Of a stretch of DNA of 64,000 bases, positions 1 to 64,000 are shown in pieces. Where the stretch lies: NCBI GenBank assembly GCA_965652295.1, contig CBFGTS010000011.1:64001-128000 (forward strand), written 5' to 3'. The translations under genes were made by a program, and so were the position numbers. This stretch comes from an uncultured Haloferula sp. (lineage in GTDB: Bacteria; Verrucomicrobiota; Verrucomicrobiia; Verrucomicrobiales; Akkermansiaceae). The notes beneath the pieces were generated by a model, which saw only the letters and a program-made list of their open reading frames with translations, was not told the DNA's origin and did not search any database. Each line of letters begins with the position of its first letter. Positions within the stretch are counted from its first letter, which is position 1.

Positions 1-878
1 AGCGGAAGTACGTCGTCCATCGTAAAGGCATCGCCGGAGAGCCTCACCACCGCCCGCTCGCGGCCGGCCGGCAGGGCGGCTTGGAGGGAAACCACCGCAC
101 CTGCGGCGAGATCGAGGGTCTTCGGTTCGCTCGCGCTGCCGTCCGGATAGGTCACCTGCCAGGTGCGGTTCGCCTCGCGCGTGCCGTGGTTTCTCACCAG
201 CGCGTGCCACACGTCGGCCCCTTGCTCGCGGCTGAACCGAAGGCCGGTGAAGCCGACGTTTTCCTCCGGTGAACCGACCGCCAGCAGGCGCGCGTCGGAG
301 GGCAGCGATTCGACCGGTGTGTCGGTGGCGTACACCACGATGCCTTCGCGCCCGACGAGCGAGCGGGCGATGCGCAGCGCGGGGCCGGGGGCGAGCGTGC
401 CTTCCGTGGGCGTCCAGATTTCCAAGGCGGCGAGTGCGTCCTCGATTGAGACGCCGTGGTAGAGGCGTTCGCGACCGGGCGTGCTTTCGAGAACCGTCAG
501 CTCCAGCGTGGCCGCCGCTCCACGCAGAGGTGGGAGTTGCTCGCGCAGCGCCTGCATCAGCGGTTCGCGGAAGACGCTCATCGAGGCCGAGCCATCGAGC
601 ACCACCGCCACGCGTTGGGTGCTCTGCGGCCGCTGGTAGCGCGGCTCGGCGAGGATCCATGCGAGCAGCAGGACGCCCAACAACTGCATCCATAGTGGCA
701 CGGAATTCATCAACCGGTCGAAGCGCCGCCCGCTCGCGGACTCGCGCTGCGTCTTCGCCAGGAGGAAGAGCGTGGTGACCGGCAGCTCGCGCGCGCGGCG
801 CTGGAGAAAATGGATGGCCAGCACGGCGGGAATGCCGAGCAGGGCCCAGAGTCCGGCTGGATTGGCGAAGAACATCAT
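1..878 (-). CDS. BatA (aerotolerance N-terminal) and vWA domain protein, truncated by the window edge
   Basis: Hand translation from ATG 878 gives MMFFANPAGLWALLGIPAVLAIHFLQRRARELPVTTLFLL (BatA-like), later VVLDGSASM (DxSxS MIDAS). ATGA overlap with the DUF58 stop. Not in the ORF track because it runs off the window. Confidence 0.8.
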   Translation of the reverse strand, partial: MMFFANPAGLWALLGIPAVLAIHFLQRRARELPVTTLFLLAKTQRESASGRRFDRLMNSVPLWMQLLGVLLLAWILAEPRYQRPQSTQRVAVVLDGSASMSVFREPLMQALREQLPPLRGAAATLELTVLESTPGRERLYHGVSIEDALAALEIWTPTEGTLAPGPALRIARSLVGREGIVVYATDTPVESLPSDARLLAVGSPEENVGFTGLRFSREQGADVWHALVRNHGTREANRTWQVTYPDGSASEPKTLDLAAGAVVSLQAALPAGRERAVVRLSGDAFTMDDVLP

Positions 879-1759
879 CCGGCGGCGGTTTCGAAGGCGG
901 CTGCGGGCACGGCTTCGGCGAAGAGGGAGGTCTGGAGATCCGACCCGGCGGCGACGCGGGCGAAGGCGGCGTGATGACGGCGCGCCGCGTTTTTCCAGAG
1001 GGCGAAATGGCGGGTGTAGGCTTCCTTGTAGCGGCGCAGCACGTTCGGTTCGATGCGGTGCGGGTGACGGCTGCCGGCCTCGGCGTCGATGAACTCGACG
1101 TTGCCGTGCCACTCGGGATCCGCCTCGGCTCGGGAAAACGGCGCCAGCACGATGGGCGAGCCGTGACGGCCGGAAAGCAGGCGCAGCGGAGGCTCCGGAT
1201 CGCCCTCGAACAGCAAATCTGACACGAACACGCGGATCGCGTTCTGGCGCAGCGGGATGCGTGAGAGATCCGGCGACGAACTGGCGGCGGTGGCGGGCAG
1301 CGCGCGCGCGGTATCGAGCCATCGATGGGTCACGATTTCCTCCACCGGCACCGGGCGCATGGCGTCGCCGCGCACCAGGTGAACGGCGGTCGAGGCCCCG
1401 GAGTGGCGCGCGCTTTCCACCACGAGGTAGAACAACTCGACGGAGCGCGCTGCTTTCTCCGGCTCGAAAAACATCGATTCGGAGACATCGAGGACGACGT
1501 CGACCACCGGGCGGACTTCCTCGCGGTAGAGCTTCATCGTGTAGTGCCCGGTGCGCGCGTAGGCCTGCCAGTTGATATGCCGCGGGTCATCCCCGGGGAC
1601 GTAGGTCCGGTGGTCCTGGAAATCGAGCGACGAACCGGTGCCGGCCCCGTGAAACTCACCCGCGGCTCCTTTCCACACCCGCGACCGCAGTGGCAGCCGC
1701 AAGCGTCCCGCGGCGGCGAGCGCGCGGGCGTGGCAGGTGGCGAGGGTTTCCGGCGTCAT
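875..1759 (-). CDS. DUF58 domain protein (MoxR partner)
   Basis: GSSLDFQDHRTYVPGDDPRHINWQAYAR motif and DVSESM. Start placed at 1759 by ATGA overlap with the upstream stop. Confidence 0.9.
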   Translation of the reverse strand: MTPETLATCHARALAAAGRLRLPLRSRVWKGAAGEFHGAGTGSSLDFQDHRTYVPGDDPRHINWQAYARTGHYTMKLYREEVRPVVDVVLDVSESMFFEPEKAARSVELFYLVVESARHSGASTAVHLVRGDAMRPVPVEEIVTHRWLDTARALPATAASSSPDLSRIPLRQNAIRVFVSDLLFEGDPEPPLRLLSGRHGSPIVLAPFSRAEADPEWHGNVEFIDAEAGSRHPHRIEPNVLRRYKEAYTRHFALWKNAARRHHAAFARVAAGSDLQTSLFAEAVPAAAFETAAG

Positions 1760-3249
1760 GGGTGCGGACGGCATTGGTGTTCGATCGCGCGGACCTTCCC
1801 GAGTTGCAGCAACGCGGCCACCACAACAATGCCGAGATAGAGCGAGGTGAAGATGGAGAGGACGACCCACAGAGTCGAATCGCGGTACTGGCCGCCGGAT
1901 TCCATCATCACGAGGCCGACGCCGGGGAGCCATGAAAACGCCCAGAGGAACCCGCGCTCACCGCGTGAAACGGCCTCCGCGAGCACAACGAGCACCATCA
2001 CGAGGATGATGTTGGTGAGCAGGATCAGGATGCAACGCGTGAAACGTTTCGGCGCGTCGTTGCGGAAGAAGGAGAGCAGCGTGGCGGGGAAAATCAGCGC
2101 CATGAGGAACGAGAGGAGAACGACGTAGCTGGTCGTATGGCTACCCGGATAGCGGCTGTAGTGGTTGTAGGTGACGGCGACGGTGGCGGCGGTGAGTCCG
2201 AGCACCGGCAGCAGCCAGAGCACGGCGGAGGGCCAGCCGGGGTAAAGAAAGCGCCCTGCGAGGCGGCCGAGGGCTCTGTTCCGAACAAACGGAGCGCAGT
2301 GGGGCGGCAGCAGGGCGAAGGGTTCGGCCAGCGCCAGGAAGGCGACCGGGGCGATGAGGAAGAACAGGATGGTGAACGTCGCGCCCGCCGAAAGCGCGGG
2401 GATCGCCGCGCGGATGCCGAGGAAAACGAAGAGCAGCGCCAGCGTGACGATGCGCCGGACGGTGCTGTGGTTCTCGGCGGCCGGGGCGATCATCGATGCG
2501 CCGATGCCGAGCGCGAGCCAGGAGAAATAAGTAAAGCCGGCGACCAGGCTGAAGACGACCCAGCGACCCTCGGAATCCTGGAGGGCGAAGATTTCGATCA
2601 ACTCCAGGAAGTCCCGGTCGAAGACGAAGGCGGGGATGAAGATGATGCCTGACGCCAGCCCGAGCAGCGGCAGCAGCCCGCGGATCAGTACGCTGGGAAT
2701 TGCGGAAATGCCGATGACCGTCGCAGTGAGTGCGGCCGAAACGAGCAGGATGAAGGCAAGCAGGTGAAGTTCGCCGAACAGGTTCATCTCGCCGAACCAG
2801 TAGCGCAGCACGAGGTAGGGCAGCACCGCGGCGAAGAGCAGCGCGGACTGGGCGACGATCGAGACCCATTTCCCCAGAACGATCCGCCACGCGCTGAGAC
2901 GGGTGAGCACCATGAGTTCGAGGGTGTTGGCGTCGATCTCGCGATGCAGCGCACCGATCCCGCGCATCGGCTGGATCACGATCAGGGCGAGACCGTAGAA
3001 GAGGAAGACGATGCGGCTCACGGCCACACCGGCATCGCCCGGATCGCGGGTGGCGGCGATAAAGGTGAGCATCAGCAGCGCCAGAATCCCCTGGAGGATG
3101 AGGAAGACGGCGACGAAACTCTTCGCCCGCAGACCCTGGCGCAGCTCCTTGACCAGCATCGGGGAAAGCCGGTCGCTGAAGTCCCTCAGGCGGTCCGCGA
3201 CCCAGACGGGTGCGGGCTCCGGCGCGGTAGCGGGTGGGGTTTCCGGCAT
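1756..3249 (-). CDS. ABC-2-like multi-pass membrane permease
   Basis: SPMLVKELRQGLR N-terminus, EIDANTLELMVLTRLSAWRIVLGKW motif and many hydrophobic helices. Follows the ABC ATPase; start taken at ATG 3249. Confidence 0.75.
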   Translation of the reverse strand: MPETPPATAPEPAPVWVADRLRDFSDRLSPMLVKELRQGLRAKSFVAVFLILQGILALLMLTFIAATRDPGDAGVAVSRIVFLFYGLALIVIQPMRGIGALHREIDANTLELMVLTRLSAWRIVLGKWVSIVAQSALLFAAVLPYLVLRYWFGEMNLFGELHLLAFILLVSAALTATVIGISAIPSVLIRGLLPLLGLASGIIFIPAFVFDRDFLELIEIFALQDSEGRWVVFSLVAGFTYFSWLALGIGASMIAPAAENHSTVRRIVTLALLFVFLGIRAAIPALSAGATFTILFFLIAPVAFLALAEPFALLPPHCAPFVRNRALGRLAGRFLYPGWPSAVLWLLPVLGLTAATVAVTYNHYSRYPGSHTTSYVVLLSFLMALIFPATLLSFFRNDAPKRFTRCILILLTNIILVMVLVVLAEAVSRGERGFLWAFSWLPGVGLVMMESGGQYRDSTLWVVLSIFTSLYLGIVVVAALLQLGKVRAIEHQCRPHP

Positions 3250-3254
3250 GGTCT

Positions 3255-4253
3255 TCAGGGCGCGAAGGTGGGCGGCGCGGTGGGCATTTCGGCGGGCACC
3301 GCATTTTCCTGATCGAGGCGCCCGAGCATGTCGATGAAGGCGTCCTCCAGGTTGCGCTGTTCGCGGTGGAACTCGGTGATATGGAGCTCGTCCTTCACCA
3401 TTCGGGCGAGCACGAAGGCGGCGCGATCGGGCTCGTTGCCCTCGATGCGGATCCGGCCGCCGAGCTTGCGGGCTTCGAGGAACTCCACGTGCGGATTGAC
3501 CGCGCACCACTCCGCCAGCCGCGCGGGATCTCCGGCCACCTGCACGTCGTAGAGCATGCCTCCGCCGGTGTCGGTGCCGTTGCGCAGCGATTCGGCGTCA
3601 CCGTGATGGACGATGCGGCCGTTGTTCACGAACAGCAGGGAGTCGCACATCTCGCCCAGCTCGGAGAGGATGTGGGAGGAGATGAAGATGGTTTTTCCCT
3701 CCTGGGCGAGAACGCGGATGAGGTGCTTCAGCTCGACGCGGGCCTTCGGGTCGAGCCCTGCGGCGGGCTCATCCATGATCAGCACCTGCGGGTCGTGCAG
3801 CAGCGCGCGGCCGAGGCAGAGGCGTTGTGTGAGGCCCTTGGAAAGCTTGTTCGAAAAGCGGTCGGCGAGCGGAATGAGGTCGGTGAACTCCATCACCTCC
3901 TGCACCCGCTCACGACGTTCGTCGCCGGAATAGCCGAAGGCGCGGGCGTAGAAATCGAGGTATTCGAGCACCGTCATGTGCTCGTAGTTGCCGAAGTGGT
4001 CGGGCATCCAGCCGATCAGCCGGCGGACTTGTTCCGGGTGATGGACCACGTTGATTCCGCAGATCTCGGCCGTTCCCATCGTCGGATAGTCGAGGCTGGC
4101 GAGGATGCGCATGGTGGTGGTCTTGCCGGCACCATTGGCTCCGACGAAACCGCACACCGAGCCGTGAGGGATCTCAAAGGAAATCCCGTTCACAGCCTTC
4201 AGTTGGCCGAAGTAGCGGTAGAGGTTGTGGACTCGGATGGCGCTGTCGGACAT
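3255..4253 (-). CDS. ABC transporter ATP-binding protein (ABC-2/DrrA type)
   Basis: Walker A GANGAGKTT, signature LSKG, Walker B LIMDEP, SSH motif. Confidence 0.93.
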   Translation of the reverse strand: MSDSAIRVHNLYRYFGQLKAVNGISFEIPHGSVCGFVGANGAGKTTTMRILASLDYPTMGTAEICGINVVHHPEQVRRLIGWMPDHFGNYEHMTVLEYLDFYARAFGYSGDERRERVQEVMEFTDLIPLADRFSNKLSKGLTQRLCLGRALLHDPQVLIMDEPAAGLDPKARVELKHLIRVLAQEGKTIFISSHILSELGEMCDSLLFVNNGRIVHHGDAESLRNGTDTGGGMLYDVQVAGDPARLAEWCAVNPHVEFLEARKLGGRIRIEGNEPDRAAFVLARMVKDELHITEFHREQRNLEDAFIDMLGRLDQENAVPAEMPTAPPTFAP

Positions 4254-4272
4254 GGGAAATCTACGGGCGTGT

Positions 4273-6036
4273 TCAGCGGGCGACCGGACCGGTCAGGACG
4301 GTGGTGGTGGATTGCCAGCGGATGGACGGAAAGGTCTCGATGGCGGGGGCTTCGGTGGTGAGGGCGATGAAGTGGTCACTCCGCGGAGCGACCTGCTGGA
4401 GCATCCGGCGGTGGCGCGCACCGAAGAGGTCGGAGGTCTCGGCCAGCGCGGTCTTGCGTGTTTTGGCATCGATGGTCACCGCCTCGACCGGTTTCCCGGC
4501 TTCCAGGTTGCGCGCGATCCAGTGGGCTCCGCTACGGTCGGTGTAGTAGAGGGTTTCGAGGGGGAAATCGAACGAGGAGACCAGTTTCGGAGCCCCGGTG
4601 CCGTTCTGCTCACGGACCTCGATACGGCCGCGGGTGGGCACGATGGCTTCGACGACCTGGCCTTGTTCGGAGCGGCTGCTGAACCAATCGCCGCCGAGAC
4701 GCAGGCCTTCGTCAGTAAAAGCCGTGGTGTAGACGAAGTCTTCGGCACCCATGCCGGACTTGAGGCGTGTCCAGGGACCGTCGGCGATCGGCACCGGTGC
4801 GATCACCGCCTCCTCGTTAACGGTGAAGGACGACCCGAGCAGCACACCGGTGCGGCTGACCTGCTCCTGGTGGACGTAGGCGCGGTTTTCATCGCCACCC
4901 GCCCGCACTTCGATCAAGGCCACTCTTTCGCCGCGGCCGCCGATGCCATCGCGCATCAAAATGAGACCGAGCAGCAGCGCGCAGGTGGCCAGGGAAATGA
5001 TCGGCGTGGTGATGAACAGCCGGTGACGACGGCCGGACTTGGCGAAAACGAAGAGGTTCACCGGCCCGACGACCACGCCGAAAGCGATCAGCACCACGAT
5101 GAACAGCGCGTAGTTGAAAGCGCGGGAGCCGAAGCGGACATGCAGCGGCCAGACCGACGAGTAGTCTTGTTCCAAGCTGAGCAGGCGCGAGTCGGAGTGG
5201 CTGCGGAGACGCGTAACCACGGTCGGCGCATCGAGTTTGAGATCGGCGGGCACATCGCCGAGCGAGACCGAACCGAAGCCATAGGTTCGGTTGCTTTGTC
5301 CCTCGTCCACTTCGATGCCGAGACTGGCGAAGGTGGCCGGGCTGCCTCCGACCCGCAGGATTTCGAGATCCGCGCCGAGGCGGCACCACTCCAGAATGGC
5401 GGCGCGGGCTGGCGGGGAGAGGTCGAGCCAATCGGCATCGGTCAGCATCAGCAGATCGTATCCGGCATAGGCGCGCCAGTCGGCGGGCATGCGTTTGGGA
5501 TCGAAGCTGGCGGCGAACGAATAGGTCCGGTAGCCGCTCGACGAGGTGTTGAGCTCCTTGTCGAGTTCGCCGCGATTCGGGGTGAAAAGCGCCTCGGACA
5601 GAAGTACGGCGGGCATGGTAGGCGACCACTCGCCTTCGAGACCTCCCTCAAGCCGGCCGAAGGAGCCGCTGGAGATCACCGACACGCTGGCGTCGATCTC
5701 CGAGCCGCTCAGCAGGGCGGTGTTGAGCGGCACGAGCAGATCGCGCGTGACGGTGCCGCCGGCAGGGAGATCGATTTCGAACGACGATGACATCTCCGAC
5801 CCCGCTCCGGTCACGGAAACGGCCCGCAGGTTGAGCGTGCCGTCGGTTTCCCGCTGGTTCGCGCCGGTCACGCGGACCGGCAGAAATCCGCCGGGCGCGG
5901 GCATGCTGAAGAGCGCGGTGACCTCGATGCGGGTGCGGTCGGTCGGATGGCGCGGCTCCGGCGCGAGTTGGAAAAGCGACTCCTGGGCGGAGACCAGCGG
6001 AGCCAGCAGCAGCAGGGCGAAGGTGCGAAATCTCAT
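4273..6036 (-). CDS. Conserved hypothetical membrane protein with signal peptide (MoxR-operon associated)
   Basis: 587 aa with an N-terminal signal peptide and two central TM helices (VVVGPVNLFVF). Tightly packed in the operon. Confidence 0.7.
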   Translation of the reverse strand: MRFRTFALLLLAPLVSAQESLFQLAPEPRHPTDRTRIEVTALFSMPAPGGFLPVRVTGANQRETDGTLNLRAVSVTGAGSEMSSSFEIDLPAGGTVTRDLLVPLNTALLSGSEIDASVSVISSGSFGRLEGGLEGEWSPTMPAVLLSEALFTPNRGELDKELNTSSSGYRTYSFAASFDPKRMPADWRAYAGYDLLMLTDADWLDLSPPARAAILEWCRLGADLEILRVGGSPATFASLGIEVDEGQSNRTYGFGSVSLGDVPADLKLDAPTVVTRLRSHSDSRLLSLEQDYSSVWPLHVRFGSRAFNYALFIVVLIAFGVVVGPVNLFVFAKSGRRHRLFITTPIISLATCALLLGLILMRDGIGGRGERVALIEVRAGGDENRAYVHQEQVSRTGVLLGSSFTVNEEAVIAPVPIADGPWTRLKSGMGAEDFVYTTAFTDEGLRLGGDWFSSRSEQGQVVEAIVPTRGRIEVREQNGTGAPKLVSSFDFPLETLYYTDRSGAHWIARNLEAGKPVEAVTIDAKTRKTALAETSDLFGARHRRMLQQVAPRSDHFIALTTEAPAIETFPSIRWQSTTTVLTGPVAR

Positions 6037-6039
6037 GCC

Positions 6040-7056
6040 TCAGGCAGGATGGCTGGAAGTCATCACCCGCGGCGTGCCGGAGGCCTGGCCGGGCACCTCG
6101 TCGAGAATCGAACGGACGACGTCGTTCTGCGAAATCCCTTCGACCCGCGCATTGTATTCGAGCACCAGGCGGTGGCGCAGCACCGCGGGGGCGACGAAGC
6201 GGACGTCCTCGAAAGAGGCGTTCACGCGGCCGTTCATCAGCGCGCGGGCCTTGGCGGCGGAGGCCAGCGAAAGCGCGGCGCGCGGGCTGGCCCCGTAACG
6301 CACGCTGCGCGAGGCGGCGGATTGGCCCGGGTGGGTGGCATCGACGAGCCGGGCGATGTAGTTGGCGACGACTTCCGGAAGGAAGATCCGTCGCACCAGG
6401 GTGAGGATCGCTTCGAGGTCCTCCGCACTCATGATCGCCTCCACGACCGGTTCGGCTCCGAGTTCGCGCTGGGTGACGATTTTCTCCAGCGTCTGCACGC
6501 TGTTGCGGGTGACCTCGAGTTTGAAAAGGAAGCGGTCGAGCTGCGCCTCGGGCAGCGGGTAGGTGCCTTCCAGCTCGATCGGGTTCTGCGTGGCGAGGAC
6601 GAAGAACGGTTTCGGCAGCTCGTGCGTCTGGCCGAGGACCGTGACGCGCCGCTCCTGCATGGCTTCGAGCAGGGCGGACTGGGTTTTCGGCGAGGCGCGG
6701 TTGATCTCGTCGGCCAGCACGATGTTGGTGAAGAGCGGTCCCGGCTGGAACACGAACTCGCGGCGTCCCTCGACCTCCTGGAGGACCGGGTTGCCCGTGA
6801 TGTCGCCCGGCAGCAGGTCCGGCGTGAACTGGATCCGCTTGGTGCCGAGGTGGAGGGTCTTGGACAAGCCCTTGACCAGCTCCGTTTTCCCGAGGCCCGG
6901 CAGGCCTTCGAGCAGGATGTGGCCGCGGGAGAGCACGCCGGTGAGGACCAGCTCGACGAGTTCTTCCTGGCCGAACAGGACCTGGTTGAGCGCCGCGGTC
7001 AGAGAGCGGACGTGTTTGCCGGCGGCGGCGACTTCGGTTTCGGAGGCGAATTCCAT
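6040..7056 (-). CDS. moxR: MoxR family AAA+ ATPase
   Basis: GLPGLGKT, RIQFTPDLLPGDITG, LADEINRASPKTQSALLEAMQE, TQNPIELEGTYPLPEAQLDRF. Confidence 0.95.
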   Translation of the reverse strand: MEFASETEVAAAGKHVRSLTAALNQVLFGQEELVELVLTGVLSRGHILLEGLPGLGKTELVKGLSKTLHLGTKRIQFTPDLLPGDITGNPVLQEVEGRREFVFQPGPLFTNIVLADEINRASPKTQSALLEAMQERRVTVLGQTHELPKPFFVLATQNPIELEGTYPLPEAQLDRFLFKLEVTRNSVQTLEKIVTQRELGAEPVVEAIMSAEDLEAILTLVRRIFLPEVVANYIARLVDATHPGQSAASRSVRYGASPRAALSLASAAKARALMNGRVNASFEDVRFVAPAVLRHRLVLEYNARVEGISQNDVVRSILDEVPGQASGTPRVMTSSHPA

Positions 7057-7180
7057 ACGGTTCTAACGAAAGAGTCTGCCGGGATTATTGGAGGGATTCA
7101 TGAATGCGCGATGAAAAACCTTGGAAGCTTGCCGCGCCGTTTCCCGCCAGCGTGCTCGCACGGCTTTTCCATGGAAACGC

Positions 7181-7213
7181 AAAACCCGCCCGACGGGACG
7201 CGTCGGGCGGGTT
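7181..7213 (-). terminator. Rho-independent terminator of the LysM gene
   Basis: Perfect 13-bp stem AACCCGCCCGACG/CGTCGGGCGGGTT ending in TTTT on the minus strand. Confidence 0.7.
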
Positions 7214-7262
7214 GCCATGCCCCTTGTTGACGGGCGTTTCTCAGCGAGGAAGTCGGCCTCTA

Positions 7263-8132
7263 TTAAGGCTGAGCGGGAATATAGAGTTCCGACCCTTCGG
7301 CAAGGACCTGACCTGGTTCGAGGTTCAGTCCGTTGAGAGCGTTGAGTTTGGCAGGGCTGGCGCCATACCGGTTGGCGAAATCGTTGAAGCTGATTTTCTC
7401 CGTGATGCGGATCGAGCGCACGGTGGTCCGCTGGCTGACGGTGCGGGTGGAGCCGCTCTCCGCTTTGCGCGGTGTGGGCACTTCATTCTTGGCCGGGGCA
7501 TCAGGCCGCGGGCTCTCGGTCACGGCCGGGGCGGAAGTCTCGCGGGAAAGCTTGAGCGATTGCCCGATGCGAAGCGCGTTGGGATTCACTTCCGGATTGG
7601 CGCGGGAGAGATCATCGACGCTCAATCCGCGGCGGCGGGCGATGCTGTAGAAGGTTTCGCCAGCGGCCACCTTGTGCACCGGGGTGTCGGCGGCCACGGC
7701 AGGGGTCGGTTTGGACTCCTCGCCCGCAGTGATGCGGAGTTTCTGGCCAATGCGGATCAGCCCGGCGTTGCGCAGGCCGTTCAGCTTCACCAGAGCCGAG
7801 GTCGAGGTGCTGTGCTTGCGGGCGATGACCGAGAGGGTTTCGCCCGACTTGACGGTGTGGTAAACGGGCTCTTTCGCCGCGGCGGGGGCCGGGGAGGGCG
7901 CGGTGGCTTCGGCCGTGCGGACGATCTCCTCCTTCTTGGAGGGGGCGGTTACCTCCGATTCCCGATGTTCGGTGAGCAGCTCGCGAAGTCGGCTGTTTTC
8001 CAGCTCAAGCCGGCGGATCTGCCGTTCCTGCTCATCACAACGATGGCGAAGGGCGTCGGCGCTTTCCGCGGCCGAGGCCAGCGGCAGGGTCAAGACGCAG
8101 GAGCTGAAGAGAATCGTGGCCAGCGCTTTCAT
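7263..8132 (-). CDS. Secreted LysM peptidoglycan-binding protein (coiled coil plus about 3 LysM domains)
   Basis: Signal peptide; HTVKSGETLSVIARKH, HKVAAGETFYSIARRRG and a degenerate third LysM repeat. Confidence 0.9.
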   Translation of the reverse strand: MKALATILFSSCVLTLPLASAAESADALRHRCDEQERQIRRLELENSRLRELLTEHRESEVTAPSKKEEIVRTAEATAPSPAPAAAKEPVYHTVKSGETLSVIARKHSTSTSALVKLNGLRNAGLIRIGQKLRITAGEESKPTPAVAADTPVHKVAAGETFYSIARRRGLSVDDLSRANPEVNPNALRIGQSLKLSRETSAPAVTESPRPDAPAKNEVPTPRKAESGSTRTVSQRTTVRSIRITEKISFNDFANRYGASPAKLNALNGLNLEPGQVLAEGSELYIPAQP

Positions 8133-8276
8133 GATGGGGTGGAGATTTTCAAAAAAGTTAGGTTAGATCAATTAGAATTTAGAATTTCTTAAATATTGGG
8201 CGCAAATCCGTCCTCAAGTCGTTGAGAATCAATTTTTTCGCTGAGTCGTCTGATGGACGCAGGGGCCGCCGAGGCC

Positions 8277-9479
8277 TCAGGAGTCGCCTTGATCGGCCTC
8301 TTCGGGAGTGCCGGTGGTGACGGGCGCGGCCTCGATGATTTCCACCGGGGCGCCATCGGGGGCGTAGGGAAGGCGGGTGGTGGCGAGCCACTGCCCGGCT
8401 TCCAGTCCTTCGGCGATGACCAGCGTATCGGCGGTGGACCAGATGGGGTTGATTTTGGTGCGAAGGATCGCGGGTTCGTCGTGATCGACGAGGTAGACGG
8501 TATTCACGCCACGCAGGGCATGGCGGGGAATAACGATGACGTTTTCCAGCACGTGTCCCTCGATCGTGGCGCGGACCGGCTGACCGATCCGCAGCGGCTC
8601 GTGCCGGGAATGGAGGCCGAAGGGGTCGTCGATGCGGGCGATGACGAAAAGCTCCCGCGATGCGGGGTCGAGGGCACCCTCGGTGCGGACGATCCGGCCG
8701 GACCAGGTGGCGGGTTCGGCCGCGGGGGTGATGCCGAGGGCGTCGGTGAGGGTGACGGGGAGGGACGGATCGCTTTCCTGAACGGGGAGGTCGATGAACG
8801 CGAGCTGCTCGGGGGTGAGGGGCAACCGGACTTCCGCGAAATCCGTGGCGAAGAGGGTGCCGAGGTCGGTGGAGGCACCGACGGATTGGCCGAGACCGAC
8901 GAGTCGCTGCCGGACCCGCCCGTCGAAGGGTGCGCGGATCTTGGTGCGCTGGAGGTTGCGTTCGGCCTGATCGAGTTCGGCGCGGGCGGCATCGACGGTG
9001 GCGCGCGCTTGTTTGAGCTGGGGAATCCGCAGTACCAGCTCGGAGGGATCCTCATCGTAGCCGAGGTCCTCCCAATTCAGCCGGGCTTGGCGGGCGCGGG
9101 CTTCTTCCTGAGCGAGGGCGGCCTCGGCCTGGGCGAGCCGGGAGCGGGCACCTTCGACGGTCGCGGTGAAGTCCGCGGGATCGAGTTCCGCAAGAACATC
9201 GCCCTTTTTGAAGAACGCGCCGTCCTCGAAGTTGGAGTGGATGGAAACGATGGTGCCGGAGACGGTGGGCGTCAGTGGCGTTTCATGGTGGGCGCGGACG
9301 ACGCCCTGCGAATCGAGCAGGACGCGGTAGTCGGTCCGTTGCAGCTCGGCGACCTCGGTTTTGAGCTTCTGGGGCTCGACGTGTTCCATCTCCGGCGGCG
9401 GCTCCGGAATGGAGATGCGCCATGCCAGCAGGCCGCCGATGCAGAGAATGACGAAGGGAATCAGGGTGCGGGTCAGCAT
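8277..9479 (-). CDS. RND-type efflux periplasmic adaptor (MFP) subunit
   Basis: N-terminal TM helix, lipoyl-like VSGTIV...KKGDVLAELD, helical hairpin, TKIRAPFDGRV. Confidence 0.9.
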   Translation of the reverse strand: MLTRTLIPFVILCIGGLLAWRISIPEPPPEMEHVEPQKLKTEVAELQRTDYRVLLDSQGVVRAHHETPLTPTVSGTIVSIHSNFEDGAFFKKGDVLAELDPADFTATVEGARSRLAQAEAALAQEEARARQARLNWEDLGYDEDPSELVLRIPQLKQARATVDAARAELDQAERNLQRTKIRAPFDGRVRQRLVGLGQSVGASTDLGTLFATDFAEVRLPLTPEQLAFIDLPVQESDPSLPVTLTDALGITPAAEPATWSGRIVRTEGALDPASRELFVIARIDDPFGLHSRHEPLRIGQPVRATIEGHVLENVIVIPRHALRGVNTVYLVDHDEPAILRTKINPIWSTADTLVIAEGLEAGQWLATTRLPYAPDGAPVEIIEAAPVTTGTPEEADQGDS

Positions 9480-9551
9480 TGGGGCGGGCGGACTGTCGGT
9501 GAGGAGTCGGACTTTGCCAAATACGAAGGACGGGCGGAAATGTTGCGCCGT

Positions 9552-10961
9552 TCAGGATTCGCGAGTGCGGAAATCGCCGCCGAGCGCCAAGTGGAGGTCG
9601 ATGCGGTTGAGCAGGCGTTCGTTACGGAGGCGGATGAGGCTGGCCCGGGCATTGTTGGCGCGGCGCTGGGCTTCCAGTACGTCGAGGATGTCGGAGCCCT
9701 CGATGCCGTCGGCGTAGTCCCGGGTGGACTGCTTTTCCGCCAGCGCGGCTTGCTCGACCTCGGTAATAAGGTATTTTTCCTGCTCGGCGAGCGAGTGATC
9801 GGCATCGAGGGCCGACTCGACTTCACGGAAGGCCTGAAGGGCGGCCTGGTGGTAGTCGTGAACCGCGGCCTGGTTCTGCTCCGCGGCGGCGCGGGCCTGG
9901 TTGCTGAGCGCGCCGCCGGAGTAGAGCGCTTGGGCGAGGTTCGCTCCGATGCTGGCGACGAGCCAGTCGGGGTTGAGGAGGTTGCTGAAAGTGGAGACCG
10001 GCGTGCCGGCGGAGGTGGAGAGGCCGAGAGAGGGCAGCAGGGATTTGCGAGCTGCGTCGGCGCGGCGGGCGCTGGCGAAGATTTCCGCACGGGCGGCGGC
10101 GAGGTCGGGGCGGCGCTCCAGCAACTCGGACGGCAGCCCGGCAGGGACGCGCCGGCTCAGATCCGGCAGTTCGCGGCCGGCTCTGGATTTGCCGGAGGGA
10201 TAGGTGCCGGTGAGTAGCTCGAGCGTGCGCGCGGCTTCGTCGCGGGCGAGCCGGCGGCTTTCGAGATCGCGGCGGGCGGAAGCCACGTTGGTGCGGCCGA
10301 ACTGGACGTCGAGCGCACCTTGGCCGGTGCCCTTGTAGTTGCGCTCGCTGATGCGCAGGTTCCGTTCGAAGGAATCGAGCGTGACCCGGGCGAGTTCCAG
10401 CTGTTGCTCGGCGGCGATCAGGTTGCACCACGCGCGGGCGGTGGCGGCGGCGAGGGAAAGACGGGCCCCGCGGAAAAGCGCGCGGGTCGAGAAATAGTCG
10501 GCATCGTCCGCGGCATTGAGGTCGCGCAGGCGGCCCCAGAGGTCGGCTTCCCATGACGCGGAGACGGTCAGACCGTAGCTTTCCGAGCTGCTGGCCGGTG
10601 CCCGACCGTTTTCGGCCCGGCTGAGATTTCCGGACGACCCGAGCGCCGCTTGCGGGAGCACGCGCGACCGGCCGGCGAGACGGACGTATTTCGCGGAGCG
10701 CATGCGTGCGGCGGCGGCGGCGAGGTCCTGGTTGTGGGCGATCGCGGCATGAACGGTACGTTCCATGTCACGGTCGCCGAAGGTATCGATCCAACTCGTG
10801 CTGATGCGGCCGTCATTGCCTTGCCCGGCGCTGCTCCATGAGGCGGGCGAGGCCACCGCCGAGGCGCTGACGGGGGCCCGGAATGTCCATGAGGAACAGC
10901 CTGTGACGAGGAAGATGAGGAGGCTCAGGATGCCGGGATAACTTCGTGAATTCCGTTGCAT
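9552..10961 (-). CDS. Outer membrane efflux lipoprotein (NodT/TolC family)
   Basis: Lipobox VTGC; ASWEADLWGR, LPSELLERRPDL, LHLALGG motifs. Confidence 0.92.
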   Translation of the reverse strand: MQRNSRSYPGILSLLIFLVTGCSSWTFRAPVSASAVASPASWSSAGQGNDGRISTSWIDTFGDRDMERTVHAAIAHNQDLAAAAARMRSAKYVRLAGRSRVLPQAALGSSGNLSRAENGRAPASSSESYGLTVSASWEADLWGRLRDLNAADDADYFSTRALFRGARLSLAAATARAWCNLIAAEQQLELARVTLDSFERNLRISERNYKGTGQGALDVQFGRTNVASARRDLESRRLARDEAARTLELLTGTYPSGKSRAGRELPDLSRRVPAGLPSELLERRPDLAAARAEIFASARRADAARKSLLPSLGLSTSAGTPVSTFSNLLNPDWLVASIGANLAQALYSGGALSNQARAAAEQNQAAVHDYHQAALQAFREVESALDADHSLAEQEKYLITEVEQAALAEKQSTRDYADGIEGSDILDVLEAQRRANNARASLIRLRNERLLNRIDLHLALGGDFRTRES

Positions 10962-10993
10962 TTGGAAACGATCAATGTTGAAAGTCGCCGCGC

Positions 10994-11716
10994 GTGACCA
11001 GCAACCGAAAGTTCCTTACGTGGATGGCTTGCCTGCTATTTCTTGGCAAGGGTGGAGGGCTTCTGGTTGCAGCGGAAACGGACAAGCCGGAACCTCCCCC
11101 GGCCGCGGAAGTCGCGGCGGAGGATGAGAAAAAGGAGGAGTCGAAGGAGAAGCCGGACGAGGAGGAAACATCCGATAAGTCCGATAAATCCGATGAGTCG
11201 GAGGTGGAGGAGATCGACGTCGTCGAGGAGGAACGTCGTGAGGAAGAGGCCGCTGTGGCGCGTCCGGTGAACGGCGATCCGGTTCAGATTTACGGCTGGC
11301 GTGAGTGGGTGGTGTTGGAGAATGACAACGAATCCGAGAAGTTTCCCGCCAAGCTCGACACCGGTGCCCTCACCAGTTCGCTGCATTGCGAGGACAAGAC
11401 GCTTTTCGAGAGGGACGGGCGCAAATGGGTCCGCTTCATTGTCACCAACCCGCGCAATGAGAAGTCGAAGCGGCTTCAGATGGAGGCACCTCTGGTGCGT
11501 ATCGCCCACATCAAGGAGCCCGCGGGAGAATCGGAAGCACGCGAAACGGTGATGCTCCGCTTCAAAATCGGCGAGCGAAGCCTCAAGGCCGAGTTCACGT
11601 TGAACAACCGCTCCAACATGCTCAGCCCCGTGTTGATCGGCCGCAAGACCATCAAGGAGCTCGGGTGGGTCGATCCCAGCCGCGCTTACCTTGCGGACAA
11701 GAAGGTGCTGCGCTAA
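10994..11716 (+). CDS. Secreted retropepsin-like aspartic peptidase (RimK-associated 'ATP-dependent Zn protease' family, RloA-like)
   Basis: YGWREWV, AKLDTGALTSSLH (DTG catalytic motif), NRSNMLSPVLIGR; signal peptide and acidic linker. Confidence 0.85.
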   Translation: MTSNRKFLTWMACLLFLGKGGGLLVAAETDKPEPPPAAEVAAEDEKKEESKEKPDEEETSDKSDKSDESEVEEIDVVEEERREEEAAVARPVNGDPVQIYGWREWVVLENDNESEKFPAKLDTGALTSSLHCEDKTLFERDGRKWVRFIVTNPRNEKSKRLQMEAPLVRIAHIKEPAGESEARETVMLRFKIGERSLKAEFTLNNRSNMLSPVLIGRKTIKELGWVDPSRAYLADKKVLR

Positions 11717-11770
11717 CCCTTGGTTCAAGCCGCGGCCCGGCCCCTTGCCGGACCGTTTCCTGGTCTCCCC

Positions 11771-13312
11771 ATGAGAGCCCGATTCAAACTTCTCGCCATC
11801 GTCCTGATCCTTGCGCTGCTGGGCGGAGGCCTCGCGGCTTACAAGCACACCGTCATCGGCATCCCCTTCAAAGCCGGCGAGAACCCGGCGGAGTGGCTGG
11901 TCGAAGCGAAGGTCACGTTCGCGGCCTTCGGCGATCCGGTCGTGGTCAAACTCTCGCTTCCGCCCGCGGATATCACGAGGGACCTGGGGATCGACGCCCA
12001 GTCCTCTGGCTACAGTTTCCGCACCGAGGCGGACGAGCAGGGCGACCTGACGGGGATCTGGGAGTCGGACTCGCCGGAGGGTCCGCAATCGCTCTACTAT
12101 CGCGTTCGTTTTCCGAGTTCCGGCATCAACAGCGCCGGGCCGGTTTCCGCCGTAGGTGAGGCTCCTCGGGCGATCGATCCCGGGATGCCGGGCAGTCGCC
12201 GCGCGGCGGCGGAGAGTGTGATCCGTCGTGTCAGTGAGTTTTCTTCCACCGCTGACTCGCGCTTTGTCGGGATCTTCCGGGAAATCACGGCCATCGAGGC
12301 CTCGCAGGAGATCGCGCTGTTGAAGCGGGCTTACGCCGAGGGCGATGGCCGCCGCGGGCTGATCAGCCTCGGCATTGACCTGCTCAATCTTGCCGGCATT
12401 CCCGCACGGCTTGCCTACGGTGTGCGGTTGGAGGAGATGCGGGGTTCCCAAGAGGTGCTGCTCCTGGTCGAGTATTTTGACGGGGTGCACTGGAAGGTGC
12501 GCAATCCCGACGCCCCCTCAGATCAGCTCCGGCCGCACGAGGTCTTCGTCTGGAACCGTGGCGGTGACGCCCTGTTCGAGGTGAACGAAGGCGCGGAGAA
12601 CTCGAGCCTGGTTTTCACCGCGGTGCGCGACCCGATCCCGATGGAGCGGCTGACGGATCTCAGCGATTCCAGTCTCATGGTTTCGACGATTCTGGCGCTG
12701 CCGGCTTCCGAGCGGCAGGTGTTCCGGTTCGTCGTGCTGATCCCGATCGGCGCCTTCGTGGTGGTGCTTTTGCGGAACATCGTCGGCATCGCCACACTGG
12801 GCACCTTCATGCCCGTTCTGTTGGCGCTTTCGCTGCTGGAGATGCCCCTGCGCAGCGGTCTCATCATGTTCGTGGTGATCATTACCGCGGGCCTCTGGTT
12901 CCGGTTCCTGCTTTCGCGGCTGAACCTGCTGGTGGTGCCACGGGTGGCGGCGTGTGTGGTGATCGTGACCCTGCTGATGATGCTCCTCAGCGTGATCAGC
13001 TGGAAGCTGGGCATGCGCGACGGTCTGAAGATCACGCTCTTTCCGATGATCATTCTCGCCTGGACGATCGAGCGCATGTCGTTGATCTGGGAGGAGGAGG
13101 GGAAACGCAGCGCGTTGTTGCAGGTGACCGGCTCGCTGTTTGTCGCCGTGGTGGCGTTCTCCGTGATGGAGCAAAGGCAGATCCGCTACTGGGCGTTTTA
13201 CTTCCCCGAGCTGCTGTTGGTATTGCTCGCAGGGATCATCCTCATCGGCCGCTACACCGGATACCGGTTCAGCGAGCTGATGCGCTTCAAGAATTTCGAG
13301 CCGGCAGCATGA
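11771..13312 (+). CDS. Inactive transglutaminase-like plus 7TM membrane protein (RloB-like)
   Basis: LAGIPARLAYG transglutaminase-like segment; RNIVGIATLGTFMPVL, FPMIILAWTIER, GRYTGYRFSELMRF 7TM motifs. Confidence 0.85.
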   Translation: MRARFKLLAIVLILALLGGGLAAYKHTVIGIPFKAGENPAEWLVEAKVTFAAFGDPVVVKLSLPPADITRDLGIDAQSSGYSFRTEADEQGDLTGIWESDSPEGPQSLYYRVRFPSSGINSAGPVSAVGEAPRAIDPGMPGSRRAAAESVIRRVSEFSSTADSRFVGIFREITAIEASQEIALLKRAYAEGDGRRGLISLGIDLLNLAGIPARLAYGVRLEEMRGSQEVLLLVEYFDGVHWKVRNPDAPSDQLRPHEVFVWNRGGDALFEVNEGAENSSLVFTAVRDPIPMERLTDLSDSSLMVSTILALPASERQVFRFVVLIPIGAFVVVLLRNIVGIATLGTFMPVLLALSLLEMPLRSGLIMFVVIITAGLWFRFLLSRLNLLVVPRVAACVVIVTLLMMLLSVISWKLGMRDGLKITLFPMIILAWTIERMSLIWEEEGKRSALLQVTGSLFVAVVAFSVMEQRQIRYWAFYFPELLLVLLAGIILIGRYTGYRFSELMRFKNFEPAA

Positions 13313-14289
13313 AGCGTTGGTGGCACCGCTGGATGCGCACGCCCTCCGAGCTGAGGGAAATGGGCGTCGTGGGCATCAACATGCGCAACGCCCGCTATGT
13401 GCTGCCGAACAATTCGCGACGGCTCTACGACCTGGTGGACAACAAGGTGCGGACGAAGTCGCTGGCGGTGGAGCGGGGCATTGCCGTGCCGGAGACCTAC
13501 GGCGTGGTGCGCGATCCGGGCGACGTGCGAAATTTCGAGCGGCTGCTGGATGGGCGGGAATCTTTCGTGGTCAAGCCGACCCGTGGCTCGGGCGGCAAGG
13601 GCGTGTTGGTCGTAGCGGGCCGCGAGGATGGAATGTACTACAAACCTAGTGGTGCCAGGCTTTCATCGGCCGAGGTGCGCCATCACTTGCAGAACATCCT
13701 GGCCGGGCTCTACAGCCTCGGCGGCAAGCGCGACACCGCCCTGGTCGAATACAAGGTGGTGGCGGAGCCTCTGATGACCTCCATCAGCTTTCAGGGTGCG
13801 CCGGATATCCGCATCGTCCTTTTCCATGGCTACCCGGTGCTTGCCATGCTGCGCGCCTCGACCCGCGAGTCGGACGGACGCTCGAATCTCCACCAGGGAG
13901 CGCTGGGCATCGGGGTCGATATCGTGACCGGCCGGACGGTCCATGCGGTCCACCACGGGCGGGCGGTGGAAAAGCATCCGGACCTGAAGGTGCCGGTGGT
14001 GGGCGTGCAGGTTCCCGAGTGGGACCGGATCCTGGAAATCGCCGTGACCTGTTATGAAATGACGGGCCTGGGTTATCTTGGCGTGGATTTGATGATCGAT
14101 GAGACCAAGGGCCCGCTGATGATCGAGGTGAACGCCCGCCCGGGTCTGGCGATCCAGCTCGCCAACGGGGTGGGCCTGCTCAAGCGCCTGGAACCGATTT
14201 CCGCCCGTGTGAAGAGCCATCCGAAAGAGACGCCGGAGCGCAGGATCGCCTTTTCGAAGAAAAGCTTTGCCCGTGCCGCCGCTGAGTGA
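13309..14289 (+). CDS. Alpha-L-glutamate ligase-like ATP-grasp protein (RimK-like, RloC-like)
   Basis: GINMRN, VDNKVRTK, VVKPTRGSGGKG, SDGRSNLHQG, IEVNARPGLAIQLANG. ATGA overlap with the upstream gene. Confidence 0.9.
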   Translation: MKRWWHRWMRTPSELREMGVVGINMRNARYVLPNNSRRLYDLVDNKVRTKSLAVERGIAVPETYGVVRDPGDVRNFERLLDGRESFVVKPTRGSGGKGVLVVAGREDGMYYKPSGARLSSAEVRHHLQNILAGLYSLGGKRDTALVEYKVVAEPLMTSISFQGAPDIRIVLFHGYPVLAMLRASTRESDGRSNLHQGALGIGVDIVTGRTVHAVHHGRAVEKHPDLKVPVVGVQVPEWDRILEIAVTCYEMTGLGYLGVDLMIDETKGPLMIEVNARPGLAIQLANGVGLLKRLEPISARVKSHPKETPERRIAFSKKSFARAAAE

Positions 14290-14302
14290 GGGAGTCAACG
14301 GT

Positions 14303-14983
14303 ATGATCGAAGCAACCAACCTTCACCGCAGCTACCGCATCGGCGCGAAGTCGATCGAGGTGCTGCACGGCGTGGACCTCCACCTGCGCAAAGGCGAGTG
14401 CGTGTTTCTGTGCGGACCGAGCGGCGCGGGAAAAACGACGCTACTCTACACCCTCGCGGGCTTGGAAAGGCCGCAGCAGGGGTCGGTGCGGATCGCGGGA
14501 ACCGATCTTTACGCCCTCGGCGGGCGCAAGCAGGCGGCCTTCCGCAACCGCCACATCGGTTACGTTTTCCAGAATTACCTGCTGCTTCCGGAGCTGACCG
14601 CGCTGGAGAACGTGATGGTCCCGGGGGCGATCGGGGGGGCGGACACCCGTGGGGAGGCGATGCAGGCCCTGGAAAAGGTGGGATTGGTCGAGCGGGCGGA
14701 TCACCTGCCGGCGGAACTGTCCGGCGGGGAGCAGCAGCGGGTGGCCATCGCGCGCGCGATCAGCGCCCGGCCATCGGTGCTCTTCGCGGATGAACCCACT
14801 GGCAATCTCGACACCCGAAACAGCGAGGAGGTGATGGCACTGCTCACCGGTCTCGCGCGGGAGAGTGGAACTACCCTGGTGGTGGTGACGCATAACCCGG
14901 CGCTCTCAAGTCGCGGCGACCGCACCCTGTGGATGTGCGACGGAACGTTCAGCGAGCGGCTGCCTGCGGAAATGGCACCCTGA
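14303..14983 (+). CDS. ABC transporter ATP-binding protein, LolD/MacB-like
   Basis: GPSGAGKTT, LSGGEQQRVAIARA, FADEPTGNLD. Confidence 0.88.
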   Translation: MIEATNLHRSYRIGAKSIEVLHGVDLHLRKGECVFLCGPSGAGKTTLLYTLAGLERPQQGSVRIAGTDLYALGGRKQAAFRNRHIGYVFQNYLLLPELTALENVMVPGAIGGADTRGEAMQALEKVGLVERADHLPAELSGGEQQRVAIARAISARPSVLFADEPTGNLDTRNSEEVMALLTGLARESGTTLVVVTHNPALSSRGDRTLWMCDGTFSERLPAEMAP

Positions 14984-15096
14984 CAAAGGGCGGGCTGCAC
15001 CATCGACATCGCGGATTGCATGCCCCGGCCGGACTCCGCGGGTCGGGCGATATTCGTAATGCGCTGGCTTCAAGCTAATTATGTTCAGGTTGCCGA

Positions 15097-15112
15097 CGGA
15101 ATGCCGTGTGCA
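15097..15112 (+). promoter_or_regulatory. Weak sigma54 -24/-12 motif upstream of the DUF2383 gene
   Basis: CGGAATG-CCGT-GTGCA; correct GG-N10-GC spacing but several mismatches to consensus. Confidence 0.35.
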
Positions 15113-15164
15113 TGGGAAAAGGAGCCGGCGTATTCGAGCCGGATTTGAACCCCTCTTTACCAAT

Positions 15165-15605
15165 ATGAGCACGACCATCCAAAAAGACTGTATCGACGTT
15201 TGCAACCGCCTCCTCCGTGGCGAGATCTCGGCGGTGGAAACCTACGCCCAGGCCATCGAACGATTCGAAGGCGAGCCGGAGGTGACTGTCCTGCGCCGCA
15301 TCCAGGACGAGCACCGCGCGAGCGTCGCCAAGCTGAAGGCCCACGTGATTTCCATGGGCGGTCAGCCCGACAGCGACTCCGGCGCATGGGGCAATTTCGC
15401 CAAAGGCGTCGAGGGAGCAGCCAAGCTGTTCGGCGAGAAATCCGCCGTCTCCGCTCTGAAGCAGGGCGAGGAATTCGGGATCGGCCTCTATGAGTCGGCG
15501 CTGAACGACGAGGACGTCCTCCCCGACGCCAAGACGATGATCACGACGGATCTGCTTCCGCGTCTGCGGACCCACCTGAGCAGCCTTTCCGCCATCGGAG
15601 CGTGA
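15165..15605 (+). CDS. DUF2383 / PA2169-family ferritin-like four-helix bundle protein
   Basis: NRLLRGEISAVETYAQAIE, DSGAWGNFAK, LKQGEEFGIGLYESAL. Confidence 0.85.
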   Translation: MSTTIQKDCIDVCNRLLRGEISAVETYAQAIERFEGEPEVTVLRRIQDEHRASVAKLKAHVISMGGQPDSDSGAWGNFAKGVEGAAKLFGEKSAVSALKQGEEFGIGLYESALNDEDVLPDAKTMITTDLLPRLRTHLSSLSAIGA

Positions 15606-15706
15606 AGCCGGACATTCGATAGCTGCGTCTCCTGCGACGGTCTTCCGGGGCCGTCGCTTTCTTTTGAAGGTGGCGGCGAAGGGTTTTCGCGGCATGTTAG
15701 GGAACG

Positions 15707-17137
15707 ATGTCGCGGATACGGATACCAGTTGCCGGTTTGGTCCTGTTGTTGAGTTCCTGCGGAGCTTCGCTGCGGATGGCGGGGCTGCGCGAAGCCGGAG
15801 AAGCGGCGAGCCATCCTATCAGCGGATATGGCGAGGTGGCGGGGACCATGGGCCGCGCTTATGTGACGGCTGCCTTCCGCTCGCCCGTCAACTACACGGT
15901 GACCGGTCTGGCGATGGCCCTTCGCCGACCCGCCGAGGTGGTCAGCGGCAACCTGCCGGCCGAGGCGCTTTTCGGCGACACGCCGCCGGCTGCGCCGGGC
16001 ACGCTGGAGTTCGAGAAATGGCTGACTGCGGAGGGAATGCCCGAGCCGGTGGAGGGAAAACTTGAGCTGCTGATCGATGGCGACGAGTTCTTTTCCGCTC
16101 TCGATCGCGAGATGGACAAGGCGCGGGAATCGATCGATATCCAGACCTTCATTTTCGACAACGACGACTTCGCGGTCGCCTTCGCGGAAGACCTGAAGCG
16201 GCGTGTGGACGAGGTGGAGATCCGGGTGATGTATGACGATCTGGGCACGGCGCTTTCCTCCACGGTGGCACCGGATACCCCGGCCCCCGAAGGATTCGCG
16301 GCACCCCCGACGATCGCCAGAGTGCTGAAACGAAGCCCGGGGAGGGTCGAGGTGCGCCGGACCCTCAACCCGTGGCTGGTGGCGGATCACACCAAACTCT
16401 ATCAGTTTGATGGAGGTGTCGCGTTTGTAGGCGGGATGAACATCGGCCGCGAGTATCGGTCCGAGTGGCACGACATGATGGTGCGGGTCACCGGGCCGGT
16501 GACGGAGGTCCTGGCCCACGACTTCCAAGCGCGGTGGCGTGCGTGCTGGTTCCCTGGACGGCTCCCGGGAGCGGCGAACATGAAAACCCCTCCGCCGCCG
16601 GCCCGCGACGAATTGTGCGGCGTGCGGGTGCTGAGGACGGATGTGGTCGAAAACCGTTTCGAAGTGCTGTCGTCAGCGGTGGCGGCGATCCGCGCGGCGA
16701 AGGAACGGGTGTGGATGGAAACCCCTTACTTTTCGAGCGATACGATCGAGCGCGAGCTGATCGCCGCGGCGCGGCGCGGTGTGGATGTGCGGGTGATCTT
16801 CCCCGGCACCTCGGACTCGGAGCTGATGAAGATGGCCAACGCCGCGTCCGCGGTGGATCTCAGCGCGGTGGGCGGACGGGTTTATCTGTACAAGGGCATG
16901 ACGCATCTGAAGGCGTTGCTCTGCGACGGCTGGGCGATGGTGGGATCGGCGAACTACGACACCCTTAGTATGGCGATCAACCGCGAGCTGAACGTCTCGA
17001 CCTGTGAGCCCGCGTTCGTGCGCGAGCTGGAGTGGCGCGTGTTCCGCCGGGATTTCCGCGACAGCGAAATGCTCGATACCTCGACGGTCAACGCGGTGCT
17101 TTCCCGGATCGCCGAAGCGGTGGCGGACCAGCTGTGA
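15707..17137 (+). CDS. Phospholipase D / cardiolipin synthase-like protein, probable lipoprotein
   Basis: Two HKD motifs (HTKLYQFD...GGMNIG; HLKALLCD...GSANYD); lipobox LSSC. Confidence 0.88.
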   Translation: MSRIRIPVAGLVLLLSSCGASLRMAGLREAGEAASHPISGYGEVAGTMGRAYVTAAFRSPVNYTVTGLAMALRRPAEVVSGNLPAEALFGDTPPAAPGTLEFEKWLTAEGMPEPVEGKLELLIDGDEFFSALDREMDKARESIDIQTFIFDNDDFAVAFAEDLKRRVDEVEIRVMYDDLGTALSSTVAPDTPAPEGFAAPPTIARVLKRSPGRVEVRRTLNPWLVADHTKLYQFDGGVAFVGGMNIGREYRSEWHDMMVRVTGPVTEVLAHDFQARWRACWFPGRLPGAANMKTPPPPARDELCGVRVLRTDVVENRFEVLSSAVAAIRAAKERVWMETPYFSSDTIERELIAAARRGVDVRVIFPGTSDSELMKMANAASAVDLSAVGGRVYLYKGMTHLKALLCDGWAMVGSANYDTLSMAINRELNVSTCEPAFVRELEWRVFRRDFRDSEMLDTSTVNAVLSRIAEAVADQL

Positions 17138-18208
17138 TCAGGCCAGCATTCTCTCCACCGCCCAGATGAGGCCGACGACCGCGATCGTCAGCGAGCCGCC
17201 CCGGCGGAGGTGGTCGAAATGGTGCTTTTTCCACCAGCCGAAGCAGGCCAGGGCGACCGCGAGCACCGCGACCTGACCGGCCTCGACGCCGAGGTTGAAG
17301 CCGACGATGCCGCTGAGGAGCACCTCCGGCCGACCCGGTGGGAGGAGCGGTGCCAGCATACCGGCGAAGCCGAGACCGTGGATCAAGCCGAAGACGGCGA
17401 TGGTGGTGTAGCGCACGGCCCCGAGGCGGCGTTTGCCGAAGTTCTCGATCGCGATCCAGGTGATGCTCAGCGCGATCAGCACTTCCACCGGCTTTGACGG
17501 CAGGTGCACCCATCCGAGCGCGGCGAAGATCAGGGTGGCGGAGTGGGCGAGGGTGAAGGTGAGGCTCTGCTTGAGCAGAGGCCGCCAGTTGGGCGAGAGG
17601 AGAAAAATGCCGAGGATGAACAGGATGTGGTCGAGTCCTTTCGGCACGATGTGGTCCCACCCGATCCGCACCCAGGTGACGAAGCCCGGGCTGCGCTCGA
17701 AGAGCGTTACGGTCTCGCCGCTGATGACCGGAAGGATGTCGTCTTGCGTGGAGAGGATGAGCACCACGCCGAAGGGCTCCTCCCATTTCAGCCGGATGGC
17801 GCCGGGAGGAAAGGGGACTTCCGCGCGCACTTCGATCATCGGCGGCATCTCCGCGAGGCCCTGCGAAACGAAGCGGGGTGGAGAGGATTCGAAGTCGGGA
17901 AAAGTCAGATCCAAAGAGGCCCGGCCGGCCTGGGTTTCGATCGCGATGCAGTCGTTCAGGTAGGCGGTGGCTTCGCGACGGATACGCGCCCATTCCTCAG
18001 GTTCTCGGGTTCTCAACCAGGCGAGGTCGAGCGGCGGCTCGTCTTCATCTCCCCGGAATTCGGGCAAGGCATAGGCCGCATCGAGATAAAAGCGAAAGAC
18101 AACGGAGTCATCGGTCCGCTCCACCTGCCCGCTCATTTCCGCGATCTGATGGGCGGAAGCGGCGAGGACGAGGCCGAGGCAGGAGAGGATTCGGAAAATG
18201 CACTTCAC
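17138..18208 (-). CDS. HupE/UreJ family protein with N-terminal soluble domain
   Basis: GWDHIVPKGLDHILF, TFTLAHSATL, FGLIHGLGFA, GFNLGVEAGQ. Confidence 0.88.
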   Translation of the reverse strand: MKCIFRILSCLGLVLAASAHQIAEMSGQVERTDDSVVFRFYLDAAYALPEFRGDEDEPPLDLAWLRTREPEEWARIRREATAYLNDCIAIETQAGRASLDLTFPDFESSPPRFVSQGLAEMPPMIEVRAEVPFPPGAIRLKWEEPFGVVLILSTQDDILPVISGETVTLFERSPGFVTWVRIGWDHIVPKGLDHILFILGIFLLSPNWRPLLKQSLTFTLAHSATLIFAALGWVHLPSKPVEVLIALSITWIAIENFGKRRLGAVRYTTIAVFGLIHGLGFAGMLAPLLPPGRPEVLLSGIVGFNLGVEAGQVAVLAVALACFGWWKKHHFDHLRRGGSLTIAVVGLIWAVERMLA

Positions 18209-18250
18209 CGGCGGCAGCGTAGCGGCCGGATTCGTGAGGTCGAGCGCGCC

Positions 18251-19000
18251 TCAGCGGCGATAATAACCGATCCTGAAGAAATCGGCCGGTCTGACCTGGG
18301 GACCTACGGACACGGAGCCGCGGGAGCCGATGGCGACCGCACGCGTGAGGATGGGATCGTTGTCCAGAGAGGACTGCCGCCACACCTCGAAGATCGATCC
18401 CGGACGGGCATCGGTCAGCGAAACGTCATCGTCCACTTGCAGCGTGAATTTTGGCGGCGAGGTGAAACTCCACGTTTCCCCCACCGGGCCGGGTGCGGAA
18501 AGGAAGACATACGTATGATACTGCCAGCGGTTCGGGGGAGCGTGACCGACGCCGATGACGACCTCCGAGCGGTAGAAGTCGGTTTTGCCAAAGACATGGT
18601 TCGCATGCGCAGGCGAGCTTCTCCACAGGCTCAAGGCATCGGCGGGTGTCCCGACGACGCTGCCGGCCATGCTCTCGATGTAGTTCTGGTTGGCGGGGAA
18701 GTGGGCCGGAAGCGGATAGCCCTCAGCGATCGCCCGCCCGTTGGCATTCACGCCGTCAGGGTTGGTATGGGAGAAAAACCGGCGTGCCTGCGTGTCGATC
18801 GCGTGCTTGCGGGCCGCATGGCAGAGCCGTGGATCGAGAATCACCTGGGCGCGCTGTTGTTGGGGATCGTTGCGGATCAGGAGGTAAAGTTCGCGCTCCT
18901 TCGCGGTAGGGGCGAAGGCCGCACCTGCGGGCGGGACCGCCGCCTGCGCGGTGCCGATCGCCAGAAGCAGGAACCCCAGATGATTAAGAAACCTCCTCAT
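18251..19000 (-). CDS. Secreted CAP (SCP) domain protein
   Basis: AARKHAIDTQARRFFSHTNPDG, WRSSPAHANHV, IGVG; signal peptide. Confidence 0.82.
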   Translation of the reverse strand: MRRFLNHLGFLLLAIGTAQAAVPPAGAAFAPTAKERELYLLIRNDPQQQRAQVILDPRLCHAARKHAIDTQARRFFSHTNPDGVNANGRAIAEGYPLPAHFPANQNYIESMAGSVVGTPADALSLWRSSPAHANHVFGKTDFYRSEVVIGVGHAPPNRWQYHTYVFLSAPGPVGETWSFTSPPKFTLQVDDDVSLTDARPGSIFEVWRQSSLDNDPILTRAVAIGSRGSVSVGPQVRPADFFRIGYYRR

Positions 19001-19085
19001 CTAAGGAAGCTAGCACTTCCGCCGGACTTCGCTACCGACGGATTCCGGGCTTTTCCCCTCCGGAGGGTGGTGGCATCAAGGGCCC

Positions 19086-20375
19086 ATGCCTGACGCACCG
19101 AAGCTTTTCCTGAGAAACGTGAGAATCGTGGACGAAGATCGCGGAGAGCCTTTTGAAGCGGATGTCTGCGTGGAAAACGGGCGCTACCAGGCGATCGGAC
19201 GCGGGGTTGAGGCCCCCGCCGGAGCCCGGGTGATCGAGGGGGGCGGGCGGTTGCTGATGCCGGCGATGTTCGACGCCCACGTCCACTTTCGCGAGCCGGG
19301 AGGCGAGGCCAAGGAAGACATCCGGAGCGGCAGCCAGGCGGCGATCAACGGCGGAGTGACCGGCGTGGTGATGATGCCGAACACCACGCCGTCGATCGAC
19401 TCCGGCGCGGTGGTCAAGATGGTCCTCGATAAGGCGGCCGCCGTTTCGCCGATCCGGGTGATGACCTCCGGCTGCGTGACGCTCGGCCGCCACGGCAAGG
19501 AACTCGCCGCCTTCGAGGCGATGCGGAACCTCGGCGTGACGATGCTCACCGACGACGGCGATACCACGGGCAACCCGGCGGTGCTCTACCGGGCGATGCT
19601 CTACGCGAAGGAGTTCGGCATGTTTTTCGCCAGTCACTGCGAAGTGCCCGAACTGGCCGGACCCCGCGCTCTGAACGATGGTGCGATGGCCTACCGCCTC
19701 GGCATCCAGGGCAGCCCGGCGTGTGCCGAGGAGATCATCATCGATCGCGACATCCGTCTGGCACACGCCACCGGCGCGCACATCCACATCCAGCACGTAT
19801 CCACGAAGCTCGGTATGGAGACGATTCGGTGGTGGAAGGAACGCGGCGATGTGAAGGTGACCGCCGAGGTCGCGCCGCACCACCTGATGTTCATCGATGA
19901 GGACATCGCCGACTTCGACACCCACTACAAGATGAACCCGCCGCTGCGCACGCGCGAGGACAACGAGGCCCTGCTCGCCGCGCTGAAGGACGGGGTTTTC
20001 GACCTCCTCGCGACCGACCACGCGCCGCACACGCCGTTCGAAAAGGCCCAGGATTTCACCGCCGCGCCGAACGGCATCACCGGTTTGGAAACGGCGGTCG
20101 TCTCGATGTTCGACCGCTTCATCGCCCGCGGCGAGCTGGGGTGGGACGTCCTGGTGAAACGCTACTCCGCCGAGCCACGGCGCATGATGGGCCTCGATGC
20201 CGTGCCGGTGAAAGAGGGCGGCGTGGCGGAGTTCCTGCTGTTCGACGAGCAGGCGGAAACGACCTTCTCGGCGGATTTCATGAAGTCCAAGGCCCGCAAC
20301 ACGCCCTTCCTCGACAAGACCCTCAAGGGCCGGATCGATCTGGTGGTGAGGGAAGGCGAGGTGCTGCTGGGTTGA
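19086..20375 (+). CDS. pyrC: Dihydroorotase (multifunctional-complex type)
   Basis: DAHVHFREPG, MPNT, AEVAPHHL, YKMNPPLR, ATDHAPH, NTPF. Confidence 0.92.
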   Translation: MPDAPKLFLRNVRIVDEDRGEPFEADVCVENGRYQAIGRGVEAPAGARVIEGGGRLLMPAMFDAHVHFREPGGEAKEDIRSGSQAAINGGVTGVVMMPNTTPSIDSGAVVKMVLDKAAAVSPIRVMTSGCVTLGRHGKELAAFEAMRNLGVTMLTDDGDTTGNPAVLYRAMLYAKEFGMFFASHCEVPELAGPRALNDGAMAYRLGIQGSPACAEEIIIDRDIRLAHATGAHIHIQHVSTKLGMETIRWWKERGDVKVTAEVAPHHLMFIDEDIADFDTHYKMNPPLRTREDNEALLAALKDGVFDLLATDHAPHTPFEKAQDFTAAPNGITGLETAVVSMFDRFIARGELGWDVLVKRYSAEPRRMMGLDAVPVKEGGVAEFLLFDEQAETTFSADFMKSKARNTPFLDKTLKGRIDLVVREGEVLLG

Positions 20376-20573
20376 ACGGGGCGGCAGAGCGGCTTCATGA
20401 CGCCAGCGCTGGGGACCTCTGATCTGACGGCGGCTGCAATGGCGGAGATCAAGGCGATGATGAGGCTGGAAACACAGATGCCAAATCAGTGGCGATAAGT
20501 GGGAGCTTGCTCCAGCGTGCGCAATGTTTTCGATGATAGATCTTTACGGGACGGTGAAACATCAGGTTTGCTG

Positions 20574-21182
20574 ATGGCGATGTTTTCACGATTCCTCATC
20601 ACGACGGGTATGGCGGGCTTGGCGGCAGCTGGCGCGCATGCGGCGACAACGGTGTACGATTTCGACGATCTGGCACTGGCAACCCACCAGAACAGCTTCA
20701 GTGAAGGAGGGTGGACCTTCGACACGGAGACATCGGGTTCCGGCCCGGTGAATCTGGCGGTGGAATCGGGAGTGGGTCGGCTCAGTAGCGGGCCGTCCGA
20801 CAAGATGGTGACCTTCGGCTTTCCGGCAGAGGCTGGCAGTCCGATCACCATGGTGCTGATCCGCCCGACGAACGATGAGCCGTTCAAGCTGGAGTCGCTC
20901 TGGGTCGGAGATGGTTTCGGCAATGCCAATCTGCGATTCGAGGCCTATCTTAACGGCAGTGCGGTAGGCGTGGCGGCGGTGGATGTGAACATCTTCAATA
21001 CCTCCACTCAGGTGACGTTCACCGGATGGGATCAGTTGGACGAGATCCGCGTCTCGAACTCGAGCGGCTCGCCGGACCTGAATTTCGAGATCGATGATCT
21101 CGCCGTGGCTCCTGTGCCAGAGCCGGGCCTTCCTCTGCTGGTGGCTGCGGGAGCGCTCCAGGTGTTCCGTCGTCGGCGTTGA
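20574..21182 (+). CDS. PEP-CTERM sorted surface protein
   Basis: Signal peptide ending AHA; C-terminal VPEPGLPLLVAAGALQVFRRRR. Start could also be 20580. Confidence 0.85.
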   Translation: MAMFSRFLITTGMAGLAAAGAHAATTVYDFDDLALATHQNSFSEGGWTFDTETSGSGPVNLAVESGVGRLSSGPSDKMVTFGFPAEAGSPITMVLIRPTNDEPFKLESLWVGDGFGNANLRFEAYLNGSAVGVAAVDVNIFNTSTQVTFTGWDQLDEIRVSNSSGSPDLNFEIDDLAVAPVPEPGLPLLVAAGALQVFRRRR

Positions 21183-21204
21183 GGCGGCTAGGGGCCGCCC
21201 TTTT
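21183..21204 (+). terminator. Putative Rho-independent terminator
   Basis: GGCGGC/GCCGCC stem followed by CTTTT just after the stop. Confidence 0.45.
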
Positions 21205-21434
21205 GGGAACGGAAGACATCTGCGTCCTTGGTTCGGGAAGGAGGTAGTTCAGGTGCGTTGCCCCTCCCGATCTGGTGCCATCGCCTTGTCACCGGCGGTT
21301 CCGACGGCTGGCCCGGCTGCACTGCCGATCCCGGACGACGTTCTCCCGTGCGGGTTCTTCGCCTCGTTCAGCAGGGCTCGAGCGTGCCATGGCCGGGCCG
21401 CGGCGCGGCGTCCGTGTCAGTCGGGAAGCCGGTA

Positions 21435-21496
21435 GGCGGCGAGCGGGAATTCAACTTGCAGGCGTATCGCCAGTTGCATCCCACTACTTGTTCGGC
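21435..21496 (-). repeat. attC left half (truncated) of the HAD cassette
   Basis: Minus strand GCCGAAC-AAGTAGT-GGGATGCAACTGGCG...; GCCGAAC complements the cassette start GTTCGGC. No right arm or R' box found. Confidence 0.55.
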
Positions 21497-22137
21497 ACCT
21501 TGTTTAGGAGCGCGACTAAATCGCTGGGAGCCGCCGCACAAGCGTAGGCACTCGCCGCCTCCAATTCCTCCCGGGTCCCATAGCCCCACAACACTCCGAG
21601 ACCAGCCACACCATTTTGGTGCGCACCAAGCATGTCGTGCTCGCGATCTCCGATCATGACCACACGACTCGGGTCGATCTCTTCTCGCTTCAGGATGTGG
21701 GCAATCAGTAGCGTCTTATCGCTCCGCGTTCCGTCGAACTCGCTGCCATCGACCGTATGAAAATATCTCCTTAATCCAAAGTACTGTATGATCCGTTCCG
21801 CAAAGACGGTCGGCTTCGAAGTTGCTACGCTTAGCCTGTAACCGCAATTCTGTAGCTCATCCAATGTTCGCTCAATCCCGGGGTATACGTTATTCTCGAA
21901 AAGTCCCACCGAACCAAACCGCTCGCGATACCTTGCCAACGCTTCATCGGCGAGGTGTTCATACAGTGGCCCGAGAAGGGTGAGCAGACTGCTCTTGAGT
22001 GGAGGTCCGATACACCAGCGGAGGCTCTCGGCGGACGGCAGCGGCTGTCCGAGGCTGGTGAGGGCGTGCTGGATACACTTGGTGATGCCGGGGAAGGGAT
22101 CTGTGAGTGTCCCGTCGAGATCGAATAGTAGATGCAT
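21484..22137 (-). CDS. HAD-IA family hydrolase (phosphoglycolate phosphatase/nucleotidase-like), cassette 3
   Basis: LLFDLDGTLTD, VATSK, MIGDREHD, GVLWGYG. ATG lies 9 nt after the GTTCGGC box. Confidence 0.9.
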   Translation of the reverse strand: MHLLFDLDGTLTDPFPGITKCIQHALTSLGQPLPSAESLRWCIGPPLKSSLLTLLGPLYEHLADEALARYRERFGSVGLFENNVYPGIERTLDELQNCGYRLSVATSKPTVFAERIIQYFGLRRYFHTVDGSEFDGTRSDKTLLIAHILKREEIDPSRVVMIGDREHDMLGAHQNGVAGLGVLWGYGTREELEAASAYACAAAPSDLVALLNKVPNK

Positions 22138-22146
22138 GATTCTTTT

Positions 22147-22232
22147 GCCGAACGTCGAGTCCTCCGAGACTTGGCGTTGCATTTCACTTTTGAAGTGAAG
22201 CTTCTGATTTTGATTAGCGGCCATAGTTCTGA
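22147..22232 (-). repeat. Degenerate attC (right arm and R' retained)
   Basis: Minus strand ...GTCTCGGAGGACTCGAC-GTTCGGC. Possible R'' TCAGAAC only partly complements the cassette-2 start GTTCTCC, and the arms pair poorly. Confidence 0.45.
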
Positions 22233-22471
22233 ACTGCCTCAGTCATCAGCGCATCCAGAACCTTCTTGTCGGCATGTGCGATGCCAGGCAAAGCTCGTGT
22301 GCCATTCGAAATCACGAACAAATTGCCGGACGGCTGCACAGAATAATTCTGGGAAAAGTCCCAACCATCGAAAGCTTCAGATACCTGAACTGCCTTGATA
22401 AAGCTCTTGGACAGCGATCTGACTGCCGATTGCTGTTCCGCGGTGAGTCGGTTCCATGTTCCCTCGTCCAT
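22214..22471 (-). CDS. Hypothetical protein (85 aa), second ORF of cassette 2
   Basis: ATG 8 nt after the previous stop; low-GC sequence; no recognisable motif. Confidence 0.55.
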   Translation of the reverse strand: MDEGTWNRLTAEQQSAVRSLSKSFIKAVQVSEAFDGWDFSQNYSVQPSGNLFVISNGTRALPGIAHADKKVLDALMTEAVQNYGR

Positions 22472-22479
22472 AGTTCAAT

Positions 22480-22713
22480 TTATTCGTAAATCTTGGCCGC
22501 TTGTAATGCGTCAGCGAAAAGCTGCCAACTTGCAATCTCAGGATTGAGGCTTGAGCCTGTGTTCGTGTAATACCCATCGCAATCGCCGAGCCAACCGCTT
22601 AGTGATTTAAGAAACGACCCGAGACCGCAATTTTCCCACTTCGATGTGTCTTCGGTGGATAACTCCGCGATTAGAGCAATCAGCTCGTCTCGTGTGTTGA
22701 TCTGTCGCTGCAT
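22480..22713 (-). CDS. Small hypothetical protein (DUF7660-like from memory), first ORF of cassette 2
   Basis: WENCGLGSFLKSLSGWLGD...SWQLFADALQAAKIYE pattern. ATG 6 nt after the GTTCTCC box. Confidence 0.65.
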   Translation of the reverse strand: MQRQINTRDELIALIAELSTEDTSKWENCGLGSFLKSLSGWLGDCDGYYTNTGSSLNPEIASWQLFADALQAAKIYE

Positions 22714-22719
22714 TTTCTT

Positions 22720-22844
22720 GGAGAACGTCAAAGGCCTGACACCCGCTACCGGGAGGCAGGCTTCGACTCAGGTTGAGGGTTATGGCTACCATCCAGCTTC
22801 GACTCGGAGGCGGTAGCGGGTTGTCCAGCGCCGTCTTGTTCGCT
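22720..22844 (-). repeat. attC recombination site (125 bp), cassette 1
   Basis: R'' AGCGAAC (22838-22844) and R' GTTCTCC (22720-22726). Arms 22736-22751 CTGACACCCGCTACCG and 22811-22828 CGGTAGCGGGTTGTCCAG pair with two extrahelical bases. Confidence 0.85.
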
Positions 22845-23603
22845 GTTAGTTGCAGGGATGAAGCGGTCTCCATTGTAGGCATATTCTGCCCAGACATACC
22901 TCTCTCCCGGATCCATGAAATTCTCTCTTCCGGTGACTTTAACTGTATTTCCCTTCTGCGGAAGCTCATAGGTCAACCAGATTGACTTCTTTTGTGTGGG
23001 CTGGTTAAGGTGCGCCTTGTAGTGATTGCGGTAGCGGTCGAGGATGCGATCGACGGACAATTCGGGCAATATCGAGTCCGGAATCCGCATCAACGAACCT
23101 CCTTCGGCGAAAGCTCCACCACGATATTGCCAGAATTCGGGTCGATTCATGGATATCGACCAAAGGCCTAGGGGGCCATTCTCCTTGGCAACAAAGAGCC
23201 TCTGGGTGCCGGCTTGGTGGCTGACCGCGACAAGCGGGTTGTCTTCGTTCCCAAATATCCGGATTGTGACTGAAAAGGCTCCTGCGTCGCAGGAGGGTAT
23301 CGTGTATTCAGCATTTAGATATTTGTCGCTCAGGGTGGCACGATTGATAAACGTGATCCTGCGCTCGGTCTCATGTGCGATGTTCGTAAAATACCTGCCG
23401 GAAAGTAGCAGGTAATAGTCCAAGGCAACCTTGGGAGGATCAGATCGCTTGGCCAACAGCGCCTCTTCGTCATCCGTCAATGTGACAGGGAGCCACTTCC
23501 ATGAAGAGGTCTCGTGACCGGGGTTGTCGAATGTGACCTGGCGCTCTTCGGACCACGCCATGCCCTGTAGAAGTGCAATTAGGATGAATAGTGTAGTTTT
23601 CAT
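22746..23603 (-). CDS. Secreted hypothetical protein, cassette 1 (C-terminus reads through attC)
   Basis: Signal peptide MKTTLFILIALLQGMAWS. The tail SEQDGAGQPATASESKLDGSHNPQPESKPASR is encoded by the attC. Confidence 0.8.
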   Translation of the reverse strand: MKTTLFILIALLQGMAWSEERQVTFDNPGHETSSWKWLPVTLTDDEEALLAKRSDPPKVALDYYLLLSGRYFTNIAHETERRITFINRATLSDKYLNAEYTIPSCDAGAFSVTIRIFGNEDNPLVAVSHQAGTQRLFVAKENGPLGLWSISMNRPEFWQYRGGAFAEGGSLMRIPDSILPELSVDRILDRYRNHYKAHLNQPTQKKSIWLTYELPQKGNTVKVTGRENFMDPGERYVWAEYAYNGDRFIPATNSEQDGAGQPATASESKLDGSHNPQPESKPASR

Positions 23604-23609
23604 TTTTTG

Positions 23610-23631
23610 AGCGAACAGTTTTTATTAGTAG
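23610..23631 (-). other. attI-like integron recombination site
   Basis: Minus strand CTACTAATAAAAACT-GTTCGCT: an A-rich tract before GTT as in known attI cores, with no attC hairpin upstream. GTTCGCT complements R'' of attC1. Confidence 0.65.
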
Positions 23632-24166
23632 GGTCGAGGATGGTTATATCCAGCGATCCTTTTTGAGGAGGGTGGCCTGGAATCCTTGATTTTACAAGGA
23701 TTTTTGCGGTCTGGGTGCGTATATCGGCCGAGGTAGAAGTGCGTTTCGAGGGGGCGGAGGGGGGTGGCGATATGGGCGGTCTTCCACCGGTGGTGGGTCG
23801 TGGGGGGCGGAGCCGGGCAATGGCTATCGTCGCAGCGCGACCCATCTCGGGATCGAGCGTGCTGGGAGATCCTTTTGAAGCCACTATCCCTCGCCACTTT
23901 TTCCTTTTTCCTCATCACTCGCGACTTCTGCCAGGCGCTCGCCCAACCCTTTCCCGGACTTGATCGCCCTGCTCCGTTGCCTCCGTCATCTCCGTTGCTC
24001 CGTGCCGGAGAGAAAAGCCCACTCGCGCAACTCCTGGCTAATCTGGCGGAGAGCCTTTCTTTCTTCATGCGCGGATCTCACGCGGATCTTGCGGGGTGAA
24101 TCGATGGGGTGGCGCGGGTGCACTGTGGGTGGAGAAGAGGGTCGTTCGGGTTTTGGAGGAAGGTGG

Positions 24167-24322
24167 AGAGGTGGCGGGCTGCTGGGGTGCACAGGCAAGA
24201 TGCCTGTGCTCCTTTTGGGCGCGTCTCGATTTCATCATTGGCGTTCCGTGGCTCCGAGACGGAGAAGCTCCTGCCAGAGGTGGCGGGCTGCTGGGGTTGT
24301 GGGACGGGGGCGTCCCACCTCC
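24167..24322. repeat. Two 22-bp direct repeats, each followed by a GGAG-type REP-like hairpin
   Basis: AGAGGTGGCGGGCTGCTGGGGT at 24167 and 24276. Hairpins GCACAGGCA-AGA-TGCCTGTGC and GTGGGACG-GGGG-CGTCCCAC, each ending in CTCC. Confidence 0.65.
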
Positions 24323-24384
24323 TACTCTGGTGCTTTCCGGTTGCTTCACGGGAGCTCTGGGGTCATGAAGCCGTGCGCCCTACG

Positions 24385-26061
24385 ATGTCCGAAACCACCA
24401 GCTCCAAGTCCGATTTCATCCGCGATATCATCGCCGCCGACCTGGCGGGCGGGAAGCATTCGACGACGATCACCCGCTTTCCCCCGGAACCCAACGGCTA
24501 CCTGCACATCGGCCACGCGAAGGCGATCTGCCTGAATTTCGGGATCGCCCTCGAAAACGCAGGGACCGGGGCCGAGTGCCACCTGCGCTTCGACGACACG
24601 AACCCGTCCAAGGAGGAGACGGAATACGTCGAGAGCATCAAGGAGGACGTCGCCTGGCTGGGCTTCGACTGGGGCAGGCACCTTTATTTCGCGTCCGATT
24701 ACTTCGAGTATTTCCACGACTGCGCGGTGGCGCTGATCGAGAAAGGCCTCGCCTACGTGGACGAGCAGACGCCCGAGGAAATCAAGGCGGCCCGGGGAAA
24801 CCTCACCGAACCGGGGACGCCCTCGCCTTTCCGTGACCGGACGGTGGAGGAGAACCTCGACCTGTTCCGCCGGATGCGGGCGGGGGAGTTCAAGGAGGGC
24901 GAGGCGGTGCTGCGGGCGAAGATCGACATGGCGGCGCCGAACGTGGTGATGCGCGATCCGGTGATCTACCGGGTGATGCACGCCTCCCATCACAACACCG
25001 GCGATGCGTGGTGCATTTACCCGATGTATGATTTCGCGCACCCGCTGGAGGACGCCAAGGAGCACATCACGCACTCGCTGTGCACGCTGGAATTCGAGAT
25101 CCACCGGCCGTTCTACGACTGGGTGATCGAGCACTGCCCGGTGCCGGCGAAGCCCCGCCAGATCGAGTTCGCGCGGCTGAACCTGAGCTACACGATCATG
25201 AGCAAGCGCAAGCTGCTGCAGCTCGTGAAGGAAGGCCACGTCGGCGGCTGGGACGACCCGCGGATGCCCACGATCAGCGGTCTGCGCCGCCGCGGGGTGC
25301 CGCCGCAGGCGATCCGGAACTTCTGTGAACGGATCGGGATCACCAAGTTCAACGGCGTGACCGATGTCGCCCTGCTTGAGTTCGAGATCCGGGATTACCT
25401 CAACAAGGAAGCCCCGCGCCGCATGGCGGTGCTGGATCCGGTGAAGCTGGTGCTGACGAACTACGAGGAAGGTCGTAGCGAGGAGGTCGAGGTGCCCAAC
25501 AACCCGGAGAAGCCGGAGGAGGGGAGCCGGAAAGTGACGCTCACCCGCGAGCTGTGGATCGAGCGCGAGGACTTCATGGAAGAGCCGCCGAAGAAGTTCT
25601 TCCGTCTCTTTCCCGGCGGCTACGTGCGGCTGCGGGGCGGTTACATCATCCACTGCACCGGCTTGGAGAAGGATGCGTCCGGGAAGATCACGGAAATCCA
25701 CTGCGAGTTCCTGCCGGATACGATCGGCAAGGACGCGCCGGAGGGCGTGAAATGCAAGGCGGCGATCCACTGGGTTTCCGCGGAGCATGGCGTGGCGGCG
25801 GAGGTCCGTCTCTACGACCGCCTGTTCACCGTGCCGAATCCCGACGCGGCCGAGGGCGGTTTCGTTTCCGTGCTCAACGCCGACTCGCTGCAAAGCGTCC
25901 AGGCGTGGGTCGAGCCTTCGCTGGCGGATGCGGAACCGGAGCAGATCGTGCAGTTCGAGCGGATCGGCTACTTTGTCGCCGACCGCCACGACCACGTCCG
26001 CGGCTCGCGGGCGGTGTTCAATCGCACCGTCGCCTTGCGGGATTCCTGGACGAAGAAGTGA
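24385..26061 (+). CDS. glnS: Glutamine--tRNA ligase
   Basis: [47 protein letters not shown]. Confidence 0.96.
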
Positions 26062-26098
26062 TCAGGCGCGGTGCCCTGCCGGGACACGGCCTGCCGCT

Positions 26099-27502
26099 TC
26101 ACGCGTGGTGAAGGATGATCGAGTTGGCGGCGATGTGATCGGAGAGGATATCCGAGACGATGACCAAGGGGGTGCCGGGGGTGATGTGGCCGCACTCGAT
26201 GAGGAGGGCGGCGGCGCGCTTGATGGTTTCATCGATCGAGGCGGCGAACGGTAGGCGCAGCGCGGTGACGTTGCGGCTGACGGCGAGCTGGCGGCAGACG
26301 ACCTCGCTGGGGGTGAAGGCGTAGAAGTCGGTGGTGCGGGGCCGCAGCATGGCGGTGTGGTTGGCGAGGACGCCGCGGCGGGTGAGCACGACGAGGCGGG
26401 CGTCCGGCATGGAATCGACCAGGGTGACGGCGGCCTTGGCGGTCTTCTGTCTTTCCTCGCGGAGCAGGACGCCTTGCCCGTATCCCATGCCGCCGGAGCG
26501 CTCGATGCGCGAGGCGATGCGGATCAGGGCATCGACGCAGCGCAGCGGGTGCTTTCCGACGCTGGTTTCCCCGGAGAGCATCAGGGCATCGGCTTCTTCA
26601 TAGACGGCGTTGGAGCAATCCGTGACTTCGGCGCGGGTGGGGGTGGGGTTCTGGATCATGGACTCCAGAAGCTGGGTGGCGACGATGACCCGGCGGCTGA
26701 GTTCGTGGCAGCGTTTGACGATGCGGCGCTGGAGGATGGGGAGTTCCTCGAAGGCGACTTCGATGCCGAGGTCGCCGCGGGCGATCATGATCACGTCGGA
26801 CGCCTGGATGATGGCGTCGATGTTGCGAACGGCCTCCTGGTCCTCGATCTTGGCCACTACCTGGGCGGTGCCTTCGAGGGCCTCGATCGCACGGCGGATT
26901 TCGTGGACGTGGGCGGAATCGCGGACGAAGGAACCGGCGATGTAGTCGGCGTCGCACTCGATGGCGAGGGCGAGGTCGTGGTGATCTTTCTCGGTCATCG
27001 CCGGCAGGTTGAGGCGGGTGCCGGGGAGGTTGATGTGGCGGCGGGAGCCGAGTTCGCCGGCGTTCTTGCACTCGCAGATGATGCGGTCGTCCTGGCGCGA
27101 CTGGATCTGCATGAGGAGCGTGCCGTTATCGACGACCAGGGTGCTGCCCTCCGAGACGTCATCCATCATGCCGCCGTAGTTGACGGTGGTGGAAATGGGA
27201 ATGGTCGGCTGGGTGCCCTCGCGGCGGAACTCGACGAGGTCGCCGATGGCGAGCTGGTAGGCTTTCGCCACCTCGCCGGTGCGGATCGAGGGGCCGGTGA
27301 GATCGAAGAGCACCGCGACGTGGATCTCGCGATGGGCGGCCTGACGGCGCACGAGCCGCGTCATTTCACGGGCCCAGGCGTGTTTCGCGTGGCTCATGTT
27401 GAGGCGGAACACATTGGCTCCGAGGTCCATGAGCTTGCCGATGGTTTCTTCCGATTCCGTGGCGGGCCCGAGGGTGACGATGATCTTGGTGCGGCGTGAC
27501 AT
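26099..27502 (-). CDS. pyk: Pyruvate kinase
   Basis: RRTKIIVTLGPAT, FRLNMSH, AKIE, MIARGDLGIE, ATQLLESM, MLSGETSVG. Confidence 0.96.
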   Translation of the reverse strand: MSRRTKIIVTLGPATESEETIGKLMDLGANVFRLNMSHAKHAWAREMTRLVRRQAAHREIHVAVLFDLTGPSIRTGEVAKAYQLAIGDLVEFRREGTQPTIPISTTVNYGGMMDDVSEGSTLVVDNGTLLMQIQSRQDDRIICECKNAGELGSRRHINLPGTRLNLPAMTEKDHHDLALAIECDADYIAGSFVRDSAHVHEIRRAIEALEGTAQVVAKIEDQEAVRNIDAIIQASDVIMIARGDLGIEVAFEELPILQRRIVKRCHELSRRVIVATQLLESMIQNPTPTRAEVTDCSNAVYEEADALMLSGETSVGKHPLRCVDALIRIASRIERSGGMGYGQGVLLREERQKTAKAAVTLVDSMPDARLVVLTRRGVLANHTAMLRPRTTDFYAFTPSEVVCRQLAVSRNVTALRLPFAASIDETIKRAAALLIECGHITPGTPLVIVSDILSDHIAANSIILHHA

Positions 27503-27586
27503 GAGGTGAGGCAGGGAAAGCATTTCTTCGGCCATCGCGGGGGTCGAGATCGAAGTGGCCAGGGTGACGAAAGGGTTGCTCAAGCG

Positions 27587-28630
27587 CTACTTGGCGAGCG
27601 TGCGGACGAGGGCGGCGGCGCACTGGTGGAAAGCGGCGGAAGCCGGGCTTTCGGACGGGTCCGTGAGGGCGATCGGCCGGCCGGTGTCGCCGCCTTCGCG
27701 CACGGGCGGTTCGATCGGGATCTGCGCCAGCAGCGGCGTGCCGAGGGTGGCGGCTTCCTTCGCACCGCCGCCTTCACCGAAGAGGTGGTAGCGGGTGCCG
27801 TGTTCGCATTCGAACCAGGCCATGTTTTCGATCAGACCGAGGATCGGGACGTTCACCTTGCCGAACATCGCAACGGCTTTCCGGGCGTCGATGAGGGCGA
27901 TTTCCTGAGGGGTGGTGACGATCACCGTGCCATCGACGGCGACGGTCTGGACGATGGTGAGCTGGATGTCGCCGGTGCCGGGTGGCAGGTCGAGGACAAG
28001 GTAGTCGAGATTGTCCCAAGCGACCTGACGCAGGAACTGCTGGGTGTAGCGGGTGGCCATGGGGCCGCGGACGATGACCGGCGAGCGCTCTTCGAGCAGG
28101 AAACCCATGGACATGAGCTGGATGCCGTGGGCTTCGACCGGGATGATCTCGTCCTGTTCGTTCGCCATCGGCCGCTCGTGGCTGCCGAACATCATGGAAA
28201 TGGAGGGGCCGTAGAGGTCGCAATCGCAGAGGCCGACGCGGGCACCGGTTTTCGCCAGGGCGATGGCGAGGTTCGAGGCGACGGTGGACTTTCCCACGCC
28301 GCCTTTGCCGGAGGCGACGGCGATGATTTTCTTCACGCCGGGAATCGAGGACTTGCCCGTGGTGGCCTGGTCGCCACCGGCGGCGGGGGCATCCTTGATG
28401 TTGATCTCGATCTTCGGCGTGCCGATGTCGGGGATGCCGGCGAGGGCTTCGTGGCTGGCCTTGAAGATCTGCTGCGGGACCTCGGGATCGCGGGTTTGGA
28501 TTTCCATCCGGACGTGGAGCGTGCCGTCTTCCACCACCACCTCCTTGACCAGTCCGAAGGAAACGATGTCCCGGGAGAATCCGGGATACTTGACGGTGCC
28601 GAGCGCTTTCTTGACGAGATCGATGTTCAT
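27587..28630 (-). CDS. mrp: Mrp/ApbC/NBP35 Fe-S cluster carrier ATPase
   Basis: SGKGGVGKST, DLYGPS, DLPPGTGDIQL, VTTPQ, IENM. Confidence 0.93.
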   Translation of the reverse strand: MNIDLVKKALGTVKYPGFSRDIVSFGLVKEVVVEDGTLHVRMEIQTRDPEVPQQIFKASHEALAGIPDIGTPKIEINIKDAPAAGGDQATTGKSSIPGVKKIIAVASGKGGVGKSTVASNLAIALAKTGARVGLCDCDLYGPSISMMFGSHERPMANEQDEIIPVEAHGIQLMSMGFLLEERSPVIVRGPMATRYTQQFLRQVAWDNLDYLVLDLPPGTGDIQLTIVQTVAVDGTVIVTTPQEIALIDARKAVAMFGKVNVPILGLIENMAWFECEHGTRYHLFGEGGGAKEAATLGTPLLAQIPIEPPVREGGDTGRPIALTDPSESPASAAFHQCAAALVRTLAK

Positions 28631-28705
28631 GCTGCCGGGCCCACAAGAGCGGCGGGTGAAGCGATGATCAAACCCTGATCCCGGAAGCCGCCGATTTTCA
28701 CGACA

Positions 28706-30103
28706 TCAGAAGGTCCGCCGCAGGTGGGAGGGCAGGATGCCGAGCTGGTCCCGGTATTTTGCAACGGTGCGTCGCGCGACCGGAATCCCCTGGGTCTTGA
28801 GTGCTTTGGCGATGGCTTCATCGGACAGGGGTTTGGACGGCGGTTCCTTGGAAATCAGTGCGTGGATGGCTTCGCGGACGCCGGCGTTGGAGACCTCCTT
28901 GCCGTCTTCCGTTTGATAGCCGGCGGCGAAGAAGGCGCGCATTTCCATCAGCCCGTGTGGCGTGAGGACGTACTTGCCGGCCACGGCGCGGGAAACGGTG
29001 GTCGCGTGCAAGCCGAGTTCGTCGGCGATCAGGTTCATCGTCAGGGGCCGCAGGTGGCGGGGGCCTTTTTCGAGGAAGTCGGGCTGATGCTCGATGAGTT
29101 TGTCGGCGATGCTGAGGATCGTTTCCTGGCGCAGGGAAAGCGAACGGATGAGCGTGCGGCCCTCGCGCAGGTTGTCGCGGAGGAACTGGCGACCCTTGGT
29201 GTCATTCGTCGTCTTGCCCAGCAGGTCCTTGTAGAAATCGCTGATGCGCAGGCGGGGGAGATACTCGTGGGTCAAGCGGGCGATCCATTGGCCGTCCTCT
29301 TTTTCGAGGATCACGTCGGCCCGGATCATCGGGTTGCCCGTGGGATCGTACTCGCCGCCGGGATTCGGGGTGAGTCGGCCGATGGCCTCGGCGGCCTCGG
29401 AAATGCGCTCGATGCTGGTGCCGAGGGCGCGGGCGATCTGGGGGTAGCGTTTGCGGGCGAGGTCCTCGAGGTGGTCGGAAACGATCCGGTGCTCGATCGA
29501 TGATCCCTGGCCGCGGCGCTCGAGCTGGAGCAGGAGCGAGTCCTTGAGGTCGATCGCGCCGATCCCCGGAGGGTCGAAGCCGCGGATCACGGCGGTGGCG
29601 GATTCGATGTCATCGGCCGAAATGCCCAGGCGGACGCCAAGTTCGGAGGGCGGCAGGTCGAAGAAGCCCCGGGGGTCCATGTTTCCCAGCAGGGCTTCGG
29701 CCGCGATCCGCACGCCGGGTTCGAGCAGCGACACCTGGAGCTGGGCGGCGAGGTGCTGTTGCAGCGTCTCAGGGGCGACGATGGAATTGTAGAGATGGTC
29801 GCGCCGTTCCTCGTCGTCCTGCGAATAGGTCTGGTTCCGGCGCTCCATGATCATCAGGTCGCGCAGGTCGTCGTCCGTGTCGTTCAGGTAGTCGAGCGAG
29901 TCCGCTTCCTCTGGGTCCGGGGCGTCTTCGTCGAGCGACGCCATTTCCGTGACATCTTCCAGCACCGGGTTGGTTTCCAGCGCCTGACGCACCATCTGGG
30001 TCAACTCCATCGAGTTGGCCTGGAGGATCTCCAGGCTGCGTCGCATCTGGGGAGCGAGCGACTGCTGCTGGGAGAAGGACTGCTGGAGCGAGGATTCCGC
30101 CAT
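28706..30103 (-). CDS. rpoN: RNA polymerase sigma-54 factor
   Basis: Q-rich region I, LHATTVSRA HTH, RpoN box ARRTVAKYR. Confidence 0.96.
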   Translation of the reverse strand: MAESSLQQSFSQQQSLAPQMRRSLEILQANSMELTQMVRQALETNPVLEDVTEMASLDEDAPDPEEADSLDYLNDTDDDLRDLMIMERRNQTYSQDDEERRDHLYNSIVAPETLQQHLAAQLQVSLLEPGVRIAAEALLGNMDPRGFFDLPPSELGVRLGISADDIESATAVIRGFDPPGIGAIDLKDSLLLQLERRGQGSSIEHRIVSDHLEDLARKRYPQIARALGTSIERISEAAEAIGRLTPNPGGEYDPTGNPMIRADVILEKEDGQWIARLTHEYLPRLRISDFYKDLLGKTTNDTKGRQFLRDNLREGRTLIRSLSLRQETILSIADKLIEHQPDFLEKGPRHLRPLTMNLIADELGLHATTVSRAVAGKYVLTPHGLMEMRAFFAAGYQTEDGKEVSNAGVREAIHALISKEPPSKPLSDEAIAKALKTQGIPVARRTVAKYRDQLGILPSHLRRTF

Positions 30104-30163
30104 AAGACTTGCGGCCTGACAGGGCCGACGGAGTCAACTCTAGGAATGCAGCATCAATGTCCA

Positions 30164-30179
30164 AGCATAAAACGTGCCA
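30164..30179 (-). promoter_or_regulatory. Sigma54 -24/-12 site upstream of rpoN
   Basis: TGGCACG-TTTT-ATGCT, one mismatch to TGGCACG-N4-TTGCW, oriented toward rpoN. Confidence 0.7.
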
Positions 30180-30265
30180 ACGATAAAAATAATTTCCGCA
30201 AGGGATTTTTTATGTCGAGGAATCCGGTGTTGTCGTAGCGGTGGCCCAGGCAGTTTTCAGACGTC

Positions 30266-31642
30266 ATGACTAGCGAGGAATTTGATGCATTCGAGCGAAA
30301 AATGGAGCAGGCCGGAGTGATGGACGCCGCGATCGGCGCCTTCCGGCACAACTACGAGGCGCTGCGGCGCAATGAGAGCGGGCTGATTCCGGAGGAGGGG
30401 ATCGAGCCGGCGGAGGAGCTGGCGACGGTGGAGCTGGGCTCGGCGGAATTTGACCCGGAGCTGCTGGCGCAGACGGTGGTGATCAAATTGAACGGGGGCC
30501 TTGGAACCAGCATGGGGCTGGAAAAGGTGAAAAGCCTGCTGGAGGTGCGGCCCGGGGTGACATTTCTCGATCTCATCGTCCGTCAGATCCGCAGTCTGCG
30601 CGGGCGCACCGGTGCCGAGGTGAGGCTGCTTCTGATGAACAGCTTCGCGACCAGCGACGACACTCTGGGTCATCTGGCGCAACACGCACCGGCGGAACTG
30701 GCCGATCCTTCAGAGGTCGAGCTGATGCAGAACCAGGTGCCGAAGATCGATGCGGCTTCGCTGGCTCCCGCGGAGTGTCCGCAGCAGCCGGACTTGGAAT
30801 GGTGCCCCCCGGGTCATGGGGATCTTTACCCCGCGCTTTCCGGCTCGGGCTGGCTCGATCGGTTGCTGGATGCAGGAGTGAAATACGCTTTCGTTTCCAA
30901 CTCGGACAACCTCGGGGCGGTGCTTGATCCCGCACTCTTGAAGTGGTTTGCGGAATCCGATGCGCCCTTCATGATGGAGGTGACGCGGCGGACCTCGGCG
31001 GACCGGAAGGGCGGCCACTTGGCGCGTCGGAAAGCGGACGGGCGGCTGCTGCTGCGCGAGGTGGCGCAATGTCCGGATGAGGATCTTGATGTCTTCCAGG
31101 ACATCCATCGCCATCGTTATTTCAACACGAATTCGATCTGGCTGCGGCTGGATCGACTGAAGGAGCGTCTGGAGCAGGGGGGCGGGGTGCTTCCGCTGCC
31201 GATGATCCGCAACCGCAAGACGATCGACCCGCGCGACAAGGCCTCGACGCCGGTGATCCAGCTCGAGACGGCGATGGGTGCGGCGATCGAATGCTTCGAG
31301 GGGGCCACGGCGGTGGAGGTCCCGAGGAGCCGTTTCGCTCCGGTGAAGACGACTTCCGACCTGCTCGCGTTGTGTTCGGATGCTTACAAGGTGGGCGAGG
31401 ATGGTTCGGTTTCCCTCGATCCGCGACGGCAAGGCAAGCCGCCGGTGGTGAAGCTCGACGACGCGCATAAGTTCGTCGATTCGCTTGAGTCGCTCGGGGT
31501 TCCTTCGCTGCTGGAATGCGAGTCGTTGGCCGTCGAAGGCGACGTTCGCTTCGAGCCGGGCGTGGTGATCCGCGGGAGCGCGGAATTCCGCGCATCGGAC
31601 GGCGAACTCATGGTTCCGGCTGGGATTTATCCGACATCGTGA
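30266..31642 (+). CDS. UTP--glucose-1-phosphate uridylyltransferase, UDPGP (eukaryote-like) family
   Basis: KLNGGLGTSMG, LMNSF, WCPPGHGDLY, FVSNSDNLGA, FNTNSIW, QLETAMG, RFAPVKTTSDL. Confidence 0.92.
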   Translation: MTSEEFDAFERKMEQAGVMDAAIGAFRHNYEALRRNESGLIPEEGIEPAEELATVELGSAEFDPELLAQTVVIKLNGGLGTSMGLEKVKSLLEVRPGVTFLDLIVRQIRSLRGRTGAEVRLLLMNSFATSDDTLGHLAQHAPAELADPSEVELMQNQVPKIDAASLAPAECPQQPDLEWCPPGHGDLYPALSGSGWLDRLLDAGVKYAFVSNSDNLGAVLDPALLKWFAESDAPFMMEVTRRTSADRKGGHLARRKADGRLLLREVAQCPDEDLDVFQDIHRHRYFNTNSIWLRLDRLKERLEQGGGVLPLPMIRNRKTIDPRDKASTPVIQLETAMGAAIECFEGATAVEVPRSRFAPVKTTSDLLALCSDAYKVGEDGSVSLDPRRQGKPPVVKLDDAHKFVDSLESLGVPSLLECESLAVEGDVRFEPGVVIRGSAEFRASDGELMVPAGIYPTS

Positions 31643-31711
31643 CGGGGGTGTGACATCGTTTCATGGATGTTGACTTGTCATCCACGGCCGGGCTGCTAAC
31701 CCGTCCGCGCG

Positions 31712-32329
31712 ATGGCAAATGTGGGATCTATTGATTGGCAGGTGGACGGAATCGAGGGAATCGTTTTCGACTGTGACGGAACTTTGGTGAACTCGATGCC
31801 GGCTCACTTTGCCGCATGGTGCGAAGCATTGGCGTTCTACGGGGCGGCCAACGTTTTCCAGGAGGACGTTTTCTATGCCATGGGCGGCCGTCCGACGAAG
31901 GACATCGTCGTCCAGCTCAATGGTGACTATGGCCTGAAGCTCAACCCGGAAGCCGTTGCGATGAAGAAGCGTGAGGCGTTTCTCGCCCGGCTGGGAGAGG
32001 TGGAGCCGATCGCGGAGGTGGTGGAGTTCGCCCGTGCGTGCCGCGGGAAAATCCCGATGGCGATCGCCACCGGCGGCACCCGTCTGGTGATCGAGAAGAC
32101 GCTGCAGGCTCTGGAGATTTCCGACCTTTTCGACGAAGTCGTGACGGCCGATGACGTGCTGGTGGGAAAACCGGCTCCGGATGTTTTCCTCAAGGCGGCC
32201 GAGATGCTGGGTGTGGACCCGGCGAAGTGCCTCGCGGTCGAGGATGCGCCGGCGGGCATCATGGCGGCCCAACAGGCGGGGATGCGGGTGCAGGCGATCC
32301 CCGCTCCGCTGGATCTGACTTTGTCGTGA
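31712..32329 (+). CDS. HAD family phosphatase (YqaB/beta-PGM-like)
   Basis: VFDCDGTL, GKPAPDVF, VEDAPAG. Confidence 0.88.
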   Translation: MANVGSIDWQVDGIEGIVFDCDGTLVNSMPAHFAAWCEALAFYGAANVFQEDVFYAMGGRPTKDIVVQLNGDYGLKLNPEAVAMKKREAFLARLGEVEPIAEVVEFARACRGKIPMAIATGGTRLVIEKTLQALEISDLFDEVVTADDVLVGKPAPDVFLKAAEMLGVDPAKCLAVEDAPAGIMAAQQAGMRVQAIPAPLDLTLS

Positions 32330-32394
32330 TCGGTTTTTCCTGGAAGGAGCGCATTCGGGCTTGATTCACCCCGGTGCGCTCCATTGACTCCGCC

Positions 32395-33849
32395 ATGGCG
32401 GACATCACCCTTGGTCTTTCTTTCGACGACGTCCTTTTGACCCCCCGGTTGAGCTCCGTGCTCCCGGCCAATACCGATCTTTCGACCTCGCTTTGCGATG
32501 AGATCAACCTGCGGATTCCGGTGGTTTCCGCAGCCATGGACACGGTTTCCGAGGCGGAACTGGCCATCGCCCTGGCGCGCGAAGGCGGCATGGGCGTGAT
32601 CCACCGGGCTTGCCCGATCGATTATCAGGCCTCGATGGTCTCACGGGTGAAGCGCTCGGAGAACGCGGTCATCCTCAAGCCGATGACCGTGCGCAAGGAG
32701 CAAACGGTCGATGAGGTCCGCGACATCATGGCCGAGCACGGATTCTCCGGGTTTCCGGTGGTCGATGCGGACATGCACCTCGTGGGCATGGTGACGGGGC
32801 GGGACATCCGCTACCTCGACGATGGCTCCGCGACGGTCGCCGAGGTGATGACCCCCAAGGAGAAGCTGGTGACCGCGCCTCCCGCGACCGAGCTCGGCGA
32901 AGCGCGCCGCATTCTCTACCAGAACCGCATCGAGAAGCTTCCCCTGATTGACGAAAACGGCCGCCTCGCCGGCCTGATCACCGGGGCGGATATCGAGAAA
33001 CGCGCCGCTTACACCGATGCCGCCAAGGACCCGAACGGACGACTCCGCTGTGGAGCGGCGGTGGGCGTGGGGCCGGATTTCCTGGATCGCGCCAAGGCGG
33101 TGCTCGAGGCAGGGGCGGATGCCTTGTTCATCGATGCCGCCACGGGTCACACGACCCGCGTGATGGAGGTGATCGGCAAGCTGCGCGAGCTTTCCAACCG
33201 TCCGGTGGTTGCCGGAAACGTCGTCACCGCGGAGGGCGCGAAAGACCTGGCCGATGCCGGCGCGAGCGCGGTGAAGGTCGGTGTGGGTCCGGGATCGATC
33301 TGCACCACCCGGGTCATCGCCGGGGTGGGCATGCCGCAGTTCACGGCCATCCAGAATGTCGCCAGCTACTGTCGCGAGCGCGGCGTGCGGGTCATCGCCG
33401 ATGGCGGCATCCGCTACTCGGGGGACGTCGTGAAAGCGATCGCCGCCGGCGCGGACCTGGTGATGCTCGGCTCGCTGCTGGCCGGCACGCGGGAGAGCCC
33501 CGGCCAGACGGTTTACTCGCAGGGCCGGCGTTTCAAAACCTATCGCGGGATGGGCTCGATCGGAGCCATGCAGAAGGGGGCGGGCGACCGCTACAACCAG
33601 AACTCGTCCGGCAAACTCGTCGCGGAAGGCGTCGAGGGCCGCGTGCCCTACAAGGGGCCGCTGGCCGACGTCGTATTCCAGCTCATGGGCGGCCTGCGCT
33701 CCGGCCTGGGTTACGTCGGTGCCAACAACCTTGCCGAATTGCGCGAGCGCGCCACGTTCACGCGCATCACGCCCGGCGGTCTGCGTGAAAGCCATGTCCA
33801 CGACATCGTGATCACCGAGGAGCCCACCAACTACCAGCCGATCGCCTGA
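32395..33849 (+). CDS. guaB: IMP dehydrogenase
   Basis: SAAMDTV, CBS pair, [21 protein letters not shown]. Confidence 0.96.
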
Positions 33850-33883
33850 GCCGCGGTCCCCAGCGCACACCCTTTTTCAGACC

Positions 33884-35407
33884 ATGGAGGAAAACCAACA
33901 CGTCGCCGTCATCGATTTCGGCTCGCAGTACACGCAACTCATCGTCCGCCGCGTCCGCGAGCTCGGCTACTACGCCAAGCTCTATGCGCTGGAGGAGTTT
34001 CCGGAAATCGGCGAACCGGGGGCGATCATCCTTTCCGGAGGTCCCCGCAGCACCAGTGATTCGGACGCGCCGGACCTCGATTTCGAGACCCTCAAAGCCA
34101 TCGGTGTCCCGGTGCTCGGCGTTTGCTACGGGATGCAGCTGCTCAATATCAAGTTCGGCGGCTCTGTGGAACCGAGCGACCGCCGCGAGTATGGCCCCGC
34201 CAAGCTGATGCCCGCTGAGGCGAAAGGACTCTTCGAGGGGATTCCGCATGAGTCGCAGGTGTGGATGAGCCACTCGGACACCGTCGGCCGCATCCCGGAC
34301 AACTGCCAGGTCATCGCGCGCAACCAGCACGGCACGCCGGTTGCGCTTCAGTGGGGCGAAAAGTGGTTCGGCATCCAGTTCCACCCGGAGGTGACCCACA
34401 GCCACGAGGGCACGCGGATCCTGCACAATTTCCTGCTGCATGCCGGCAAGTTGGAGCCCTTCCGCATCGAGGATTTCAAAAAGGAACTGCTCGACGAGAT
34501 CCGCAGCACGGTGGGCAACCGTCAGGTGGTCTGCGGCGTGTCGGGCGGCGTCGATAGTACGGTGCTCGCCGTGCTTCTCCACGAGGCGGGGGTGAAGATG
34601 CGCGCCATCTTCGTCGATCACGGACTGATGCGGAAGGACGAGGGCGAGGAGGTCCGGAGCAATTTCCACCGCATGGGCGTGCCGATCCAAACGGTGGACG
34701 CCGCCGACCGCTTCCTTTCCTCCCTCGCCGGTGTCGGCGAGCCGGAGAAGAAGCGCGAGATCATCGGTAATCTCTTCATCCAGGAATTCTGGGACGCCGT
34801 GGGTGACGCGGAACTGCTGGCGCAGGGGACGCTCTACCCCGACGTCATTGAAAGCGCGTCGAACTCGAAGTCGAAGGCATCGAAGATCAAGACCCACCAC
34901 AACCGCGTGGACAAGATCCTAGAGCTTCAGGCGCAGGGGAAGGTGCTCGAGCCGCTGGCGGAGCTGTTCAAGGACGAGGTTCGGGCGCTCGGCGCTTCGC
35001 TGGGAATCCCGCACGACATCCTGCACCGGCATCCTTTCCCGGGGCCGGGTCTGGCCGTGCGCTGCCCGGGAGAGATCACGCTGGAGCGCCTGGAGATCAT
35101 CCGTGAGTGCGACGCCATTTTCATCGGACACCTCAAGGAGTCAGGCTGGTACGACCGCGTGTGGCAGGCCTACGCCTGCCTCGTGCCCGTGCGCACCGTG
35201 GGCGTGAAAGGCGACGAGCGAAGCTATGAGTGGGCGATTTCCCTGCGGGCGGTGGTCAGCGAGGACGCCATGACCGCCGACTGGGTCGAGCTGCCCTATC
35301 ATCTGCTGCGCGACACCAGCAACGACATCCTCAACGGCGTCGCCGGCATCAACCGCGTGCTCTACGACATCTCGACCAAACCGCCCGCGAGCATCGAGTG
35401 GGAGTGA
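33884..35407 (+). CDS. guaA: GMP synthase (glutamine-hydrolysing)
   Basis: DFGSQYTQLI, GVCYGMQ, QFHPEV, SGGVDS, KPPASIEWE. Confidence 0.96.
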   Translation: MEENQHVAVIDFGSQYTQLIVRRVRELGYYAKLYALEEFPEIGEPGAIILSGGPRSTSDSDAPDLDFETLKAIGVPVLGVCYGMQLLNIKFGGSVEPSDRREYGPAKLMPAEAKGLFEGIPHESQVWMSHSDTVGRIPDNCQVIARNQHGTPVALQWGEKWFGIQFHPEVTHSHEGTRILHNFLLHAGKLEPFRIEDFKKELLDEIRSTVGNRQVVCGVSGGVDSTVLAVLLHEAGVKMRAIFVDHGLMRKDEGEEVRSNFHRMGVPIQTVDAADRFLSSLAGVGEPEKKREIIGNLFIQEFWDAVGDAELLAQGTLYPDVIESASNSKSKASKIKTHHNRVDKILELQAQGKVLEPLAELFKDEVRALGASLGIPHDILHRHPFPGPGLAVRCPGEITLERLEIIRECDAIFIGHLKESGWYDRVWQAYACLVPVRTVGVKGDERSYEWAISLRAVVSEDAMTADWVELPYHLLRDTSNDILNGVAGINRVLYDISTKPPASIEWE

Positions 35408-35506
35408 GGCCAACGGCGCGCCGAAGATGAAATCGACGTGCCTGCTCTCCGTGGTCGTGGCGGAGCAGCGCTCCGTCGCAGCTGAATTCAAGTTCATCAA
35501 ATCCAG

Positions 35507-35992
35507 ATGGCAGACCGGCTGATGCTAATTTCCTGCGGCCTTCTCCTTTCTGGAAGCGTCCTCACGATCGGTCTCTCACTGCAGCTTTTGGCGGAGGCGG
35601 TCGATGACGGATGGCCACTGCGGAATCCTGCAAAGCTGACCGAATTCGCGGTTGCCATTGCTCCTTTCGGGCTGTTTCCAGTGGTCACTTCGACCCTCGT
35701 AGGGTTCGTCTATTGGGCCACGATGAAAAACCGGAGCCTATCGTTTCAGGATCTGGGCGTAAACGCCTCGCTACTCGCGATCTCGTTCACGTTTCTGGGC
35801 GTCGCTGCCGAGGTCACCAAAGATCAGCTTCATTTGGATGGGTGGCGGGACGGCACCGTCTTGGGGTGGATCGTTCATTTGACGATCGCCGCAGTTTTAG
35901 TGCTTTTCGGATTCAGAGAACTTCGGACACGGAACGTTCAAGCTACTGCCCGATCCCGACGGCAGGATCTCCCCGGGCGCGAAAGGAAATGA
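35507..35992 (+). CDS. Hypothetical membrane protein (about 4 TM)
   Basis: Fills the guaA-ilvA gap; four hydrophobic segments; lower GC than neighbours. Confidence 0.55.
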   Translation: MADRLMLISCGLLLSGSVLTIGLSLQLLAEAVDDGWPLRNPAKLTEFAVAIAPFGLFPVVTSTLVGFVYWATMKNRSLSFQDLGVNASLLAISFTFLGVAAEVTKDQLHLDGWRDGTVLGWIVHLTIAAVLVLFGFRELRTRNVQATARSRRQDLPGRERK

Positions 35993-36026
35993 AGTTCACC
36001 CCACGAGATTCTCGGCGCGGGTAGGC

Positions 36027-37592
36027 CTACGCGCTCCGCCCAAGCAATCGGGCCGAGGCTTCCGGGGCGAGCGGTTCACAGAGGCGGTAGCCTTCGCCGG
36101 TGGATGAGAGGGCTTGAAGGAAGGCTTCGCTTTCTTCTGCGGTCGGGAACTCGATCCCGATCAGGGCACGGCCGATCCGTTCGCCGGAACTACGATAGTT
36201 GAAGTAGCAGAGGTTCGCGCCAGCGGGGACGTGCGCCTGGAGGAAGTCGCGCAGCGCGCCGGGCCGTTCGTAGAAATCGAGGCGGAGGAAAACGGGGTGG
36301 GCCAGCAGGTCCTGACGCAGCGGGATGGCGCGGAAGCGGATATCCACGGCGTCGCCGAGATCCTGCCAGTCGTAGTCAAGGCGGGTGAGGCGGGCGGTGA
36401 CTTCGTCCAGCGCCGCGCGCGACTCGGTCTGGAGGGTGAAAACCGGCCAGGCCTCGGCGGCGTCCGTTTTTCCATACTGGAAATCGACGATGCTGGAGCC
36501 GGCGAAGGCTTCGTGAAGGAGACGGAGCATCGACCCGGGCACTTCGGGGATGCGGACGCTGAGGGTGACCGAGGACGCGCGTGAGGAATCCTGCGAAAGG
36601 GCGAGCTGACCGAGCTTGAGGAAGTCGATGTTGGCCCCGCAAAGGATGACGAGGGCGCGCTTTCCGGCGAGATGCCCGCGTTCCTGCAGGGCTCCGGCGA
36701 GGCCCATGGCTCCGGAGGGCTCGGCGATGCAGCGGAGATTCTCCCACAGGCAGCGGATGGCTCCGACGACCTCGTCGTTGCTGACCGTGATGAGTCGGTC
36801 GAGGCGGGTGCGGAGGATTTCGAAGGGCTGGGTGCCGATCTTCCGGACCGCGGTGCCATCGCAGAAAAGATCGACCTGATCGAGCGCCACCGGCTCGCCG
36901 GCTGCGGCGGCCGCGCCCATGCAGGCTTGGCCGGTGCCTTCCACGCCGACGATTTCCATCTCCGGCCAGTAGGTCTTCAGCCACTCGGAGACGCCCGCTG
37001 CCATCCCGCCGCCGCCGATCTGGAGGTAGGCGATGTCGAAGGGGCCGTGGCCGGAGAGCACCACTTCGTCGGCCAAGGTCCCCTGGCCGGCCATGACCTT
37101 GGGATCATCATAGGCGTGGATGTAGGTCGCGCCCGATTCGTCCGCGTCGGCCAACGCGGCGGACATCGCCTCATCGTAGCTGTCGCCGGCGAGGATGACC
37201 TCGACCCACGTGCCTCCGAGTCGCCGCACGGCCTCGACTTTCACCCGCGGGGTTGAGCCCGGCATGTAGATGCGGGCGGCGATGCTCATTTTCGCCGCCA
37301 CCAGCGCGACGCCCTGGGCGTGGTTGCCGGCGGACGCTGTGACCACGCCACGCTCGCGGCCGGCTGCATCGAGCGCCGCCATCCGGTTGGACGCGCCACG
37401 CCATTTGTAGGCCTTGATCGGCGAGAGGTCCTCGCGCTTCACCCAGATATCGAGCCCCGGCAGGCCGAGAGGCTCAAGCGGGGTGAGGGAGCCGAAGTGA
37501 TAAACGCGTTCGCGGGCGAGCAGGATCTCCTGCCGCAACCTGCGATGGGGGGAAAGGGTCTCTCCGGTTTCCACGCGCGGAGGCTGGGCCAA
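36027..37592 (-). CDS. ilvA: Threonine dehydratase (biosynthetic, with regulatory ACT-like domains)
   Basis: KREDLSPIKAYKWRGA, SAGNHAQG, GQGT, IGGGGM, EPSGA, ERPGAL. Start uncertain (TTG 37592 or GTG 37574). Confidence 0.88.
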   Translation of the reverse strand: MAQPPRVETGETLSPHRRLRQEILLARERVYHFGSLTPLEPLGLPGLDIWVKREDLSPIKAYKWRGASNRMAALDAAGRERGVVTASAGNHAQGVALVAAKMSIAARIYMPGSTPRVKVEAVRRLGGTWVEVILAGDSYDEAMSAALADADESGATYIHAYDDPKVMAGQGTLADEVVLSGHGPFDIAYLQIGGGGMAAGVSEWLKTYWPEMEIVGVEGTGQACMGAAAAAGEPVALDQVDLFCDGTAVRKIGTQPFEILRTRLDRLITVSNDEVVGAIRCLWENLRCIAEPSGAMGLAGALQERGHLAGKRALVILCGANIDFLKLGQLALSQDSSRASSVTLSVRIPEVPGSMLRLLHEAFAGSSIVDFQYGKTDAAEAWPVFTLQTESRAALDEVTARLTRLDYDWQDLGDAVDIRFRAIPLRQDLLAHPVFLRLDFYERPGALRDFLQAHVPAGANLCYFNYRSSGERIGRALIGIEFPTAEESEAFLQALSSTGEGYRLCEPLAPEASARLLGRSA

Positions 37593-37621
37593 TGCGCCGG
37601 TCCGGCAAAGCCCGAACTGTC

Positions 37622-38242
37622 TCAGACCGCAGCCAAAGCTTCGCGGGTGAGCCAGGTGATTTCCTCCCAGCGCTTCTCGATGATCAGGGTGGTGTCGACC
37701 ATCCAGCTGCCGCCGATCGCACCCACGACCGAGAGGTCGAGGTATTCGCGCATGTTGGCCCGGTTGATCCCGCCGGTGGGGATGAACTTGACCCCGGTGT
37801 GGGCGTAGGGTCCGGCGAGGGCTTTGAGAAACTTGGGACCGCCAGCGGGACCGGCGGGGAAGAATTTCAGCAGGTCGCAGCCGAGTCCGAGAGCCGTCTC
37901 GATGTCGGTCGGGGTCATCACGCCGGGCGAGAAGGGCATTTCGAGCGACTGGGCCATCTTCAGGACCTTCGGATTGAGACCGGGGGCGAGGCCGAAAGTC
38001 GCTCCCGCATCCTTGGCCCGCTGGACCTGCTCGGGAGCAAGCAGCGTCCCGGCACCGACGATGATCTCCGGACGATTCGCGGCGATGAACTCGATGCAAT
38101 CGGCGGCGGCTTCGGTCCGGAAAGTGATTTCCATGACGTCCAGTCCGCCGGCGAGGAGGGCATCGGCGAGGGGGGCGGCATCCTCCACCCGGTCCAGCAC
38201 CACCACAGGGCAAATCCGTCGCTCAAGAATTCGGTCGATCAT
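37622..38242 (-). CDS. eda: KDPG/KHG aldolase
   Basis: EITFRT, VGAGTLL, PGVMTPTDI, LKFFPA, PTGGI. Confidence 0.92.
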   Translation of the reverse strand: MIDRILERRICPVVVLDRVEDAAPLADALLAGGLDVMEITFRTEAAADCIEFIAANRPEIIVGAGTLLAPEQVQRAKDAGATFGLAPGLNPKVLKMAQSLEMPFSPGVMTPTDIETALGLGCDLLKFFPAGPAGGPKFLKALAGPYAHTGVKFIPTGGINRANMREYLDLSVVGAIGGSWMVDTTLIIEKRWEEITWLTREALAAV

Positions 38243-38368
38243 GCGGCGATCATAACCGGACCGCACCCCGGTAAGACAAGAGTTCGTTCGGGCAATCGAG
38301 TCATCCCGCGGGCATGGTCCAAGCCGTACTTGACTCCCAAGCGGACGGGGTGCAGCACTCCGGCCGTC

Positions 38369-39565
38369 ATGGCGAAACTCTCGATCCAGAATCTCGATGT
38401 GAAAGGCAAGGAAGTCCTGATGCGTGTGGACTTCAACGTCCCTCTCAAGGACGGTGCCATCACCGACGACACCCGCATCCAGGCCGCGGTGCCCTCCATC
38501 AAGCACCTCATCGAGGGTGGAGCCAGGCTGGTCCTCTGCTCGCACCTCGGGCGTCCGAAGGGTGAGGCGAACCCCGAGTTTTCCCTGGCACCCGCCGCCG
38601 CACGGCTGGGTGAACTGCTGGGCCAGGAGGTGGCGATCGCACCGGATTGCATCGGCGAGGAAGCCGCGGCGTTGCGCGAAGGACTGGGCGACGGCCAGGT
38701 GCTTCTGCTGGAAAACACCCGCTATCACAACGCCGAGGAGAAGAACGAGCCGGATTTTGCCAAGGCACTGGCCGGCAAGGCGGAGATTTACGTCAACGAC
38801 GCGTTCGGCACCGCCCACCGCGCGCACGCCTCGACCGAGGGAGTGACCCACCACGTTTCGAAGAGCGCCATGGGTTTCCTGATGGCGCGCGAGCTGGAAT
38901 ACCTCGTCGATCAGCTCAAGTCGCCCGCCCGTCCGTTCCTCGTGATCATGGGCGGAGCCAAGGTTTCCGGGAAGATCGATGTCATCAACAACCTCATGGA
39001 CAAGGCCGACGCCTTCCTGATCGGAGGAGCGATGGCCTACACTTTCCTCAAGGCCCAAGGCTATGAAGTGGGCGACAGCTTGGTCGAGAACGACAAGCTC
39101 GACCTCGCGCTGGAGATTCTCGAGAACGCCAAGAAGCATGGCGTCAGCTTCATCCTGCCGGTCGATACGCTGATGACCCAGGAGTTCAAGGAGGGTGCCG
39201 AGACGAAGGTGACCGGCGTTTTCGGCGAGGGCGGAGCGATACCCTCCGGCTGGGAGGGTATCGATATCGGCGAAAAGTCGATCGGGCTCTTCGCCGACGA
39301 GGTGGCCAAGGCCAAGACCATCGTTTGGAACGGCCCGATGGGAGTTTTTGAAATCGACACCTTTGCCAATGGCACCAAGGCCATCGCCGCCGCGGTGGCC
39401 AAGGCCGACGCCGTGACGATCGTGGGCGGGGGCGACTCCGTCACCGCCGTGAACAAGTTCGGCGTGGCTGATCAGGTGACCTTCATTTCCACCGGTGGCG
39501 GGGCGTCATTGGAACTTCTCGAGGGCAAGGACCTGCCCGGTGTGGCTGCCCTTGACGAAGCCTGA
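38369..39565 (+). CDS. pgk: Phosphoglycerate kinase
   Basis: RVDFNVP, SHLGRP, NDAFGTAHRAHAS, GGGDS, STGGGASLELLEG. Confidence 0.96.
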   Translation: MAKLSIQNLDVKGKEVLMRVDFNVPLKDGAITDDTRIQAAVPSIKHLIEGGARLVLCSHLGRPKGEANPEFSLAPAAARLGELLGQEVAIAPDCIGEEAAALREGLGDGQVLLLENTRYHNAEEKNEPDFAKALAGKAEIYVNDAFGTAHRAHASTEGVTHHVSKSAMGFLMARELEYLVDQLKSPARPFLVIMGGAKVSGKIDVINNLMDKADAFLIGGAMAYTFLKAQGYEVGDSLVENDKLDLALEILENAKKHGVSFILPVDTLMTQEFKEGAETKVTGVFGEGGAIPSGWEGIDIGEKSIGLFADEVAKAKTIVWNGPMGVFEIDTFANGTKAIAAAVAKADAVTIVGGGDSVTAVNKFGVADQVTFISTGGGASLELLEGKDLPGVAALDEA

Positions 39566-39602
39566 TGGCACGCCGGATGCTGAAAACCTAAGAACTGCTC
39601 CT

Positions 39603-40373
39603 ATGATCCGGAAGCCGATATTCGCCGCCAACTGGAAGATGAACAAGGGTCCCTCGGAAACCGAGGACTTCGCCCGCGCTCTCCTTTCCCAGGTCCAGCA
39701 CCAGACTTTTCCCTGCGATCTGGTGATCGCGCCGCCGTTCGTCTCGCTTGCCAAGGCGAGCGAGCTCTTCGGCAACGTGACCGCGGTGGCGCTCGCCGCG
39801 CAGAACTGCTCCCAGTTCGACGCCGGGGCTTACACCGGCGAGATCAGCGCGATGATGCTCAAGGAGTTCTTCGTCCACTATGTGATCCTCGGCCACAGCG
39901 AGCGGAGGGCGATCTTCGGGGAATCCGATGAGGTCATCAACGCGAAGATGCTCAAAGCCCGGGAGGTCAACCTGAAGCCCATCTTCTGCATCGGCGAGAC
40001 GCTCGAAGAGCGTGAGGGCGGGAAGCTTGAGGACGTGCTCCGCCGTCAGGTCAACAAGGGCCTGGCCGGCTTTTCGGAGAAGGATCTGTCGGAGACCGTC
40101 ATCGCCTACGAACCGGTTTGGGCGATCGGGACGGGAGTGACCGCGAGCGCTGAACAGGCGCAGGAAGCCCATGCTTTCGTCCGTTCGCTCGTCGGCGAAT
40201 CGTTCGGCACCGAGGCGGCTGCGCGCATCCGCATCCAGTATGGAGGCAGCGTGAAGCCCGGCAACGCCGCGGAACTGATGGCCTGCCCGGATATCGATGG
40301 CGCGTTGATCGGCGGAGCGGCTCTTGAGGCGTCGAGCTTTCTCCAGATCATCGAAAACGGCACCGCCGGTTGA
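39603..40373 (+). CDS. tpiA: Triosephosphate isomerase
   Basis: ANWKMN, LGHSERR, AYEPVWAIGTG, YGGSVKP, LIGGA. Confidence 0.96.
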   Translation: MIRKPIFAANWKMNKGPSETEDFARALLSQVQHQTFPCDLVIAPPFVSLAKASELFGNVTAVALAAQNCSQFDAGAYTGEISAMMLKEFFVHYVILGHSERRAIFGESDEVINAKMLKAREVNLKPIFCIGETLEEREGGKLEDVLRRQVNKGLAGFSEKDLSETVIAYEPVWAIGTGVTASAEQAQEAHAFVRSLVGESFGTEAAARIRIQYGGSVKPGNAAELMACPDIDGALIGGAALEASSFLQIIENGTAG

Positions 40374-40400
40374 TTGGGAAGGCGATCCTGAACTTGCACG

Positions 40401-40437
40401 AAAGGGGGCGCGGCGAAGGCGGCGGCCCCCTTTTTTT
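40401..40437 (+). terminator. Rho-independent terminator after tpiA
   Basis: AAAGGGGG...CCCCC stem followed by T7. Confidence 0.65.
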
Positions 40438-40755
40438 GCGCCCGGATCGGTGAGGGGACCCAAGGGGGGTGGGGACGGAGGTTGGTTAGCCTGATCCATC
40501 TCCGTCCCCACCCCTGATCTCGCCGGGCGACCTGTGTCCTGTGGTCTGTTGGGGGGAGTTCGGCCACACAACCATTCTTCCCATCAACGGCCACGCCGAG
40601 GATAAAGGGTGCCTCCAGATGACCGACCTGCGTCAGGTGGCGCGTTCCCTATCAACAGGGAAAGGGTGAATCGGATCCTCCGGGACAGGTAGTACGGCTT
40701 CGCGTTAACGGCATGAGGGAAGCGACTTGTGATCCCTTCAAAGGCGGCGACACGG

Positions 40756-40797
40756 AAAAAGCGAAGGCCGCTGGGTCGGGGTGACTCAGCGGCCTTC
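40756..40797 (-). terminator. Terminator downstream of tRNA-Lys
   Basis: 15-bp near-perfect stem GAAGGCCGCTGAGTC/GACCCAGCGGCCTTC followed by GCTTTTT on the minus strand. Confidence 0.7.
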
Positions 40798-40799
40798 AT

Positions 40800-40875
40800 T
40801 GGTACCCCGTCTAGGACTCGAACCTAGGACCAAAAGATTAAGAGTCTTCTGCTCTACCAACTGAGCTAACGAGGC
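40800..40875 (-). tRNA. tRNA-Lys (anticodon CTT)
   Basis: GCCTCGTTAGCTCAGTTGGTAGAGCA-GAAGA-CTCTTAA-TCTTT-TGGTCCTAGGTTCGAGTCCTAG-ACGGGGT-ACCA; 76-nt cloverleaf with encoded CCA. Confidence 0.95.
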
Positions 40876-41040
40876 GTTTCCTCCGCCACAACCGTGGCTC
40901 GGGGCCGCGGAAGAAACTGTGAACGGGGGTTGGTGTCAACTCCGAAATTTTGGTTTTCGGCGAGCTGCGGGCGCGATGTCACTGAAAGGGCACGGATGCC
41001 GCTGGACTCAGCCGGAGGGCAGGGTTACACGCGCGGCGTC

Positions 41041-42585
41041 ATGTCCAAAAAACCAGTGGTTCTCATCATTCGCGACGGCTGGGGCGAAAACCCCGGCGGG
41101 CAAAAAACCGCCCAGCGCGACGGCAACGCGACCTTGCTCGCCAACACGCCCTTCCACGATGAGGTGCTGGACCAGTGTCCAAAGGCTTTCCTCAGCGCCT
41201 CGGGCATGGACGTGGGCCTGCCGGAAGGCCAGATGGGCAATTCGGAGGTCGGACACCTCAACCTTGGAGCGGGCCGCATCGTTTATCAGGACCTGACGCG
41301 CATCAACAAATCGATCGCGGACGGGGAACTCCAGGAGAACGAGGTTTTCAAGAGAGCGATCCAGCATGTCGCGGGATCGAAAAGGACGCTGCACTTCGTC
41401 GGTCTCGTCTCCGATGGTGGGGTGCACAGCCACATCGACCACCTCTGCGCGATGGTCGGGATGGCGAAGGAGGGTGGTGCCTCGAACATCCTCGTCCATG
41501 CGATCACGGACGGACGGGACACTTCTCCGACGGCTGGAGCGGGCTACCTTTCGCAAGTGGAAGATCGGATCGCAGTGCATGGCGCACGGATCGCCACGGT
41601 GGTCGGCCGCTATTATGCGATGGACCGCGACAAGCGGTGGGAGCGGGTCAAGCTGGCTTGGGATGCGATCGTCCATGGAAAGGGCGAGGAAAAGCAGGTG
41701 CTGGCTTCGGAAGCGGTCGCGGAGATGTACTTGCAGGAGAAAACCGACGAGTTCCTCCTGCCGATGGTTTTCTGTGAGGCTGACAGGCAGCGGGTGAAGA
41801 GCGGCGATGTGGTCATCTTCTTCAATTTCCGTGCCGACCGGGCCCGCCAGCTTTCCGAGGTATTCCTCCACGAAGGCCGCTGGACAGCGTTCAAGGCAGG
41901 TCGCCGGCCGAAGGTTCACTACGTGACGCTCACCGAATACGATGCAGATTACGATTGTGACGTGATCTTCCCGCCGGAGCGGCTCGACATGGTGCTGGGC
42001 GAGGTGGTTTCCCTGGCGGGGAAGAACCAGCTTCGCATCGCCGAGACGGAGAAATACCCGCACGTGACGTATTTCTTCAATGGTGGCGAAGAAAAGAGCT
42101 TCAAGGGCGAGGACCGGAAGATCATTCCATCGCCTCAGGATGTCGCCACCTATGACCTGAAGCCCGAGATGAGCGCCGACGAGGTGACCGCGACGGTGGT
42201 GGCCAAGCTGAAGGACTACGATCTGGTCATCATCAATTTCGCCAACCCCGACATGGTCGGACACACCGGCGTGGTCGAAGCGGCGGTCAAAGCCTGCGAG
42301 CGGATTGATGCGGCGGTGAAAGCCGTGGTGGAGGAAACCCTGCGACTCGGTGGGCAGCTCCTGATCACCGCGGATCACGGGAACTGCGAGTTCATGATCA
42401 ATGCCGACGGTTCGCCCCACACCGCCCACACGACGAATCTCGTGCGGGTCTTTTACGTGGCGAAGGAAACGGAGAACGTGCGGCTTCAGGACGGGATTCT
42501 GGCCGACGTCGCGCCGACCCTGCTGGGAATGATGGGCATTCAGCCCCCGGTGCAGATGACCGGCAAGTCCTTGGTCCAGCACTGA
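41041..42585 (+). CDS. gpmI: 2,3-bisphosphoglycerate-independent phosphoglycerate mutase
   Basis: GQMGNSEVGH, SDGGVHSH, DGRD, AETEKYPHVT, NFANPDMVGHTG, TADHGN. Confidence 0.96.
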   Translation: MSKKPVVLIIRDGWGENPGGQKTAQRDGNATLLANTPFHDEVLDQCPKAFLSASGMDVGLPEGQMGNSEVGHLNLGAGRIVYQDLTRINKSIADGELQENEVFKRAIQHVAGSKRTLHFVGLVSDGGVHSHIDHLCAMVGMAKEGGASNILVHAITDGRDTSPTAGAGYLSQVEDRIAVHGARIATVVGRYYAMDRDKRWERVKLAWDAIVHGKGEEKQVLASEAVAEMYLQEKTDEFLLPMVFCEADRQRVKSGDVVIFFNFRADRARQLSEVFLHEGRWTAFKAGRRPKVHYVTLTEYDADYDCDVIFPPERLDMVLGEVVSLAGKNQLRIAETEKYPHVTYFFNGGEEKSFKGEDRKIIPSPQDVATYDLKPEMSADEVTATVVAKLKDYDLVIINFANPDMVGHTGVVEAAVKACERIDAAVKAVVEETLRLGGQLLITADHGNCEFMINADGSPHTAHTTNLVRVFYVAKETENVRLQDGILADVAPTLLGMMGIQPPVQMTGKSLVQH

Positions 42586-42667
42586 GTCCTCGCGTAGGAG
42601 ATCTCTTTGAAACAGCCGCTCTGCCGCGATGCAGAGCGGCTGTCTTGTGTCGGAACCTGCTTGGAAA

Positions 42668-42830
42668 TGTGACGGAACGATGTGACGGAAGTGTGACGAC
42701 GTTGCCCCGGAGACTCTTCTTTGGTCGATGTAACTGATTGGGTGTAAGTAAGAGGGGAGGGTGTGGTGAGGCTTTGGAGGGGGGTGACGAAAGTGTCACA
42801 CAAACCAGCTCCGCGTGACATTTCCGTCAA
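42668..42830 (+). promoter_or_regulatory. Cluster of Pho-box-like GTGAC/GTCAC half-sites upstream of the phosphate porin
   Basis: TGTGAC at 42668, 42681 and 42692; GTGAC-N6-GTCAC at 42784; GTGAC-N6-GTCAA at 42815 (11-bp period). Confidence 0.55.
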
Positions 42831-42872
42831 TCTAGGAAGCTCGGCGTCCGAACGACAAATACCCACGCAACC

Positions 42873-44162
42873 ATGAACACCTCGCCATCCGCCCTTTCCA
42901 CAGGGCTTCGTGTCGCCCTTTTCGGGGTTTGTGCCGCCTCCTCAGCCTTTGCCGGGAGCGAGATTGAAATCACCCCCACACCACCCGTGGAGCCTGCTGG
43001 AGCGGGCGACTGGTGTGAGTGGCTCTCCAATAAACCGGGAACTCTCTATAAGGGCGACAATCCCCTGATCCAGGAATTCGGCGTTTTCGGCCGCTTCCAA
43101 TGGCAGGCCGCCTACCTGACGGGTGAGGACGTCAATGGCTATGAGTTCAGCGACGACTATACCGACGTCCGCCGGTTCCGTCTCGGCGCGCAGATGAAGT
43201 TCCTGAGCTTCTTCACCGCGAAAGCCAACGTGAACCTCGTGGACGACCAGCGCGCCAGCGGTGGCGATCTCGGCTGGGGGTATGAGGATTTTGACGAGGC
43301 ACTGCTGATCTTCGATGCAAAGAAAGCCTTCGGAATCGATCAGCTCGATGCTCTAGAAATCGCTTATGGTCGCCACAAGTTCACGCTTGGATCGGAGGCC
43401 CGCGAGTCTTCGAAAAAGCTGCTGACGATCGAACGCTCGGCCATTTCCAACAAGGTTTACGACAGCCTCCGTCCGACCGGTCTCACCATCGCGGCGGCCA
43501 AGGGTCCGTGGCAGTGGGGTGCCGGGATCTTCAGCACCGACGCCGACGTCAATGGCGACAATGTCGAGTTCATCGGCGGTTGGAACGATGGTGTGGCCTA
43601 TCAGGTGGGCGTGGGGTTCCAGGCCTGCGAGCAACTTTCGTTTTATTGGGACGCCGTTTACAACGACGCCGAAGCGATCCGTGGCGAGGATTCGCTGTGG
43701 GGATACGAATGGGCCACCTCCGTGACCGCGGTCTACAGCGAGGACGCCTGGGGAGTGATCACCGACCTCTACCTCGGCGACAATGGCGATGCCGACAACG
43801 GCGTCGCGCGCCGCGACCGCCAGGGGAACTTCTGGGGTCTGGTGGTGATGCCGCACGTCTGGATCGTGAAGGACAGGCTCGAGGGGGTCGTGCGCTACCA
43901 ATACGCCGGCTCTTCGGAAAACCAGGGCGTGCGTGCCAACAGCCGCTATGTCCGCCGCGACCACGGCCCGGTGGTGAACGTGAACTCGGGCCGCGGCAAT
44001 GAGCATCACACCCTGTATGGCGGCCTGAACTACTACTTGTGCGGTCACAACCTGAAGGTCCAGGCGGGCGCGGAGTACGAGTGGATGAACACGCCGGGCG
44101 TGGGCACGGCCGGGGATTTCGATGCCCTGACCTACTTCTTCGGCTTCCGCAGCTATTTCTGA
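42873..44162 (+). CDS. Phosphate-selective porin (OprO/OprP family)
   Basis: Signal peptide, RRFRLG, SSKKLLTIERS, C-terminal F; lies directly upstream of pstS. Confidence 0.82.
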   Translation: MNTSPSALSTGLRVALFGVCAASSAFAGSEIEITPTPPVEPAGAGDWCEWLSNKPGTLYKGDNPLIQEFGVFGRFQWQAAYLTGEDVNGYEFSDDYTDVRRFRLGAQMKFLSFFTAKANVNLVDDQRASGGDLGWGYEDFDEALLIFDAKKAFGIDQLDALEIAYGRHKFTLGSEARESSKKLLTIERSAISNKVYDSLRPTGLTIAAAKGPWQWGAGIFSTDADVNGDNVEFIGGWNDGVAYQVGVGFQACEQLSFYWDAVYNDAEAIRGEDSLWGYEWATSVTAVYSEDAWGVITDLYLGDNGDADNGVARRDRQGNFWGLVVMPHVWIVKDRLEGVVRYQYAGSSENQGVRANSRYVRRDHGPVVNVNSGRGNEHHTLYGGLNYYLCGHNLKVQAGAEYEWMNTPGVGTAGDFDALTYFFGFRSYF

Positions 44163-44203
44163 AGCATGGGTGACGGCTTCGACATCCCCGTGCATGAGCC
44201 GGG

Positions 44204-44219
44204 GTGACAACTCCGTCAC
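44204..44219 (+). promoter_or_regulatory. GTGAC-N6-GTCAC operator upstream of pstS
   Basis: GTGACAACTCCGTCAC, same geometry as the sites upstream of the porin. Confidence 0.5.
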
Positions 44220-44307
44220 CATTGAGCCACTGGCAAATCTCCCGACATTTCCGATTCCTCGGCCGTGCCGAAAAAGCGGCCGCTCCGTGATGAAACCTGA
44301 ACACACT

Positions 44308-45261
44308 ATGAAAAGCATCCTAACCGGCATTTTCGCCGCCAGCATGGCCGCCGCCACGGCCGCCGAGTCGCACATTGATGAAGCTCTCCCGAGCTACGAG
44401 CCGGTCTCCGGCGTCTCGGGCAGCCTTTCTTCGGTGGGCTCCGACACCCTCAACAACCTCATGACGCTGTGGGCGGAGGGCTTCAAAAAGGCCTACCCGA
44501 ACGTCACGATCTCGATCGAGGGCAAGGGCTCTTCCACCGCTCCGCCGGCGTTGATGGAAGGGACTTCGCAGTTCGGTCCGATGAGCCGCCCGATGAAGGC
44601 GGAGGAGATCGATGCGTTCGAGAAGAAGTTCGGCTACAAGCCGACCGAGGTGAAGGTGGCGATCGATGCTCTGGCGGTCTTCGCCCACAAGGACAATCCG
44701 CTCAAGGGAATCTCCCTCAAGCAGGTCGATGGCATCTTCTCCAGCACCCGCAAGAGCGGAAGCGAGGACATCACCGAGTGGGGCCAGCTGGGCCTCGACG
44801 AGTGGAAGGGGCGTCCGATCTCGCTCTACGGTCGCAACTCCGCGTCCGGGACCTACGGCTTCTTCCAGGAGCACGCGCTCGACAAGGGGGACTTCAAAAG
44901 CACCGTGAAGGAGCAGCCGGGGTCGTCCGCCGTGGTGCAGGGCGTCGGCGGTGATCAGTATGCTCTTGGCTACTCGGGGATCGGTTACAAGACCTCCGGC
45001 GTGCGCGCGCTGCCACTTTCGAGCGAAGGGGGCGAGTTCTACGAAGCAACCTATGAGAACGCGCTTTCGGGGGACTACCCGCTGGCTCGCTTCCTCCTTG
45101 TATACGTGAACAAGAAGCCGGGAGAGGCGTTGCCGAAAACCTCCCTCGAGTTCCTGAAATACGTCCTTTCCAAGGAAGGGCAGACCGTTGTCGAGAAGGA
45201 CGGCTACTATCCTCTGCCGGCCGAGTTCGCCGTCGAGGTGCTGGATTCGCTCTCGGAGTAA
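44308..45261 (+). CDS. pstS: Phosphate ABC transporter substrate-binding protein
   Basis: VGSDTL, GKGSSTAPPAL, MSR, YGRNSASGTYGFF, YPLAR. Confidence 0.93.
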   Translation: MKSILTGIFAASMAAATAAESHIDEALPSYEPVSGVSGSLSSVGSDTLNNLMTLWAEGFKKAYPNVTISIEGKGSSTAPPALMEGTSQFGPMSRPMKAEEIDAFEKKFGYKPTEVKVAIDALAVFAHKDNPLKGISLKQVDGIFSSTRKSGSEDITEWGQLGLDEWKGRPISLYGRNSASGTYGFFQEHALDKGDFKSTVKEQPGSSAVVQGVGGDQYALGYSGIGYKTSGVRALPLSSEGGEFYEATYENALSGDYPLARFLLVYVNKKPGEALPKTSLEFLKYVLSKEGQTVVEKDGYYPLPAEFAVEVLDSLSE

Positions 45262-45370
45262 TCCCGCATTGACCCGGAGCCCGGCACCTCACAGCAATCT
45301 TCGCGTCCAAGTTGTCACTTGGCCGGGATTGCCCACTGCCGGGCTCCTCCCTTGATTGCCCCGCTTTCGA

Positions 45371-47632
45371 ATGAGTTCACCCACGCCCCCAGCTCCCGAC
45401 CCGAAGCGCTTCGAGGTCTCGAAGCGAACGCTCTGGTTCGACCGGGTGATGACCCAGCTCATCCGCATCGGTGGACTGGCGGTGATCGTAGCGGTCTTCG
45501 GGATCTTCTTTTTCATCGTCCGCGAGATCATCCCGCTGTTTTCCGGTGCCCAGGTGGAGGCCGGAAAGATGGTGGAGACTCCCGGGGGAGCGCCGCTGGT
45601 TCTCGGTGTGGACGAGTGGGGCGAAATCCCCTTCCTCTACCGCGGCGGGGCCGAGGTGGTGTTCGTGGATATGGACGACGGCGAACGGGAAACCGTCGTC
45701 GTGCCTTCGCTCGAAGGCGTCGAGGTGACGGCGACGGCCTACGATCCGGTGCACCGCCGCGTCAGTGTCGGCCTCGCCGATGGCCGGGTGGGTTCGTTCC
45801 TGGTGACCTATCGGGCGGAGTTCGCCGACGACGGAACCCGCTCGATCCGCCCCGCTGTGGAAACCGAGCCATGGTTCGAGGTGACGGTGGGTGAAGGTGA
45901 GGTGAAGGCTCTTTCCTATGGCGATGGCGGAGCCAAGCGCCTGCTGGCGGTCGCCCGCGAGTCAGGTCTGGCCGCGCTGCGTCTCGGCCAGAAGCGCGCC
46001 CTCATCGGCAAGCCGAAACTCAGCCTTCTGGGAACCGCCGACCTCACGGCGGATGTTCCTGTGGAGGTCGCTTCGGTGGTCGCCTCCCAGAACGGGGAGG
46101 CCCTGCTGGTGGCGGGCGAGGACGGCAAGGTCCGCTACTTCCACGAGGACGGCGGCGAGGTGACACTCCAACAGACCTTCGCTCCCTTTGGCGGAGTTCC
46201 GCCGGTGCGGATGGATTATCTCTTCGGGGGCGTGTCCGTGGCGATGACCGATGCCGCGGGCGATCAGAAGATCTACAGTCTCTACCGGCCTCCCGGCTCC
46301 TCCGTCCGGCTCTTCGGGGAAACGAAGGAATTCGACAAGGTGGGTGGCGGCATGCCGATCTTCGCGCCCAGCCTTCGCAACAAGATCTTCCTCACGGGGG
46401 CCGGGGGAAACCTTTCGGTGCGGCACCTGACCTCGGGGTCGACCCGCTGGGAGGGCAGCGCGAATTTCGAACCGGTGGCTGCGACCATCGATGGCAAAAC
46501 GGAGCACTTCTTTCTCGCTGGCGCGGAGGGTCAGATCCAGCGCTTCAAGCTGGAGGATCCGCATCCGGAGGCCGGCTGGCGCGCGTTCTTCGGGAAAGTC
46601 TGGTACGAGGGCGGCTCGGAGCCCGTGTTCCAGTGGCAGTCCACGGGCGGATCGGACGATTTCGAGCCCAAGCTTTCACTCATTCCCCTCGTGGTCGGCT
46701 CGCTGAAGGGAACCTTCTACGCGCTGCTGTTCTCCCTGCCCGTGGCCTTGCTCGCCGCGGTCTTTTCCGCCGCCTTCCTGCCTCAGGACATGAAGCGGGT
46801 GGTCAAGCCGGCGATGGAGATCATGGCATCGCTGCCCTCGGTGGTGCTCGGATTTCTCGCCGGGATCTGGCTGGCTCCGATCATCGAGGACAAGGTTCCG
46901 TCGATCCTGCTGGTGTGCCTTTCGCTGCCGGTCACCGCGTTGCTGGTGGGCGTCATCTGGAGCCGCCAGCCGATGAAGATCCGCGGCAAGTTCGAGGGCG
47001 GGCGTGAGTGGATGGTGCTGTTGCCGATCCTGCTGCTGGTCTCGTGGGCGGCGTGGGCGCTCGGGCCGGTATTGGAAGAGATCGCCTTCGTTTACCAAGA
47101 GCCCGGGAGTGGCAGGGAAATTGCCGACTTCCGCCTTTGGTGGCCCCAGGCGACCGGGCTTTCCTTCGACCAACGGAACTCGCTGGTGGTCGGCTTCATG
47201 ATGGGCTTCGCGGTGATTCCGGTGATTTTCACGATCGCGGAAGACGCGCTTTCGAACGTGCCGAAAACGCTCACCGCCGCCGCTTCCGCGCTCGGCGCGA
47301 GCCGCTGGCAGGTGGTCCGGACGGTGATCATTCCGGTGGCCTCGCCGGGGATCTTCTCCGCCGTGATGATCGGTTTCGGCCGCGCCGTGGGTGAAACGAT
47401 GATCGTGGTGATGGCCACCGGCAACACGCCGGTCACCGAGTGGAACATCTTCAGCGGCATGCGCACCCTCTCGGCGAACATCGCCGTGGAGCTGCCGGAA
47501 GCCGCCCCGGGCTCGACCCATTACCGCACGCTGTTCCTCGGCGCGCTGGTGCTTTTCATGCTGACCTTCATCCTCAACAGCGTGGCGGAAATCATGCGCC
47601 AGCGCCTGCGCGAGAAAAACAAGCTCGTCTGA
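45371..47632 (+). CDS. pstC: Phosphate ABC permease PstC with large N-terminal periplasmic domain
   Basis: KPAMEIMASLPSVVLGF, RAVGETMIV, RTLSANIAVE; about 400-aa beta-rich insert. Confidence 0.9.
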   Translation: MSSPTPPAPDPKRFEVSKRTLWFDRVMTQLIRIGGLAVIVAVFGIFFFIVREIIPLFSGAQVEAGKMVETPGGAPLVLGVDEWGEIPFLYRGGAEVVFVDMDDGERETVVVPSLEGVEVTATAYDPVHRRVSVGLADGRVGSFLVTYRAEFADDGTRSIRPAVETEPWFEVTVGEGEVKALSYGDGGAKRLLAVARESGLAALRLGQKRALIGKPKLSLLGTADLTADVPVEVASVVASQNGEALLVAGEDGKVRYFHEDGGEVTLQQTFAPFGGVPPVRMDYLFGGVSVAMTDAAGDQKIYSLYRPPGSSVRLFGETKEFDKVGGGMPIFAPSLRNKIFLTGAGGNLSVRHLTSGSTRWEGSANFEPVAATIDGKTEHFFLAGAEGQIQRFKLEDPHPEAGWRAFFGKVWYEGGSEPVFQWQSTGGSDDFEPKLSLIPLVVGSLKGTFYALLFSLPVALLAAVFSAAFLPQDMKRVVKPAMEIMASLPSVVLGFLAGIWLAPIIEDKVPSILLVCLSLPVTALLVGVIWSRQPMKIRGKFEGGREWMVLLPILLLVSWAAWALGPVLEEIAFVYQEPGSGREIADFRLWWPQATGLSFDQRNSLVVGFMMGFAVIPVIFTIAEDALSNVPKTLTAAASALGASRWQVVRTVIIPVASPGIFSAVMIGFGRAVGETMIVVMATGNTPVTEWNIFSGMRTLSANIAVELPEAAPGSTHYRTLFLGALVLFMLTFILNSVAEIMRQRLREKNKLV

Positions 47633-47635
47633 TCC

Positions 47636-49255
47636 ATGGCATCTCCTTCCTCCACCTTCGCGACCACCGGTCGCTCCCGCACCGGCGAGCCGCTCGTTTG
47701 GCTCACCGCCGCGGGTCTTGCCATCGGCGTCATCCTCACCCTCGGTCTGCTCGGGCTGGTGGTGGTGAAAGGGCTTGAGACCTTCTGGCCGGGTCGGCTC
47801 GCGGTTTGGCAGATCGAGCGCGCGGGGCAGACGGAGCGGATCGCCGGCTACGAAGTGCAGGAACGTTTCCGCCGCGAACTGGACGGAACCCAGCATGCGG
47901 AAATCCAGGTATTTCGCGGCAACGCGGAACTCTTCGGGGAGAAGTTCGTCTATCTCGACGAGGCGGACGTGCTCGACGTGACGGCGCCGGACGATCTTCT
48001 GCTCGTCGAACGGCTGGAAGGCGGCCTGGTGATCGGGCGGGCGAAGGCGATCGAGATCGGCGGCGAGTCGATTGAACCGGGTGCCGGGAACTTCGAGGAC
48101 CATCTGGAGGCGCTGATCGAGGAGAACGAGAAGCGACGAGAGGAGCTCAAGGAAATCGAGAAGCACGAAATCGGTCGCAACGCGAAGCTGGTGAAAGAGC
48201 TCCGGCTGCGCGAGAAGCTTGAGGGCGGAAGCGAGCGGACGAGTAAAGCGCTGGCTGCGTTGCAGCAGGAGTTCGAGAGACTCGACGACCAGCGAGGCGA
48301 GATTCGCGAAGAACTTGAGGCGGAGCATTTTGTGATCGAAGCCATCGACGGCCGCGAGATCCGGATCGCCGGAGGAGATCTTCTTCATGTGTTCGCACCC
48401 AACGAAGCGGGCTTTTTCGGTCGACTCGGCGAAATGTGCCGTCGGATCTGGAGCTTCCTTACCACCGATCCGCGCGAGGCGAACACGGAAGGCGGGGTTT
48501 ATCCCGCGATCTTCGGAACGGTGGTCATGACGCTGGTGATGAGCGTCTTCGTGACGCCCTTCGGAGTGATCGCGGCGATCTATTTGCGCGAGTATGCCAA
48601 GCAGGGACCGTTGGTTCGGGCGGTGCGGATTTCGGTGAACAACCTCGCCGGCGTTCCTTCGATCGTCTTCGGCGTGTTCGGGCTCGCGTTCTTCATTTAT
48701 TTCGTCGGCGGAGTGGTGGACGACTGGTTTTTCCCGACCAGCGAGGAACCCGTCTACAAGAGCGGCGGCATCCTTTGGGCGTCGCTAACGCTCGCCCTGC
48801 TCACGGTGCCGGTGGTGATCGTCGCCACCGAGGAAGCGCTCGCCGCCGTTCCGCGGGGTGTGCGGGAAGCGGCCCTGGCATCCGGAGCCTCCAAATGGCA
48901 GGCGATCCAGCGCGTGGTCCTGCCTGCCTCCCTCCCGGGCATCCTCACCGGCGTGATTCTCGCCATGGCGCGCGGGGCGGGGGAGGTCGCGCCGCTGATG
49001 CTGGTGGGCGTGGTGAAAAGCGCGCCGGACCTGCCGATCGATGGCACCGCTCCGTTCATCCACGCGGAGCGCCAGTTCATGCACCTCGGTTTCCATATCT
49101 ACGATCTCGGTTTCCAGTCGCCGGACTCCGAGGCGGCGAAGCCGATGGTTTTCGCCACGACACTCCTTCTCATCGCGATCGTGGTGGTGATGAATCTCAG
49201 CGCGATCATCATTCGCAACCGCCTCCGCAAAAAGTACGCCACCAGTAGTTTCTGA
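47636..49255 (+). CDS. pstA: Phosphate ABC permease PstA with N-terminal extension
   Basis: [31 protein letters not shown]. Confidence 0.92.
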
Positions 49256-50016
49256 TGCCCCGCGAAGATTTCATCGCCGTTGACCGCTTCAGCTTCTTCT
49301 ACGGACAGAAGCAGGCGCTCTATGACATCGACATGGCGATTCCCGAGCGCCAGGTGACCGCCCTGATCGGCCCGTCCGGTTGTGGCAAGTCCACGCTGCT
49401 GCGGAACATGAACCGCATGAACGACCTGATCGACGGGGTGCGTCACCAGGGGGACATCCGCCTGAATGGCCACAGCCTCTATGATCCGAAGGTCGAAGTG
49501 ATTTCCCTGCGCAAGCGGGTGGGCATGGTGTTCCAGAAATACAACCCGTTCGCGAAATCGATCTACGAAAACGTCGTCTTCAGCCTCCGCGTGGCGGGCC
49601 GCAACCGCAGGAAGGAACTGGATGAAGTGGTCGAGCGCTCGCTGCGTTCCGCGGCCCTGTGGGACGAGGTGAAGGACCGGCTTCACGAAAGCGCCTTCGG
49701 GCTTTCCGGCGGCCAGCAACAGCGCCTTTGCATCGCCCGGGCGATCGCCAACCAGCCGGAGATCCTCCTGATGGACGAGCCTTGTGCGGCGCTGGATCCG
49801 ACCGCCACGCTCAAGATCGAGTCGTTGATCCGCGAGCTGAAGGAGCAATTCACGATCGTGATCGTGACCCACAACATGGAGCAGGCCACCCGCTGTTCCG
49901 ACCGCACCGCCTTCCTCTACATGGGCCGCTTGATCGAGTATGGCCCCACTCTCGAGGTGTTCGAGAACCCGAAGCAGGAGGACACCGAAGCCTACATTTC
50001 AGGACGATTCAGTTGA
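49255..50016 (+). CDS. pstB: Phosphate ABC ATP-binding protein PstB (copy 1)
   Basis: [33 protein letters not shown]. Confidence 0.93.
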
Positions 50017-50798
50017 TGAGCGAGCATTCTCCAACGAGCCCGGACGTGGCCATCGCCGTCGAGGATCTGGATTTCTGCTACGGCAGTTCACGCGCATTGA
50101 AGGAGATTTCCTTCGACATTCGAAGCCGGGAGATCGTCGCCTTCATCGGACCTTCCGGCTGTGGTAAATCGACACTCCTCCGTTGTTTCAACCGCATGAA
50201 CGACCTCGTGCCCGGAGCGCGGGTGACCAAGGGAACGATCCACATCGACGGCCACGAGATCCACCGCCCGGAAGTCGATCCCGTGGAGCTGCGGCGACGG
50301 GTGGGGATGGTGTTCCAGAAGAGCAATCCGTTCCCGCGCTCGATCTATGAGAACGTCGCCTACGGCCCACGCCTCTCCGGAGTTTCCGACAAGAGCGAGC
50401 TGGATCCGGTCGTCGAGAACGCCCTGCGTGGCGCGGCGCTGTGGGATGAAGTCAAGGACCGCCTTCATGAGAGTGCCTTCGGTCTCTCCGGTGGCCAGCA
50501 GCAGCGTCTCTGCATCGCCCGCACGATCGCGGTGAAGCCGGAAATCGTGCTGATGGACGAGCCCTGCTCGGCGCTCGATCCGGTCGCCACCGCGAAAGTC
50601 GAGGAACTCATCCTGGAGCTGAAGCGGGACTACACGATCGTGATCGTGACCCACAACATGCAGCAGGCGACCCGAATCTCCGACCGGACCGCTTTCTTCT
50701 ATCTGGGAGAGCTGGTTGAATTTGACGATACCACGACGATTTTCTCCAAACCCAAACGTTCCGAGACCGAGGACTACGTCACCGGGCGCTTCGGTTGA
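50016..50798 (+). CDS. pstB: Phosphate ABC ATP-binding protein PstB (copy 2)
   Basis: [39 protein letters not shown] overlap with copy 1. Confidence 0.93.
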
Positions 50799-50812
50799 TT
50801 CCCCATACTGCC

Positions 50813-51529
50813 ATGCCTCCGAATACTCCGCACATCATCCGTGAATTCGACGATTCGATCCGCAAGCTCGCGGACAGCGTCATTTCCATGGGAAACCAAA
50901 GCCGACTGAACGTGCAGCGGGCGATCGAGGCGCTTCTCCAGAGAGACCTCGACCGCTGCAAGGCGGTGATCGCGGATGACAACGACGTCGATGAGGCGGA
51001 ACGTTCGGTCGATGCCATGGGGATGGACATCCTGCTCCGTTATCACCCGGTGGCGCGCGACCTGCGGTTGGTGATCACCTCGATGAAGGCGGCGGCCAGC
51101 CTTGAGAGGATTTCCGATCACGCGGTGAACATCGCCAAGCGCGCGAAGAAGATGCTGGGCAAGGAGGAGGTGCGGGAGGTGCGGCTGATCGAGCCGGTCT
51201 TCCACATGGCGGACGAGCTTTTACGCGACGCGCTGGCTGCCTTTGCGGATCGCGATTCGAAGACAGGGCGCGACCTCCGGGGGCGCGACAAGGAACTCGA
51301 TCGCGCCCACAAGAGGGTCATGGCCAGTCTGAGCGAACTTCTCGAAGAAGGCGGCGAGCATTCGGAAAGCTATCTCCACCTGATTTTCGTTGTCCGCTCG
51401 CTTGAGCGCGTTGGCGATCTTGCGGTGAACATCGGCGAAGACGCCGTGTTTCTCGATGTCGCGGAAGACATCCGCTACGGACACCGGAGAAACCGCTCCG
51501 GTTCCGAAGACGAGGAGAGCGACGCCTGA
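50813..51529 (+). CDS. phoU: Phosphate signalling complex protein PhoU
   Basis: PVARDLR, LERISDHAVNIA, LERVGDLAVNIGE. Confidence 0.92.
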   Translation: MPPNTPHIIREFDDSIRKLADSVISMGNQSRLNVQRAIEALLQRDLDRCKAVIADDNDVDEAERSVDAMGMDILLRYHPVARDLRLVITSMKAAASLERISDHAVNIAKRAKKMLGKEEVREVRLIEPVFHMADELLRDALAAFADRDSKTGRDLRGRDKELDRAHKRVMASLSELLEEGGEHSESYLHLIFVVRSLERVGDLAVNIGEDAVFLDVAEDIRYGHRRNRSGSEDEESDA

Positions 51530-51561
51530 CACGTCCGGCAGACGTCGGGGGGAGCATTCGC

Positions 51562-51747
51562 TCAGTTCTTTTTCCGGGGTTTGCCCTTTCGTTTGGTGGA
51601 GGCCATGTCCTCGAGCTGATCTTCGTTCATCGACTCGTACATTCCTTTCGAGGCTCCTTTGAGGGACTTCTTCGGCGCGTCCCCCCGCTTGGCGGACAAG
51701 GCGGCTCCGGCGGCTTTCTGCTGCTGTTTTGATTTGGCTTTCATCAT
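51562..51747 (-). CDS. DUF3008 family small basic protein
   Basis: AKSKQQQKAAGAALSAKRG...LKGASKGMYESMNEDQLEDMASTKRKGKP. Confidence 0.85.
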   Translation of the reverse strand: MMKAKSKQQQKAAGAALSAKRGDAPKKSLKGASKGMYESMNEDQLEDMASTKRKGKPRKKN

Positions 51748-51773
51748 GAAGAACTGGGTTGAGGGAAGGCTGG

Positions 51774-51789
51774 CGCAGGGGGTGTGCCG
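51774..51789 (-). promoter_or_regulatory. Sigma54 -24/-12 motif upstream of DUF3008
   Basis: CGGCACA-CCCC-CTGCG. Confidence 0.5.
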
Positions 51790-51908
51790 GGCCCCGTGGC
51801 TTGAATCGCGGCCCATGGCGATGGATCAGGCGCTGCATTTCGCCATGCTGGAGATGCAGATCGCGTGCGGGAGTGGCGTGTTGGCGGCGTGGAAGCGCGT
51901 TTTACGGC

Positions 51909-51924
51909 GGGCATGAGGATTGCG
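51909..51924 (+). promoter_or_regulatory. Sigma54 -24/-12 motif upstream of ku
   Basis: GGGCATG-AGGA-TTGCG. Confidence 0.55.
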
Positions 51925-51934
51925 GTGGAGGTGG

Positions 51935-52813
51935 ATGGCCCGCTCGATTTGGAAAGGCTCCATCGCGTTCGGTTTGGTGAACATCCCGGTGTCTCTCACG
52001 TCCGCTGAATCGCGTCCGGATGTGCATCTGCACATGGTGGACAGCCGCAATCACGCACGCATCCGTTATGAGCGGGTCAATGCGGACACCGGCGAGGAGG
52101 TGCCGTGGGATCGGATCGTCAAAGCCTACGAGTACGATGACGGCCAGTTCATCCTGCTTTCGGAAGAGGAACTCGACGCGGTGCAGCCGAAGCTGACCAA
52201 GACGATCGAGATCAGCGATTTCGTGGCGTTGGAGGAGATCGATCCGTTGCTTTTCGACAAACCCTATTACCTGGAGCCCGAGAAGCGGGGCCGGAAGGCT
52301 TATGCCTTGTTGCGCGAGGCCCTGCGCAAAAGCGGCCGGGCGGGGATCTCGCGGGTGGTGATCCGCACGCGGGAATACCTCTCCGCGATGTTTGTGCGGG
52401 ACGATGCGCTGGTGCTCATGCTGCTGCGGTTTCCGCAGGAGCTGAGAGCGATCGGTAAACTGGATCTTCCTGCGGCCGATTCGAAAGAATGGAAGCCCGC
52501 GACGCGGGAGATGGATCTTGCCCTGCGTCTCATCGATGAGATGACCACCGCCTGGAAACCCGAGGATTTTCACGATGAATACCGCGAGGCGCTGATGGAC
52601 TTCATCGAGACGAAGATCGAGAAGGGAGATGCCGTGGCGGACGTGAAGGAAGGCACCGAAGAGCGGGAGCCGAGCGCCAACGTGGTCGATCTCGCAGCCT
52701 ACCTGGAAAAGAGCGTGAAGGAACGTGGAGGCAAGAAGTCTGCAAAGAAATCTTCAAAGAAGACCACAAAGCATGCCGCCAAGAAAGCCCGCAAGAAGAC
52801 CAAGTCGGCTTGA
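51935..52813 (+). CDS. ku: Non-homologous end joining protein Ku
   Basis: ARSIWKGSIAFGLVNIPV, KPYYLEP, AYALLREAL; Lys-rich tail. Confidence 0.95.
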   Translation: MARSIWKGSIAFGLVNIPVSLTSAESRPDVHLHMVDSRNHARIRYERVNADTGEEVPWDRIVKAYEYDDGQFILLSEEELDAVQPKLTKTIEISDFVALEEIDPLLFDKPYYLEPEKRGRKAYALLREALRKSGRAGISRVVIRTREYLSAMFVRDDALVLMLLRFPQELRAIGKLDLPAADSKEWKPATREMDLALRLIDEMTTAWKPEDFHDEYREALMDFIETKIEKGDAVADVKEGTEEREPSANVVDLAAYLEKSVKERGGKKSAKKSSKKTTKHAAKKARKKTKSA

Positions 52814-55106
52814 GGCCTATCAGGGCAAGCGCGACTTCAAGCAGACGCCTGAACCGGCTCCCGGAAGAGAGCGGGCGGGGGGGCGGAGCTTCGTGATCCA
52901 TGAGCACCATGCGCGTTCACACCACTTCGATCTGCGTTTGGAAATGCATGGCGTCCTGGCGAGTTGGGCGGTGCCGAAAGGGGTTCCGGAAGAGGGCGGT
53001 TCCAAGCGGCTGGCGATTCAGGTCGAGGACCATCCGCTCGAATACGGCTCCTTCGAAGGAGAGATTCCCAAGGGAAACTACGGTGCCGGAAAGGTGGAAA
53101 TTTGGGATCGCGGCGAGTGGGAGCCGATCGGCGACGACTGGGAGCGGAGCCTCAAGCGCGGGAAGCTGAAATTCCGGATGCGGGGCGGGCGGCTTGACGG
53201 GAATTGGCTGCTGACGCGGATGGACGACGACGGGCCGAACTGGTTGCTGAGGCGGATTGGCGGCACGGCGGCAGTCGAAGCGACGGTGCCGGGGGAGGAG
53301 GAAACCGCCGGATTCCTCGAGCCTCAGCTTGCCCGGCCGGTGGCGACGGTTCCGCGTGACGCCGGCTGGGTGCACGAGCTGAAGTACGACGGCTACCGTT
53401 TGATCGCGGTGAGGAGGCACGGGAAGGTGCGGCTTTTCACCCGCAGCCAACTCGATTGGACCGAGAGATTTCCGACGGTGGCGGAAGCGATCGCGGGCCT
53501 GCCCGGCGGGGATCTGGTGGTGGACGGCGAGGCGGTGGTTTTCGACCGGGAGGGGCGGACGAGCTTCGGCATGCTGCAGGATGCTTTGACGAGGGCGACG
53601 GAAAAGATCGAGTTCGTGGTGTTCGACCTCCTGCACGCGGACGGCCGGAGCTTGCGGGACCTGCCGCTTGAGGAACGTCAGCACCGCCTTGCGGGGTTGA
53701 TCCCTGAAGGGGAGGGCACGCTTTCGTTGTCGCGGGTGTGGCCGGGGGGGGAAGGGCCGTCGTTGTTTCGGCAGGCGTGCAAGTTGGGGCTTGAGGGCAT
53801 CATCAGCAAGCAAGCCGGCGGACGCTACCTTGCCGGGCAGCGCAAGGCGTGGGGGAAATCCAAATGCCGGGCTCGGCAGGAGTTCGTGGTTTGCGGCTTC
53901 ACCGATCCGCAGGGCTCCCGCACGCACTTCGGGGCGGTGGTTCTCGGAACCTATGAACACGGAGAACTGGTGCCGCGCGGGAAGGTCGGGACCGGTTTCA
54001 ATGAGGCCTCGCGGGAAATGCTTCTATCCCGTCTGGAGCCGTTGCGGACGAAACAGAAGCACTTCCCGGACATGAGGGGCGTCCACTGGGTCGAGCCGGA
54101 GGTGGTGATCGAAGTGGAGTTCGCCGAGCTGACCGGCAGTGGTGCCGTGCGGCAGGGCAGCTTCGTGGGACTCCGGGAAGACAAGCCGGCGGCGGCGGTG
54201 CATGTCGAGGGTCCGGATCTGGGGTCGACCGCGAAGGACAAACCCATCGTGGCCGGCCAGGTCGTGAGTCATCCGAACCGCGTGGTGTATCCTGGAGAGG
54301 GTATTACCAAGCTTGAGGTGGCGCGGTTCTTCGAGCGTATGGCGGAATGGATGCTGCCGCACGTGGCGGAGCGGCCGCTCGCACTGCTGCGAGCGCCGGA
54401 GGGGCTCGCAGGGCAGACGTTCTTCCAGAAGTCCTTCAAGAATAGCGTGCCGGAGCACGTCAGCCAGAAAACCTTGGAGGATGGGACGGAGGTGATCGTG
54501 ATCCGCGATGTCGAGGGGCTGGTATCGTTGGCCCAACACGGGACTTTGGAGATCCACCCTTGGTTGGCTTCGGCGGCGCAGCCCGAGCGCCCCGACCAGG
54601 TGATCTGGGACCTCGATCCCCACAAGAGCGTGCCGTGGAAGGAAACGCTCGGGACCGCCGTGGTCCTGCGGGATTTCCTGAGGGACCGCGGGCTCGATCC
54701 CGTGGTCAAACTATCGGGAGGAAAGGGCGTGCACGTCGTGCTCGTGGTGACACGGCGGCAACCGTGGAGCGTGATGAAGCCCTTCGCCAAACGCGTCGCC
54801 CAGGAAGTGGCGGAACTCAACCCACGACGACTCACCACCGTAGCGAGTCTGTCGAAGCGGGAGGGGAAGATCTACATCGACTGGCTGCGCAACGGCCGCG
54901 GCGCGACCTGCGTCGCACCGTGGTCGCTGCGCGCCCGTCCCGGGGCCACCGTGGCCGCACCGCTGGACTGGAGCGACCTTGGCGGGGCGGACCCCGGGAG
55001 TTTCACGCTGCGTTCCGCCTTCGAGTTGCCGGATGAGTGGCGGGAGCTGAGACCCCAGACGGTGCCGGTCGCCCTGTTGCGTGAACTGGGAGTGGATCCG
55101 GAGTGA
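52773..55106 (+). CDS. ligD: DNA ligase D (phosphoesterase, ligase and polymerase domains)
   Basis: HHARSHHFDLRLE, SWAVPKG, HELKYDGYR, LEGIISK, WDLDP, SGGKGVH, IYIDWLRNGRG. Confidence 0.95.
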   Translation: MPPRKPARRPSRLEAYQGKRDFKQTPEPAPGRERAGGRSFVIHEHHARSHHFDLRLEMHGVLASWAVPKGVPEEGGSKRLAIQVEDHPLEYGSFEGEIPKGNYGAGKVEIWDRGEWEPIGDDWERSLKRGKLKFRMRGGRLDGNWLLTRMDDDGPNWLLRRIGGTAAVEATVPGEEETAGFLEPQLARPVATVPRDAGWVHELKYDGYRLIAVRRHGKVRLFTRSQLDWTERFPTVAEAIAGLPGGDLVVDGEAVVFDREGRTSFGMLQDALTRATEKIEFVVFDLLHADGRSLRDLPLEERQHRLAGLIPEGEGTLSLSRVWPGGEGPSLFRQACKLGLEGIISKQAGGRYLAGQRKAWGKSKCRARQEFVVCGFTDPQGSRTHFGAVVLGTYEHGELVPRGKVGTGFNEASREMLLSRLEPLRTKQKHFPDMRGVHWVEPEVVIEVEFAELTGSGAVRQGSFVGLREDKPAAAVHVEGPDLGSTAKDKPIVAGQVVSHPNRVVYPGEGITKLEVARFFERMAEWMLPHVAERPLALLRAPEGLAGQTFFQKSFKNSVPEHVSQKTLEDGTEVIVIRDVEGLVSLAQHGTLEIHPWLASAAQPERPDQVIWDLDPHKSVPWKETLGTAVVLRDFLRDRGLDPVVKLSGGKGVHVVLVVTRRQPWSVMKPFAKRVAQEVAELNPRRLTTVASLSKREGKIYIDWLRNGRGATCVAPWSLRARPGATVAAPLDWSDLGGADPGSFTLRSAFELPDEWRELRPQTVPVALLRELGVDPE

Positions 55107-55180
55107 ACCATCTGCATTCCGCCCGTGCAGATTGCGCGGGGGTAGGAGCACTCATTCACGAGAATATCCCGATTTCCCTG

Positions 55181-55196
55181 CGGCACGACGGATGCG
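55181..55196 (+). promoter_or_regulatory. Sigma54 -24/-12 motif upstream of the ferritin-like gene
   Basis: CGGCACG-ACGG-ATGCG. Confidence 0.55.
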
Positions 55197-55207
55197 GGAG
55201 AGGCTCC

Positions 55208-56173
55208 ATGTCACGCGATCTCCATGATGAACTCCGCCAGTACCTCAGCGACCTTTATTCCATGGAACTCCAGGCGCTGGCCCAACTGGAGACGGCACCG
55301 GGTATGGCAGGGGAGAGAGGCTTGTCCGCGGATCTGAGCACTCATTTCGCCGAAACCGAAGGTCAGGCCGAGCGGGTCCGCGAGCGACTGGAGGCAGCCG
55401 GCGGGTCTCCTTCCGCGGTGAAGGATGCGGTCATGAAACTCGGTGGAAAGGCGTTCCTGCTTTTCGCCAAGGTTCAGGACGAAACTCCGGGTCGCCTGCT
55501 GGTGCACTCCTATTCGTATGAGGCGATGGAATGGGCGGGTTACGGGGTGCTGGAGAACCTGGCAAGGCGGGCCGGGGATGAGTCCACCGCGACGATGGCA
55601 CGGGAAATCCGGGCTGAAGAACGGATGATGATGGATCGGCTGGAGTCACGGTTTTCTCCGGTGGAAGCCCTGGCCCATGAGAGCAAGCCTCCTGCCGAAA
55701 TGGGCGACCATCTGCACCAGCACCTCGCTGAGGCGCACGCACTGTTCGCCCAGAACATCGAGGTGATGGAACAGGGCGAGAAGGCCTCCGGCGGTGACCT
55801 CGGTGGCGTGTACCGCCGAGGTGCGGAGATGGCCGAGCTGCATCTCCACAAGTTCCGCGACCAGCTCAAGCGTCTCGGGGCCGAACCCTCGTGGATCGAA
55901 GACGTCGCGATGAAGATCGGCGGCCTCAACTGGGGGGTGTTCTTCCGCAGTCAGAAGGACACGCCAGCCAAGCTCCTCTGTTTCGCCTACGCCGTGGAGC
56001 ACCTCGTCATCGGAGGTCTGGAGATGCTTGAACGAACGGCGCGGCGCGCAGGCGATGCCTCGACCGAGCGGCTCTGCGGCGAGACGATCGCGGAAAAGCG
56101 CGAATTGGCCGGCAAGCTGGTCGAGCACATGGATCCCGCGGTGTCCGCGACGCTGGGAATCACCTCCGACTGA
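55208..56173 (+). CDS. Tandem-duplicated ferritin-like (DUF892/YciE-F-like) protein
   Basis: YLSDLYSMELQA, HFAETEGQAERV, YSYEAMEWAGY; internal repeat MKLGG...TPGRL...ARRAGD vs MKIGG...TPAKL...ARRAGD. Confidence 0.8.
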   Translation: MSRDLHDELRQYLSDLYSMELQALAQLETAPGMAGERGLSADLSTHFAETEGQAERVRERLEAAGGSPSAVKDAVMKLGGKAFLLFAKVQDETPGRLLVHSYSYEAMEWAGYGVLENLARRAGDESTATMAREIRAEERMMMDRLESRFSPVEALAHESKPPAEMGDHLHQHLAEAHALFAQNIEVMEQGEKASGGDLGGVYRRGAEMAELHLHKFRDQLKRLGAEPSWIEDVAMKIGGLNWGVFFRSQKDTPAKLLCFAYAVEHLVIGGLEMLERTARRAGDASTERLCGETIAEKRELAGKLVEHMDPAVSATLGITSD

Positions 56174-56241
56174 GGCCGGATGAACAAACTCCGGTGAACG
56201 AAGCGCTTGATCGGAGACCCAGCTGCATGAAACTCTTTCCA

Positions 56242-56934
56242 ATGAAGCCTTTCTCCTCTCTCGTCGCGGCCATTGCTCTGATCGCCCCTGCATTCTCCCA
56301 GAGCGCGGAGCAGATCATGGAGCGGGCCCGGATCGGAGCCACGCTCCAGAACGCCGATCTGAGGGGGGAAATCGACGGCCCGCGTGGAGACACGGATGTA
56401 TCCCTCTTCCTTCGCGGCAAGGATATCCAGATTGCCTTGGAGAACGGGGCGCAGCGGTTTCACATGCGGCTGGGGGACGATCAGTACGATCTGTTCGAGA
56501 TCATCAACGGCAAGACGACCCGTTTTCCCGATGCGAAACTCCAGCAGCCGATCGCCGGGAGCGATCTGACCTACGAGGACCTCTCGTTCCGCTTTCTCTA
56601 CTGGCCGAAGCCACAGTTGGAAGGCAGCGAGCGGGTCGGCACGCGGGACAGCTGGAAGATCCGGGTCGATAATCCCAGCCGCAAGGGGGCCTACTCGGTC
56701 GTCTACGTGTGGGTGGACAAGGAATACGGTGCGTTCATGAAGGTCGAAGGTTTCGATAGGAGCGGGAAGCGGATCAAACGCTTCCAAGTGCGCGACGTGA
56801 TGAAAATCGGAGACGGCAACTGGACGCTGAAGAAGATGAAGGTCTCGACGATGAACGGAGATCGCGCCGTGTCGAACAGCGAGCTGGAGTTCGACAAGCA
56901 GGACCACCACCGCAAGCCCGGCGGGCTGCGCTGA
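56242..56934 (+). CDS. Outer membrane lipoprotein-sorting (LolA-like) protein
   Basis: Signal peptide; IAGSDLTYEDL motif; beta-rich C-terminal half. Confidence 0.75.
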   Translation: MKPFSSLVAAIALIAPAFSQSAEQIMERARIGATLQNADLRGEIDGPRGDTDVSLFLRGKDIQIALENGAQRFHMRLGDDQYDLFEIINGKTTRFPDAKLQQPIAGSDLTYEDLSFRFLYWPKPQLEGSERVGTRDSWKIRVDNPSRKGAYSVVYVWVDKEYGAFMKVEGFDRSGKRIKRFQVRDVMKIGDGNWTLKKMKVSTMNGDRAVSNSELEFDKQDHHRKPGGLR

Positions 56935-56938
56935 GCCC

Positions 56939-57565
56939 TCAGTGGAGGAACTTCAGCCCTACGATCCCGAGCACGACCAGCAGGCCGAAGGCGAGAAAAC
57001 ACCATTCCAGGTGCTTCTCGATGAACGGACGAACGGTAGGGCCGCAGAGCCGGATGATACCGGCCACGACGAAGAACCTGAACCCGCGCCCGAGGATCGA
57101 GGCGGCGATGAGCAGTGGCAGGTTGTAGGTCATCATGCCGGAGAAAATCGTGAACACCTTGTAGGGAATCGGCGTGATGGCGGCGATCAGGATGCCCCAG
57201 AAACCAAAGGTGCCGTACCAGTCCTCGATCTGCGCGCGGACTTTCCCGGTGTCGTCGAAGAAATTGAGCAGCGGAAGAGCCACGCTTTCCCGCAGACCCC
57301 AGCCGATCAGCCAGCCGGCGATGCCCCCCAGCACCGAGCCTGCGGTGCAGATCAACGCGTAGCGGGCCCACTTTTTCCGGGCGCCGAAGCACAGGGCGAG
57401 CAGCAGGACATCCGGCGGGATGGGAAAAAACGATGACTCGGCGAAGGCGATGGCAAACAGCGCACGATCCCCGCCGGGGCGGTCGGCCCACGAGATGGTC
57501 CACGCGTAGAGACGGCGGATGAGACCTTGTTTGGCGGGCGCGGCGGCGGTGGATTCGTCGGACAT
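56939..57565 (-). CDS. YqaA/DedA family membrane protein
   Basis: AFAESSFFPIPPDVLL, ITPIPYKVFTI, GRGFRFF. Confidence 0.9.
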   Translation of the reverse strand: MSDESTAAAPAKQGLIRRLYAWTISWADRPGGDRALFAIAFAESSFFPIPPDVLLLALCFGARKKWARYALICTAGSVLGGIAGWLIGWGLRESVALPLLNFFDDTGKVRAQIEDWYGTFGFWGILIAAITPIPYKVFTIFSGMMTYNLPLLIAASILGRGFRFFVVAGIIRLCGPTVRPFIEKHLEWCFLAFGLLVVLGIVGLKFLH

Positions 57566-57589
57566 CAGGAAAGGAAGATCAAAAGGGGA

Positions 57590-58588
57590 TCAGTCGGTCT
57601 CCGGCCGGGGGTCCCGGTTGAGCAATTCGGCGAGCGCCTTGGCGGCCGGCATGTCCTTGTAGAGGATCGCATGAACGGCGTCGATGATGGGCGTGCGCAC
57701 GCCTGAAGTACGGGCTGCCTCGTAGATGGAAAGGGTGTTCGGCACGCCCTCCGCCACCATCCCGAGGCTGCCGACGGCTTCATCCAGGGATTTTCCCTCG
57801 CCGAGCGCCTTGCCCACGCGATGGTTGCGTGAGTGCTCGGAAAAGCAGGTGGCGATGAGGTCGCCCACGCCGGAGAGGCCGGCGAAGGTCTCGACCCGGC
57901 CACCGAGGCGGGTGCCGAGGCGGGTCATCTCCGCCAGCGCGCGGGTGACCAGGGCAGCGATGGCGTTATCGCCGAGACCGAGGCCGAGCGCGATGCCGGA
58001 AGCGATGGCATAGACGTTTTTGATCGCACCGCCGAGTTCGATGCCGGCGAGGTCGTCGCTGGTGTAGCTGCGGAAGTGCGGAGCGGTGAAGAGCTGCTGG
58101 AGCTGCTCGGCGAGCGCCTCGTCCTCGCAGCCGATCACCGCGCAGGTGGCGAGGTCCTGCGAGATTTCCTCGGCATGGTTCGGTCCGGAAAGCACGGCGA
58201 TCGGGTTGGCGGGAAACTCTTCGCGCAGTATCACGCTCATGCGGTCGCCGGTACCGCGCTCGATGCCCTTGGCGCAGGAAAGCAGGACGGTCTCCCGGGC
58301 GAGCCCGAGCTTGGCCAGTTGGCTCGCCATACCGCGGGTCGCGGAGGTCGGCACGCCGAAGACAACGAGCGGATGATTCTTCGCCGCGGCGAGATCGGTG
58401 GTGGCGGTGACGCTGCCGGGCAGCGACGCCCCCGGCAGGTAGCGGGGGTTGTGGTGCTCGCGGGTGATCGTGGCCACGACCTGATCATCGCGGCCGATCA
58501 TTTCGACGGCCCGCATGCGGCTGCCGATGAGGTGAGCCAGGGCGGTGCCGAAGGAGCCGGTTCCGAGGATGGCGACGGAGTCGAACAT
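57590..58588 (-). CDS. gpsA: NAD(P)H-dependent glycerol-3-phosphate dehydrogenase
   Basis: GTGSFGTALA, SGPNHAEE, GGAIKNVYAIASG, GLSGVGDLIATC, SRN. Confidence 0.94.
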   Translation of the reverse strand: MFDSVAILGTGSFGTALAHLIGSRMRAVEMIGRDDQVVATITREHHNPRYLPGASLPGSVTATTDLAAAKNHPLVVFGVPTSATRGMASQLAKLGLARETVLLSCAKGIERGTGDRMSVILREEFPANPIAVLSGPNHAEEISQDLATCAVIGCEDEALAEQLQQLFTAPHFRSYTSDDLAGIELGGAIKNVYAIASGIALGLGLGDNAIAALVTRALAEMTRLGTRLGGRVETFAGLSGVGDLIATCFSEHSRNHRVGKALGEGKSLDEAVGSLGMVAEGVPNTLSIYEAARTSGVRTPIIDAVHAILYKDMPAAKALAELLNRDPRPETD

Positions 58589-58593
58589 TCGTA

Positions 58594-59316
58594 TCAGGCT
58601 TTGAGTCTGCGGGTGAAGCGGTGCTCCGTGCCATCGATGAGGCGACGGATGTTGGTGCGGTGCTTCCAGATCGCGAGGGTGGCGATGATCACCGTGAAAA
58701 AGAACAAGGGCTTGTTCCACGTCCCGGCCTGCCACAGCGAGATGCCTTCCGCGTTTTTGTGAAACCTGGCCCCGATGTGGGTGAGCACCGGCAGGGCCGC
58801 CGCCGCGCCGATGGAGGCCAGGGAAACGTAACGGGTGGTCAGGAAAAACAGCAGCCAGACCGCGATCAACAGCACCACGGCGAAGGGCATCAGACCGAGC
58901 AGCACGCCCGCGGAGGTGGCGATGCCTTTTCCGCCCTTGAAACCGACCCAGGGCGAGTAGTTGTGCCCGAGGATGGCGAGAAGCGCGGTGAGCACGTGGA
59001 CGAGCTGTCCCTTGAATTGCTCCGCGGCGGGGAGACGCAGCGCCACGCCGTCGAGAAACTCAAGGTGGGGTGTGATCATCCGGCCCTCGATCTGGATCAG
59101 ATTGATGGCCAGCAGCACCGGTAGATACCCCTTCAGGGCATCGAGGATGAGGCAGGTGATGCCATACTTTTTCCCAACGATCCGAAGCACGTTGGTTGCG
59201 CCGATGTTTCCCGAACCGTGGGCGCGGATATCGATGCCTTTAAGCTTGGCGATGATCAGACCGAACGGAATCGAGCCGAGCAGGAAGGCGATGATCGGGC
59301 AGAGCCAGAGTTGCAT
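58594..59316 (-). CDS. plsY: Glycerol-3-phosphate 1-O-acyltransferase PlsY
   Basis: GSIPFG, GSGNIGATNVLR, GHNYS, FKGGKGIAT, KHRTNIRRL. Confidence 0.94.
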   Translation of the reverse strand: MQLWLCPIIAFLLGSIPFGLIIAKLKGIDIRAHGSGNIGATNVLRIVGKKYGITCLILDALKGYLPVLLAINLIQIEGRMITPHLEFLDGVALRLPAAEQFKGQLVHVLTALLAILGHNYSPWVGFKGGKGIATSAGVLLGLMPFAVVLLIAVWLLFFLTTRYVSLASIGAAAALPVLTHIGARFHKNAEGISLWQAGTWNKPLFFFTVIIATLAIWKHRTNIRRLIDGTEHRFTRRLKA

Positions 59317-59328
59317 GGAGGTGGAAAA

Positions 59329-60087
59329 TCAGAGCTTCCAGTAGTCGCCGACCCATGGAGCGGGGAGCACGCGATGATGGATCTTTTTTCCGCGGAACCC
59401 GCGGATGGCGTCGTCCGGATCCGGCTGGCCGTGGAAAACGACGAACTTCGCGTTGGCGGGCTTCTTCGGCGCGGCGACGAGGTTGAGTGGGAAGGGCGGT
59501 CGGACGTTGAACTTGAAGCTGCGGACCCACTCTTCGGGCCACCAGTAGCGCTCCTTCATCGCATAGGTGAGGAAATGCTGCTCGGTCACGAAGATCGAGC
59601 GATCCTGAGCGCGGTCGATTTCCGCGAGGAAGGTCTCGTAGATGTAATGCGACTTGCCGGCCTCGAAGCGGAAGATGGACGAGTTGCCGATCTCCGGGCG
59701 CTTGCGGAAGAGCTGTTTGCGACGCTCCCACCAGTTGTGAATGATGCAATTCTTGCCGGGTTGGTAGTCGAAAAAGCAGTCGATCGAGTCGAGGATGACG
59801 AGATCGAGATCGAGGAAAAGCGTGGGCCCCTGGAGGTCGCAGAAGCCATCGCGGGTCATGACGAGCTTGAGGAAAACGTTCGGCCAGGCCGACTGGGTGA
59901 TGCCGGGGTTCTCCGGAAACGGGGCGGTTTCCACCTCGGGCAGCAGCTCGCTGGCGTCATCGGTGAGGCAGAGGAAGCGGAACGGACGCGAGAGGTTCCG
60001 CTGGATCGAGCGATACAGGACGTTGACGTAATGAGCGGGGTAGCGGGTGCCCCACTTCATGCAGATGATGTTCACTCGGTCGGCCAT
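59329..60087 (-). CDS. Putative glycosyltransferase (GT-A-like)
   Basis: ICMKWGTRY, FLCLTDD, LFLDLDLVI (DxD), NSSIFRF, VFHGQPDP. Confidence 0.75.
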   Translation of the reverse strand: MADRVNIICMKWGTRYPAHYVNVLYRSIQRNLSRPFRFLCLTDDASELLPEVETAPFPENPGITQSAWPNVFLKLVMTRDGFCDLQGPTLFLDLDLVILDSIDCFFDYQPGKNCIIHNWWERRKQLFRKRPEIGNSSIFRFEAGKSHYIYETFLAEIDRAQDRSIFVTEQHFLTYAMKERYWWPEEWVRSFKFNVRPPFPLNLVAAPKKPANAKFVVFHGQPDPDDAIRGFRGKKIHHRVLPAPWVGDYWKL

Positions 60088-60141
60088 GCGTGCGGCGGGA
60101 TTGCGGATGCTGGCGGCGGAAATGCCAAGCGGAAAGCGGGC

Positions 60142-60849
60142 TCACACCCGTTGGTCCGAGCTGCGCAGCGAGATGTCGCCGATTTCGACGTGGGGCGGGG
60201 TTTCCAGCATATGGAGGATACTTTCGGCCACGTCGCCGGCTTGCAGCATGTGGATCGAGGCCCGCGTTTGCTGCAGAACGTCCTCGCGACCGCGGAAATA
60301 GTCGTCGAGCAGCGGGGTATCGACGAAGCCGGGCGACACGCTCCCGACCTGAACGGGAAGCCCGGCGGCCTTGACCTCGAGGCGGAGCGCGTCGGTGATC
60401 GCTCGGACAGCGAACTTGGTCGGTGCGTAGAATCCGCCGCCGGGTGGCACGCGGTGACCGCTCATCGAGGAGACGTTCACGATCCGGCCGCCGGATTTCG
60501 GGAAATGGCGCAGGGCGGACTGGCAGCACAGGGCGAGGCCCAGCACGTTGACGCGCCACATTTCCTCCCAGTCGGAGGGGTTTCCATCGAGGATCTTCGA
60601 TTGGTAGGCCACGCCGGCGCAGTTCACGAGAGCGTCGATGATCTCGAGTTGGCGGAAGGCATCGGCGATGTCATCGCGGCGGGTCAGGTCGGCGGTGAGG
60701 CCGTGGACGCCGTCGGGCAGTCTGCCGGGCGAGCGGGAGATGCCGACGACCTTGGCACCGCGCTCCAACAGCCGTTCCGCGAGGGCGCGGCCGATTCCGC
60801 TGGAGGCACCGGTGACAACGATGGTCCGATCGGCGAGGCGGCTGCTCAT
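60142..60849 (-). CDS. SDR family oxidoreductase
   Basis: TGASSGIG, NCAG, YAPTK (YxxxK), SPGFVDT. Confidence 0.9.
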   Translation of the reverse strand: MSSRLADRTIVVTGASSGIGRALAERLLERGAKVVGISRSPGRLPDGVHGLTADLTRRDDIADAFRQLEIIDALVNCAGVAYQSKILDGNPSDWEEMWRVNVLGLALCCQSALRHFPKSGGRIVNVSSMSGHRVPPGGGFYAPTKFAVRAITDALRLEVKAAGLPVQVGSVSPGFVDTPLLDDYFRGREDVLQQTRASIHMLQAGDVAESILHMLETPPHVEIGDISLRSSDQRV

Positions 60850-61823
60850 GTGGCGAGCCTTTCAGCGGGGCCCGGACTTGGCAACCCCTCGAAAAGCCGG
60901 GGCAGATCCGGAAGATCGGCCTGCGTCCGGGCACGCTGGGCGGCGACGATCCTCCCGTTCCGGAAAAGAAACGCCCCTGGAAGCTGGAGCCCGTCGCCGG
61001 CCAGATGACCCATGCCGCAGCCGCGGATCAGGGCGACGAGCAGGGGCAGCCACACGGGCGGACCGAACAACTCCCAGAAGCCGCCCTTACCAAGGCCGAA
61101 GGCGCGGTAGAGCTCGCAGCGGGGGTCGGCGATGCGGGCGATGCCGCTGCGGGTGGGAAGATAGTTTTCCTCGCTGCCGGGAACCAGCATGTGGACGAGG
61201 ACGAGCCGGGCGCGGTGTTCGCCGGCCTCGGCCTTGAGCGATTCCAGCTCCCGGAGGATCTTGCGGGTGAAGGTGCAGCCGAAATGGCGTAGAAAGACGA
61301 GGCAGACGAGCTGGGTTTCCGATGCTTCGCGGAGCGACTCGCCCGACGAGAGACGGTAGTGCCTCGCGGCCTCCTCCAGGTTCATCGGCTCCTCCTCCGC
61401 CGGACGACCGAGGCGCGATTCAAGGATCTGCCAGAGAATCAGCGCGAGGGGAAACCAGCAGAGAAGATCGTCGCCGGCCACCAGCAGGAAGGCGGAGCCC
61501 GTGAGGTTGCCATCGATCACCGACCACACGCTCGTTGCCACCACCAGCGTGGCTTTCAGAAAGCCGACAAGCACCAGTGCCCAGTGCTCGAAAGGCGAGC
61601 GGGAGGCGATGATGAAGCCGATGCCGAACGCGGCGGCCGCGAGACCGATGGCCCGCCACACCATCGGGTTTTTCAACGGAGGCGCGCCGAGGAGCCCGAA
61701 GAACCCGTGTGGCTGGAAATTGACCCAAAGCCCGAAGGCGACGTAGCTGAGCCCGGCCGCGACCAGCACCAGGCTCATCCAGCGCGGGGTGCGGCAGCGG
61801 CCGCCGGGGCAGGAAAAAGGCAT
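60846..61823 (-). CDS. Membrane domain fused to AhpC/TSA-like (SelL-related) redox domain
   Basis: Four N-terminal TM helices; FLRHFGCTFTR, IADPRCELYRAFGL, GDGLQLPGAF. Confidence 0.75.
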   Translation of the reverse strand: MPFSCPGGRCRTPRWMSLVLVAAGLSYVAFGLWVNFQPHGFFGLLGAPPLKNPMVWRAIGLAAAAFGIGFIIASRSPFEHWALVLVGFLKATLVVATSVWSVIDGNLTGSAFLLVAGDDLLCWFPLALILWQILESRLGRPAEEEPMNLEEAARHYRLSSGESLREASETQLVCLVFLRHFGCTFTRKILRELESLKAEAGEHRARLVLVHMLVPGSEENYLPTRSGIARIADPRCELYRAFGLGKGGFWELFGPPVWLPLLVALIRGCGMGHLAGDGLQLPGAFLFRNGRIVAAQRARTQADLPDLPRLFEGLPSPGPAERLAT

Positions 61824-61918
61824 GGACAAGCGTAATGGGAAGCACCGCCTGCGCAAGAGGCGCGTGACGGCCGCGCGGGCTCTTGACCGTGGGGGCGCGA
61901 CTTTCCATGGTCCGCGCC

Positions 61919-62881
61919 ATGCGCATCCTGACCGGCCTGCAACCCAGCGGAAAACTCCACGTCGGCAACTACTTCGGAGCCATGGAGCCCGCGGTGAAGC
62001 TGCAGGAGGAGGGGGACGCCTTCTATTTCATCGCCAACTACCACGCGATGACCACCGTCCGCAACGCCGCCGAGCTGCGGGGTTTCACCCGCGAACTGGC
62101 CGTCGACTTTCTCGCCTGCGGCCTGGATCCCGAACGCTCGGTGTTTTTCCGCCAGTCCGACGTTCCCGAGGTCAACGAACTCGCGTGGATCCTGTCGACG
62201 GTTTGCCCGATCAGCCTGCTGGAAAAGTGCCATTCTTATAAGGACAAGGTCGCCAAGGGTTTCTCGCCCAGCCACGGCCTGTTCGCCTATCCGGTGCTGA
62301 TGGCCGCGGACATCCTGCTCTACGATGCCAACCAGGTCCCGGTGGGGAAAGACCAGAAGCAGCACCTCGAAGTCACTCGCGACCTCGCCGGAAAAATCAA
62401 TGAAGCCTATGGCGAGGGCACGCTGGTCGTTCCCGAGCCTATCATCCGGGAGAGCGTGGCGGTGGTCCCCGGCCTGGATGGCCAGAAGATGAGCAAGAGC
62501 TACCACAATACGCTGCCGCTTTTCGGCGAGGAAAAGCCGTCGAAGAAGCTCATCATGCGTATGGTGACCGATTCGACCCCGGTGGAAGAACCGAAGCCGG
62601 TCGAGCAATCGCTCATCCTCCCGCTGTTCCGGTTGTTTGCGGATGACTCCGCCTACCAGGAGATGATCCGCCAGCATGAATGCGGCGGGACGGGCTATGG
62701 GGATTTCAAAAAGCGTTTGGCTGAAGCCTATTGGGACTACTTCGCCCCGATGCGGGCCAAGCGCGAGGAGCTCCTTGCTGACCCCGGGTTCGTCGATGAT
62801 GTCTTGAAGAAGGGCGCGGAAAAGGCCCGCGCCACGGCGGCGGTGACGCTCGACCGCGTGCGCCGCGCCGTGGGGCTTTGA
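61919..62881 (+). CDS. trpS: Tryptophan--tRNA ligase
   Basis: GLQPSGKLHVGNY, YPVLMAADIL, PVGKDQKQH, KMSKS. Confidence 0.96.
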   Translation: MRILTGLQPSGKLHVGNYFGAMEPAVKLQEEGDAFYFIANYHAMTTVRNAAELRGFTRELAVDFLACGLDPERSVFFRQSDVPEVNELAWILSTVCPISLLEKCHSYKDKVAKGFSPSHGLFAYPVLMAADILLYDANQVPVGKDQKQHLEVTRDLAGKINEAYGEGTLVVPEPIIRESVAVVPGLDGQKMSKSYHNTLPLFGEEKPSKKLIMRMVTDSTPVEEPKPVEQSLILPLFRLFADDSAYQEMIRQHECGGTGYGDFKKRLAEAYWDYFAPMRAKREELLADPGFVDDVLKKGAEKARATAAVTLDRVRRAVGL

Positions 62882-62942
62882 GGGGCGGGATCTATCGGGC
62901 GCAGCAGTGACGGCCGCAAGCGGGCCAACTTTTGCTTTGCCA

Positions 62943-63140
62943 AACCAGCCACCAGCCGGCAATCTCAACTCGTTCGCGTGGTGGTCGGCCTGAGAATTTT
63001 CAGGTCATCCGGGAATGAAAGCCTTGAGAATCCGGTAACGGATCCCTGCGCTGGAATCATTCGCCCCCGGCTTAGCCCTACCGATCCGTGGTTTCCCATC
63101 GTGTGCCGGAGTCTATCCGGGCGATGGGCTGGTTGCGGAA
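62943..63140 (+). ncRNA. Candidate structured ncRNA (possibly 6S RNA)
   Basis: Nested helices AACCAGCC/GGCTGGTT, CCGGCA/TGCCGG, GGTCGG/CCGATC, CCGGG-AATGA/TCATT-CCCGG, plus GNRA hairpin ATCCG-GTAA-CGGAT; about 190 nt. Confidence 0.35.
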
Positions 63141-63170
63141 AGTTCGTTTTCTCTCGTTTCCCTCGTTTTC

Positions 63171-63923
63171 ATGGCAGGTCACAACAAGTGGTCGAAGGTC
63201 AAACACATCAAAGCCCGTGTGGACGTCATCCGCGGCAAGGTGTTCAGCAAGTGCGCCCACGAGATCGCGATCGCGGCTCGTGACGGCGGCGGTGATCCGA
63301 CGATGAATGCCCGGCTGCGTGCGGCGATTGACGGGGCCAAAGCGGTTTCAATGCCGAAGGACAACATCGAGCGTGCCATCAAAAAAGGCACCGGTGAACT
63401 CGGCGGCGAGGCGATTCAGGAAGTGACCTACGAGGGCTATGGTTCCGGCGGTGCCGCCTTCATTGTCGAGGCCGCCACCGACAATCTCAATCGGACCGCA
63501 GCCGACGTTCGCTCGGTCTTTTCCAAGGCCGGCGGAAGCGTCGCCACGCCTGGCAGCGTTTCCTATCAGTTCGATCGCAAGGGCGAGATCCGCTTCGAGG
63601 ATACGGAACTGGGCGAGGACCGCCTGATGGAACGGGTGATCGAAGCCGGCGGCGACGAGCTGGAGGACGATGGTGACGAATGGGTGGTGCTGACCGCGCC
63701 CACCGAGCTGTTCGCCGTTTCGGAAAAGCTCCGCGAGTCCGGACTGACTCCCAAATCCGAGAAGCTCGTCTCATTGCCGCAGAACGTGACCATGATCGAC
63801 GATCCCGACCAAGCCAGGCAGCTGATGAAGCTCTACGACCAGCTCGATGAACTCGGCGACACGCTGAACGTTTTCACCAATTTTGAATTTTCCGACGAGG
63901 TGCTGAACGCCCTCGATTCCTGA
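63171..63923 (+). CDS. yebC: YebC/PmpR family protein
   Basis: MAGHNKWSKVKH, MPKDNIERAIKKG, YEGYG, TDNLNRT. Confidence 0.94.
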   Translation: MAGHNKWSKVKHIKARVDVIRGKVFSKCAHEIAIAARDGGGDPTMNARLRAAIDGAKAVSMPKDNIERAIKKGTGELGGEAIQEVTYEGYGSGGAAFIVEAATDNLNRTAADVRSVFSKAGGSVATPGSVSYQFDRKGEIRFEDTELGEDRLMERVIEAGGDELEDDGDEWVVLTAPTELFAVSEKLRESGLTPKSEKLVSLPQNVTMIDDPDQARQLMKLYDQLDELGDTLNVFTNFEFSDEVLNALDS

Positions 63924-63945
63924 TCTCCCCGAATTTCCCTTACCG

Positions 63946-64000
63946 ATGAGCGACGAGACCACCAACGCGTCCCCGGCCGACACCGCGGAAGCCCCTCCGA
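63946..64000 (+). CDS. Probable start of the next gene (truncated)
   Basis: ATG 22 nt after the yebC stop, open to the window end (MSDETTNASPADTAEAPP). Confidence 0.4.
   Translation, partial: MSDETTNASPADTAEAPP

Follow-up and report, generated by a model that had tools for sequence, protein, structure and literature searches.

An integron cassette array with its own attI but no integrase gene: a possible solo attI platform in a soil verrucomicrobial genome

In the available part of their report, Cury et al. (2016) set out four possible routes to integrase-less attC clusters (CALINs), 95% of which carried no intI pseudogene, and describe attI as not searchable in most integrons (PMC4889954). 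Small CALINs are explained by Loot et al. through insertion at attG sites, attI itself being described in the accessible text as not inserting into genomes (10.1101/2022.09.11.507474), and one CALIN with its own attI, that of the Shewanella prophage M16-3, appears in the accessible portion of Qi et al. (2023; PMC9892861). A search of openly accessible article texts found no census of integrase-less attI sites, no multi-copy or lineage-wide account of them, and no study of attI in Verrucomicrobiota. The long and alignable attI described here allows the question of how CALINs originate, and of their present status, to be approached by counting.

The window analysed here is the whole stretch of 64,000 nucleotides between positions 64001 and 128000 of contig C11, in the genome of a soil bacterium (G000; assembly of 4.37 Mb in 35 contigs, 98% complete). 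It contains a cassette array of approximately 2.1 kb on the minus strand, which has an attI at its head and cassettes with G|TT starts, ORFs and complementary R'' sequences, and which is accompanied by neither an adjacent intI nor an SOS box. In having no intI nearby, the array corresponds to a CALIN. A solo attI platform of this kind is integron-like, without being a complete integron, and among the attI sites detected in the lineage solos are more frequent than any other form. The best reading of such platforms, and one that we consider probable from the comparisons below, is that they are dispersed and would be loaded with cassettes in trans.

The array beside glnS and its attI

The array lies between glnS (glutaminyl-tRNA synthetase; 24385..26061, plus strand), its divergent neighbour, and a convergent gene for a PEP-CTERM-like protein (20499..21182, plus strand; a weak match, below cut-off), the latter separating it from pyrC, a correction to the earlier note's picture of a pyrC-glnS interval. 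The low-GC island described in that note is borne out by a G+C content of 53.0% in the array, as compared to 63.5% genome-wide, and the cassette-end motifs that it named are confirmed, all on the minus strand: GTTCGCT at 23616-23610, AGCGAAC at 22844-22838, GTTCGGC at 22153-22147 and GCCGAAC at 21496-21490.

Three cassettes are headed by the attI at 23630-23614, only the first of which carries a complete attC. The ORF of cassette 1 (22746..23603, minus strand) encodes 285 aa with a hydrophobic N-terminus and runs 95 nt into attC1; no Pfam or NCBIfam family was matched by its product, which falls only in unnamed clusters of the Atlas with a low recognition score, and the first 228 bp of the cassette share 88% identity with the first gene at a solo attI in G002. 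The attC1 site (22720..22844, minus strand) is of the long Verrucomicrobiota type, with R'' AGCGAAC and R' GTTCTCC. The earlier note regarded the lack of a covariance-model hit at 22720-22844 as fatal to its reading; with an independent HMM profile of 40 attC sites, taken only from other genomes, attC1 scores E 4.6e-24. Folding energy is weak as proof of the site (z -1.82, with 11/200 shuffles folding equally well). Its length of 125 bp agrees with the earlier description, but the L-side stem has three single-base bulges, and not the two extrahelical bases that had been proposed.

Cassette 2 carries two ORFs on the minus strand, one encoding a DUF7660 protein (PF24693) of 77 aa (22480..22713) and one encoding 85 aa for which no family was matched (22214..22471). 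Its attC2 (22147..22232, minus strand) is scarred by a 40-bp insertion-sequence-end remnant at 22203-22164, which matches the end of an insertion-sequence-like element, presumably IS30-like, present at C2 and C9. No attC-type fold was obtained for attC2 in the folding test, and the site is probably no longer recombinogenic. In cassette 3, the ORF (21484..22137, minus strand) encodes a HAD-family hydrolase of 217 aa that is phosphoglycolate-phosphatase-like, below curated cut-offs, and the distal end of the array is formed by the left half of attC3 (21447..21496, minus strand; HMM E 2.8e-5), the right half having been deleted. Cassette starts are complementary to the attC R'' at 7/7 positions for cassette 1, at 7/7 for cassette 3 (with its half attC) and at 5/7 for cassette 2 (with its scarred attC). 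Given this HMM tally of one complete, one half and one scarred attC, the array may fall short of the minimum of two attC sites asked of a CALIN, and may be named a SALIN. Since attC2 and attC3 have decayed, the distal part of the array appears to be old. An integron integrase joins the folded attC bottom strand of a circular cassette to a double-stranded attI at G|TT, and the anatomy of the array argues that the platform received its cassettes by this standard IntI attI x attC chemistry.

The attI core TACTAATAAAAACT|GTT occupies 23614..23630 on the minus strand; similarity to paralogues and congeners stops here, and the first 7 bases are complementary to the R'' of attC1. By integron convention the crossover falls between G 23616 and T 23615. 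The platform (23617..23865, minus strand) shares 80-88% identity with paralogues at C18, C4 and C7, its proximal ~160-190 bp forming the conserved extended attI, the consensus of which has GATATC boxes near -157, -110 and -32, with a partly conserved palindrome at about -80, and ends in the core (T)AC(G/T)AATAAAnACT|GTT. In the window these correspond, all on the minus strand, to a proximal GATAT(A/C) box at 23643..23651 (about -34 to -29), a putative accessory site for IntI or a host factor, to an imperfect palindrome ATCCTTG-N6-CAAGGAT at 23682..23701 (near -80) that is partly conserved genus-wide, to a middle GATAT box at 23719..23727 (about -110), and to a distal box of the variant form CATATC at 23768..23776 (about -157).

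An HMM built solely from the 9 attI sites beside intact intI in congeners matches this site with E 6.7e-13. The same model recovers all 5 copies in the genome (E 3e-20 to 5e-8), the next match having an E of 0.08, and in G002 the distance between a homologue and an intact, divergently encoded IntI of 481 aa is 260 bp. What had been called an attI-like site upstream of cassette 1 is consequently a real attI, resembling those that adjoin intact intI in relatives. A scan of the platform for Pc returned no sigma-70-like promoter, and it is probably the platform that supplies a promoter for the promoterless first gene.

Integrase genes and solo platforms in the genome and the lineage

The 750 bp upstream of the attI are made up of dispersed repeats. 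One genomic repeat (23888..23971, minus strand) adjoins the platform where PintI and intI would start, and beyond it lie a degenerate copy of a REP-like palindrome (24225..24247, minus strand; ~45 copies in the genome) and a second REP-like palindromic repeat (24296..24324, minus strand; 17 copies by exact pattern). Searches of 23631-24384 detected no IntI similarity, whether 21 related proteins were used as tblastn queries or an IntI HMM was built from them; the proteins came from the best TIGR02249 loci, 20 being long IntI and the remaining one a shorter tyrosine recombinase. An intI remnant at the locus is rejected, the weak matches upstream of the attI (E 0.13 or worse) being noise. The earlier note had likewise seen no intI, and had held that a remnant at 23640-24380 would speak against it; neither tblastn nor the HMM finds one there.

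No IntI match exists on contig C11, nor is there any match above the TIGR02249 cut-off in the genome. The assembly contains only two pieces of intI, both broken: the C-terminal two-thirds of the gene on C18, co-oriented with the platform on that contig and split by an inverted-repeat element of ~200 bp that is also present elsewhere, and an N-terminal piece of ~40 codons with an SOS box on C14. Because no intact intI is present in the assembly, capture is not run by this genome's own enzyme unless an intI is unassembled; an intact gene may sit in an assembly gap, since the head of the array at the end of C2 is missing from the assembly. We take the SOS (LexA) box to be TGTTC-N4-GAACA, a sequence that lies just upstream of this genome's lexA and recA and is absent at the locus. 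An inverted, Treponema-type arrangement, as hinted at by C18, is rejected as the norm, intI being divergent in 9/9 and in 6/6 intact integrons with a modelled attI.

Four further copies of the platform were found in the genome, at C18, C4, C7 and C14 (blastn with the 200 bp upstream of cassette 1; 71-86% identity), and four copies from this genome form one supported clade. Each of the five platforms has a different first gene, similarity among them stops at the crossover, and none is placed beside a working intI gene; the core at C7 reads CT|TT instead of CT|GT. The secondary platform proposed in the earlier note therefore stands insofar as it is a real attI without intI, but it is not a lone site served by a main integron, being one of five paralogues in an assembly that holds no intact intI. 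Motif columns, 33 in all, were taken from intI-linked sites in genomes other than this one, and the copies at C4 and C7 had been found by plain blastn and not by motif; the copy in the window differs from each of these two at 1/33 motif columns, as compared to 31/132 and 30/132 spacer columns, respectively (p 0.006 each). The conserved columns take in the recombination core, and not promoter-like bases alone.

In the copies at C18, C4 and C14, the upstream repeat meets the platform at a common junction. The copies at C18, at C4 and in the window have 250-490 bp of non-intI DNA in common, where canonical integrons have an SOS box and the start of intI. A REP-like palindrome occurs upstream of 5/5 platforms vs 0.7% at random. 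This association is weak: the pattern had been adjusted so as to take in the copy in the window, the platforms are related to one another, and coding DNA formed part of the control. The genome additionally contains 12 Y1-transposase-family matches. At C4:294600, a separate array begins at a site without a match to the attI models.

Across the genus, an attI sequence model (101 candidates scored per genome) gave at least 75 matches in 22/35 genomes, with up to 12 in a single genome. Other attI types exist beyond the reach of this model, for example beside the only intact intI of G014. For the attI census, 70 loci and three G000 copies, minus 6 that were malformed, left 67 well-formed sites in 21 genomes with an upstream reach of 1.2-2.7 kb: 43 are without IntI similarity upstream, 9 have an intact divergent intI, 12 a split, partial or contig-cut intI, and 3 too little flank. 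A pattern scan of species genomes yielded, among the matches listed (80 of at least 121), 61 Verrucomicrobiota sites, comprising 38 without intI, 6 with a full and 6 with a partial intI, and 11 that are too short; among those listed, 38/50 Verrucomicrobiota sites with enough flank or an intI match are without intI, a set that may overlap the 67 sites of the census, and 60 of the 79 distinct named loci carrying the attI motif belong to Verrucomicrobiota, which makes Verrucomicrobiales the most likely lineage of G000. The share of detected attI without intI is thus about two thirds in one set and three quarters in the other; such sites have retained their recombination motifs, dropped the SOS box, and originated repeatedly within genomes.

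Indeed, the solos retain an element of ~190 bp (three GATATC boxes and the core), and the SOS box is found in 0/43 of them, as compared to 6/9 intact integrons and 5/12 decayed ones. In 14/21 solos (shuffle mean 1.6, maximum 7), the opening 7 bases show exact complementarity to the first attC detected, which argues that cassettes joined solo sites precisely. When six solo pairs are pooled, 19/198 motif columns differ vs 215/792 spacer columns, a conservation that outside G000 the search model imposes in part. For 28/62 platforms the nearest neighbour lies in the same genome, vs 3.5 expected, and platform pairs reach 87-93% identity, whereas within-genome pairs of intact IntI reach only 45-73% (5 pairs, 3 genomes). 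In JGI metagenomes the exact attI pattern gave 0 matches and a looser pattern 1, an unrelated decayed integron. Phages find no support as the main vehicle, viral contigs having given 2 matches, one of which lies beside an N-terminal piece of intI.

Cassette traffic and the origin of the platforms

Four sequencing runs from four studies were compared with the locus, coverage holes in run X12 (depth ~3) being left out of the evidence. In the soil run X3, a contig of 351 nt matches 23921-23614 with 2 differences and then continues with 43 unlike letters. Since the window's three cassettes all continue GTTC while the X3 match ends after GTT, we infer a different first cassette in the X3 strain. 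In X3, depth is 6-14 at the distal junction (20501-21500), across the HAD cassette and in the upstream spacer, and 0-1.9 on cassettes 1-2, although holes alone prove nothing. As the upstream DNA in X3 is likewise without intI, these data suggest that a ~99%-identical strain gained a different first cassette without a local integrase; the evidence is one short contig, which could stem from an additional platform copy of very recent origin. Runs X6 and X7 contain cassette 1 at 99%, and in G003, a closed genome, a solo has a first cassette that shares 88% identity with a cassette of an intI-linked array.

Under the reading that we prefer, a solo platform would be an extended attI of ~190 bp that lost, or never had, intI and its SOS-controlled promoter. 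The IntI would come from elsewhere, whether from another chromosomal integron in the lineage's recent past, from sister strains or from incoming DNA, and would recombine the folded attC bottom strands of circular cassettes into attI, such that each platform would act as an independent landing pad, with old distal cassettes becoming fixed through attC decay. Activity of IntI from a plasmid in recombination assays is described in the available text of one report (PMC9668308). The capture with IntI in trans that the earlier note envisaged gains indirect support from the strain difference at the crossover and from motif conservation, but with no intact intI the assembly offers no present-day source of the enzyme. 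On the strength of core conservation and the strain difference, we think there is a good chance that the attI is still able to take cassettes when an IntI is present.

The alternative that survives best is an ordinary decayed integron. A complete integron beside glnS would have taken three cassettes in cis and then lost intI and PintI cleanly between repeats, capturing nothing now, while its platform would persist because it drives expression of cassette 1 or because erosion is still to come. This view draws support from the split or partial intI at 12/67 sites, from locus L097 of G003, where the direct repeats on either side of intI are ~90% alike to a repeat that precedes two solos, from C9, where intI is gone right up to the SOS box, from a near-identical pair with intI remains in G001, and from the decay of attC2 and attC3. 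However, neither attI nor intI is found upstream of glnS in 15/15 congeners examined, out of 33 in which glnS had a match, and the region downstream of pyrC is likewise free of both in 5/5 examined; the insertion here consequently looks lineage-specific. Moreover, the 250-490 bp shared by three G000 copies stand at the canonical position of the SOS box and intI start, the recombination core is among the conserved columns, which extend beyond promoter-like bases, and X3 differs at the crossover though its upstream DNA is also without intI. We regard a decayed integron as unlikely, while still giving it some weight.

Platforms might also be seeded by IntI itself, if aberrant excision from an upstream GWT to an attC produced a circle with attI and a cassette that then entered a new attG. 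Excision outside the insertion point does occur experimentally, according to the accessible text of one study (10.1101/2022.09.11.507474), and homology between intI-linked and solo sites ends at -155 to -190 in 7/7 comparisons without intervening repeats. Yet neither the most recent pairs (92% and 87% identity) nor the G000 copies share a G|WT at their left junctions, repeat-bearing copies extend to -250 to -650, and the distal attC is truncated here, so that the predicted right junction is not visible. Comparison of junctions thus gives no support to site-specific seeding through GWT/attG, and we consider it very unlikely. Least probable, to the point of being barely credible, is a CALIN or SALIN that arose from cassette insertion at a secondary site (attG, GWT consensus) and resembles attI by chance: attC x attG insertion is efficient and a proposed source of small CALINs (in the available part of 10.1101/2022.09.11.507474), and the unrecognised starting site of the array at C4:294600 would fit it, but attG needs only ~18 bp without attI homology, whereas ~190 bp with three spaced boxes are here homologous to intI-linked attI (E 6.7e-13) and occur five times in the genome, which refutes a short GWT site as the origin unless the intI-linked sites are not attI.

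The platforms may have spread within genomes via recombination involving the upstream dispersed REP-like repeats, which is the least certain step of the proposal. For copying of the platform alone we see roughly an even chance, in view of the common repeat-to-platform junctions, the shared non-intI upstream DNA, and clean solos that far outnumber remnants. Dispersal of whole integrons followed by clean, repeat-mediated loss of intI comes a little short of even: the direct repeats in G003 lie on both sides of intI and match the repeat upstream of the two solos equally well, an SOS box is present at C9 without intI or attI, and two loci in G001, possibly a strain mixture, are 88-100% identical and both hold intI remains.

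More tentatively, and with the odds somewhat against it, these sequences may be read as a Verrucomicrobiales 'distributed integron', in which the ~190-bp attI would multiply independently of intI, up to a dozen or so copies in one genome, and IntI, induced now and then by the SOS response and maybe encoded by another genome, would load many separate first-position slots. Were this true, many CALINs would be live landing pads and not integron ruins. If capture in trans holds, the gene-capture capacity of these soil and water bacteria is underestimated by intI-dependent tools, and a cell gains not one first-position slot but several. With the element delimited to 190 bp and an IntI available from a congener, the idea lends itself to direct testing.

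Comparison with known systems

The array resembles CALINs and SALINs, as characterised in the available parts of PMC4889954 and 10.1101/2022.09.11.507474, in being short, in carrying attC sites, and in having no nearby intI or intI pseudogene. Unlike them, it keeps a full attI typical of its lineage, has one complete attC only, and belongs to a multi-copy family of platforms. The integrons of Xanthomonas offer a parallel in their frequent loss of intI and in CALINs that are described, in the accessible text, as mobilisable in trans (10.1101/2025.06.18.660453); however, the platform there is ancestral at one locus (ilvD), and the same text reports no attI at distant CALINs (10.1101/2025.06.18.660453), whereas the positions here are multiple and lineage-specific. 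The Shewanella M16-3 CALIN, insofar as it is covered by the available portion of its description, likewise opens with an attI and has no integrase, and its core, CACTAATAAAATGTT (PMC9892861), resembles the core found here. It is nevertheless a single case, situated beside a complete integron in a cryptic prophage (PMC9892861), in contrast to five chromosomal copies without an intact intI in the assembly and, lineage-wide, to solos that outnumber complete integrons. Closest in sequence are the sedentary chromosomal integrons of Verrucomicrobiota, such as locus L053 of G002 with its divergent intI, SOS box, attI and cassettes, which have the attI boxes and core, the attC types and related cassettes in common with the array beside glnS, but in the latter intI, the promoter region and TGTTC-N4-GAACA are gone, and dispersed repeats stand in their place.

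Cassette reading frames that enter attC

The ORF of the first cassette in the window extends 95 nt inside its own attC (overlap at 22746-22844, minus strand), so that this attC codes for a C-terminal tail of about 30 residues. Overlap of the same kind occurs at two loci from elsewhere, L068 and L107, and across all three the tail recurs as EQ.G.G.PA...ES......PQPE.E..SR, for which a search of NCBIfam returned no match. Among the 37 first cassettes listed, read-through into attC is full in three, and shorter in approximately 11 others.

Arrays, mobile elements and broken integrase genes in G000

Within the genome under study (G000), a single insertion-sequence family occupies long attC sites at several loci, at an identical position each time (C18:484, C4:296654, C9:194196, C14:58156 and C30:180), and the assembly breaks at attC sites that carry it. 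Two arrays lack a recognised attI. The first, at C4:294600, opens with a GTTAGCC cassette for which the complementary R'' is present, and is headed by a short site, GAACTAATACT followed by GTT, which no attI model recognised; either an attI has been deleted here, or the cassette may have entered at a secondary site. The second, an array of four cassettes, has neither intI nor attI, and lies downstream of an orphan SOS box (C9:194580) flanked by repeats and an IS end. Elsewhere on C4 (218900-216550), at a solo platform (an extended attI without adjacent intI), a PEP-CTERM-like gene forms the first cassette, followed by a two-gene block that we take to resemble a DUF262 and HEPN defence pair.

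Pieces of intI persist at two loci. At C18 the intI fragment is split by an element of about 200 bp with terminal inverted repeats (2297-2512), copies of which, 87-89% identical, are found at C1, C6 and C9. In the chimeric locus on C14 (54960-55776), one platform type is represented by its upstream half, and fused to this are an intI N-terminus of 40 codons, an SOS box and an attI of a second type. The C14 and C18 pieces do not overlap, and may be the two ends of a single broken intI.

Platforms and integrases in other genomes

At two unrelated loci, L016 and L262, a decayed intI contains an inserted nuclease gene, presumably GIY-YIG-like in each case. A three-box attI is also borne by a 22.6 kb viral contig (L276), in which neither intI nor attC was detected. 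The genus relative G014 holds at least nine solo platforms of the GATATC type (L052, L074, L081-L083, L089, L100, L102 and L112), and its sole intact IntI (L273) falls in another clade, at about 50% identity, beside an attI that differs from the GATATC type and has the same core. This pairing of GATATC-type solo platforms with an IntI of another clade provides a test case for cross-clade recognition.
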